Positions 1 through 64,000 of a stretch of DNA of 64,000 nucleotides are shown here, piece by piece. The stretch covers positions 186,001-250,000 of the forward strand of contig MU057989.1 of the NCBI GenBank assembly GCA_013265495.1. The letters are read 5' to 3'. Position 1 is the first letter of the stretch. The number at the start of each line of letters is the position of its first letter. This DNA comes from Vicugna vicugna. Its lineage: Eukaryota. The notes below the pieces were generated by a model. The model saw only the letters and a list, made by a program, of their open reading frames with translations, did no database searches and was not told where the DNA came from. Both the position numbers and the translations under genes were made by a program.

Positions 1-225
1 TGGGAGCTGGTCTACCAAAATTAATCAAACCCAAGGAGAGGGTCATGGAATCTCGGATCTACAGCAAGTCAGTGAGAAGCACTGGTGAGCCTTTACCCTG
101 TGGGATCTGATGCCGTCTCCAGGCAGATAGTGTCAGACTTGAGTTAAATTGTAGGACACACAGACGATGTCTAAGAATTGCTTGGTGGGGTTAGAAAAAC
201 CCCAGAATTGGAATGGGTGTTGAAA
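1..225 (+). mobile_element. 3' part of a MER21-like (ERVL-class) LTR
   Basis: Resembles recalled MER21-family LTR sequence (…ccctgtgggatctgatgc…ccaggcagatagtgtcaga…ttgagttaaattgtaggacac…). Subfamily not verified. Confidence 0.55.
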
Positions 226-301
226 TTGGACCCCCTACTTCTCTCTAACCCCAGAAGCTGTCTACTCCCCCTACCCTATAACCCCCATTCTGTCCCCCCA
301 G

Positions 302-3850
<3,549 letters not shown>

Positions 3851-5136
3851 GCCCCAGAGCCAATCCACCGCCCATCCTGAGGTCCTCTGTATCAGAGCCT
3901 GGTCTGTCAGGCAAGGCTGGCCAAACCCTCGAGGGCTTGGTCACCTCCCCCCATCACCAAAAAAAAAAGCTTAAAAAATAAAATAAATTTAAAAGAAAAC
4001 CCTCGGGCTTGGCCTCGGGTCTGGGGTCTCCTGCAGGCTGGAAGTATCAATAAAAGCAATGAGCTTCTCTCTGCTTCTGTGTGCTTCGTGTGAGGGATTG
4101 GCTGGCTGGGTTGGGGACAGCCTGGGCCTGCAGCCTCCAACCAGCACCTTATTCATTCATTCAACAAACATCAATGCAGCTATGAGCCAGAGGCTATGTT
4201 CCAGATGGGAGAGATGTGAGAACAGAACAAACTCTGGCTTGCCCTTGGGGAGGGGGACATCAAGTGGTCACAATCTAGTGATGGAGCTGCATCCAAGTTA
4301 AGGGACTTGTGCAGGATTTGTGTTTTAATTTATGGTTAATTTATTAAAATGATCAAACTAATAAAAATCTCATTTTCCTTAAGCCTTTATACTTGCTTCT
4401 GGACATGATTGTATTGATTAATCTTATCATTTGGATGTAAAACTCACTTTTTTTCCACATTCATCCAAAACTCACTTTTATACACTTTGATTAATACTCA
4501 GTTAGATTATAAATTTGACAGATCAACATCTCCCTAAATATTTAACGTGCTTTACAAGCCTGATTAACTCAATTCTTTTAGACACTTCAAATAATTACAC
4601 ACACAATCTACTTGATCTCTTAAGGGGTGGGATATGTTGTGGGGTGTGTGTGGCACAAATCCAATCAGCAACTTCCTCTTAAGCACTTGAGGCGCTCTTG
4701 GAAATGAATAAATCAGACATTTAATATCTCAGATTACTGAACGCTTTCAAACATCTTAAAAAGCCAGTTACTGACCCAGCATCAGTAATCAGAACTACTG
4801 GATTGCCTTATTTTTCTCATCCCATGATTACAAATTTAGTAACTCAGAAACATGGAAGTACATTACTCTCCTATGCTGTGTCCAGAATGGAGGTTGCACA
4901 ACTGGGGATTGATTTGCTGTTCTGAACTTTGACCCAGGGCTTGGCCAGTCCCAGAAACTGTCTCTTTGAGCCTCTGTTCTGAGATGTGCCTTCCTAAGCC
5001 CATACCTCCTGCAACCTGATAAAGTTTTACCCTAAATGAAGAATTTGAGGTGAACAGAGTTGATGGAATTTGGCAGCCTATGAGGAACTCAGCTTGTCTT
5101 TCTATGGCCTGATTTAAGATACTTTTGGTGTAGGTG

Positions 5137-5250
5137 GGGAGGGTAAAGCTCAGGGGTAGAGTGTGTGCCTAGCGTGTATAAGGTTCTGGGTTCAATCCCC
5201 AGTACCTCCATTAAAAATAAATAAACCCTAATTACCCCCACCCCAGAATA
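5137..5250 (+). mobile_element. tRNA-derived SINE (camelid Vic-1-like)
   Basis: ggggagggtaaagctcaggggtagag…ctgggttcaatccccagtacctcc followed by A-rich tail and cctaattacc. Confidence 0.8.
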
Positions 5251-5539
5251 TATAACTTAGATGTAGACCAAAACCTGACTGCACTATGCACAAAGTTTTG
5301 GGTTGATCAACCTTTAGGAGGTTGTGTAACCATTGGAATTCTAGCCTGATTTCTCTTAGCCTACCTCATTTAACTTGCTCTATTTGAGAATCATTATAGC
5401 GTTTTGCTTTTCCACAGAAGTACTGACTCTTTAAGAGATATCCAAATAGTCTCATCTTGTGTTTCTCTGCCTCAAGGTATGAAATAAACCATATCGTCTT
5501 TTTATTTGAGAACAGGATTAAGAGCCAACATTTGCAGCG

Positions 5540-5690
5540 GGAGGGTATAGCTCAAGTGATAGAGCGCATGCTCGGCATGCAGGAGGTCCTGGGTTCAATC
5601 CCCATGACTTCCTCCAAGCTGAACTCAATGAAGAAACCTAATTGCCTCCACGACCGAATACAAACAATACAAGCAAATAAAAAAAAAAGT
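5540..5690 (+). mobile_element. tRNA-derived SINE (Vic-1-like)
   Basis: gggagggtatagctcaagtgatagagcgcatg…gggttcaatcccc; pol III A/B boxes and A-rich tail. Confidence 0.8.
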
Positions 5691-6074
5691 CTGAAGAGCC
5701 AACATAGGGACACAGGGGCCACTGAGCCGACTGTCTCAGTGAAGGCAGTGTGTGATATCCTTTCTAAGCCACCTAGAAATGTTCTACTATTGCTTTAATA
5801 AAAGTTTCTATATTTCGATTTTAATTTTTTAATTTTTAATTTAATTTTTAATCGAGATATAGTCAGTTTACAGTGCTGTGTCAATTTCTGATGTTCAGCA
5901 CAATGCTTCATACATGAATATACATATATTCATTTTCATATTCTTTTTCACCATATATTCCAATTTTAAATATATTGACCATTCTCTCCTTTTTCCTGAT
6001 TGTTATCCATCTGTCATTTACAACCGTTCTTAATAACGTTAATGCAAGTGCTACATGTCAAAGTTGGCTTTTTA

Positions 6075-6202
6075 TTTTTTAAATTTTTTTAGGGGGGAGG
6101 TAATTAGGTTTATTTATTTTTAGAAGCAGTACTGGGGATTGAAAACTAGGACCTTGTGTATGCTAAGCATGCGCTCTGCCACTTGAGCTATACCTCCCCC
6201 CA
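6075..6202 (-). mobile_element. tRNA-derived SINE (Vic-1-like)
   Basis: Reverse complement of the same consensus (…gtactggggattgaa…cacttgagctatacctccccc). Confidence 0.8.
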
Positions 6203-6327
6203 AGATTGGCTTTTGAACTGATATCGTTTCATCTTTTCTATAAGATTATTCAGCGAAAATTTGCAAATTGTATAGATATTGACCTACTAGGAGCAACATT
6301 CCAGAATCTCTAAGGGCAAACCCCAGT

Positions 6328-6630
6328 GGGGCGGGGCGGGACGGTTGAGGGTTGCAGCGAATCAGTGGACCTTCTGGCCAGTTGGGGGCGCCCACCACAT
6401 AGGCACCGCCTGGCCTCAGGGATTAGTTGTGGGTGGAGCCTGCGGCATCTCTGGACACTGTGATCGGCTGGTACTAGGGGAGGGAGGGAAGAAGCCATTG
6501 AAGGAGAGCGCTGCTGCCTCTGATTGGCTGACACTGGTAACTCCAGGCGGCGGGAGAAACGCGTAGGTTCCCAGCGCACTGGCCTTTGATTGGCTGGAGC
6601 GCGTTGGCGCGCGGCTTCGATTGGCTGGGC
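6328..6630 (+). promoter_or_regulatory. CpG-island promoter with GC box and clustered inverted CCAAT boxes
   Basis: GGGGCGGGGCGGG at 6328-6340; GATTGGCTG (ATTGG cores at 6523, 6589, 6620) at the start of a CpG island. Confidence 0.6.
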
Positions 6631-6691
6631 CGTCCGCAGCGGGCTCGTAGCCACCTGCTGGAAGAACTAAAGCTCCGCAGGCTAGGCGATT

Positions 6692-7371
6692 ATGACCCTG
6701 GGGCGGCGGTGGCAGCAGCGACGGCCAAGCTGGCGGCGCGGCTTCCCCGCTCCCACTCGCATCCGCGGCTGGCCCGCGCCCGCGGCCACTCGCGGTTGGG
6801 CCGGGCCCGCTTGCCGCTGTCTCTGACTCCGCCGCCCGCGCCGTCCCTGCCGCACCCGCCGCTGCCCGGACTGCCGTCCAGCCTGAGCCCCGGGCCGCCT
6901 CCGCCGCCCTCGGCGCTCGCTCTGGCCGAGCTGCCACCGCTACCCGCGCTCCCGCTGCGGCCCGAGCCGCTGGCGCCCTGGGGCCCCAGCGCCCACGTGG
7001 CCCTGCCCCAGCTGCCGCCCTCGGCCTGCGCGCCCGCGCCGCCCGCCGCCGCGCTCGCCCTGCAGGACCTGCCGCGCCTGCCAGCGCCCTCGCCGCCGCC
7101 CGCGCACCTGCCACTGCCGCCGCTGCCCGAGGCCGCAGTCGCCAACACACCAGGGCCGGTGGGCGCGCGCGGCCGTCCGCCCCTCATCGCCGAGCCGCCC
7201 CCGCAGCTGCTGCCGCCGCTGCCCGCGCGGCCCTCGCCCTTCAACCTGCTGGCGTCGCCTGCGCCCCGCGACCCCTGGCAGCTGCCCGCCTTCCCCCCAC
7301 AGCTGCGGCCGCCGCCCCCGCCGCCCCCGCCGCCCCCGCCAACCTACTTTTTCCTGTTGCCACCCTGTTGA
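6692..7371 (+). CDS. Putative intronless proline/leucine/alanine-rich protein (~226 aa); ATG at 6692 is 1 nt out of frame, so possibly a pseudogene or sequence error
   Basis: Stop-free frame to TGA 7369-7371 with strong G/C at third positions (CCG, CTG, GCC, CCC). Promoter upstream; AATAAA at 7728 and 7779. Confidence 0.45.
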
Positions 7372-8255
7372 AAGTCTGGCCCTCCCCTGGAGGGGCTGCG
7401 GACGGGTGAGTAGGCAGCCCTGTCTGGAGACAGGGGGCTCTGCCCGTCGCCGCCTTCCCCGACGGCAGATTCAGAAGGCTTGGGTCACAGCCTGGCCGGA
7501 CGAAGAGGGCGCAGTGGAGGTTTGGGGGAGCAAGTCTGAAATTAAGCTCGTTTCTTCCATATTTTTTCCTACTGCTCTACAGCAAACCTCTTGCCTGGTC
7601 ATTTGAGAATGTAAGTGATCTATCCCCTATACTGATAAACTGGCTGATGATCTGGGCCGTGGGGCACTCAGCTTGAGGAAATGACAACAGAATTTGAAAT
7701 GCTTTAACTAAGAAAAAAGTATTTTTAAATAAAATGCTTTAACTGGCATACTCAAGATGTCTCATTTTCCCCTTTCACAATAAAGGTTTTGGATGCCATC
7801 GCTAAGGCCCTCCTATGCTTAAGTTTGTATGGCTTCTCAGAAACTGCCTTCCAAGTCTTAAAAAGTCAAACTCACAGCTAAAATAGATCCCGGGGTCTCC
7901 TGGGGCTGGCCGCACCAGGAAAACAGTGGTGTTGATGGTCAACCGATACTGGGCCCTGAAACAGGAGTATCACATGCAAGGCTTGTGAAGTCCTCCCCAC
8001 GGGACAGGAGAGTTCCCAGGGTGAGTTGTGAGAGGAAGCCCCTGTTCTCTCCCCATCTTTACCTGCCCCCCCCCCGCTCCCCCCTCATTTACAACTCAGA
8101 ATAAAGTTCCCTTTGTTAGGTGGCTTGGGCTTAGGTAACCAGGCAGACTCCTATCTCAAATGGGCTCTTCTACAGCAGCTCAGGAGTGGTATCAGGAAGC
8201 CAGCTTGACCTCGGGGGACCTGTGAGAGCCTGGAACTCACCAGGAAGAAAGACAA

Positions 8256-8695
8256 TGTATGAGTTTTCTGACTGCTGTAGGAAGTCACCACAAACTGGGT
8301 GGATTAAAATGACAGAAATTTATTCCCTCCCAGTACTGGAAGCCAGAAATCCAAAATCAGGGTGTCCCAAGGCCACACTCCCTCCCAAGGCTCTTGGGAG
8401 GCTCCTTCCTTGACTCTTGCAGCTTCTGGGGCTCCAGGCGCTCGTTGCTTTGTGGCTGCCTCATTCAGTCTCTGCCTCCGTCATCACATGATCTTCTCCC
8501 TTGTGTCTGTCTCAAATCTCCCTCGTATTTTTCTCTTACGACACCTGTTTTGGATGTAGGGCCCACCCTAAATCCAGAATGATCTCATCTTGAAATCCTT
8601 AATTTAGTTATATCTGCAAAGACCCTTTTTAAAAATAAGGTTCCAGTGCTTGGGACCTAGACATAGTGTTGGGAGTCATCATCCAAACTATACCG
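8256..8695 (-). mobile_element. MLT1 (MaLR) LTR
   Basis: Typical MLT1 motifs: caccacaaactgggtgg…cagaaatttatt…aaatccaaaatcagggtgtc; gggcccaccctaaatccagaatgatctcatcttgaaatcc. Confidence 0.75.
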
Positions 8696-11600
8696 GCAGT
8701 GTCCTCTCCCCTGTGGGTCTGGCCTCCTTCCCAAGCTGTCTTTCAGCTTCCTTAAACCATCTTTTAGGCCCTATCCCTTGCTGAACCTGAGCCTTGGGTG
8801 CCCTTGGAGTCCTTGAGTGAGATCCAAAGGCACTAGTACCATGATAAAGCTCTCACTGGCACAGGAAGAAAATAGAGCGAATTGTGGCCCAGTTCCCATT
8901 CCTGCTGGCTTGCTGCTTCCTCGACCCTCTTTGTGTCCTACAGCCCGCCTCCCAAAGAAGACATCATTCTCAGAACTTCACGTGGGTAACTGCTGCTGGT
9001 GGAAACCTGACAGTTACGACTGATAAAGTTAATTGTTACCCACTCCGCAGAGTCTGCCCGGGTTTACATGTGAGGCTGCCCTTATCCTCTTGGCAAAATA
9101 CTCTTGTCCCAAGTCAGTACCTACAATAATCCCCTAGGTGTGCAGGGCGCTTGTGGCCTCAGCAGATGCCTTGGGTGACCCTGGAGGAGGCAGGGCAGGC
9201 TTCTCCTTCTGGCTTACAGCCAGGAGACACCTAAGATTAGGCAGTTGTGACTTGCCCAACAAGGCCCTGGGGTAAGGGGGGTGACACCAGGTCTGACCTG
9301 GAGTCCAGCGACCTGCACACTGCAGGTGGCAAGCAAACCAGTGCTTTATGCAACAGGGGCATAGACAACGGTGAAACTGAACCCTGGGTGGAGGGTAGCT
9401 TCCTGTGTAATCAGATCCAGACGCTATTCTCCGTGGAGACTTCATGCGCAGGGAGCCTCCAGGAGTAGGAGGAAGGCGGGAATGGCTGGCTCTGGAGGAG
9501 CAATGTGGGATGCATCATGTGGGATGTCTTGAGGAAGACTCAGCATAGAGGGGAGGGGGGTGGCTGCCGGCTGTGCTGCCTTCAGGGAAAGAGGCACCAG
9601 GAGGCCCAGCTCACCCTAAATTTTCTTAGATCCCAATTCCTGAGGCCCTGAACAAGGAGCCGGCAGCTTTTATGTCTGTCGGTCTGGGGTTGCATTAGGC
9701 TTGTCCTGTTTCCTGCATGTTCTCTTGGCCAAACTCCCTAGCTCTCTGAGCTTGCTTCCTTGTCTGTAAAATGGGGCTATGAACCATGAGAATTATTATA
9801 GAACATCAAGGTTTCCCCTGCTCCTTTTCATTCAGGAGCCCCTGGCTCCCAACCTGCAACATTGGGGCCTCAAGTGCCTCCCCAGAGAAACCGGTAGTGC
9901 AGTCCCCATGGCCACCCCCATACCCTTCCTGGTACCACAGTGGCTGTGGTCAGTTCCCCTCTTTTGTCCTTGGCAACACTTCCTCTCTAGGGGGAGTGAG
10001 ATGGACAATAGGATTGGAGTTAACCCGCTCCCACCTCACCTCCATCTAAGCTGAGCTCCAGTTTCTTCTGCCCACCTGAACCTCCCACCCCTCCGCCCTC
10101 CCAGAGAGAACAAAGGTTAGATTTAGTTCTGTCCCTTACTGAAGGGGTGAGGAGGGCCAACCCCTTCCCGCCTTCCTCCGTTTCCTCTCTGGGTGGAACC
10201 GGGGGAAGGTTCCTCTCCCCCACCTCTTTCCCAGGAGGAGGCGGATGGGGTAGGGATGATGGAGTGGGGATTCCAGTGGACCTGTTAAAGTCTCATTGAT
10301 ATGGTAACCACGTGGTGGGGGTCCCGGCCTCTCCCCCTCGGCAGCGTTCCAGCCCAAGTCCCAGTTTCTGCCTAGATCCCAACTTTAACCCTTAGGTTCC
10401 CAGATCCAGCTGAATCCAGTTTGACCAGGGGGCCCAAGAGAGGTCCTTGGGCCTCCTAGCCTTGGTCCAAGGAGGGCTGAGGGCGGGCAGTACACCTGCC
10501 CAGGTGCTCTGGGAATCTGCTCTATGCTGCTGCACACCACCACCCAACCCCCACCCCGTGGGCCTCCTAGTTCTGTGACATATTCCCCCATTTTTACTTT
10601 CCCTTTAGGCTGTTGGGTGAGGTGTTTATCAAGAGGGGGGAAAGTGAGAGGAAGCTGAAGTTGCTTGCCCTCCCCTCTCCAGGCAGGTCCAGCTAGGGGT
10701 GGCAGGTGTAAGGGGATATCTCCATCCTCTGAGCACCCACCTCCCACGTGGCAGTGCAGGTGTGGAGATGTCGAGCCAGAGAGGAATTGGGATCTAAGAA
10801 ATTTAGGGTCCTTTTAATGCCGTTTCTGGGCACGATGCTTATTACTGGACATGTGTAGTGCCCCCACCAGGTCCCATCATTACGTTGTGGGGTTAGAGAT
10901 GCCCATAGAATGGGTGGGCCTGATTGCAGGCTGATTAATGATCCCTTCCCCCCAACCCCGCTGCCATGCAGGACTCAGTGTTCAAGACAGAAAAGTCCCA
11001 GGCAGATCAGGACCAGTTGATCATTTATGCCCAAGGCAAGAGTCAAACTCTCTTTGGGCCTGGGGAGAGAAAAGGTCCTGGGCTGGGGCTGCCCAGGACG
11101 GAGGCCTTTTGTGCAGGTTGGTGGGCCCTCCAGAGATCCGGGCTGGCCTCCTACCACCTGCCCAAACCTGTGTGACTGGATTCTTGGTGGCCCCAGAGGG
11201 ACCCCCCTGAAGACTTACCTCTATTTGCTCTTCTCAGCCACCCCCTGCCCCTGTGAGATCTGAGGCCTTGGGGGCTGAATGACCTGGAAAACCCACGCAG
11301 GGTTCCCTCTACCCATCACAGCCAGGAGGGACCTCTGGTCCTTTTCCAGCCAGCTATCAGCATCCTCCTTCCTCTCCTCAGGCGTCCTGGGGCCATCAGG
11401 TCAGCCCCAGACTGGACGGTCACTGTCTCTCTGTGGGGAGGCACCAGGCATGGAAAAGTCCCACTCCCTGGAGCCCACCTGTCAGACCTGCTGATTGGCA
11501 CTGGCCTCAGTTTCTCCATTTTAGGAAGAAGGGTTCTCATGCTTTCCTGGAGCACCCACCCCTTTGCAAATCTGAGGATATCAACCTCTCTTCCCGCAAA

Positions 11601-13416
11601 ATGCTAAAACCCATTCCCAGAAGCAATGCACCCACCTGAAATTAAAAATCCTTTATAAATAAAGCCCCACTGGCCACCTAGCACCCCTCCCCTCCCCCAG
11701 GGCCATAGACCAGGTGTGCCCTGGGGAGCCTCCCACCCCTGCCCCCACTGGCCAGTCGGCTCCAGCCTCTGCAGGAGGAGGGGTGGCGGTGAGAGGTTCT
11801 CCCTGGGACACTCCTCCCTGCCACCCTGGAAAGTGGAATTTTCATCAGCCTCCAACTCCCTTTTCACAGAATAATCATCAGTTCTTGGCACCCAGGAAGG
11901 GGCTTGAAGGAGCTCATGATCCTCCCAAAAATGAGGGGTCCTGTTTGTGGGTCCCATGAGGTTTCTCAAAGGGGTCTTTGACCCAAGGGGGCTAAGGACT
12001 TTGACATTCTGAGATCTGGCCCCAGGTCGGGGGCAGGATTTGAGCCTTGGTCTGTGTGACTCCCAGGCTGTCCCTCCACCCGGAGAGGGGAGTCACTGGC
12101 TCCTAGGGGTCTTCAAGAGGGGTGTCTTTCCTGAGGAGGGGGAGGCAGGGCTCTGGGAAGCTTGGGTCACTGGGCCTTACCCCCCTTGCCCTCCGTTGTG
12201 GTGTCTCGCTACCCAAGGAATTCAGATGGGTTCTGGGGCTGCTCCTACAAGGCTCCTGTGTGCCCCTCCCCCACCCCAACAGCAGGCTTTTTATCCCCTG
12301 GCCCCCAGACTCCTTCAGCAGCTCAGCTCAGCCCCCAGTTTCAGCAGGGGTGGAGGGGTAGGCACACCTGAGCTAAAGCAGAAAGGGGGGTGGTTTTCTA
12401 GGCCGTTGCCTGGGTGATGCCACCTGAGCTTGGCGCCAGGCACCTGTCACCCGGGGAACAGTGAGGGCGGGGTGCCTCCCTCGGGAGCCACCGGGGCCAC
12501 TGGGCTGAGACAAGAGACAGAGTGAATTCCAGAGAGTCCCTGGCTGGGGGGGCAGGGGGAGAGGGGCGGGGTGGGCGATACTGGGGGAAATAGGTACTTT
12601 TGCATCACAAAACAAAATGGGGTGGGGGCAGCAAAGCTAATGGTGGCTGGCAGGTGGCTCAGGAAGGCGGCCAAGCCACCCTCCCACTCCTGTCCTGAGC
12701 CAGTGACTTTATTGCCCCCATTCCTTACTCCCCAGCCAGTCCTCAGTCTCCCAGTTCCTTTGTGCCTGTGTTTTTCCCTCCCATCCCATGGATGCTCTTT
12801 CCTCCCCTGTTCCTTCCCAATCACAAGCACCCCCATTGACCCCAAGGCCCCCCAACCTCAGCCCCGCCTCCTTCCTGTAACTCTGGCTTCCTCTGTTGTA
12901 GCATCGTGCTGCTCCTCCCCTGCCTCAGCCTTAAAACCCCGCCTGCAGCTGAGAGTCAGCAGAGTTCCCAGGTGCCACCCGCCAGGATAAGCCACTCAGA
13001 GTGAACCTGCACCAGCCGGTGGGGATGCAGCTCTCTTCAGCCTGAAGGTGGGTCGGGAGGGTCCAGGCAAGCTGGGTCAGGCCAGCGGCAGCCTAGACGT
13101 GACTGCAGGGTGGCAGGAACAGCAGCCATTGGGCATCTGAAGGACGACGGGCCCCCTCAAAGGAACACCAGCCACTCAGCCACTCAGGACTGTGAGACTG
13201 ATTAGTGTTTGTCAAGGGTCAGAGACACATCTGTGAGGGGCACGGAGCTAGGAAGTGACTTGCAGGAGGCCCACTGATGTGAGGACTGTCTTGGTCGGAG
13301 GACGCTGACTTAAGCTCCTGCTGGGCACCGAGACCACCCGCCACCAGAAGCATCTGACCCACTCCACTGAATCAACCAGGCCTCCTAGAGTGAGAAGACC
13401 TAACCAAGGCAGGCAG

Positions 13417-14070
13417 ATGGCTTCAACTGGCCTTGAACTCCTGGGCATGACCCTGGCTGTGCTGGGCTGGCTGGGGACCCTGGTGTCCTGTGCCCTGCCC
13501 CTGTGGAAAGTGACTGCCTTCATTGGCAACAGCATCGTAGTGGCCCAGGTGGTGTGGGAGGGGCTGTGGATGTCCTGTGTGGTGCAGAGCACAGGCCAGA
13601 TGCAGTGCAAGGTGTACGACTCGCTACTGGCGCTGCCCCAGGATCTGCAGGCAGCCCGAGCCCTCTGCATCATCGCCCTTCTGCTGGCTCTGCTTGGCCT
13701 CCTGGTGGCCATCACAGGCGCCCAGTGCACAACCTGCGTGGAGGATGAAGGTGCCAAGGCCCGCATCGTGCTCACAGCGGGAGTCATCCTCCTTCTCTCG
13801 GGCATCCTGGTGCTCATCCCCGTCTGCTGGACCGCGCATGCCATCATCCAGGACTTCTACAACCCCCTGGTGGCAGAGGCCCTCAAGCGGGAGCTGGGAG
13901 CCTCCCTCTATGTGGGCTGGGCAGCGGCTGCCCTGCTCATGCTGGGAGGGGGCCTCCTGTGCTGCACCTGTCCCCCGCCCCAGATCGACCGGCCCCGCGG
14001 ACCAAGACTGGGCTACTCCATCCCCTCTCGCTCTGGTGCATCTGGGCTGGACAAAAGGGACTATGTATGA
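13417..14070 (+). CDS. CLDN9: Claudin-9 (217 aa, intronless CDS)
   Basis: [20 protein letters not shown]…WEGLWMSC…C…GLDKRDYV; four TM segments, GLW signature, PDZ-binding YV; AATAAA at 14543-14548. Confidence 0.97.
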
Positions 14071-15393
14071 GGTGGAGAATATCCCTGGAAGCCTGCTGCT
14101 TAGAACCTTGACCTTTTGCTGGGTGCCTAATCCTTGCCTGGTACTGTCCACCCCTCCCCTAGCTGAAACCCACTTTCCAGATGCTCAAGCCAGGCCTGGC
14201 TGCAAGGCTAGTCTCAGCGGGCCTGGCTCAGTCTAGACCCACTTTTGACGGGTCCCCATTTCCACTCAGGCAGGGCCTGAGCTGATAGGGAACACCGGCC
14301 TGCCCCTACGTGCCCCATGTTGCTGTCTTCTGCTGTCCAGGATTTGAACTAGCTTTCCTCGGAGCCCTCCTCCACCCCAGGAACCCCAAAGGACAATAGC
14401 TCCTCATGCCCTCCCTGGCCTGGAGTTGGTCCCCTCTGTCTGACCAGACCACCATCAGCATCCAGAGGCTGAGGCCAGGCCCTTGGAGCAGCCAGGAGTC
14501 CCAACATATCACCTCACCTCTCACCCCCTCCTTTGAGTAGGGAATAAATAGAGTATTTGTAACTCGGCTCCTTTGATCTGTGGTTGGGCTGGGAAGACCA
14601 GGTGGCCTCCCCTGGGGCTGTCTGGCCAAGGCCTGCTTCACGTCCTGCCCAGTGGGAAACCTCACTCAGGCCATGCAAGGCACAGGGCAACACAGGAGAT
14701 GAGCTATTTGTACCCACCTCCTCCTGCCAGGCTGGCCCTTGGCAGCACCCCCCCAGCAACACCAAAGGCAAGTAACAAAACATGCTTTATTCAGTAGAAA
14801 ACTGGTGAGTGTGGGCAGGGTATGGCAGAAGTGTACAGGGGCTGGAGATAAAAGGGTCAGGGGTCACACAGCACGGACATAACAACTCAGGATGGAGGAT
14901 CCAGAGATCAGAAGACTTGGAGGTGGGTGGTTGGTTCTTTGGTAACTTGTTGCCTGCTCTTCTAGAGGCTACGTGAGGCTCAAGAGCCCCTGGGGGTTCC
15001 AGAGGCCTCACCATCACGGGAAGGCTTGTCCCTGCAAGCCTAGGGAGGCCCTGCCCCCTAAAACAGTGGGAACTCTTGGGGACAGGATGAAAGCATCTGG
15101 AGAGCAAGCAGCCTTCACACAGGGCCCACAGGTCAATGGTTGGTCTGAGATAGGGATGTCCAGGGTGGAGAAAGCCAGAAACTTTGAAGCATCACCTCTT
15201 TGGCTCCATCACTCAAAGGTGAGGAACACCAGTAGTAGAGCCCAGATGGGTTACCAAATGGATTAACGACCCCTGCCTTCTCCCAAAATAAAAAGCAAAA
15301 ACAACCCCAAAGCTGTCATGGATCACCACCTCCAGGGTTCCATCTCAGAGGTTAGGCTCCACTGTCAATGGAGCCCATACTCCTCTACCCAAA

Positions 15394-16059
15394 TTAGACG
15401 TAATTCTTAGTGGGGTACTCAGAGGGACCCCGGGAGGTGGTATGTGGGGCTGATGCTGAGTATCGGGCCATATAATGTCTGGAGCTCCGGGACCCCCAGG
15501 AGGGGCAGGTGCAGCACAGTAGCCCCCCACCCAGCAACAAAAGGCCAGAGGCAGCCCAGCCCACATAGAGGGAGGCTCCCAGCTCCCACTTTTGGGCCTC
15601 AGCCACCAGGGGGTTGTAGAAGTCTCGAATGATGGTGTTGGCCGTCCAGCACACGGGTATCAGGGTCAGGATCCCAGAGATGACAAAGATGATCCCTGAG
15701 GTGAGCACCAGTCGGGCCTTAGAGTCCTTGTCCATCACGCAGGTGGTGCACTTGGCTCCGGCAAGGTAGATCAGAAAGCCGAGCAGGGCCACAAGGAGAG
15801 TGATGACGCTGAGGGCTCGGGCAGCCTGCAGGTCCTGGGGCAGTGCCAGTAGCGAGTCAAACACCTTGCACTGCATCTGGCCTGTGCTCTGCACCACGCA
15901 GGACATCCACGGCCCCTCCCACACCACCTGGGCTACCACGATGCTGTTACCGATGAAGGCAGTCACTTTCCACAGGGGCAGGGCACAGGACACCAGGGCA
16001 TTCACCCAGCCAAGCAGTGACAGGACGATCCCCAGGATTTGCAGACCAGCAAGGGCCAT
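15394..16059 (-). CDS. CLDN6: Claudin-6 (221 aa)
   Basis: MALAGLQILGIVLSLLGW…GPSEYPTKNYV. The coding exon starts after an acceptor at 16080. Non-coding exon 1 ~16795-16836 ends in CAG|GTAAG. Minus-strand AATAAA at 14786-14791. Confidence 0.95.
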   Translation of the reverse strand: MALAGLQILGIVLSLLGWVNALVSCALPLWKVTAFIGNSIVVAQVVWEGPWMSCVVQSTGQMQCKVFDSLLALPQDLQAARALSVITLLVALLGFLIYLAGAKCTTCVMDKDSKARLVLTSGIIFVISGILTLIPVCWTANTIIRDFYNPLVAEAQKWELGASLYVGWAASGLLLLGGGLLCCTCPSWGSRSSRHYMARYSASAPHTTSRGPSEYPTKNYV

Positions 16060-16794
16060 GGTGAGGTGGAGGTTGAGGAACTGCACTGGGGGATGGAAGC
16101 AGAGTAATGTTAAAACCAGCTGGCCCTGTCCCCTCGTTCCCAGTTAGTTCTAACCCCCATGCCACATGCCATGGCCAACACACAGGATACCAAACGTATG
16201 AACCCTAGGAGTCAGGATACCATGTCCTGTGATGTGGGCAAGGCATGCTCCCTAAGCCTCATTTTCTCACAGGGAAAATGAACGTTTAATGCTTCAGCAT
16301 TTTTCTCCCCCTAGTTATGTGACAGGCATTGGCTTATATGAGTGCAAAAGTAAGCAGCCCAGTCCCCTCCCGCTCTCCATCTCTATTTCCCTTCTGAGCT
16401 GGCCCAAAGGAAGGTGTCCTCAGCCCTCAAGCCTGGAAGCCGTACGCCCTGGAAGGGTCCAATGGCGGCGCTAGCAGCAGGGTCCTCTCCCGACTGGTGA
16501 AGGGGAGGAACCCCGCCCCGGAGAGCAGCGCAGGTGGGGGAGGGGCGCCCAGGTTTCGGTGCCTTTGTCCCCGGGAAGGGGGGAGGGGCGTTTAACCTTT
16601 CTGCCGAAGGATCCCATCAGGGCCGAGGTTTAGGTGCAGCCCCCAACCAGGGACTCGCCGCCCCGAGTGGCTGCCATCAGATACGTCCAGGTTCTTCACA
16701 TGCACCCCAACCCAAAGCCGCCATGCCCCCTGTAACCCTCTCTGCGAGGCATCTACGTCCTCCTCCACAACATGCACCCTTCCGCCAGGCTTAC

Positions 16795-16890
16795 CTGTGA
16801 AGGAGTCCACAAAGATTCGAAGTAGCCGGCCGAGTGTGAGGATGGGGGCGGAGCTGGGGGGGTCTTAAAGAGGCAGTGACGTCACCGGAC
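16795..16890 (-). promoter_or_regulatory. CLDN6: CLDN6 non-coding first exon and proximal promoter
   Basis: Donor at 16794; GC box ~16844-16852; TTTAAG ~16864-16869; perfect CRE palindrome TGACGTCA at 16877-16884. Confidence 0.6.
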
Positions 16891-17259
16891 CAACGCCTCC
16901 AGGAGGGGCAGAGACCCCAGTCCAGATAGCAGCGGACGCGCGAATCCCAACCCCGCCAGTAGCGGGCGCTCGAGGACGGAGCCGCTGCTTCGGCGTCTGG
17001 CCCGGGTCCGGGGGGCATTACCTGCCTGAAGTCTGGCCGGCAGTGGGTCAAGGCGTAGGGCGAGGAGCGGAAAAAAACTCGGGTCTCGACTCTGAAGCCC
17101 ACCTAATCTTTCAAAGCCTAATTTTACTCTGCAAAATGGAGACGACAAGCCCACATTTTACTATGTAACTATGTCCTAAGGTGTAAATTAAAAGGGCACA
17201 GTATTATTTTTGTTTTATTGTTATTATCATACCCTCAGGCCTTAAGAAAGCTGCAGTTA

Positions 17260-17400
17260 GCGGTGCAAGTATAGCTCAATGGTAGATTGCGTATTTAGCA
17301 TGCACGGGGTCCTGAGTTCAATCCCCAGTACCGCCATTAAAAATAAATAAATAAGTAAACCTAATTACTCCCCTTTCCTCCCCCCAAGAAGAATTAAAAA
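17260..17400 (+). mobile_element. tRNA-derived SINE (Vic-1-like)
   Basis: gtatagctcaatggtaga…gagttcaatccccagtacc, (aata)n tail and cctaattac. Confidence 0.8.
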
Positions 17401-17729
17401 GAAAGCAAGCTGCAGTTATCTCTGTGATGGGTTGTGTCAGACTCCCCGCCATAGCCCAACACACACCTCCTGGGCTTCAGCACGGAGAAGATAGGGCTGG
17501 ATCTGTATTATCCCTTTGGCGTTCTGGCCCCTTACGCACGGAGACGGCTTTTGTTGAGTGAATGACTGAACTTAGTCTGCCAGGAGGGCGGGGGCGTCCA
17601 GGGGTGGATCGCGGGGCGGGCAGAGGCGAGGGATCCGCCCCGGAAGGCGGGGGCGGGGGCGGGGCCGCTGCTGTCTGTCCTGGTCCGCGGGTGGCGAGCC
17701 CAGACGGCAGCGGCCGCCCGAGGAGCACC

Positions 17730-19168
17730 ATGGTTCCTGGCTCGCTATGCCCGCTGCTGCGGCTCTTCGTGCTGGGTCTCGGGCTGGTGCTGCTGGGCGC
17801 CGCGGCCGGGGAGAGAGTGCCAGGTATGCCCGGCAGGGGCTGGACGGGAGGGCGTGGGGGCTAGGGGAATCCCTGGTCCGGCGTTGGGGAGCCGGCATTG
17901 GGGGCCTAGAGGAGGGGCCAGAGTGGGGGGAAATTGGCTGACATGGAGATCCGGGGTCAGGTGGTCTCTCCACACACCGCACTTCCTGGTCAGGAGAGGT
18001 CCCATCTCGCTCCGAGCCTCAGTTTCCTGCCTGTCAAACTTGGTGAGGACGGGAGGGCTTCTGCCCTGAGAGTCTGGATTCAGAAGTGGAGAGAGAAAGA
18101 AAGTTTGAGGGAGGGATGTCCCGTTGGGTAAGGCGGCACGCCCCCAGGCTGATCAATACCGGGTCTGCCCAGCCCCAGTGACTGAACAGTGAGGGTGGGG
18201 GTGTTGAGAGGCACGGAGGCCTGTGCCCCCTATACCATGCGGGGTGCCCCCTTTCATCCGGTGACTTCAGTGCCCAGCTATGCGGGGGGAGGGACTAGGG
18301 TCGGGCCCGGTGCCCAGGAATGAGTCACCCGCCGGCGGCGGGGGGGTATGGGGACCTGACCCCCCCCCCCGCACTACGGCCTCCTCTCTCCCGCACCGCC
18401 GTGTCCTGGTCGGGCCGTGCGGTCACCTGTGTGGAATGCAGAGGGAAGGGCGCCGGTGACTCACGTTATTCGAGCCGGCCGACCCTGACCTCAGCCCCCA
18501 AAATAGCCGAGCCCCGCCCCCAGCCTCTGACCCACGGCCCCCTCCCCAGGAACCACCCCCTGCTCTCGCGGAAGCTCCTGGAGCGCGGACCTAGACAAGT
18601 GCATGGACTGCGCGTCGTGCCCCACGCGACCGAACAGCGACTTCTGCCTGGGCTGTGAGTAGGGTCGGGGTTAGAGGCGAGCAGACCCCAGGCGGCGGGA
18701 GAGAGTTGCTGCGGTTGAGAGGGGACCAGGGAGCTTCACATCTGGGGAATCAATCAAGGGGACGCTGGAGTGAGGAAGGGGTTCTGACCTGTGTAGCGGC
18801 CACGGTGGAGGAAAGGCTTGAGGTTCAGATCTAGGGGGCGGAGCTGGTCCGGAAAGGGGCGAGGTCTGACTTTCAGTCCTGCTCCCAGGCGCTGCGGCCC
18901 CTCCGGCCTCTTTCAGGCTGCTGTGGCCCATCTTGGGGGGTGCCCTGAGCCTGGCGCTGGTGCTGGCACTGCTTTCTGGCTTCTTGGTCTGGAGACGGTG
19001 CCGCAGGAGAGAGAAGTTTACCAGTAAGTGTGCCCTGGCTCACCCACCGCCCCCCCACCATCATTCCTCAACATGTTCCCCACTCTTGATGCCCCTCTTT
19101 TTTATCTTGCAGCCCCCATCGAGGAGACAGGCGGGGAGGGCTGTCCTGGCGTGGCGCTGATCCAGTGA
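17730..19168 (+). CDS. TNFRSF12A: TNF receptor superfamily member 12A (Fn14/TWEAK receptor), 129 aa
   Basis: Exons 17730-17823, 18550-18654, 18889-19023, 19113-19168 (390 nt). Signal peptide, single CRD (CSRGSSWSADLDKCMDCASC…FCLGC), TM segment, TRAF motif PIEET. AATAAA at 19697-19702. Confidence 0.97.
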
Positions 19169-20201
19169 CAGTGAGCACCCCCTGCCAAGAGGAGGCCGCG
19201 CCCACTCATCATCCATTCATTCATTCTGGAGCCAGCCCCTGCTTCCCAGACACAGCCAGAACCAGGCCACTCCAACAACAGGAGTGGAGGGATTGGGGGA
19301 CGGGTGAATCACCTCTCTGAGGCCTGGGCCCAGGCTTCAGAGGAGACTTCCAAGGTGTCTGACTGCCTTGTCTCTGGCTCCAGAATAGAAAAGGAGACCC
19401 TGACTCACGCCAGACAGCTGACACTAAGGAACTGCAGCATTTGCACAAGGGTCCCCTACACCCACTATGGCCTGGGGGCCAGGCTGACCTGAGGGACAGA
19501 CACAATACCAGGCCCCACCCACTCAGATGTACTGAAATTCCAGCACGGGGGTCTCAGCCTGGGGGGGTTAGGGACCTGTTCCTAACACTAGGGGGCTGGC
19601 CCTCTAGTGGGGCTGGTCCTTAAGACACTGCTCCTCCAACCCCCAAAGGAGGGGAGATATTTATTGTGGGGAGAAAGTTTTTTTGGGGGATTTATTAATA
19701 AAAGAATCTTTAACTTTAAATGGTTTGGAGAGTGGCACGATCCCCAGCTTGACTTCCAAGAGCTGGAGGGAGGAGTGAGTCAGCCGCGGGGGTGGGGGTG
19801 AGGCTCTGACTCACACATTCTCAATGCCTGAGCCCAGCCTGCCAGGACCTGGCGGGGTCCTGACCGTTTTTCCAGGGATGTTGAGGAGAAACCCCAGCAT
19901 CCAGTACCCAAACCCTTCCCTCCCTCTCCCAAAGGCCCTGGGTTCCAGACTGAAGCTTTCATTTGCTCTGCAATCTTTATTCAGTTCCAGTGGGGAAGGC
20001 CTCCCTTCCCATGCTCCTGCCCCTCCCACCCCAGGGCTCCGTGGGGCTCAGTGTCCTCCTCTGTTGGGGGAAGGTTCTGGTGCCCAGAGGCCTGGTCTGG
20101 AAGAAAAGCAGGGCCGCTTGTCCCTTCGTGGAAGTGCTGGTCTCCCCTGTTGTGGGGAAGAAGGAAGGTGGGCAGGGTCATGGCGCCCCCCCCTCCAGCC
20201 C

Positions 20202-21328
20202 TCAGAGCTCCATTATGTCTCCAGCTGGGCTTGCAGGGTAGTTGGGGGTGGGTGTGTCCCCCAGCCTCAGCAGCCGGAGCGTCTCAGGGATCAGGTTCCC
20301 AGGGTAGCGCCAGAGAAGCAGCTCTGAGCAAGGGCTTCTGGAAGAGGAAATGACAGTCAGGGTACAGGGCTGAGGCTGGCCTGACAGAGCCACCGCCACC
20401 CCCACCCCTCCCCCCGACCTGGTTCAGGTCCCCAGGGGCTCTTGGGCTACTGGCACCTTCCAAGGAGTCAAGATGGGGAATAACGGAGGTTGACTAGAAA
20501 CTAAAAATAGCAGGATGAGGCAGAGCCTGGAGTTTGGCTCTGAAGACGGTATAATCCTCCGGAAGGCCCAGCCAGTGGCTTGTGGATGGTGCCTACCTGA
20601 GTGGGGGCAGAGCTGGGGGGAAAGCCATGGAGGTGCTGCAGTAAGGATGGTCATTGTGCAGGCTGAGTCGAGAGAAGTGGGTGGCCATGTTCTCCTCAGA
20701 CAGGAACTGCTTGCGCAGGGGCTCCCTGGGGAGAGACAGGGAGGCAGGAAGGCTGGGATATTCAGAGGAGAGGTAGTCTGATGGGGACCTGGGTTGACAG
20801 AGGTCTTGTTGGGAGTCCCTCCCTGCCCCCAAACTCACTGCTCCTCCTCCAGGCGCCGCTTCGTGCTCATGGGCACAGCTCCTCGGAGAGGGGAGCTGGG
20901 AAGAAAAGAGAGCCAGGAGCACCCCACCCTCTTAGCCCCTACCCAGGATCTATCTGCCCGCCTAAGCCTGCAGCGTCAGCCAGGAGCCCCCATCCCGTCC
21001 GGACCCTGTCTCAGCTGACGCCTAAGTCACCTCCTTCACCCTCACCCCCAGACCACCCAAAAGTCGGCCTCGGACGTCTCAGCCCTTAGTCTCCAACCCT
21101 GTCTCAGCTCATACCTAAGCCCTGCCGATTCACCCCACCGCGTGTCAGCCTGTGGACCAGCCCTGAGGCCCCAGCCAAGGCTCCTGGGGTTCTGGGCCCC
21201 TGGGCCGGGCCCACCCAGGAACCCCACACACACCTCGCGTCCAGGCCTCGGGGCACCCCCGAGGCGGCCCGCGGGTGGCGCTGGGCCCGACCCTGGGGTC
21301 CTCGCTCCAGGGGTTGCTGCAGGATCAT
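20202..21328 (-). CDS. HCFC1R1: Host cell factor C1 regulator 1 (HPIP), 138 aa
   Basis: Exons 21328-21234, 20895-20839, 20725-20597, 20337-20202 (417 nt): [12 protein letters not shown]…DHPY (HCF-binding motif)…PAGDIMEL. Minus-strand AATAAA at 19976-19981. Confidence 0.95.
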
Positions 21329-21329
21329 T

Positions 21330-21754
21330 TGGGTTAGGGGTCCTGCGAGCGGAGGGGCGGGAGCCGGGAGACAGGGGCGGGAGCCGGGAGGCAGGGGCGG
21401 AGCCTCTGAGGGCGTGACCCAACGCGTGGGGCGTGGTTTTAGGCCCGCGCAGAGGCCAGCTTCCGCGCAGCCGCAGAAGACGGACGGTCGGCACGCGGCT
21501 GGGAGGCGGGTGTGTTCCGGGGGGTGGGGGTGGGTGTCCGGTAGTACGGCTGCGGTGGGCGCCACTTGGTGTTGGGTTCTTCTTGGCGGTCCACCTCCAC
21601 TCCTGGGGCTCGGGTTACGCGGCGGCCGCCTTCACCCCTGGCCGGCCAGCAGTGTTAGAAGGTGGGGCGCCGCTAAGGGGAGACGCTCTTCGGCACTTCC
21701 GGACTCGTGAGGCTGCCTGGCGCGCGGAGCACTCTGGGAGTTTTAGTTCTGGAG
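21330..21754. promoter_or_regulatory. Bidirectional CpG-island promoter of HCFC1R1/THOC6
   Basis: Divergent ATGs ~430 bp apart; GC boxes (GGGGCGG x3, 21353-21400); ETS motifs CTTCCG(G) at ~21460 and ~21696. Confidence 0.75.
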
Positions 21755-24576
<2,822 letters not shown>

Positions 24577-24818
24577 TAGTGCCTAGAAAAAGTAGTCCTA
24601 TATAGATTCGAAAAACAGCTCTGCCACCCCTGCCTCTGCCACCCACCTGGGGTCTCTGGCCCCCAAAGCTGGCACTTGCTCCCAGTGAGCCCCTGCTAAG
24701 CCTTTCAGGGCGGGGAGGGCATCAGCCCCCTTTGGCAGACGATCGGGGCCGTCGCTCCACTGGCCAGAAGAGGAAAGTGAGCCAAAGAGGGCAAAGGGGG
24801 CCCCCCTCCACCCGGCCC

Positions 24819-27800
24819 TCAGGTCCTTCGGAAGAAGTTGCTGAGGAAGCCGCCGGAGGGCCCAGTGCCCAAGCGCAGTGAGAAGCGCGGCGGGGCGCGG
24901 CGCGGGGTGGAACCGGCCGCACTCAACTCTTTCAGGCGTTGGGAGCGCAGCTGCTGTCCGATGACCACCTGCATGTCGTCCTGTGGGGCGGGTCAGCCGA
25001 GCCAGAGGGGCGGGTCAGCATCTGGCCCCGCCCCTGCCTGTTCCGCCCCGTCGGCCCCCGTCTGCCCTCTCACCTGCCAGGCCTCCAGTTCTTGCGTCAG
25101 CGCCACCTTCTGGCCGATGGTGCGAAGCAACTCCCGGGAGAGGGAGTCCCGCTCCAGAGAAACGCGGCTGAGCTCCAGGGACAATTCCAGGACCCTGTAG
25201 GCAGAAAACGGGTCCAAGGGCGATGGGGCGTCAGCGAGCCTTTAGGGGAGAAGGGGGAGAGGGGTAGAACCCTGAACCCAGACGGAAGTGGGGCCGCTGA
25301 TACAGAAACCAGGGAGGTCAGAGGGCTCCCGGTACGAGTGAGGATAATTATATCCCATATCATGCGTGGGGTATTGGAGGTCTAGAAAGGCCAGAGTGTC
25401 CTGGGGGCCGGTAGTCCCCCTGGGGCGGTGGTGGATGGTGGCAGAAGCTCACTTGTTCACGGCCTCGTCCCGGTCAGAGAGAGCATCACTTAAGGCCTCC
25501 TCAGGGTCCTGAGCCCTCAGTTCCTTCTGCCTTTGCAGTTCCTCCCGCAGGGACTGTAGCTCTGCCCGCTGCAGCGTGATCTGCGGGCAGGGGAGGGTGC
25601 AGAGAAGCGAGCAGGCCCTGGCATCCTAGCCCGGGTTCCATCTCACCGTCCCACTCTTCTGCCCTCCTCCCCGCCCATCCCCGTCTCCTCCACAAACAAC
25701 CCCCGACAGCTGTGGTCCTGTGCTGAAGATGAATCTTCTGAGCCCCTAGGCTGTGGCCGGATGGGGTGGGTCAGGGCTAGTTGGGTGGTATAAGCCTACA
25801 GAAAGGATGGAGAAGCATTGGAGGTACGACTAAGTGGGGAGTGTAGCCCAGGAAGTCTTCCTGGAGGAGATGACATACAGACTGGCTCTAGAAACATGAT
25901 TTGCAGGTTTGTTGGAATGAAGGGCTATCCAGGTAGAGGGAGATAGTGGGCAAAGGCTCGGAGGTGTAGATGGGAAAGAGAAACTGACATTGAGAAGGGC
26001 TCTGCATCCAGTCCTATGTTCCTCCCCACCTCATCCTGCAACCGGATCGCTTCTGCCTCCTCCTCTTCCAACATCTCCCCCGGGCTCAGGGATGCTCGCT
26101 TCCTGGGTAGCTCCAACCTCTCCTCCTGGGACGAAGGCTGATGGCTGGATGCCTTTTGGGTCTCCAGGGACAGGGTGGTCTGTTCACCAAAGGAGTCAGT
26201 CAGTGAAGTGTCGAACCTCGTGGGAAAAGGAGGAGGGGCGGAGTCTGCAGCCCTCCTGGATGGTACCTGTGCGGGGCTGGTGGGCTGAGAGCTCATGAGA
26301 GTGTCTCCACGTCTGTCCGTGTTCTGGTCTTGGTCATGGACACTGTCGAGGCTATGGGCAAGCTCCAGCTGCAGCGAGGCTCCCGAGATGTCGGCCTCTT
26401 GGAGGCGCGACTCCTCCAGCTCCGAGACGCGTCGCTGCAGCCTCCGCAGCGCGTTCAGGGCTTCCCCCGCCTCGGAGCGCGCACGTTCCAGCTGCGACCG
26501 ACCCGCACACCGACAGAAACAAGGACGGTCAGCCGTGCGCTCCCGGAGCCGGCATCCCACAGCCGACCCACAGAGGGCGCCAGCGTGCCTCAGAGAGTCT
26601 GGCAGCCCCGCGAGTCCGTGAAACCCAGCACCAAAGTTGGCTCCCACTCCTGGATCTCTGGGTAGCCTTGGGCTGCACAGTTCTTCTTGGTAAATACCAG
26701 TTTACTCACCTATAAAGCAGGGTGCCGACGGGTGCCCGGGCTTTAAAGTCTCGCATCACCCTCCCTCCAGTCCCACCCCATCAGTTCACCTTGAAAAGCA
26801 CCCCCCCCCCACGACAGGTCGGCCTTCCTTTCTTTAATGCTGTCATTCAGTATTAACTGATCCTTCCTTCTAAGCCGGCGATGTGCTGAGTGTCTCACAC
26901 CCTCATCATAGCCCTGTACCATTATCATCCCATCTCACGGATGAGGAAACTGAGTCCCACAATAGTAAGAAGGGACACTGGGATAAGAACCCAGGTAATT
27001 TGACTGCAAAGTGCAAACTCCTGAGCTCTCAGACATCAGAACATGCTGCCTCTTCTCATATCCTTTTCTCTCTCTTCACAGCCCAGACCTGGTCCAAGCC
27101 CCCATCATCTCTGACTTGAGCTCTGGCTTCTGCCCCATGGCCAGGCTCTGATTCTTTTTTTTAATTTTTAATTTTTTTGTGGGGGGAGGTAATTATGTTT
27201 GCATATTTAGTTTTGGAGGGGGTACTGGGGATTGAACCCAGGACCTTGTGTATGCTAAGCATGCACTCTACCACTTGAACTACACCCTCCCCATACCAGG
27301 CTCTGATTCTAAGAGTGTACTACCCCTGCTCAATATCCTTCCATAGCTCCCACTTCGCTTGTGGCCCAGCTGCTAGGGCTCCCAATGACACAGTTGTGGC
27401 CTCATCTCCCAGGAAGCCCAGAGGCAGTGGCCAAGACCCTGGTGATGCACCCGCCCACCCCAACCCCACTAGTCACCTCCAGACTGTGCTCCCGCCTCTC
27501 ACGTCGTAGCAGCAGCAGCTCCTCGTGGGTTGCCTGTAGCCTGCCCTGGCCCTTCTCCACCTCCTCACGCAGGCCTCGAATCTGGGTCTCCAAGTCCTGT
27601 CGACGGCTCTGCAGCATCTGATTCTGGGAAAAGGCCTCAGAGCTGGATTGGAAGTGCTAGGCTAGCCCCAGATAGCCCCCTATCCAGTCCTTCTGGCCCA
27701 ATAGACCCCCAGCCCCAGCCAGCACTCACCTCCCCCTGCAGACTCTCCAGCCGTGTCCTCAGCTCTGCCCCAGCCAGGACCTGGGCTTGGCACTGCCCCC

Positions 27801-30772
27801 GTAGGCCATCCAGTTCCCTCTGAAGCTCCTGCTCAGTCTGGGAGGCCTGGGGGGTGGGGGGAGGCAGTGGAGTCATCAGCCGGCCCCAGTCTGAACAACA
27901 AGCCCAGCGCACCCACCCCAACCAGGACCCAGGCATCTGCCCTCTCCTTGCCCAAGGACCTGGGGTCAGGGCTGTCCCACCTGGGCCAGCTGCTGACTGA
28001 GCCGGAGGTTCTGTTCGCTGAGTTCACTGAGGGCCCGCACCCGCTCACGCCCGCTGTCCTGCTGCTCTGAACGCTGCTCCCCAAGCTGGGCCCGAAGGGC
28101 CTCCACGTCCCCTTCCAGCTCCACAGCCCTGGCCTCCCACTCAGCTCCCCGTGCTGCCAGGCCCCGGCGGAGCTCATGGTTCTCCTGCTGCAGCTGCTGT
28201 GGGGGCCGAGACAGAGGGTCAGAGACAGAAGAGGAGAGGTGAGACTGGAGCAGACACAGAGAGACTGAGATGGAGAGACAGAGACCCAAAGAGAGGGGTC
28301 TGGGGCAGGCATGAGACAGGAGAGTGCTGGGGAGGAAGTGGGCAGAGAGAGCAAGACTCAGGCTCAGGCAGTAGGAGAAGGGGGGGAGTGGTAGAGAGAA
28401 GTTGCCAGGAGGGTCTGACCCTGGGCCAGATGGGGTGGGGCCACTTGGATGCCCACTCACCTCTGGTTGCCGCCTGGGCTTCTGGACCCGAGGCCGCAGG
28501 CACCGTTTCTGACGCCTGAGTCTGGCAGAATTTAAGCCTCGGCCCATGGCCCCACGCACCTGTGTTCCAGGGGCTCTGAAGCTTCAGCCTCTGCTCAGCC
28601 CCTCTTCCCCAGCTCCCACCGGCCAGCTCCCTCTAATTAACCCTGCTCAGCCCCACCCTGGCCCCACGCCTCTGCCTGCCCTCCCCAAAACCTGTCTAAC
28701 CAGCAGGGGGACGCTCCTGGCACACCCAGATGCCCAGCCTGGGAAGGCGGGCAAGCCAGGGGGCCAGCCTCTGCCCCCTACTCTATGGACTCACAAAACA
28801 GGAAGACGATGCTAACCACAGCTGTTCCAAGTATTAGCAGGTGCTCCTGCAGGGTCCTAGGCTAGCGCATTAGCTGTATTGTTTTATTTACTCTCTTTGA
28901 GTTAGAATCCTTAACGTCCTCATTTTACAGATGAGAAAACTGGCCTCAGAGAGGTCACATGTCTTGCCCAAGGACACACAGTGAGTTAGTGGAGCTGGGA
29001 TTCTAACCCAGGCAGCCAAGCCCCTAACTGAATACTGCGGGGGCAATATAACTAGGATTAAGCCCACAGGTTCGGGGTCTGATTATCCTGGCCAGTGCCC
29101 AGCTCTGCTGCTGCTTTGTGGTTAGGAAAGTCTCCTAATATCTCCAAGTCCCATCCATCCATCCATCCATCCATCCCATGTTTCCTGAGCCCCCCTGTTT
29201 TGGAGTCTGGCTGTCAGCAGTAAGCGAGACCACCAAGTTGTGTCTCAAGCAGCTTAGAGTCCAGAGGGTCACAGGCAAATGGACACATTCTTGAACCAGG
29301 TAGTTTCGGAGGGGGAACATTAAGGGCTATAAAGAGACTCTGAGAAGTGATAAAGAGCAGTGGGTGAGGGCTCCTTCAGGAGGAAGTAATGCCTAAATTG
29401 ACTCCTGCAGGGCAAGAAGGAAGAGGGCCACAGCAAGGGACTTCACGTGCAAAGGCCCTGAGGCAACAAGCTTGGGTTACTCAAGGAAGTGAAAAAAGGA
29501 CCCTTCAGAGGAGGAGCTGTGCGGCTGAGATGAGGTCAGGGAGGTGACATGGGATGTTTAGGGATGTGGGGAAGAGTTTCAGTTTCATTCTAAATGTGAG
29601 GCGAGCCACTGGGAGATTCTGGGCAAGGACTGAAATGATCTGACTTTGAATTTTTGAAGATCCCTCTGGCTGCCGTGCGGAGAAAGGGCTCCAGGGAGCA
29701 AGACTGGAAGCTGGGGGCCAGTGAGGAGGCGGCTGCAGTGTCTGTGGCAGAGACGATGAGGCTACGGCCTGCTTGGAGAGACAATGAGAAGTGGGGAGAC
29801 TCGAACTCTAGTTTTGCAGAAGAATCAGCAGGGCTTGTCGATGTGGAAGGAGAGAGGTCACGGGGACTCAGGTCCTGCAGTAGGAAGCTGGGATGGGGAC
29901 GGCAAGTGATGGGTCATGGAATCCAGTGCCACTTATGTTGAGATGCCCAATCTGGCCAGGTGGAGAGGGTGTGGGGCTGACGATGTGGATACAGGAGTCA
30001 GTGGTGTCCAGGGCATTTAGGGGGCCAGATGTGACCGCCAGGGTGAGAGGGTGGCTGACAACAGCCTGGGCAGAGAGAACTTTTTGTATCTCAGAATTGG
30101 GTAAGAATTGACTGAAGTGATGGGTGGAAAGTGCCTAGCCCAGAGCCAGACAGGGAGGGGGCACCCAGGAACTGAGCCAAGCAAGGAGGGGGCGCCCCGG
30201 AAATGTTGGCTGGGATTACTGCTGAGGAACCAGACCCAAGATTCAGAGAGGACCAGCAGCTTTCCTACAGCCACACAGCCAGGCGGGGATCTGAACCCAG
30301 GTCCTGACTTGTCCTCAGTGCCCATATTCTTAACCAGTGGACAATATGACCAGGGGTGTGTGTGAGGAATGGTCCCAGCCCTGAACTGCTGTTCAGGGGT
30401 CTCCCCCTGCCCAGCTTTCCTCCCCACCCCCACCTGGTCCCTGCCACCTGTCCCCCATCTGCCCACGCCTGCCCTCTGCTGCCAGCTCACTTCCTCACGC
30501 TCAGAGTGCTGGGCATTCAGCACCTCCAGCTGCCGCTGCAGCTCCTCATTGCGCTCCAGGAGCATCTTGCCAAGCTCGGCGGCCAGCAGCAGGTCTTTCT
30601 CCTTCTGCTGCAGCTGCAGGGCCAGGTCCTCAGGCTCCTCAGGCCCTGCGCCCCCTCCTAGGAATGAGTCCCGCCGCTCGAGCACGAAGGGGTAGAAGCC
30701 CTCATCGCCGCTGGGGGAGGCGCCCCCAGAGAGCAACCCCGACGGGAAGCTTGGCCCTTCTGGGGAACTCAT
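24819..30772 (-). CDS. BICDL2: BICD family-like cargo adaptor 2 (CCDC64B/BICDR2), ~505-515 aa
   Basis: Coding exons 30772-30491, 28196-27981, 27846-27730, 27623-27477, 26491-26297 (or 26267), 26179-26030, 25580-25453, 25194-25074, 24980-24819. CC1 box [13 protein letters not shown]; coiled coil; C-terminal [14 protein letters not shown]…FRRT. Confidence 0.93.
27155..27293 (-). mobile_element. tRNA-derived SINE (Vic-1-like)
   Basis: Reverse-complement consensus. ccaggctctgattct occurs on both flanks (~27141 and ~27296), consistent with a target-site duplication. Confidence 0.8.
29150..29176. repeat. (CCAT)n microsatellite
   Basis: Direct reading. Confidence 0.9.
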
Positions 30773-32117
30773 GGTGCCTGCAGCGTCTGTAGGGACAGGT
30801 AGGTCTGTGGGGAGACGTAGTTGCAGGACCCTCTACTCAGCAGCCCAGCGGGGTTCACCCCCACTGGCCAAGATGTGGCTCTCCTGCAATTCTTCCCCTG
30901 CCCACTGGCCCTCTCAGTCCTGCCACTAGTGCTTCCCTGGGCCATGAAGGGTTAATGATCTATGTCTTGGCCACCCAGCTCCGTTAATGTCTCCAAGGTA
31001 AACTGAGGCAGGAGGAAGCAGGAAGGGAGCTGCCCAGCCTTCTGCCCCTGGCAGACATTTCCTGCCCCAGGAAACCGTTGTCCCAGTGCTCCAGAACCCC
31101 AGGCCACCCCACCAACTGACCCTGCCCCCTCTTCCCAGAACCCAGCTGCTCTGGCTCCCAGTCCCTCACCAGCTGGGAAACTCTTCCCAGAACCCAGGTT
31201 CTTGAGACTCAGGACTCAGGGATAAGTCCAGCCCCTTCTCCCCAGTATCCAGGGCCATGGGAACTTAGGTGTCCTGAGCCCTTAACCCCCAGAAATCCAG
31301 CCCCTTCCTCTTCTTCCAGAAGCCAGGCCCAGGTTCCCAGTTCCTGGAGACCCAGATGCTCTCATACCAGCCCCCTTGTCCTCCTGGCCCTTGTTCTCCT
31401 GATGTCCTATGTCCCCACCCCTCGGAACTCAGGTGCCCAGGCCCCCAGCCCCCCAGGTTCCCAGGCCACGGGCGGGAGAGGTAACAGGTTGTGCCGGCAC
31501 TGCTGCCCTGCCACACCAGGTTTCTGTTTACTCCCCTCCCGGCCCTGGGGACGGGAGCCTTGTGGCGCTCCCCTAGGGCTGCCAGGGCCTGGCAGTTCAG
31601 GGGCTCTGGGCTCAGGAGGGCAGGGATGCCAGGGGCTTCCCTGCTATGTTCCCTCCTCCAGCCCTTCTGAGGTTCCCCACCCCCTAAACACACAAACACA
31701 CACACCTGTCTCTTCCTCTCCTCCCCTTGCCGGGTGTCCAGCCCCAGGCCTACCTGTGGGACCCAGGTGTTAGCGGTAGTCCTAGCCCAGCCGCCCACAG
31801 GCTGGACGGGGGTGGGGGTGGGGGTCCCCCTAACGTGGCCTCCGCGGCCCATCCCAGCTCTGGGATTCAGAGCATCCCTTCTCCTTGCCTCTCCCCTCAC
31901 CGAGCTACCATTAGTAAATGGTGCCCAGGCGTCAGGGCCCCCAGCCCCTTGACCCCCAACCCTAGGCATCGGAAACCCAGCTACCTCCTTACTTCCTGCC
32001 GGCGTCCCCCATTTCCTGGTCCCAAGAGCCAGGCCCGGCCTCTCCAGCCCCGCGCCATCCTCCCGCTCCAGCTCGCCCCGGCCTGAACTCGAAGGGCCCC
32101 GGTCCCTAGGCTCTCAC

Positions 32118-32260
32118 CCGACGACGCCCGGCTCCCTCCGAGGTCCCCGCGGTCCCGATCCCCTCTTCCGGAGGCGGTGCCAGGTGCAAGGCGCACAGGT
32201 GAGGGGGCGGTGCCACGGGCAGGGCTGGGGCGCCCCCTGGTGGCCGGAATGGCCAGGTGG
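32118..32260 (-). promoter_or_regulatory. BICDL2: Probable BICDL2 non-coding first exon/promoter with CTCF motif
   Basis: CpG-rich; minus-strand donor G|GTGAGA at 32117; GCGCCCCCTGGTGGCC at 32230-32245. Confidence 0.55.
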
Positions 32261-34705
32261 GGCTTAAAGAAAGTCGCCTCCACCCAGGTCAGAGACAGTG
32301 ACCCATCTTACTGCCATGGGAAAACAACAGCGCCCATTAACTGAGCACCCACTGTATGCGGACCGCACGTTGAGCATAGACTTCCTCTCCTTTTCCCTCA
32401 GAACTTCCCTGTGGGTTAGGAAATTATTAACAATAACAACAAACCTAACACACATTAAGCACTCTGCCAACTAAGCTATTTTATAGGCATAACTTGTTTA
32501 CTTTCAAGACATATTAATGAAGCAAGAACTACTATCATCCCCATTTTCCAGGTGAGGAAACAGAAGCCCGGGGGGATCTAACTTGCTTCGGGTCAAATGG
32601 ACAGAACTTGAATGTGAGTGTCAGAAATGTGACTTCAGGGTGTGTGCTCTTATACTGATTCCTGGGCTGCAGGTGAGAACAGCTAAAGTGATTTGCCCAT
32701 AGCCACATCTTAGCCTGTGTGCTGACTCCCAGCTTGACCCTCTCAGTTCCCAGGCTGTGCAGAGTCAGGGGCAGAGCACTCGGTGTGGAGATTGGGAGGA
32801 TCCAGGGCTGGATGCTGGTGTTTAAACAGCCTAGTGCAGCCTGGGCATGATGCCACCGCCATGGCCTGGTGGCTTGCCAGGAGTCTCCTCAGACTTCCAG
32901 AGCTCCCTGGGTCCCTGTGAAAGGGGCTCCTGGCCTGGTGAGGAGGGATGAATGGAGGGCTGGGAGCTGCGGTGAGCTGGTAACTATTTAACGACAGGCT
33001 CTCTGGGGGCAAAGAAAGCCCTGATTTGTTGCTTTTGACAATTTGTGGGGTGTAAATACTCCCACCAATGCTAATTTCAAGCTACGGACATGACATCCTT
33101 GAATGTGGGGACGGGCAGAGATGTGCATAATCAGTTTTTGCCAGCCACTTACCAGCTGGGTCCCCTGCATCTGTGGCTTGGGGGGTCAGGACTTCTGAGT
33201 GTTGGAGGACTGAGGACCTATCTGGCTGGGCCCTAGAAATAGAAAAGGAAAATGGGAGCTGGGACTCCTGACTTGTGGGAAAATGGATGCAAGAATTCTT
33301 TGGAGGAGTGGTTCAGGGGCTGGGACCCCTGGATCCTGGACTAGGCCCAGGTTTCCTGCCAGCACAGAGCAGAAGTACCAATTTCATTTTAAAGGGGTCT
33401 GAGGGGTGTGTTGCCCGGCAAGGCCACTGTGTTCTCCCGCGGCATCTGTGGGAACAGCCTGATGGACTTTGAAGGACTGGAGACATCCCTGGTGCTGCCA
33501 CCTGATTTCCTCCAAATGCCAGGATCACCCCAGGCTCCTCCTGTACCACACCCAGCACACCTTCCTGAGCCCCCCTCCTGCCAGGCAGGGGCTGGGCTCA
33601 CCTGGAGATGAAGTGGTCAAGGCCCTACTCCCAGGAGGTCCACAGTCCACCCAGGAGGTAGGAGGAGGTATAGACCTACAAAACAGAAAGGAACCAATAA
33701 AACGATATAGCTAAGAGCTTGGTTCACAGATGTTGGCATCCCATGGCTTCAGTCCAAATTCCAGTTTGGCCACATATGGGCTATGTGTGCCTGTTTCATT
33801 CAGCTGACCTCTGCAGCCCTCAGTTTCTCCATTTGTAAAATGGGGTGATAAGTTTCCAGCTTATGCAGTTGTGAGAATTAAATGGTGAAGTACCAGCACT
33901 TAGTCTGTGCTAGTGATCCTGAGCAGGACCATAAGAAGTGACTCACCACACATATTACAATGTACTTCATCCTCACAGCAATCCTATGAGGGCATACCAG
34001 TCACAGACATGTGACCAGCTCAGGGAGATAGAGTGATTTGTCTGTGGCTCTATGGCCGATCCCTCGTCCTTGTTTGCCTGGCTCCCAGCCCCAGTCATTC
34101 TTTGTTTGAATCTGGTCTCCAGCCTCCTCTGGACCCAGGAGTCCAGCCCTTTCCCTGCCCCCCAGCTCCCCTCCCCCAGCCTCCCTGCTGATCCTAGAGG
34201 AAGATGGATATGTCGCCCCGGGGAAGCCTGAGGGGTGCTGTCCTGATAAGAGAGAGGATGAAAACTCAGTTCTCTCCTTCTCTCCAGCCAGCCTCCAAGC
34301 AAGCCAACTTCCTGGAGCCTCCAAGTGCATGCTCAGCCCTGAATGCTCTCCCCCACCTCCCAACCCTCTGGTGAGCCCCTAGAATTCCAAGTCTTGGCAT
34401 CTCCTCCCTGGGCAAGACTCCACAGGCCTCACAAGGACTTGGGCAGTCTGTGATGAGCATCGGAAGCCAGCAGAATGCCCCCACTGCCCTCCCTGCCCCC
34501 TCCATAGAGGCAACCCGGGGAGTGGCGTGCTTCCAGACCAAGGCACCTCCAGGCTTTTACGATGTATGCAAAGTCTATGAACAATAGGTAGTATTGTTTG
34601 AGGGTGTTTAAAACCTTCATACAAAATATTTTACTGAATATACTGTTCTGTAGCTTGCTTTTTTGCTGATATTGCCAATTTTTTCCCAACTGAAAAAAAA
34701 CTAGG

Positions 34706-34830
34706 TGGGAGGAAGGTACAGCTCAGTGGTAGAGTGCGTGCTTAGCATGCTCGAGGTCCTGGGTTCCATCCCCAGTGCTTCCATTAAAGTAAATAAGTAA
34801 TTACCTAATCCCTCTCCCAACCCCAAACAA
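34706..34830 (+). mobile_element. tRNA-derived SINE (Vic-1-like)
   Basis: ggtacagctcagtggtagagtgcgtgcttagcatgc…gggttccatccccag. Confidence 0.8.
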
Positions 34831-34849
34831 CCCTTGGCTTTATTGAGGT

Positions 34850-35316
34850 AGGTATTCCTTCCCAAGGCCATCACAAATTACCAGCAACTGGATGACTTAA
34901 ATGACTGAAATTTATTGTCTCATAGTTCTGGAGGCCGGAAGTCTGAAATCAAGGTGGGGGCCGGGTTGGTTCCTTCTGGAGCCTCTGATGGTAACAGCTC
35001 TCCCATCCTGATCTTCTACTTCCTTAATGCTCCTTGGACTGAAGCTGCGTCACTCCAATCTCTGCCTCCATCTTCACATGGCCTTCCCCCTCTGGGGCTT
35101 CTCTGTGTCCCCGAGTCTCATCTCTGTCTCTCCTGTCTCTTCTAAGGACCAGTCATTGGTTTTAGGGCCCAAACTAAACCCAGGATGATCTCATCTTGAA
35201 ATCTTCAACTTACTTTCAGCTGCAAAGATCCAATTTCCAAATAATGTCCCATTCTCAGGGATGGGAGGTTAGGGCTTGGACTTACCCTTTTGGGGGACAC
35301 AATTTGACCCATCACA
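34850..35316 (-). mobile_element. MLT1 (MaLR) LTR
   Basis: Same motif series as 8256-8695 (gaaatttattgtctcatagttctggaggccggaagtctgaaatcaaggtg…ggatgatctcatcttgaaatc). Confidence 0.75.
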
Positions 35317-35349
35317 AGGAATAATTCATACATAAGAAAATTCACCATT

Positions 35350-35813
35350 TTTCTTCCTTTTAAAAGAAATTGATATATAGTCAGTATACAACATTGCGTT
35401 AATTTCTGGCGTACAACATATTGATTCAGTTATACATATTTTTATTCTTTTTTTGCTTTCTCATTATGGGCTATTATAAGATATTGAATATAGCTCCCTG
35501 TGCTATACAATAGGACCTTGTTGTTTATCTCTTTTATATATAGTATTATCTGCAAATCCTGAACTCCCAATTTATCCCTCCACCCTCCCTTTCCCCGCCG
35601 GTAACCATAAATTTGTCTTTTATGTCTGTGAGTCTGTTTCTGTTTTGTAAATAAGGTCATTTGTGTCATTTTTTTCAGATTCCACATGTAAGTGATATAT
35701 GGTATTTTTCTTTCTCTTTCTGGCTTACTTCACTTAGTATGAAAATCTCCAGGTCCATACGTGTTGCTGCAAATGGCATTATTTTATTCTTTTTTGTGGC
35801 TGAATAGTATTCC

Positions 35814-35860
<47 letters not shown>

Positions 35861-36350
35861 TCCATATCTTCTTTATCCATTCATCTGTCGATGGACATTT
35901 AGGTCGCTTCCATGTCTTGGCTATTGTAAGTAATGCTGCTGTGAACATTGGGGTGCATGTATCTTTTCGAATTAGTTTCCTCCAGATATACGCCCAAGAA
36001 TGGGATTGCTGGATCATACGGAAAGTCTATTTTTAGGTTTTTAAGAAATCACCATACTGTTTTCCATAGTGGCTGCACCAAACTACATTCCCAACAAAAA
36101 TGTAGGAGGGTTCCCTTTTCTCCATACCTTCTCTGGCGCTTATCATTTGTGGACTTCTGAATGATGGCCGTTCTGACTGGTGTGAGATGAGTGTAGTTTT
36201 GATTTGCATTTCTCTGATAAGTAGTGACAATGAGCATTTTTTCATGTGCCTATTGGCCATCTGTAGGTCTTCACTGGAGAAATGTTTCTTTAGGTCTTCT
36301 GCCCATTTTTGGATAGGGTTGTTTGTTTTTTTATTATTGAGTTGTGAGAT
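35350..36350 (-). mobile_element. LINE-1 3' fragment (end of ORF2 and 3'UTR) with internal (TG)n
   Basis: Minus-strand peptides [32 protein letters not shown] and [18 protein letters not shown] are the L1 ORF2 C-terminus. (TG)n at ~35816-35853. Confidence 0.9.
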
Positions 36351-37214
36351 TCACCAATTTGATAATATTTTGATAAATATGTGCAACAAACTGCCACCAC
36401 AATCATGATATAGAACACTTCCGTCACCCCCAAAATTCCCTTGCTTATTTGCAGTCCCTCTTCTCCTCCTGGAAACCACTGATCTCCTTTCTGTCATCAT
36501 TTCTTTGCCTGTTCCAGGAGGATCTCTAAATGGAATCATGTATGATATGTCATCTTTTGTGCCTGACTGCTTGGATTCAGCGTCAAGCTGCTGAGATTTA
36601 CCCACGTTGTACATATCAGTGGAATCAAAAGGGTGGAGAATTTTCAAACCTAGAGGAAAGTTGCAGGGTAACATAACGTATACCCTCCACTTAGGCTTAC
36701 AGTGGTGGACGTTCTGTTACATTTGCTTTCTCTCTCTCTCTCAGGTGACACACACTCGCACACATTTTGCTAGACCTTTGGCTACTTCCGCTTGCATCTC
36801 CTGAGCACACAGGGATTCCGCTACATAACCCTGCACCGTTATCACATGTAATCAACTGAACATTTCTCTTTAGTCTCCTTTCATCTAAAATACTCCCCCT
36901 GTCTTCTTATGTGTCTTTCAGGACATTGACTTTTGGGGGGAAGAATCCAAGCAGCTGTTTCCCCAAATGTTTCTGAGACTTATCCAGGATGGTGTATTTA
37001 GATTTAGTTTATTCTTAACAGCTGTATGGTATTTCATCCAAAGTTATGCCCCAATTTCTCTACTCTCCAATCATTGAACACTGAGTCTTTTGGCTCTTCT
37101 TCAGTGCTATAAACAATGTTCTAATGCACATCCTTGTACGCAGATCTCCGTGGACACTTGGGTGGAAATTTTATGCTGTTGTCTACTTAGAGGTAGAATC
37201 AGTGTGGGGAGGTG

Positions 37215-37715
37215 TTCCAGCGAGCTCTTGCTGAGTAATAACTGTCTCAACAATTTAGAAGCTTGAAACAACAATTTGGTTTTTTCTCTGACAGTTCTGA
37301 GGGTCGACTGGGTTCTGCCAGGATCTCAGGTAATATGGTGATCAGGGCTGGAGTTATGAGATGATTTCTTTGCTCCTACATCTGGGCTGGATGGCTGGCT
37401 CAGCTGGGGCCGGATTTCTTTCTTCACACAGCTTCTGCACATGGTTGCATGGATTTCCTCACAGTATGGCCATCTATCCCGGACTTCTTACGTGGAAGCT
37501 AACTTCCCCCAAAATGTGGTTCCAAGGGGCCTGGGAAGAAGCTGCCAGGCTTCTTAAGACTATGTCTTGAGGTTTCCAGAACCATCACTCCCACAGCATT
37601 CTACTGGTCAGGCAAGCCACTGAGGTCGGCCCAGTTTCAAGGGGAAAGGAGGATATCCTGTCACTCAACGAGAGAAGTAGAAAAGAATTTGCAACCATCT
37701 TTTCTCTATCACAGA
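37215..37715 (-). mobile_element. Old MLT1-type LTR fragment
   Basis: gcttgaaacaacaatt…cagttctgagggtc…gaagctgccaggcttcttaagac…cattctactggtcaggcaagcc pattern. Confidence 0.55.
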
Positions 37716-37959
37716 GGTTATGCTCATCAGCTTTATTAAATATCGCTAAACTGATCTCTAAAGGGTAAGTGTTAATTTACACTCTGGAATAAAAAGTCCA
37801 ACTCCACTTGAAAAATTTTTATTTAAAAAATTTTATTTTTTTGATTCAAGTTTAGTTAATTTACAATGTTAGTTTCATATGTACAGCAAAGTGATTCAGT
37901 TATACATATACATACATATATATATATATCTTTTAGATTCTTTTCCATTATATGTAATT

Positions 37960-38100
37960 TATTTATTTATTTATTTATTTTTGGTGGAGGAGGTAATTAG
38001 GTTCATTTATTTATTTATATTTAGAGGAGATACTGGGGATTGAACCCAGGACCTCGTGCATGCTAGGCAGGCTCTCTACCACTTGAGCGATATCTTCCCC
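37960..38100 (-). mobile_element. tRNA-derived SINE (Vic-1-like), inserted in L1 3'-end sequence
   Basis: Reverse-complement consensus; flanks repeat ccattatatgt. Confidence 0.75.
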
Positions 38101-39469
38101 TCTCCATTATATGTTAATACAAGAAGCTGAATACAGTTCCCTGTGCTATAAAGTTAGGTTCTTGTTGTTTATCTGTTTTATTTAGAGTAAATAGATATTC
38201 TACATAATATCTATAAACTGTAATATCTATGAACTATAATATCTATCCTGTAATATCTATAAAATCCATTTTTGATGTTTACTGACAGCTTGAAAGCCCC
38301 AGGCTTCCCTCTTCCCTTGTAGCCCACATCTGGGCAAGCTGATAGGAAGGCCCCGATGCTCTCTCCCTTGCACAGGAGGGGAATTTCATTCAGGAAAGCC
38401 CTGGCCAGTGCGGAGGGGCCTCAGCTCAGCCTCACCCGCTAACGCCCGGGAAAGCCCCTCCTTGCTCTCTCAAGCCATCTCAGATCTGCTTGAGAACCTG
38501 CCCTGCTCTCCTCAGAAGGCCTCATTATATGAGTCATCAATTCCATCTTATGCTCTTAGTGTGTGTGGTCTCATCGGCCTCCACATCTGACCCAGATTTT
38601 GGGTGAAGGGTTGATCCTTCACAGAGCAATCATGAAACGTACTCTGATCAGATCAGCAGAGCATCAATTTCATCTGGCCCACACCTGGCCAATATGTGAC
38701 ATCATCAGATTTTTTTATTTTTTGCTAATCTGATGACAAACATGGTGTGACATAATAGAAAAATTGTATATTGGTCTCTGCCTTCAGTTCCTGGTACAAA
38801 GTCCCTCAATCCTTGTAAATAGGGATGCTAGGAGAAGTGAGGCGTTCGTTAAGTTGGTGTTAGTGAAATGGGATTTGCTAGAACTCATAACATGTGGTTT
38901 TGGGGAGAGAAAGGATAAGAGGGCAGGGGATGTAGAGATTTTGATTCCTGGTGGCCACATGGTCCCCCCTGGCCTGGAGAAGCAGCTGTGATGTACTCAA
39001 GTTACTAAAGGTAAAATTAGCAATGGAATTTAGACATGAATCCAGCTCCCAGGGAGTCAGTTTAGTGAAGACATAAGGAAATGAAAACTGATGAGAAAGA
39101 AGCAAAATGTTCAATCTGTTGGTTACTATTATCCGTAATAGCTAAAATGAAATTCAAAGAGAGTGCTGGCTTGAAACTTGAGACTGGTCAGATTTCAGTG
39201 AGTCTGAGCTTAGGTCACTAGTCTAAAGCCTCCCTCCAAGGGAAAAGTTATGCAGAAACAACTGTAATTATCTCTAAGCCCTCAGATCACCAAAAATTTG
39301 TCAAGGTGGGGGAAGGACAAAACCAAGAAACTGCTGAAAGCAGGGGACAGTGTGGAGTTTTTCACTTTGCGAATCGTTATCTTCGCCTTCTTGAGGACCC
39401 TTTGCTGAAAGGGATGGTGAGAGTAACTAACTTGGGGGCTGTTCTTCGGCTTTGTTTGTTTTGTCTTTT

Positions 39470-39494
39470 TTTGGTGGGGGGTAGTAATTAGGTT

Positions 39495-39537
<43 letters not shown>

Positions 39538-39620
39538 TAACGGAGGTCCTGGGGATTGAACCCAGGACCTCGTGCACGCTAAGCACACGCTCTACCACTG
39601 AGCTGTACCTTCCCTCCTCC
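39470..39620 (-). mobile_element. tRNA-derived SINE (Vic-1-like) with (TTTA)n tail
   Basis: Reverse-complement consensus; (ttta)n at ~39497-39538. Confidence 0.8.
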
Positions 39621-40344
39621 ACACTGTTCTTTGGTTTTGAATCTGCAGAGCAGAAGAGCATGTTTGGGTTGATTCAGGACCCACAGCTCAGTATGAAGTG
39701 ATCATAGATGGTTATACCCTGTCCAGACACACAGGAAGTTATGCCCAAGGGAACAGCCAGCCTACTAGCCTAGATAAAAGCCACTGTCAGGTCCGATTAC
39801 CCTGAGAATAAGAACTATCTGTCTCCCCCAATAAATTTCAAGTAGAACACTCCAGATGAAGGGGCCGGTAACTCTGGATGCAGGCCACCTGAGACTGGCT
39901 TCAAAGTGTCCTAGATATTCGCCTACTGAATACACTCCTTACCCAGGTTATAATAAAGGCTGGAGGGGCGATGGTTTGCCTACATACCCAGATAACCTTA
40001 CAGCTGCAAAACTGAGGGACATTTTAGGAAGCCTTATGAATTTGCTGTCTCAGATGTCCCTCATGGGTCTTACTTTAAAAAAAAAAGTTAATTAACAAGA
40101 AAATGGGGAAAGGCAGAGGAGAAAAATTGAGACAGGAGACAGGTTTTGGTAGGGTGGAAATTTTTAAAGGGTTATTAAGAAATAAGGTGAATAAAGTGAA
40201 TACTGATGGAAGTGAAACAAAGAGGAAAAAGAAAGGGGAGGATCACGGGGCACGTACCAGCAGGGTGGAAAATGGGATGAATAAAACGGATGTTGATGGA
40301 GTACAAATGAAGGGTTTTTTTCTTTGGATGCTTTTTTGTAAATT

Positions 40345-40465
40345 TTTTTGGGGAATAGGTAATTAGGTTCATTTATTTGTTTGAGTAATGGAGGTACTGA
40401 GGATTGAACCCAGAATCTCATGCATGCTAAGCATGTGCTCTACCACTGAGCTATACCCTCTCCTC
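40345..40465 (-). mobile_element. tRNA-derived SINE (Vic-1-like)
   Basis: ggaggtactgaggattgaaccc…ctaccactgagctataccc. Confidence 0.8.
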
Positions 40466-41574
40466 CTCAAAACAAAGGTTTTAATACAATACTATCTAAG
40501 GTTGGGTGGACTGAAGAAACCCCCTTCTGGCTTCCCAGTGTTGAAAGGCCCCAAACAAATTTGCTCTATCTACCCCAGTCTGTTGAAATTTAAAAACTGG
40601 AAGGTAGAGATTACAATGCAAACCTGACCAGCAATCACTTTGGGCAGTGGTTAGGCAGATTAATCAAAGTAAAGATTGACAAAGGGCTAGGGCCCCTTGG
40701 CTCAATCCCTCACCGGGGACCCTAACTTATTCTTGTTGGGGGACACTTGGCGGGGTTGGTGACGTGCGTTGGTAAGGATTTACCAAAAAGGGAGAAGTTC
40801 AAGAACAAACGAAAATTTAATAGGTACAAACAACAGCGGGCCACACAAGCAAGAGGTGCCTATGTGTCCACCAAGTGTGAATGTGCAGGATCCTTTGTTG
40901 GGGAAGGGACTGTGAACACAAAGGGATAGAGGAACAGATTTCTGATTGGCTGTAGGTGAGGTAGGGAGCTTTGGTATATGGGAGGACAGTGGACTTATGA
41001 CTCCAGTAAGATGGAGACGTGGGCTGACACAAGCAAGGTCGTGGAATTTATGACTTGGATAAGGGGGAGATATGGGCTGCGACAAGTCAGCCTGAGTGAG
41101 ACCAGCCACTTCCCAAGGCTGTTAACTGTGCTAAGGCAAACACCCGTCAGGGGTTTACCTCTCAAAGAGGAGCAGGCAGACGCCTAGGGGCTGGAAGTTG
41201 GGGGTGGAGGGGGTTGTCACAGGGCCTCAGCAGGCACTAGTTGGCACTGCAATTCTTTTTTCTTTTAATTCTTTTTACAAAGAGTAATAAAAAAACAAAA
41301 AGTGTTGGCCATTTTTCCCCTCTTGAATTGGCCCGCTCCCAATTCTCAGGAGCATACTATCTTTTACTACCTTTTTACTTTACTGATAAAAGTCTTGCTT
41401 GTATATATTTTTTAAAAAGTGTTATTGCAGCATAACCGATATAAAATAAGCTGCACATATTTAAAGTGTACCATTTGGTAAGTTTTGGGATATACTTACC
41501 CTCCCACCTAAAAGCATCATCATAATCATGATATTCATCACCTCCCCAAATTCCCTCATGCCCCTTTATGATCC

Positions 41575-42710
41575 TGTTACTGAACTCAGGTTTGGCTGCT
41601 TGCCACTTGAAAAGTCAATACTCCAGAGACAAGTGTTAGTAGGAAGGTTGCTTTCATCAGGAAGCTGGCAACCTGGGGGGGAAGGTGGACTCGTGTCCCA
41701 GAACTAGCTCTGAAGATTCTGCTCATCCATAAACGTTCTTAAAGGGAAAAAGGGGAAGTCATCTCAGTTAATCACTAAGGTAGGGGGTCAGATTCATCAC
41801 CATCTCTTATTGCGTGCAGGCTTGTCAACTCCTTGTGGTCTTTCTTTAGATGCTCTCTTGTTCACACAGTTTGTTCGTGAGGTTACTGAATGGGAAGCTG
41901 GGGAAAAGCCATCTGTTAATTACTTATTCTTCATGTCTATTTCTTTGATCTAAGGAAAGAACCAACAGGTTAGGCAAAGTATTGTGTGATCAAAGGATTT
42001 GAAAGTTGTGCTTGGGCTGGAGATTAGTTAAAATATAGCTTTGCTAAAGTGACAAGACAAAAGGGACCTCCTGCAGAGAGTTCTTTCTTGCAAAGAGCTC
42101 TTTCCTGCAAAAAAACTGCTTACAAATCCCCACCGTCAGACATCACTCCATTTCTATGGGATCATGGGTGAAGGTCCGTCTTCTGTAACTTCTTCACACT
42201 GATCCAGGACTAAATTCTCAGAGTGGAAGATGTTGACATGGATCTGTAGTTTTTCTTTGGTGACAGTTTTAGCTGCCTTTTACATAGATGGGCAGAGCAA
42301 GCTACAATTATTTTAATGCCCACAAAGACACAGATTATTATGAACAATAGTATCAACCCCATTCTCTTAAGGCCAGTTCCTGGAATTGTGCTGACTGCAG
42401 GTTTAGTCCTGCTCAAGATGGAGCAGCCTGTGTCATGACTGCAGTTTGGTCATCATGCAGGTAGCTTTTTCCCTCTGGTGGCAGTTTAGAGTATCTATAA
42501 AATGACTTGAGAATGTGCATCAGACCCTGGAAGATTCTGTGACTTTATTGTCCTAGTCATTAACTGTTTGCACCTGCTCTTTTGTGACTCAGGGAGGCCT
42601 GGGAGACTTCAGCTTTTCTACAAACAAGACGCAAGGGACATGGAGGGGTCTTTGCACTTGGTGGGAGAGCTCCCCATCAGGGTTCTGCTTGGTTTCAATT
42701 TCTCCCTCCT
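41575..42710 (-). mobile_element. Inserted LTR-like sequence(s), probably ERV1-class solo LTRs
   Basis: Starts tgttactgaa…; LTR-like composition, nested within L1 3'-end sequence. Family not determined. Confidence 0.45.
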
Positions 42711-45700
42711 GCCTCCACCCAACCCAACCCAGACAACTACTGATTCACTTTCTATCATTGTAGATGTGTTTGCATTTGCTAAATGTAAATAGAATCATAT
42801 CATATAGTGTGATCTATTTTTTGGTCTAGCTTCTTTTATTTGTTTTCCCCATTAATTTTTTTCTTGTTATGGTAAAATACACATGTATAAAATTTAACAT
42901 CTTAACCATCTTTAAGTGTATAGATCAGTCATGTTAAATATACTCACATTACTGTGCAGCCATCACCACCATCATCCCCATAGCTCTTTTCAGTCTGTAA
43001 AACTGAAATTCTGACCCCATTAAATATTAACTACCCCTTCTCCCCACCCTAACCCCTGGCAGTCACCATTGTACTTTCTGTCTCTGTGGGTTTGACTACT
43101 CTAAGTACCTCATGTAAGTGGAATCATATAGTATTTGTCTGACATTAAGTCTTTTTCAGAAACCGTTTCTGTTGATTTATTTTTTCTTTTGAACAGGCCA
43201 TATTTCCTGTTTCTTTGCATGCCTTGTGATTTTTTTTGTTCAACACCGGACATTTGAATCTAATAATGTGGTAACTCTGGAAATCAGATTCTCCCCCTTC
43301 CCCAGAGTTTGCTGTGTTGGGTTTTTGTGGGGTTTTGCTTTGTTTTTGTTTTTATTTTTATTTATTAATTAATTTATTTTTTAGTAGACTGTTTCTGTCA
43401 CTGAGATGTGAACTCAATGTGTTCTTAGGTCTTTTCTGAGACTTTTGTTGGGCACACGCATTCACTTTCTGATTCTCCCCATGTTTGCAGAGGTTTGAAA
43501 AAATGTTCTAGTCTTTAATGTCTGACTCCTGAAAGGGGAAAATCAAAAAAAGAAGGGGATTAAAAAGGGGTACCAGCCCTTTAAATCTCCTGACCAGTCA
43601 CTTCAGCCAGAGGGGCAGGGGCTGGAGCAGTGGGGGAGGTGCAACAATGGTGGTGGCCTCTCTGCACCTGTGACCAGAAGCGGTGATCAGCCATCAGAGC
43701 ACAGACACCCCCCCCCGCCCCCCAGTCTTTGGAGGACAGGGTCCTTTTTGCACACCCTCCTTCCTGCAAGCTCTCAGGGAACACCTGCACAGCTGCTGGC
43801 TGCCGGGTTGGGGGTGGGCAGCTGCTACTGGGCTGAGAGCTGAAACTGACTGAAATTAACTATTTATCCTGGTCTTCCATCTACATCTTCCCCTGGAAGT
43901 TGCAAGCCTTCAGAGTTCCAGAGTAGTTCCACCAGGCCAATTCTGCCAGTGCAGTTGTTGTCCAGGTGGGGAGACATATTCCATGATCTCCCCAGAATCT
44001 TCTCTGATCCAAAGCATTTTGCACAAGAGTGGGTGAAACAGTCAGGGAGTGAAGAAGGGAAGTTCCCAGGACTCCTTGATACAGGAGCCTCATGCACAGC
44101 GGTACCAAAACCCACTGGTGAAGCCCTGACTTGGCTGCAATTAGATTGAGAGAACAGGATGGAAAAGTGCAAGAGTTCACAAAATTATGGAAGTTGGAAA
44201 GTTTAAACAAGCTCTATGTAAAGAAGTTGTGTCTCCTTTCCCTAATGAGAGTGGTATTAAGTCATACTGGAGAACATTTTCCCTGCTTAGTATCATAAAA
44301 CCAAAACCTGTAGATGGGGTCCCCATGGAGGCCACAGTTAGGAATGTGAGAGTCAATGGTACTAAAGTAAAAGTTAGTAGAGTTGGAATATTTGGTCAGA
44401 CTTTATGTAAATTGGTTGTGCGTCTTTTACCTGAGTGCAATTATGGGGACTGACATTTTGCCTGACTGGGGAATGTTTCTCTAACTAGTCTTGTAAAACA
44501 GAAGGCATGCACATTCGCCCTTCAAGCAATGTTACTTGGACGTGCTAAACAGGAACCAGGAAGATTGCCTGGGTCCACGCAGCATGGGATAGAAGTGTGG
44601 GGTCCCAGCAGGGACAAATTCTCTGCGCAGTAGCCCTAAGTGGACTGTAGACTGGGGCTTAAGACAAAAGCCCATGAGCGCTCCCCAGCGACGACTACTG
44701 GGACTTTGGACAAGAGAGTTTCCAGGGTTATTTACTACCTTGCTATCAGCCATTAATTGAAGCTACCTTGATGACTGAAGGACATAAAATGATCTTAAAA
44801 CCTGAAATACCCATAATGTCTATGGTGATGTCAGAGAAATGCTCTAATGGGGATGGCAGGGCCCTGAAGAGTCCCATAATAAAATGGAAATGGTTTTTAC
44901 AGGATGGTGCTGACTGGGGAGAGCCTCACATGCAGGGGGCCTGTCTTCTCTGAGGACTGACTCTGGATCTGTGTGAGCAGCTGCCGGTTTCTGCCACTTG
45001 GATAGCCCTATAAACTGCTCTTGACTGACCAACAAATTGCTGCTTGGTTTGTGGACAACAATTCCAGGTGAATGGACAATATCCTCTTTGGAAGGCCACC
45101 ACTCTGATCAAAGAAGGTGAAAACTAATCAGTCTGGTGGACTGAACTGTATGCTGTTTTCCTAGCTATAATGGAAGAATTGACAGTAGTGAAATTTCCTA
45201 TGTTTTGGTTTCTCCTGACTCATGGTCAGGCAGGAGGGCAGTGGAAACCTGGCCTCTTCAAGGGATGCCCATATGGGGCCCAGTCCTGTTGGAATCACTA
45301 TGGAAATTTGAGGGGTGCTTTAAAGTAGGACTCGGCACATCAGTGCCCATCACTGGAACCCCCTTCCAGGTGAATAAGCAGATATTCCCATCTGTTCACT
45401 TAAGGTGGCCACCTGGGCCTACGATATAAGTGGACATGGGGTCACTGCAGCAATGTAGAGATGGGCTGAATCTAGACATGGTCCTCTTGTACCCTCAGAG
45501 GCATAAAATGCCAATAAGAGCTGTTCTGTCCTCAAGCAAGAGACAGAGAACAGAGATGGCTATGTGGCAGATTCCCTAGGGGGATGGCCTGGATAAAAAC
45601 TGGCAAGTGAGACTCCTCCTGGTGTCCCTGGGGTGGGTGGGGCACGGCAGATGTGTCCTGACAGGAGCAGACACCGACGCTGGACCGGGCTTTGCTTACC

Positions 45701-48091
45701 CGGTGATAGATGCAAATGCTCAGAATAACACAAAAGAACCAAATCAAAAGATATTGCACCAGCTTGGGTGGCCGATCATCATTTCTTCAGATCAAGACCC
45801 CACTTTATAGCCCATAATGTCCAACAGTGGGCAGAGACTATCGTCCCCAGGGTACTAGTTTGGTAGAGAATTGAAATGGGCGGTTAAAACACTGGTTGTC
45901 CAAAGTGGGAGCAGAGGGTGGGGAATATCTCCATGAGTGCACGCTTAACATGCTTGAGTACCTGGGTTCAATCCCCAGTACCGCCATTAAAAAAAAAAAA
46001 GACAAAATGGGGGCAGATGAAGCCTGAAGATCTGCCCCACTAGGTAGATCTCTCTGTTTCTGGCGGATCTGGGGAGATCGTGCAGGGAGAGATGCTGGGG
46101 AGGCTGTGCAATTCTTCCCCACGACAAGGAGGATGCTCATATAACAACTCAGTTTTTCTTTCTTACTTCCTCCCCACGTCACCTCAACTTTTTTTCTTCC
46201 TACCTGATGCAGTTGTCATATGACCAGGGCTACAAATACAAGTGCCCGAAACAGTGATGATTCCTAAATAAGAGATTGCAACTATATTTAAAATCTTGTG
46301 TCAGAATTCCTAAGTACCTGATGGGGCAGGATGTGCCTTCACCCCCTCTGACCAGATTGGTATTAACAGTGAATGCAGCTATATCGATGGTGGTAAAGAT
46401 AGCCGACCACTCTGCATCTGGATAACCACACAGTCTGTGGACCAGGGAGAAGGCACTTGGTACACTAGTATTGCTGCCTGTAATCTAGACCTGCACAGTG
46501 GCCGAACCTAATGTCCCTTCCAAAGGTGGAAGCATTTGGGTATAAATACAAGAGAGGAGGAATCGTAGCCAAGGGTAAAGTATGGCTAAGTGACTTATGT
46601 AATGAAGGAAATCCAATTTTACATTAACACCTCAAAAGAGGCTCAGAGAAAGAGATAATATTTTCTCTTAGCTCGATTATACTGGATGCCTGGAAGGGTG
46701 AAGGACACAGGACAAAACAGTTACCCTCAAGACGAGGAGAGAGAGAGGCCTTGAAATGGCAGCAGAAACTAACGTTGCCTGCACCTTGGTCTGGGACTTC
46801 CAGCCACCAGAACCGTGAGGAAGTGAATTTCTGTGGTTCACGTCATCCAGTATGTTATGGCAGCCCCAGCGGACAGGATCTCAGTGTTTTAGTTTGCATC
46901 TCTAGGTTGCTAATCCTGCTCACTATTTATTTTGTTTAAAACACACATGAGGTCCCGTCGCTGCTCTGCTCCAGAGACTGAGCTGTTTCCCTCACCTGCC
47001 CCCAAGCCAGGAAGTCCACCCCCACCTTCCTCCTCATCCCCTCCAGCTGCCCGGCTTCCCAGCACCGGGCTCCGCGGGGGGCGGCTCTGCGGGCCCCCAG
47101 GTCTCTGCCTCCCAGGTCTCCTCCCGTTCACTCGCTCCTCCGCCCTGCGCTTCTGGCACGGGGCAGACGTTCCAGCTTCTGCGAGGATGTTCCTGGATTT
47201 TAAAGTCTAGAACCCGCACAGCGCGGGTCACGGTCCTGTAGTAGCAACCGGGTCTGGGATCTAGGGATGCTAAGATCACCCCATAGGAGGCAGGGACCCG
47301 CGCAGCCCACGCGTTTGGGGGAATGAATTCGGGGACCGCATGTGAAGACTGGCGCCGCACTCGCGCACGTAGGGGAAGAGGCCGCTGGCGGAGATGGGCG
47401 GGGGGCGTGCTGGAGCCGGGTGAAGAGGGAAGCGTTGCAGCCTCCCGCTGCCAGGAAATCCAGCCACGCAGTGCGGCCCGAGCCCTGGGGTCTCGGAGAA
47501 GGGCGGCTAGAGAAGGGGAGGACGCCGAGCCGCCCCTCCCCCGGGCGGGGCGGCGCAGATGTGAGAAAGCAGAAGCTAGCGGCCCTCCGGGACGTCCCGA
47601 AGCTGGATCTGGGAAGAGAAACTTGTGGCCGGGCCCGGGCTACTGGGGACACCACCCGGCCCACCCCATCTCGCTGAACGACTGAAGGTCTGGCCATTTT
47701 CCTTGCGGTGCCGTCGGCGCTTAGCCGGTGCGCCTGCCCCGCCCCGCCCCGCCCAGCCAGCCTCTCCCGTCCAGAGAAGGGACCGTTAGCGCGGACAGGA
47801 CCATCCTGCTACCCTGAGAGGCCGCCGCCGCGGACCCGGAGCCTGCACCTCCGCGCGCTTCCCGCACCCTCTCACCCTTCCGGGCCCTCCGCTGGACGTC
47901 CCCGTGCGCCCTCGTCGTGCATCCCAGGGCCCCGTACCCACCCCGCGCGGCCCATCTCCTTGCCCACCCCTCGTACTCCGGCGCCGGGTCCCCGGAGCCT
48001 CTCCGAGCCCCTGACATTCTTCCCCAGATCTCCAGGGCGGCACGGGTCAGGTCCCCACCAGCCACGCCGGCTGCCCGGGCAGGAGCGCGCC

Positions 48092-50907
48092 ATGCTCCGG
48101 CTCCTGGCGCTGCTGCTCCCGCTGCTGCTGCTGCCGCCGCCCGTGGGCGCCCAGGAGCCCTCCGCGCAAGACGTGAGCCTGGGCGTGGTGAGTGCCGGGG
48201 TCCGCAGGTTCCTGGGATCCAGTGGAGCTGGGAGAGGGAAGCCGGGGCCTGGACTCCTGGGTTCAGAAGAGGCTGGGGGTAGATTGAAATGTCCAAAGAG
48301 TGACCGGGGATGGGGACTGGGGACCTGAATTCTTGGATCCCTCAGGAGGTTTGGGGCCCGAATTTGGAAATCTGGAAAAGGGCTTGGGTGGGGAGGTGGG
48401 GACTTTTGGGTCCATGTGAAGACTGGCAAACGCGGGGCTGGAGGGCCTGGACCTTGAGATGGGGAGCTGGGGGGGTACCCTGTGCTGGGGACCCTGGGCT
48501 CTCCATGCCTGGTGAGAGGTGGGCTTCCAAGATGGTGGCAATGAGGGAGAGTCCCATCTCTTCGACCCATCCGGCTTCCCCTGTATCCTCCTATTGTCTA
48601 GGACTGGCTGACCCGCTATGGCTACCTGCCGCCACCTCACCCTGCCCAGGCCCAGCTGCAGAGCCAGGCAAAACTGCGGGATGCTATCAAGGTCATGCAG
48701 AGGTTTGCGGGACTGCCGGAGACAGGCCTCCTGGGCAAGTGACCCCCCACCCGCTCCCCATCCCTGCCTCCACATCCAGCCTGACCATTATTTCCCACCT
48801 GATCGCAGTTTCTAAACCTCTGCATGCAATCATGGGTGTTTTGAAAATGCTAACCTCGGGGGTCCCAACCTAGGAGGTTCTAAGACATTCCTCTTTCAAT
48901 AAATATTTATCAGCAATCTCTTCTTGATAAATGACATACGAGGTCATTTCAGGCTCCACTGGTATAGTGATGAGCAAGGTGGGTGAGGTCCCTGCTCTCC
49001 AGGAGCTAACATTCTAGACACACACACAGATCAAGGACAGAAATATGTAAACCAGTTTCAGGTAGTGATGAGTGTTTTGGAGAAAATAAAATGCTAATGG
49101 TATTCAGGGCTGGGATGGTCAGGGCAAGCTCCTCTGAAAGTTGTCATATGAGTTGAGAGGAGCTCATATGATGTTAAGAATTCATAGGACCCAAAGAAGA
49201 GGAACCAGTAACGGGAAGGTGTGGGAGAAGAGTGTCCCAGGCAAGTGCCAAGGCCTTGTGGTAGATATAGGCTTGCATGCCTAAAATGAGAGAACAGAAG
49301 AGCTAAGCAACAGCCTGATCGGGGGCCTTGGGAGGTGCTTGGGTTTGATTTCAAGTGTGATAAGAAACCATGAGAGGTTTTGAAGAAAAGAGACAACTCG
49401 ATCTGATTCGCAGTTTTAAGCTTCTTCTGCTTGCTGATGGAGAATGAAGGGTGGGGAGCATGGAGACCAGGAAGGAGGCAGGTAGTGTACAGGCAAGGAT
49501 GTGATGGGAAGCAGTTGCATCCAGGGTATATATTTTGGAGGAAGAGCTGAGAGGCTCATCTGTTGGGTTAAGTGAGAGGAAGAGGGAAGTGGAGGGATTC
49601 TGTCCAGCTACGAGGGAAGGCAGGACCTTTCCCTGTCCTGTCCACTGCCGAGCAGTGTCTGGTGTTGGAATGTGCTTAATTGCTTTTTTTCACCTCAACC
49701 AACAAAGTGAGGTTTGACTTTCATTGGGAGATGAAGGGGCTGCTGGAAATGGTGCCCAGCAGGGAAAGGGGATTCCAGGCCACCTAACTTGGGAAGTGCT
49801 TGCTATCAGAGACCCAGCTAGCCTGGGGACTTTGAACTTTACTTGGATGTGATGGGAACTTGGGAGCTGGTGTGAGGTTTGGGCAACCCCTCTAGGGGGG
49901 GATTCTAGCCTCAAAGACAGGAGTTTTCACTGCACCCCCAGTTCCTTTCTCTAGAGTCCAGCTATGAGAGCTCAGGGGAACGGGGTGCCCAGATCTTGGC
50001 TTGAGACTCTGGGCACCACCTGGCGGCAGCCATTCCGTCCAGAGCCAGGTGCAGAGGGTGATCCTACCCAGAATGGCAGTGGCATAATTTGGTACGAGCT
50101 GCCTTCCAGAATCAGACTGCCTGGGTTCAAATCTAAGCTGTGGGGCCTTCTTAGGTAGGTTTTTGAAGCTGTCTGAGACTCAATTTCCCCACATAGAAAG
50201 TTAGCTGGTACTACCGCTGACTCCTCTTCACTGCAACCTCTCCCACAGACCCGGTGACAGTGGCCACCATGCATAAGCCCCGCTGCTCCCTGCCCGACGT
50301 GCTGGGGGTAGCGGGGCTGGTCAGGCGGCGGCGGCGGTATGCTCTGAGTGGCAGCATGTGGAAGAAGCGAACCCTGACATGGAGGTAGGTTCCAGTGCCC
50401 TCTCTCACCCTGGGCCTACCTATTGGGTCCAGCTTCGAATGGCTGCTTTATCTCTCCTCTGCACCCCCTTACTCCCCACGCTTCTTTCCCCAGGGTCCAC
50501 TCTTTCCCCCAGAGCTCAGCACTGAGCCAGGAGACAGTGCGGACCCTAATGCACCATGCCCTGACCACCTGGGGTGTTGAGTCAGGCCTCAGATTCCAGG
50601 AGATGGGTTCTCAGGGCCCGACAGAGCCTGACATCCTCATCGACTTTGCCCGGGCCTACCATCAGGACAGTTACCCCTTCGACGGGCAGGGGGGCACCCT
50701 CGCCCATGCCTTCTTCCCTGGGGAGCACTCCATCTCTGGGGACACTCACTTCGATGATGAGGAGACCTGGACCTTTGGGTCAAAAGGTACAATCTCCCCT
50801 CTTCTAAGAGGCCCTCTCCCCAGATCTGTCTGTCCTTAAGAATTAAGTTTAAATTACATTTATTGATGGAGGCTGTATCTGTTGGGCTTCTCCAGAGAAA
50901 TAGAACC

Positions 50908-50978
<71 letters not shown>

Positions 50979-53900
50979 TGTGTGTAAAGTCATTTATTTT
51001 AAGAAATTGACTCATAGGATTGCAGAGGCTGGCAAGCCCAAAATCTGTAGGGCAGACCTACAAGCTGGAAAGTCAGGTGAGATGGGATGGTGCAGTTCTG
51101 AGTCTGCAGAACAAGCCAGCTGGAAACTCAGGCTGGATTTCTATGTTGCAGTTTTCAGGCGGAATTCCTTCTCCAGGAAACCTCAGCTTTCGCTCATAAG
51201 GCCTTCAACTGATTAGATGAGGCCCACCCACAGTATGGAGAGCAATCTGCTCTACTTACAGTCAACTGATTAGAGATGTCAATCTCATCTACAAAATTAC
51301 TTGCACAAGAACATCTACACTGGTATTTGATCAAGTAACAGGGCACCATAGTTTGGCCAAATTGGCACAGAAAATTGCCAATCGCAGAGACATGTCAGGT
51401 GCTTAATGCCATGCTGGGGCTGAGGACTTAAAGGGGCAAAAACACAGCTCTGGCAGCAGCTGAGTCAGAAGAGTAACAGGCAGTTGTGACACACGGTGAC
51501 ACAATTACAGGAAATCATAGCAGAGGAAGTCCTCAAGCCTGGGGAGTGCTGCAGCAGTGAGGTTTTTGTTTTGTTTTGTTTTGTTTTTTAATGGAGGTAC
51601 TGGAAATTGAACCCAAGACCTTGTATATGCTAAGCATACACTTTACCACTGAACTATAACCTCCCCCTGGGAAGCGATGACTTTGTTCATTCCACATATA
51701 TATACTGAGTGCCAATCAGTGCACAAGGTCCCACTCTCCCAGACTATGCAGGGTGGGGGTGGGGGCGGGAGAACACACAAGAAAGCACCTGCCAGTGAGC
51801 TGGCTGAGGCCAGGAGAGTCAGGGGTGGGAGACTGGGGTGAGAAATGGCCTGGAATATTCAGGGCTAGAAGGAAAAACTGTGTTGGGAGGGGACTGTGGA
51901 GGATGGAGGGTAGGTCTTATACCACGAAGGGCCTTGGAGAGTACATGGATGAGTCTTAGGATTCTGAAGGCGGAAGGTTGTGCATTCTAGAGCTACTACT
52001 GGCTGCCATGGGGGGCAAGATAGGGACAGTGTGGTGTGCAGGTAGGAAGCCGCAGGGTCCAAGTAAGAGATGGGGGTTGGGAATGGGGATGAAGATGAGG
52101 GCAGAGGATGGGCAAAAATTGGGATCTGACTGGATTCTGGGGGCAAACAGGGTGGGAAGCGTTGGATACCAGTCAGGTTTCCAGCTCAGGGCCCTGTTCA
52201 TGCAAGTGGGAAGTGTGGGAGGAGGAGGAGCAGGCTGGGGAAGGCAGGGGTGAGTTCAGGTTGGGACATGTGTCTGCAGTGCTGGTTGGCTGGTTGGCAC
52301 AGGTGGTGCATTGGTGGTTGAGGATCTTGCTCTAGAATGTGGATTCCTCCAACTTCACGCAGGTTCCCCTGAAGTGGAGCTTGAGAGGGAAATTCGTGTG
52401 CAAGTAGTTTCTCAGGGGGCACATTCTCAGGGGAAAGGGAAGCAGGAGAAGACTGAGGGAAAGAAGCTAAGCAAGAATGTGGTCTCAGCTGGAAGGGAGC
52501 CTGATCCTGCAGGGAACTCTGCAGCAGAAATAGTACCGTGGGGTTGGTTTGTCCTGGAGGCAAGAGGCACAGCTTTCCCAGTCCCTGATCAGTCAACCAT
52601 GGTTGCCAGCTGCTGGGGGAGGCTGGGCCAGGAGGGAGGGCCATTTTGTGGGGAAGGTAGCAGCTGGAGGCTGGGCACACAGGCTCGGTAAGGACTTGGA
52701 TGAGGTGCAGATAGCCTTCACAAATCCACAACAGTGAGGCTCTGTGATGCAGCACGTGAGAACTCGGGTTTGCAGCGGAACTCAAGCTGCCTACTTCATG
52801 TATAAATTTCTTGACCTCAATGTGCTCAGTTTCCTCATCTGAGAAATGGGGATAATCACAGTACCTGCTGGTACCACGGGCTGGCAGATTGAATGAGTCA
52901 TTCACCAACAGCTCTCAGCACGGGGCCTGGCACAGAGTAGGGCTCCATTCACTGCCAGCTGCTATGAGCTGGGCCTAGTAGCAGAGAGTCGTTGGTACTG
53001 GGGGTGGGTAAGGTTCCAGGGAGTGAATGTGGAATGGGAAAGTCGAGTGCAGAGCAGTGGAGAGTCCAAGAGTTAAGGGGAGGTTGGCAGGGAAGGTGGA
53101 ATTCGAGGAAATGGAGGTGAAGAAAAAAAAAAAAAACAGGTTGAAAGGTGATCTAAAACCAAAACAAAGGAGGAAGTGGTCAGCAGGGAGCAGGGCAGCA
53201 AATCAGTCCAGTAAGTTACTTAGGCCTGGATTTGGTCATCTGGGGACAAAGTAACCTGTAGTGCCCACAGGTTTGGTGGGTGGGGGAAGAATCCAGACCA
53301 CAGGGGCATGAGAGGAGCTGAGGAACTGAAGACTGATACTCACTGACCAAAGAACTTGCTGGGAAGGGAGAGGGTGAGGGGCGGGGTAGGACGGGGGTGT
53401 CTCAGGATGAGGGAGCCTTGAGCACTCAGGTGCAGTGGATGAGCCAATAGAAAGAAAGGGGTGGGGGATGGACGCATGGATCGTGGATTGATGGATGGAT
53501 AAATGGGTGGATGGATGGACAGATGGATGGATGCATGAATGCAGGGATGACGAAGGGGACGGGGATTGTCCTTCTCCTAAAGAAGGTGAGCAAGGCCAGG
53601 ACCTTGAGCAGGGCAGCACAAGAGGTAAGAGATGAGCATGGGGGAGGTGAAGCTATCTGCCCCTCTTTCCGATACACAGGAAGTCACAGATTACATCAGT
53701 GGCCAGTCTTGATGAAATAGGAAATGCATTTGTCAGCGTTTGTCATCAAAGAGTTGGGGGTTGGAGCTGGAGCTAGGTAGTGGCTTGAGGGGCTGTGGGT
53801 CTAGAATTGAGGCTGAGTGGAGAGAGCAAAGGAGCTGCCCGCTGAGGTCTTGGGCAAGGATGAGAGGAGGTGCCAAGGACTCCCTTAGATGGGCACTGGC

Positions 53901-56900
53901 AGTCTCACAGGGCTGTATCTGCACAGTTGTGAAATTTCCCCAGATGAATATCATGACAAGGGTGCAAGGAGGGGGTGTGGCTAAGGGAGAGGCAAGGTAG
54001 GAAGAGGAGTGAGATATGAAAAAGATCTACCTGACTAAGACACCAAACTTCCTCCAATTTCTTAGAAAAAGTACTCCAAGAATGAGAACACCCCCAGTCA
54101 ACTTGGAAATTCATTAGTACTTAGGAGTCTGACCAAGATGTCCAAAATCACTGCTGAAAGGCAGGACAGCACAGCCAGAGTGCCAGCCATGTCCACGCTC
54201 TGCCATATAACTTGACTTCTCTGTGCCTCAGTTTTCTCACCTGTAAAATGGGGAGAGGAGGTAGAGATTTGTGGAAAGTAAATGAGGACAAATGTTTGCT
54301 AGTCCTCTTATGTCTTACACATTTCATGCTTAGATTCTCATCTAGTGGCCATAAGGGGCTGAGAGAAATTGGCTTTTCAGTTCACTGGGTTACTTCCAAT
54401 AAACCCACTTTCAACACTGCTCACTCTAGTTAGAAATTTCCCTGAAGCAGATCAACATCTGGGGGAATCTGTGCCTCCCTGTGGGGGCTGCTTGCCTCTC
54501 TCGCTTTGTCCTTTCTTGGCCTCTCACTGGCTCATAAATCGATGAGGAGCTGGGGTTCAGCCAGCAGCTGGGTGCGTGGAGAGGCTAGGTCTTGCCTGGC
54601 GCCTGGGCTGGGTCCCCGAGAGAGACTTCTGTGGTCAGAGAGGCTGGGCGCCAGGCCAGCAGGCTGTGGTCGGAGAGTGCCTGCTGGGGCTTCACATTCT
54701 AAGACTGATGGAGGCTGCAGTGGTGGGGAGGAGAGGTGAGGACCCCAGGGAGGTGGGGGTGGAGGCTGTGGGAGAGGGAGATGGGGGAGGGGAAATAGAG
54801 GACTGAAGGGTTGTGGGCGCTAGAGGAACGGGGATGGAATGAGGGTGGGGGAGCAGGAGAGGACCATGAGGGTGCGAGTGGGGCCAAGGAGTCTGACCAA
54901 CATTCCCTGTGGGTGGAAGTGGGAAGGGTGGGGAGGAGTGGGGGGCCTCTGCCAACAGACTGGAGCTATGGGAAGGGGGTACTCCAAGGGCTGGGGCTTC
55001 CTCAAGAGAACTTCGTGCACCCTGAGGTTCCTGCTCTCTACAGAATGTTTCTATAGGCTGCCTTCCTGGAGGAAGGGGCTACATCAGAGTAAAGTGCTCC
55101 TTCCTCTGTCCACAGTGTTTCCTCCTGCCCTTTCCCTAACATGCTCTGTGGGTCTTTTCAGCCCGGCACCTTAGGGTCTAGCGTTGCCATACAAGGCTAC
55201 TCAAAAATATTTACGAAATAAGCAAATCCATAGAGGATGGATAAAAGGGCTCAGGGAGGGGTCTGGGCAGAAGAAGCCATGGCCACCTCTGAGGGTCTCC
55301 TGGCTGTTTCTGTCCATCAGAAGGCCCCACTCCCAGAGGCTTCCTGGTTGCACTGGGAGGGGTGGGCTAGGGGGTGAGGCACAGCTCCAGCCCAATCTCC
55401 CTCCCTCCCCAGATGGTGAAGGAACCGACCTGTTTGCCGTGGCTGTACATGAGTTTGGTCACGCCCTGGGCCTGGGCCACTCCTCAGCTCCCGATTCCAT
55501 CATGAGGCCCTTTTACCAGGGCCCAGTGGGCAACCCCACTGAGTACCGCCTGTCCCAGGATGACCGCGAAGGCCTCCAGCAGCTCTACGGTATGGGGAGT
55601 GGTGGGGTGACTGCCTGGTGATCGCCTCGGCAGGGTCAGGAGACCCATGCCTCTCTAACGCTCTCTCCACAGGGAAAGCACCCCAAACCCCTTATGACAA
55701 GCCCACAAGGAAACCCCTGGCTCCTCCTCCCCCACCCCCTGCCCTGCCCCCGGACAGGTGAGTCCCCCCCCCAGGACTTAGGTGAGCTCCCAAGCCTCAG
55801 TGTCCTCCTCCATGAGATGGGCATGGTAAGAGTCCCTGTTATCAAGGTTAAGGGAAGGGAGGAGGAGCCCCCTACCTCTCTCTGCTCACCTGTCTTCTCC
55901 TCAGCCCCTCTCAACCCGTTCCTGATCGATGTGCTGGAAATTTTGACGCCATTGCCAACATACGAGGCGAAACTTTCTTCTTCAAAGGTGAATGACTTCG
56001 GGTCTCTGGACCACCTATAGTAGGTTTCCTCCCCACTAAGGGTGACCCACCCGGGCTATGGGGTTCCCAGGGATGCGGAACCTTCAGTGCTAAAAAGGAG
56101 AAAGTCCTGGACCAGCCGGTCGCCAGAGAGACACTGCACCCTTGATTTCCAGATGGAACTGTCTGCCCAAACCTGGGAGGGGAGACCTAGCCCTGTGTCC
56201 CAGCTCCCCACTGGGGTGGGAAGGGGGGAAGACCGCTTGCCATCTCACGCCCGCAGGCCCACCCCTTCTGCACCGCAGGCCCCTGGTTTTGGCGCCTCCA
56301 GCCCTCGGGACAGCTGGTGTCCTCCCGGCCAGCCCGGCTCCACCGCTTCTGGGAGGGGCTGCCGCCCCAGGTTACGGTCATCCAGGCCGCCTACGCCCGG
56401 CACAGAGACGGCCGGATCCTCCTCTTCAGCGGTGAGTAGGGGCCAGGGCCGGGGTGGCGCCGGGGGCGTGGAGCTCGCCGCTCACCCGGCCGCCTCCCCG
56501 CAGGCGCGCAGTTCTGGGTGTTCCGGGACCGGCAGCTGGAGGGCGCCGCGCGGCCGCTCGCGGACCTGGGGCTGCCCCCGGGGGGGGCGGTGGACGCCGT
56601 GTTCTCGTGGCCGCTGAACGGGAAGACCTACCTGATCCGGGGCCAGCGGTACTGGAGGTACGACGAGGCGGCGGCGCGCCCTGACCCCGGCTACCCACGC
56701 GACTTGAGCCTCTGGGAGGGGGCGCCTCACTCCCCCGACGACGTGACGGTCAGCAACACAGGTGGGAGAGCGCGCGGGGACGGTCCCGAGGCCCCGGGGG
56801 ATGCGGAGCTCGCGGCGGGACCGGGGGTTTTTCGCAGAGCCGCGGGGAGAAAGCGGCCCGGTGGGAGGGGGCGGCGCTCGGGCGGGTCTGGACCGGCCCC

Positions 56901-57197
56901 CAAAGCCCCTGCTCCCTCCTCGCAGGTGACACCTACTTCTTCAAGGGCGCCCACTACTGGCGGTTCCCCAAGGGCAGCGTCAAGGCCGAGCCGGACTCTC
57001 CCCAACCCATAGGCCCTAAGTGGCTGGACTGCCCCGCCCCCAGCGTTGGCCCTCGCGCCCCCAGGCCCCCCAAGGCGACCCTTCAGCCTGGAGCCTGCGA
57101 CTGTCAGTGCGAGATCAATCAAGCGGCGGGGAGGCCGTCCGTGCCCCTCCTGCTGCCCTTTCTGCCCCTGCTGCTGGGGGGCTTCGCCTCCCGCTGA
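48092..57197 (+). CDS. MMP25: Matrix metallopeptidase 25 (MT6-MMP/leukolysin), 561 aa, GPI-anchored
   Basis: Exons 48092-48187, 48602-48734, 50249-50384, 50494-50786, 55413-55589, 55673-55757, 55905-55987, 56279-56431, 56504-56761, 56926-57197 (1686 nt). Cysteine switch PRCSLPD, furin site RRRRR, zinc motif [11 protein letters not shown], hemopexin domain, CDCQC stem, hydrophobic tail. Candidate AATAAA at 58637-58642. Confidence 0.97.
50873..51386 (-). mobile_element. MLT2 (ERVL) LTR containing a (GA)n microsatellite
   Basis: ttctccagagaaatagaacc-(GA)n-…aagaaattgactcataggattg…aggccttcaactgattagatgaggcccacccac; (GA)n at ~50910-50971. Confidence 0.75.
51565..51668 (-). mobile_element. tRNA-derived SINE (Vic-1-like)
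   Basis: ggaggtactggaaattgaaccc…taccactgaactataacctccc. Confidence 0.75.
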
Positions 57198-58949
57198 GGT
57201 GGGACCCGCTGAAATACAGATGGGGCCGGATCTCCCTCCGCGGGCCCTTGGGGGTTATTGTGGAAACCTAGGTCCCGGGCTGGGTGGAGCTCATCGAGGA
57301 CGCAGCTGGGCGGATGCAGGTGGAACTACAACCAGGGAGGAGCTGGAGGGCGGTGACAAAGGGCTGGCCCTTGGCCAGGTCACTGCATATAGTCCTTTCC
57401 TCACCTCGCCCCCTGGAAATCTGGACTCTGGCTGCACTGCAGCCTCTGAAGACTCTTCTTCCCGGAACACCTAGCCTTTCTTGGAACTCAACCAGCTGAC
57501 TCCCTGTAGCTACGGCCCCGCCTGGCAACAACAGCTGTCCCAAGCCCTTTGGGGTCTCTGCAGGCAGGCCTGGTTGGAAAAATGAAACTGAGCCTCCCTC
57601 TCTACCGGCTGCTCTCAAGTCTCTCATCCTGTCCCGCTTCCATCACGTCCCAGTCAAGGCCACATTGGTGGGGTCCCCACCCAACCCTGACCAGCCCTGA
57701 TCACTAGTGTCCCACATCCTTGTGCCATCAGCGGCCACGTGGATGACACTCCACAATCCAGCCCACCATGGACTTCTTTCTGGTCACCACCCTGGTACAT
57801 GAACTGCCCACACTTAAAATGACACACTTCTATACCTAAACTATCCCTCACACCTCCACACTGGAGTGGGTGCCGCCTCCTCCAGGATAACTGCTTGCCT
57901 GCCATCAGCTCTGTGCTCGGGGGAGACACTTGGACTGGTTCCCTCTCAATCTAAGGTCATTGCCTCTTCAGCGCTCCTGGGTGGCGAGTAGGTGGAATCT
58001 TGTCCACCTCATTGACCACCCCCCTGCAACTCCCTACAGCATTTAGGATCTAAACCAGTGCTTCTGCAACTATCTTTTTGGAATATTCCACACAGGAATG
58101 CCCAGGGGACTTAGAAAGGAGTTCCCGTGCCCACACTCTGAGTCCTCACTCTGGGCTGGATGGGGGCAGAATCTGCATTTGAAAGAGCTGGGTGGTGAGT
58201 GGCCCTGATGGGCATGTGAGCTGGGCCAGCAGCTGCCATCTCTGTGTGTGATTCTTGACGCTTTTCTGTGTGTGTGCCGTGTTCTCCCTCCCAGGGGCCA
58301 ACCTCTTCGTGTTCCCTCCAAAGCCAAGCTGATGGCCTTGGTTGAGACAGGCCCACCCTGCATGGGTGGAGTCACTTAGCATCCACTTCTCAGGATGCCA
58401 CTCAGCCTCAGTGACCCCACAGTGCTGCCCAGAGCCGAGGCTGTGGGCTGCAGCCTTGCCCACCTTGGTCACAACGAGCAGACCATTAGGAGGGCCACAG
58501 CCAGGTGTCTTGAACCAACCTGGGGCCTGAGAATTCTAAGCCACCAGAAGGCCATCCGGGCCTCTGTCAGGATCCTTTTGAAGTATGAGGAGGAGGAAAC
58601 TTGGATTTTAAAAGCTTGTCAGCCCCACCAGGAGGCAATAAAAATGAGAAAGCCCTTCATTTCTTCTGAGCATTGATGGACTTGGGGTGAAGTTTGGTAG
58701 CAGGGACTTGACAGCCATGAACCACTCTGTTTTGCAGAAGTGGCTGGAATCCAGCGTTGATGGACAGCAGGAAGAAGGGATGGGAGGGGAACGAGCGGGA
58801 GGAGGAATTGGAGGGAGCCCAGAGGAGGGATGTGCGGTGTGAAATTTGAGGCTGTTTCTGCTACAAAGGAAATGTCTCCTTTCCTAGCCTTTAAGACTTT
58901 ATTAAGAAACTACAGAAAAATGCTACCTCAGATTGAATTACGTATTTTA

Positions 58950-59075
58950 TGTTATTTATTTTGGGTGGGTAATTAGGTTTATTTATTTATTTACTTTTAA
59001 TGGCGGTACTGGGAACTGGACCCAGGGCCTCATGCGTGGTAAGCACGTGCTCTCCTACTGAGAGGTACTCCCCAC
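58950..59075 (-). mobile_element. tRNA-derived SINE (Vic-1-like)
   Basis: gtaattaggtttatttattt…gtactgggaactggacccag…. Confidence 0.7.
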
Positions 59076-59099
59076 TCAGCAAATTACATATTTTAAAAA

Positions 59100-59745
59100 T
59101 GGTACAGTTGCATAGTCAAAATTTAAAACTTCTGTGTTTCAAAGGACACCACGGAAACAGTGAAAAGACAACCCACAGAATGGGAAAAAAATACATTTGC
59201 AAGTGATATATGTGATAAGGGACTCGTATCCAGAACTTAGAAACTCCTCTTATAACTTAAGAATGGGAAGACAAATAACCGAATTTAAAAATGGGCAAAT
59301 CAGAGTATACTTTTCTCCACAGAAGATAGACAACTGGACCATGAGCACTCGAAAAAAGGCTCAACATCATTAGTCATCAGGGAAATGCAAATCAAAATCA
59401 CAATGAGACCCCACGTCATACCCACTAGGATGACTAGACTCAAAAAGACATAATAGCAAGTGTTGTTGAGGATGTACAGAAACTGGAACTTTCCTACACT
59501 GCTCCTGGCAATATAAGATGGTTCTGTCACTTTGAAAACAATCTGGTGGTATCTCAAAAAGTTAAAAACGTACTTACCATATGACCCAGCGAATCCACTC
59601 CTAGGTGGAATTCAAGGGAAAAGCACGTCCACGCAGAACCTTGTCCGCGAATGTGCGCATCGGCATTATTCACGATGGCCAAACGGTGGAAACGACGCAA
59701 ATGTCCATCAGTCGGTGGATGGGTGAACGCAAAGGTTTCCAGAGA
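59100..59745 (+). mobile_element. Old LINE-1 ORF2 3' fragment
   Basis: cattagtcatcagggaaatgcaaatcaaaatcacaatgaga; ttaccatatgacccagcgaatccactcctagg; aaatgtccatcag…gatggg. Confidence 0.85.
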
Positions 59746-60009
59746 TGAAACGCAGAAACGTTAGCTGCAGCTGAAGCAGGAGCAGCTCCCTTCTCTCTCT
59801 GACCTGGAATGGGAAGAAGGATCTGGACTTCCTGGGTGTGGAAAGGGGGTTTCAGACAACTGAATGGGCTTCTAAGGGGCAGGGTGATGCTAGCTGGGTC
59901 CAGTTGACCCAAGTGAGACTTTGAGCGAGGAAGTGGGATTTGTAGGTCTGCCCTCCGGGGTGCACACAGGTGGCCCCTAAAGAGCCCGGGTCGTCCCGGA
60001 GGATATTAG

Positions 60010-60400
60010 AGATTGAATTGTATTCCCCCCAAATTCACATGCTGAGGTCCTAACCCGCAGCTGCTCAGAATGTGACCTTATCTGGAGATGGTGTCCTTAC
60101 AGAGGGAATCAAGATAAACTGAGGTCACTAGGGAGGCCCTAATCCAGTATGACTGGCATCCTTATAAAAATGAGACCTTAGGAGACAGATACATCCATAG
60201 GGAGAAAGCCACGTGACCATGAAGACAGCGGTCTAGCAGCCCGGGTAGGGCCTGGAACACACCCTCCCTCATTGCTCTCAGAGGGATCCAAAAGTGCTGA
60301 CACCTCAATTTCAGTATTTAGGATTCACGGTGAGAGAGTAACTTTGTGTTGTTTGGACACCTGTCTGTGGCACTTAGTTGGGGCCGCCCTGAGACACTGG
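60010..60400 (+). mobile_element. MLT1 (MaLR) LTR
   Basis: ttgaattgtattccccccaaattcacatgctgaggtcctaaccc…cagaatgtgacctta…gccctaatccagtatgactgg. Confidence 0.8.
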
Positions 60401-60879
60401 TGCAGAGGGCAAGGTGACGGCTGTGTTGAGCGGTGAAGGGCTTTGGCCCCAGCCTGGGGCATTCAGGAGGAGGTGGGAGGTGGGCCAAGCTGTGTGAGAC
60501 AAAAGCTAAGGGGCTGCCCAGGGCCTGGGAGACCGCTGCAGTGGGGCCTCCAGATTGTGGGACCCCAGAAGGGTCAGGAGAGCCGGGTCAGCAGGGCCCA
60601 GACAGTCATCAAAGCTTCCTTCTGCTCCTGCTGAGGGCCGTACCCTGGGCCACAGGCAAAAAGTCAAGGTCCCCCAGCCGCCACTCCAGGGGCCTGTGTG
60701 TCAGTCTGCACAGGTCCTGGCCTGGGGAGCCCACCTCAGGGGTCTAACAGGTCCTGCCACATCCTGAGTGAGGGGCACCTACAGAACCTCCCCTGGTCTT
60801 TGGAGCTGGGGTGCCGTGTGTTCAACAGACCTGGTGACGATTCCCCTGGACCTTGAACCCACCTGGATGAGATCCTCCT

Positions 60880-61106
60880 CCAGAGTTCCAGAAGATTACT
60901 CAAACTGCTTCCCCAGGTCTGGACTTTCCCTCTGCCCCTCCTGTCTCTGAGGCTGACAGGGTTGGAGATGAGGCCAACCCTGGACTCAAAAGATTCCCAT
61001 CCCAGCTCCGGGTGGAGGTGCCACGGCCAGGCACTGCGAGTGTCAGGGACATGCCCTCAGACCTCAGTCTCACTTCTTCTGACTCTGCCCTCTCTCTCTA
61101 TTTTTG

Positions 61107-61155
<49 letters not shown>

Positions 61156-61345
61156 GTCATCCCTGCATCCTGCCCTAGGCTGGCTCCACCCTGCCCTTCC
61201 TTCCTGTGCTCTTATATTTACTGGCTATCAGAAGTCAGTGCAAAGCTCAGCTTGGGCTCTGTGCTGGACGGTCTGAAAGGTGATGGGCTCAGGGGACACC
61301 TGGGGTCGGGGAGGTGGGTCTGCAGTCAAAGGACTTTCCAGGGTG
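60880..61345 (+). promoter_or_regulatory. IL32: Candidate IL32 promoter/5' region with NF-kB-like sites
   Basis: GGACTTTCC at 60921-60929 and 61331-61339; (AC)n at ~61109-61153. Confidence 0.45.
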
Positions 61346-61426
61346 CTGGGAGGGCTGCTTCCCTGAAACACTTTTCCTCACACTTATTCCTCCCCACCAG
61401 GTCTCAGCAGAAGAACCTGAGCAATC

Positions 61427-63680
61427 ATGTGTTTCTCAAAGGTGAGTGAGAGCCAGTGATGGGCGAAAAGGTGGGCCCCCAAATCCCATTTCCCCTATGT
61501 CCCTCACTCCCACCAGCAAAGGCCCCTCACCCCTGCTGATTTGTCCACATGCCCGTGGCTCTGTCCCATCCTCCCTGGGCCAGGGGGGAGGCCGCTGGGG
61601 AAGTAGCGGATCAGAGGCATGTGACCTGTGCAGTCAACAGGGCCCGAGTATCATAAGGACCCTGGTCACCGTCCTGAAATTCGGACTGATTGTTAACAAA
61701 GGCCGGAAGGTTTCCTTTTGCTCTGAGCCCTTTACTTTATGTGGCAGGTCCTGGTTGTGGGGCCAGGATTTCTGTCTGGGAGGTCAGTTCTGGGGGCCTC
61801 ACTGTGTGCGTGTGCCTTTGTGTGGGTGCGTGTGGATCTGAGGACACCGAGGAAGAAGTTACAGGACAAGGGTGCTGCTTCAGGAACTGGATGCGATGTG
61901 CTTGTGGGGGGAGCTAGAAGCGGAGGCGCTGGAGTGTAGAAGCATCAGACGTCCCAGCAGACCCTTTCCACCCGGGAAACCTGGGGGAGGCGGCTGGGAG
62001 GTGCTGGCCCTGAAATTTCAACGTTGTCTCTCAGGTGCTGGAGCAGCAGCTGAAACCTGCATTGGCCTCAGTGTCTATTCCTTCCCTCTGGGGTGCCCTC
62101 CAGCCTCCCCCTGAGTACCACTCTCCCCACCTCAATGGTGAGGGTCACCAGAAGCTCCCGGGGGCTGTGGGCCACGTGAAAACAGGTCGGGGATTGAATG
62201 TTGAGGGATGATCCAGGGCTCAGTGGCCCGGCCCCGTGAGGAGGGTGACGTGGTCAGCAGTTTGTCCCCAGGGGCAGCCCAGGTGTTTCTCTTGCCCCGT
62301 TTCATGTGAAGTAGGGGTTGGCAGAGTGGAATCGGGATGACTTAAGGTGGGCCGACGGGTGCCCTGTACACTGTGACTGGCACTGACCGCACAGTCATCG
62401 GAAGCTAAGGTTCACAGCCCCAGATTAGGGTCATAAAGTGCAGGGTCTCTGGGACACCTCCCCGACCTTGGGTCGGGCCAAGTGTCTGGGGGTGAGAAGG
62501 AGGGGGGGCCAGGGGCCTGCAGGGTCAGCGGTTGTGGAGAGCAGCTGGCTGAGGACCCCTGTATCTCTGTCACCACCTCAGAGAAGAAAGGACAGTGCCA
62601 ACTCCTCCCTCGGCCAGCTCTCACCTGGGAGCACAGAGGGTTAGGCGTCTGGGAATCAGGCTGACCCTGCACACTCCAGGGTGATGCTCCCACTTGTATG
62701 TTTGCGTATCTGTGGTGATAAAGAGTGAGTGCGTGTGTGGGTCTGTATAACAGGTGTTGGGGTTCACAATGTAGCATAAACCTGTGCATCACTCTTACCT
62801 CCACAGAATGTCTCAGAGCACATTGCTGTTTTGAGGGCCAATTTGGTAAGAAGCTCTTCCTTGTGTGTGTTGGGTGGATGAGGGAGGCTGGGTTCTGCTG
62901 GGTGAAGCTGAGAATGTTCTGGGCCACTTGGGACCTGGAGGGAGAAAGACCACGCCTCTTTGTCCCAACTCTGTCTCTCTTCACAGCACAGTAAGGTAGA
63001 TGACTTTTGTGATAAAATGGAAAGTCTACCCAATGAAGATGCAAAGGTAGGTGTGTCTCCATGCTGCCACTCCCGTGCCCTCTCCACTTTGGGTGGGTGT
63101 GGCTGCTTCACAATGATGGTGATGATGAAGTGGGCAGGTCAGAGCTCATTCCTTACACTGGACAAAATTCACACCCGTGTGTCAGGACAGTACACAGGTG
63201 TGGGATATGGAGCTCCAGGGGTGCGGAGGGAGGTGCCCAAGTCCCAGGGCAATGATGGCAGAGCAGCGGTGACACATGCTTGGTCCCCAGGCACCTGGGC
63301 TGACCCCTCACCTGGGGGTGACAGGGCACAGATGAGAACAGACTGGGGTTTGGGGATAAGACTGCAAGTGAGAGAGGGTGGGGGGATTTTAAACCAAGCG
63401 ATGTTTTCTCTGCAGGTGCAACCAGCTCTAGAAGAGCTAGAGGTGAGTTTGGACCTTGCCCCTCCCCTAAGGTGGGTCCGCAGGGTTAGGATCAGCCAGG
63501 TTATTGGGCCTGGGCTGCTGGCTCCCTTCTGAGTCTCCTGGACCCATGGAGGCCACCGTGGGGACCACAGACCTCAGCAGACAGGGGCAGGAGTGCAGCC
63601 TGCACAATTCCTCTCCCCAGGACCAAATTAATGAGGACGTGCTTGAAGCTGTGGGTGCTACCATTGAGGACAATGTCTCG
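61427..63680 (+). CDS. IL32: Interleukin-32, 5' coding exons (the final exon is not identified in this window)
   Basis: Phase-0 exons: 61427-61441 MCFSK; 62807-62845 NVSEHIAVLRANL; 62987-63046 HSKVDDFCDKMESLPNEDAK; 63416-63442 VQPALEELE; 63621-63680 DQINEDVLEAVGATIEDNVS. Sizes 15/39/60/27/60 nt match the recalled human IL32 exon pattern (MCFPK…). Position is immediately downstream of MMP25. Confidence 0.88.
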
Positions 63681-64000
63681 GTGAGTTTGAGCCACCATCT
63701 CTGCCCCTTGCTTCCCCTCCGCCCCTGCTCCCTCTTGACTTTGGTGCTGCCTTGTGTGTCCATAGCTCCCCTGAGCGGGGGATGGAAGGATGGCCCTTGA
63801 GAGGTCAATAGGTGTAGACTCCCTGGTACCAGCTTCCTGGGCAGCACACAGTGGCCAGAGCCCTGCCCTCCACTCAGTGCTTGAAGAGAGCATGTGTGCC
63901 AGGTGCTGGCCCATGGGCGTGTCTGCCAGCAGCCAGGTATTTCCAACTGTTTTTGCCCCGGAGGCGAATTGTGGGGCCAGGCCAAGGTCTGGGAAAGGTC

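Follow-up and report, generated by a model that had tools for sequence, protein, structure and literature searches.

A proline-rich protein gene that is very likely common to placentals and one marsupial seems to have been overlooked because it appears to start with CUG and not AUG, and its human copy is frameshifted. It was analysed here in a 64,000-nucleotide stretch of the Vicugna vicugna genome (the window, to which all positions refer). That this is a real, conserved coding gene is highly probable. The best explanation as a whole, which we consider likely, would be a single-exon gene sitting between GREP1 and CLDN9, at least as old as the marsupial–placental split, with its own CpG-island/CCAAT promoter, translation from CUG only, and a disordered polyproline-II adaptor as its product. 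The features are collected in Table 1.

Table 1 Positions, strands and supporting observations of features at the proline-rich locus
Feature	Position	Strand	Basis or remark
GREP1-like exons	up to ~3850	+	window upstream of ORF
Presumed last GREP1 exon	3825..4054	+	own stop, AATAAA at 3977 and 4049; 2.7 kb 5′ of ORF
CpG island over promoter and coding sequence	6500..7400	.	GC 0.63–0.84; CpG observed/expected 0.8–1.1 (windows starting 6500–7200), 0.64 (start 7300)
Three reverse CCAAT boxes, likely NF-Y promoter	6523..6624	-	ATTGG at 6523, 6589 and 6620
Lineage-specific out-of-frame ATG ORF, 44 codons, overlapping the start	6692..6826	+	residue permitting ATG in 0/16 alignable orthologues
Secondary near-cognate codons GTG 6709 and ACG 6721	6709..6723	+	in frame, purine at −3, G at +4; not universal
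Proposed start CTG 6730-6732, context acggccaagCTGg (C −4, A −3, G +4)	6721..6733	+	Leu in 22/22
Predicted single-exon coding sequence, 213 codons and TGA, disordered Pro/Leu-rich protein	6730..7371	+	conservation, substitution pattern, homologues
Basic N-terminal segment, 8 Arg, no Asp/Glu in first 30 residues	6730..6819	+	translation, alignment
R-S-x-S-x-P at residues 7–12	6748-6765	+	R, S and S invariant (22/22); full motif in 19/22
Polyproline run leading to conserved FFL (7348-7356) and xPPC tail	7321..7368	+	FFL in 16/22, FYL in one more; present in marsupial
Candidate alternative GT-AG intron, donor after 7158, acceptor before 8120	7159..8119	+	one assembled rodent-type record, P0008
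AATAAA polyA signals	7728, 7779 (7728..7784); third at 8100	+	sequence

The reading frame from 6694, as given in the original prediction, was verified and is open from 6541 to the TGA at 7369-7371. Its third positions are indeed heavy in G/C (GC3 of 0.89), but first positions are almost equally so (GC1 of 0.85). Openness by itself is at chance level, as 771 of 2000 dinucleotide shuffles of 6730-7368 were stop-free in that frame, and at least one of the six frames was open in 1829 of 2000. Three-base periodicity is beyond chance, its chi2 being 97.8 when the highest value among 1000 shuffles was 22.9. The product, first put at about 226 aa, would be 213 aa when counted from the conserved candidate start CTG 6730.

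Homologues were matched in four protein searches (10 of 8000 candidates, 14 of 1.84 billion representatives, 8 of 4761, and 11 of 8000), which can return solely intact or modelled copies. The named sources are ungulates and whales (rhinoceros, takin, dolphin, baiji, blue whale), rodents (marmot, squirrel, kangaroo rat, guinea pig, hamster, vole, Onychomys, Arvicanthis), and others (siamang, colugo, elephant shrew, and the marsupial Antechinus). From the conserved Leu onward, identity to the window is 74–85% in 10 placentals and 59% in Antechinus, and 62 columns are invariant across 12 aligned sequences. In a set of 22 sequences, non-independent in that it holds several rodents and three whales, 17 stay in frame to the C-terminal FFL/FYL, marsupial included. 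All counts on this set leave out P0006 and P0010 (N-terminus missing), P0013 (unrelated), and P0007, P0011, P0014, P0015 and P0016, which are near-copies of P0017. These near-identical rodent-type records (P0007, P0011, P0014-P0017) are told apart by deletions of 4 residues and of 9 residues, the latter over the RSxSHP motif, and by a one-base shift, which reflect either assembly noise or polymorphism. In metagenome scans for orthologous DNA, none of 595 pattern matches was confirmed, and a second scan gave 0 matches.

The gene had been called unannotated. This is true in part, since RefSeq/GenBank carry, for other species, automatic models that are labelled ‘uncharacterized’ or are fused to GREP1. 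LOC131422032 (rhinoceros), LOC143442869 (Arvicanthis), and LOC127545667 (Antechinus) contain the same conserved core and C-terminus as the ORF, as do GREP1, ‘basic proline-rich protein-like’, and ‘collagen-like’ fusion models. Each model has an N-terminus of its own, borrowed from promoter sequence or GREP1 exons.

Codon positions of substitutions were exposed by orthologue tails that the databases had translated in a shifted frame. In seven such segments, 72 substitutions are at codon position 3 and 24 at position 1 or 2, a test that alone cannot separate the sense frame from an antisense frame sharing third positions. Six segments favour position 3, including those of guinea pig (37 vs 14, p = 9e-4) and P0016 (13 vs 2, p = 0.004), and one ties at 1-1. 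The synonymous share of the position-3 changes was not taken as independent evidence, as most codons are four-fold. Scattered indels together with a lack of synonymous bias had been named as the mark of a mere CpG-island artefact; indels do occur, in a few lineages, but synonymous bias is present.

Because open frames are expected by chance here and the position-3 test is blind to strand, the region might instead be a conserved non-coding regulatory CpG island, or code through the antisense frame 6690-7343, whose third positions coincide with those of the sense frame. The first of these is how the human locus was filed by Mudge et al. 2019 in the GENCODE survey, as a ‘putative regulatory region’ that was not annotated. 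The human orthologue regions, chr16:3004217-3004609+ and 3004608-3004832+ (PMC6886504, Supplemental Data S1 row 892 and S6 rows 1162 and 1708), were matched to the ORF by the peptides printed there, and S6 row 1162 places the region in an intron of the antisense non-coding transcript ENST00000570515.1. On the other hand, the PhyloCSF signal that the original prediction had called for is found in these supplemental rows. Per codon, the published scores are 5.97 (sense) and 2.99 (antisense) for one region, and 4.99 and 2.21 for the other. With the mle option on 58 mammals, they are 9.01 and 3.65, and 9.56 and 5.29, respectively. Sense exceeds antisense by a factor of about two or more, and the published values thus separate the sense from the antisense frame. 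The mle option, which can downgrade CpG false positives according to the same source, moved the human rank from 1301 to 1292 with 58 mammals and to 3294 with 100 vertebrates. Along with the position-3 excess, the stop position and C-terminal motif are conserved and the protein identity extends to the marsupial, while the ATG of the antisense frame requires Ile, found in just 5 of 19 scorable sequences. A regulatory or antisense origin of the signal is thus very improbable. Given ENST00000570515.1 in human, the CpG island may also serve an antisense RNA.

The start of the coding gene was examined in the alignment, where the first invariant column is the Leu at CTG 6730. As deduced from the neighbouring residues, the Leu codon itself being seen as CTG in the window only, base −3 is A in 21/22 (residue −1: 20 K, 1 T, 1 Q) and base +4 is G in 22/22 (residue +1: 21 A, 1 E). 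The changes K>T and A>E both retain the Kozak bases, and the Q of kangaroo rat corresponds to C at −3. No shared in-frame Met exists at or before the start of conservation, the nearest upstream Met being 3 to 369 residues away and differing by model, and a scan of 6300-7400 found no ATG in the window frame.

Conservation 5′ of the Leu fades gradually, with A at residue −2 in 17/22 and G-P-G in 15/21, and the longer upstream stretches of human and window are likewise in frame. A frame-shift test on the upstream part from orthologue proteins was not counted as proof, since the way gene models are built keeps them open upstream, which confounds the test.

The combination of −4C, −3A and +4G is the signature given for EIF4G2 and POLGARF in the available text of PMC9082881, and acggccaagCTGg fits the optimum predicted there at −4 to +4, not at +5/+6. 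It departs from the NAT1-motif start, stated in PMC13754004 as GCCGCCRNNXXXG; where that motif has GCCGCC at −9 to −4, or one mismatch to it, the window has ACGGCC, with two of six mismatched. No unusual hairpin was found 3′ of the CUG (z of −0.33). A CUG start was among the options originally named, and a conserved candidate is now placed at 6730. The CTG suggested at that time, at 6658, is unlikely, having C at −3 and a position not conserved beyond its lineage group. CUG 6730 is probably the sole or main start, as far as residue conservation can tell.

Initiation of the same gene could also be ragged or slightly upstream, with GUG 6709, ACG 6721 or their equivalents in use and the CUG just one start among several. 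GUG 6709 and ACG 6721 are in frame and have a favourable context (Table 1), upstream residues are partly conserved among placentals, and multiple non-AUG starts have been reported for such genes in the available part of 10.1101/2022.05.02.490320. However, neither position is start-compatible in all species, as −6 is V in 9/21 and A in 9/21, and −3 is T in 2/22 and A in 11/22. The marsupial aligns only from the Leu. We regard the ragged start as improbable and keep CUG 6730.

The ATG at 6692, described before as the only one nearby and in a different frame, is the sole ATG within 6300-7400 and opens frame +1 for 44 codons. It was then suspected that an ATG gene had been broken by a recent one-base loss, or mis-assembled, at 6692-6695, since one extra base produces an in-frame ATG with G at +4. 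This does not agree with the orthologues. The 17 residues that the window has from xLLE to PG are shared by dolphin, baiji, blue whale, and takin. These whale and takin proteins (4/4) are thus colinear with the window through 6652-6702, and an added G would break the frame. Moreover, none of the 16 orthologues with alignable PG/PR has a residue that allows ATG, and Met is there in no orthologue. The chance that an ATG was lost or mis-assembled here is minimal.

Because the needed residue is absent from all 16 alignable orthologues, ATG 6692 appears to be a new, out-of-frame codon specific to the window's lineage. Residues shared in the part 5′ of the Leu mark the window species as a hoofed mammal or a relative of whales. 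Its ORF is possibly a repressive upstream ORF if the transcript begins 5′ of it. Located 38 nt 5′ of the CUG, the new ATG may damp translation at the CUG further in this lineage.

In the proposed mechanism, transcription would start from the gene's own CpG-island promoter with tandem CCAAT boxes. The expected CCAAT promoter is in place upstream, but its boxes occur in reverse orientation only. In 15 sequences picked for genomic-looking upstream sequence, traces of CCAAT (IGW/IGL/DW readings) were found 69–165 nt 5′ of the conserved Leu in 15/15, the marsupial having it at 132 nt. Two of the window's boxes, within 6589-6624, are 31 bases apart. Such spacing resembles that of NF-Y pairs in cell-cycle and germ-cell promoters. 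The two AATAAA signals predicted downstream are present, plus a third one farther on.

A single-exon structure would complete this unit. P0008 matches 6700-7161 and then 8120-8230, with the GT and AG present in the window, and this one assembled record suggests that the sense RNA can be spliced and yield a shorter isoform. The frame of the exon 8120-8230 is not conserved, and in the window it meets a stop after four codons, so that roughly the final third of the protein would be missing from the isoform, similar to the effect of the human break. In RNA runs X15 and X16 of one study, 0.27 and 0.24 of the words are present, a measure of word share only; runs X17-X20, with small or uncertain word shares, were left out.

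The main structural rival to the CUG start is a splice acceptor right before the Leu. The ORF would then form the last coding exon of GREP1, or follow an unseen exon located upstream, an arrangement found in many automatic models. As many as 13 database models fuse the ORF to GREP1, two whale models have a junction in common, and the codon before Leu ends in AG in the window, as K and Q codons can, like an acceptor. However, junction-like points are at 12 different distances in the 13 models (with the P0020 value corrected by eye), and the whale junction maps to window frame +1, which is stopped at 6668. In the marsupial, residue −1 is Thr, whose codons never end in AG. The AG at 6728-6729 is preceded by 7/17 pyrimidines, and all nine AGs in 6600-6740 by 5–10/17, none with a pyrimidine tract by a cut of 13/17 that 27 sites in 300-4000 pass, although the test is soft in that the P0008 acceptor at 8119 itself scores 10/17. 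No acceptor that is shared, in frame, and equipped with a pyrimidine tract was found in this comparison. GREP1 comes with a stop and polyA signals of its own, and the CCAAT traces are conserved at promoter distance. We therefore give little credence to the ORF being a GREP1 exon. The models in question (P0006, P0012, P0018-P0023, P0025-P0029) skip the short last GREP1 exon before their fusion to the ORF. The GREP1 fusion models in RefSeq/GenBank are probably mis-annotations.

With a gene of its own, translation would start only at CUG 6730 in its near-optimal context, and ribosomes passing it by leaky scanning would meet no AUG farther on in the window's ORF.

The human peptides, as printed in the supplement, change frame about 120 codons after the Leu, whereas siamang is intact. 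Relative to the consensus, human differs at 4 of the 120 residues ahead of the break and at 12 of the 65 that follow it (Fisher p = 0.0015), as counted by hand against the alignment, with three of the four earlier changes near the break and the tail uncounted. Since the first 120 human codons are so near the consensus, the human gene would have been lost since the gibbon split, or else remodelled to a protein with a new C-terminus. An Ala-rich overlapping frame (that of 6696-7409; shown at ~7180-7409, + strand) spans the ORF and stays open to 7409, so that a frameshifted copy could gain a long new C-terminus. Records P0007 and P0016 shift into this frame, and the human break appears to do likewise.

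Colugo and guinea pig models and four assembled records also leave the frame, and assembly error is possible in these. Breaks in human, colugo, and guinea pig would be expected if a once-coding gene were decaying in several lineages and silent in the window species, where the new upstream ATG, having A at −3, would capture scanning ribosomes. The window is also without the PPGL motif found in 18/22. However, its frame is intact, and its 14 changes at conserved columns match other lineages (dolphin 14, P0003 12, siamang 11, marmot 11; placental range 3–24). The transcript may begin at or after ATG 6692, too. Silent decay is accordingly a poor prospect, and a functional coding gene is preferred. 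Relaxed selection in the window's lineage was considered separately and is unsupported, the count being within the placental range.

The more specific claim, that a CUG-only gene of no known family extends from marsupials to placentals, was passed over for want of an AUG, and is intact in siamang and frameshifted in the human reference, stands at roughly even chances on present sequence comparisons.

The predicted product would be a disordered polyproline-II adaptor of 200–215 residues. The many LPPLP/PxxP motifs noted before are borne out, with four PPLP and two PxxPxR in the window protein. PPLP and PxxPxR each occur in 22/22 sequences, such motifs being common in Pro-rich sequence, and PPxY occurs in just 8/22. 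PPLP has the form of a WW ligand, PxxPxR that of a class II SH3 ligand, and PPG with a hydrophobic residue, as in the PPGL lost from the window, that of a GYF ligand. The RSxSxP near the N-terminus has the form of a 14-3-3 mode I phosphosite. AlphaFold gave no fold (pTM of 0.11 and one 4-residue helix, from an alignment of 8). Pfam returned 0 families for 2/2 queries, Atlas no usable match, and PDB 0 sequences, and no Rfam match was found for the ORF. The earlier picture of a compact, uncharacterised gene for a disordered Pro-rich protein with its own promoter and polyA sites is supported.

Given the gene, its product might be a phosphorylation-switched scaffold for SH3/WW-type domains, of low abundance because the CUG start would cap its output. 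This role of a disordered adaptor made in small amounts is tentative, at somewhat below even chances. The basic tail may alternatively be a mitochondrial presequence or have a nuclear RS-like role.

Exclusive non-AUG initiation is known but rare. The few such mammalian genes were found inside known genes, and include EIF4G2 (GUG), TRPV6 (ACG), TEAD1, STIM2, and CCDC8, according to the accessible parts of 10.1101/2022.05.02.490320 and PMC9082881. Like them, the ORF has a conserved frame without an in-frame AUG and a near-cognate codon in a strong context. Unlike them, which are known proteins with ribosome-profiling or experimental support, it belongs to no family, and its initiation is inferred from conservation.

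POLGARF, a CUG-initiated protein of 260 aa (PMC9082881), resembles it in having C at −4, A at −3, and G at +4 and in having been found via conservation. The likeness is one of start context and discovery route. As described there, a 3′ stem-loop stimulates POLGARF, which overlaps the coding sequence of POLG, whereas this ORF is stand-alone and has no unusual hairpin. The human PhyloCSF regions are the orthologue of the ORF, with two frames in human and one in the window, and their rows in PMC6886504 propose neither a start codon nor a gene.

A literature search, largely over openly available papers, found no description of the gene. It is not mentioned in the accessible portions of the GREP1 preprint (10.1101/2020.03.10.981001) and PMC5762342, the latter of which gives no coordinates.

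A stand-alone gene missed for want of an AUG would expose a blind spot, in that ATG-less PhyloCSF hits in CpG islands were set aside as regulatory. The ‘putative regulatory region’ list, as available in PMC6886504, can be re-screened for the same signature. The gene would also correct many GREP1 fusion models, and the human frame break would make it a candidate for a gene that was lost or remodelled once gibbons had split off.

Downstream of the locus, the window contains an ORF at 13.3 kb and another at 15.4–16.1 kb, which from their translations we take to be CLDN9-like and CLDN6-like, respectively. The CLDN6-like ORF (15394-16143, − strand) reads EGPWMSC and KWELG where the neighbouring CLDN9-like ORF reads EGLWMSC and KRELG. 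GLW is part of the claudin signature, and with GLW changed to GPW, this CLDN6-like copy may be altered. Upstream, 5139-5210 (+ strand) gives an Rfam tRNA match of 45.7 bits and resembles the head of a tRNA-derived SINE, and similar SINE-like copies were spotted by eye near 5540-5690 and 6080-6200.
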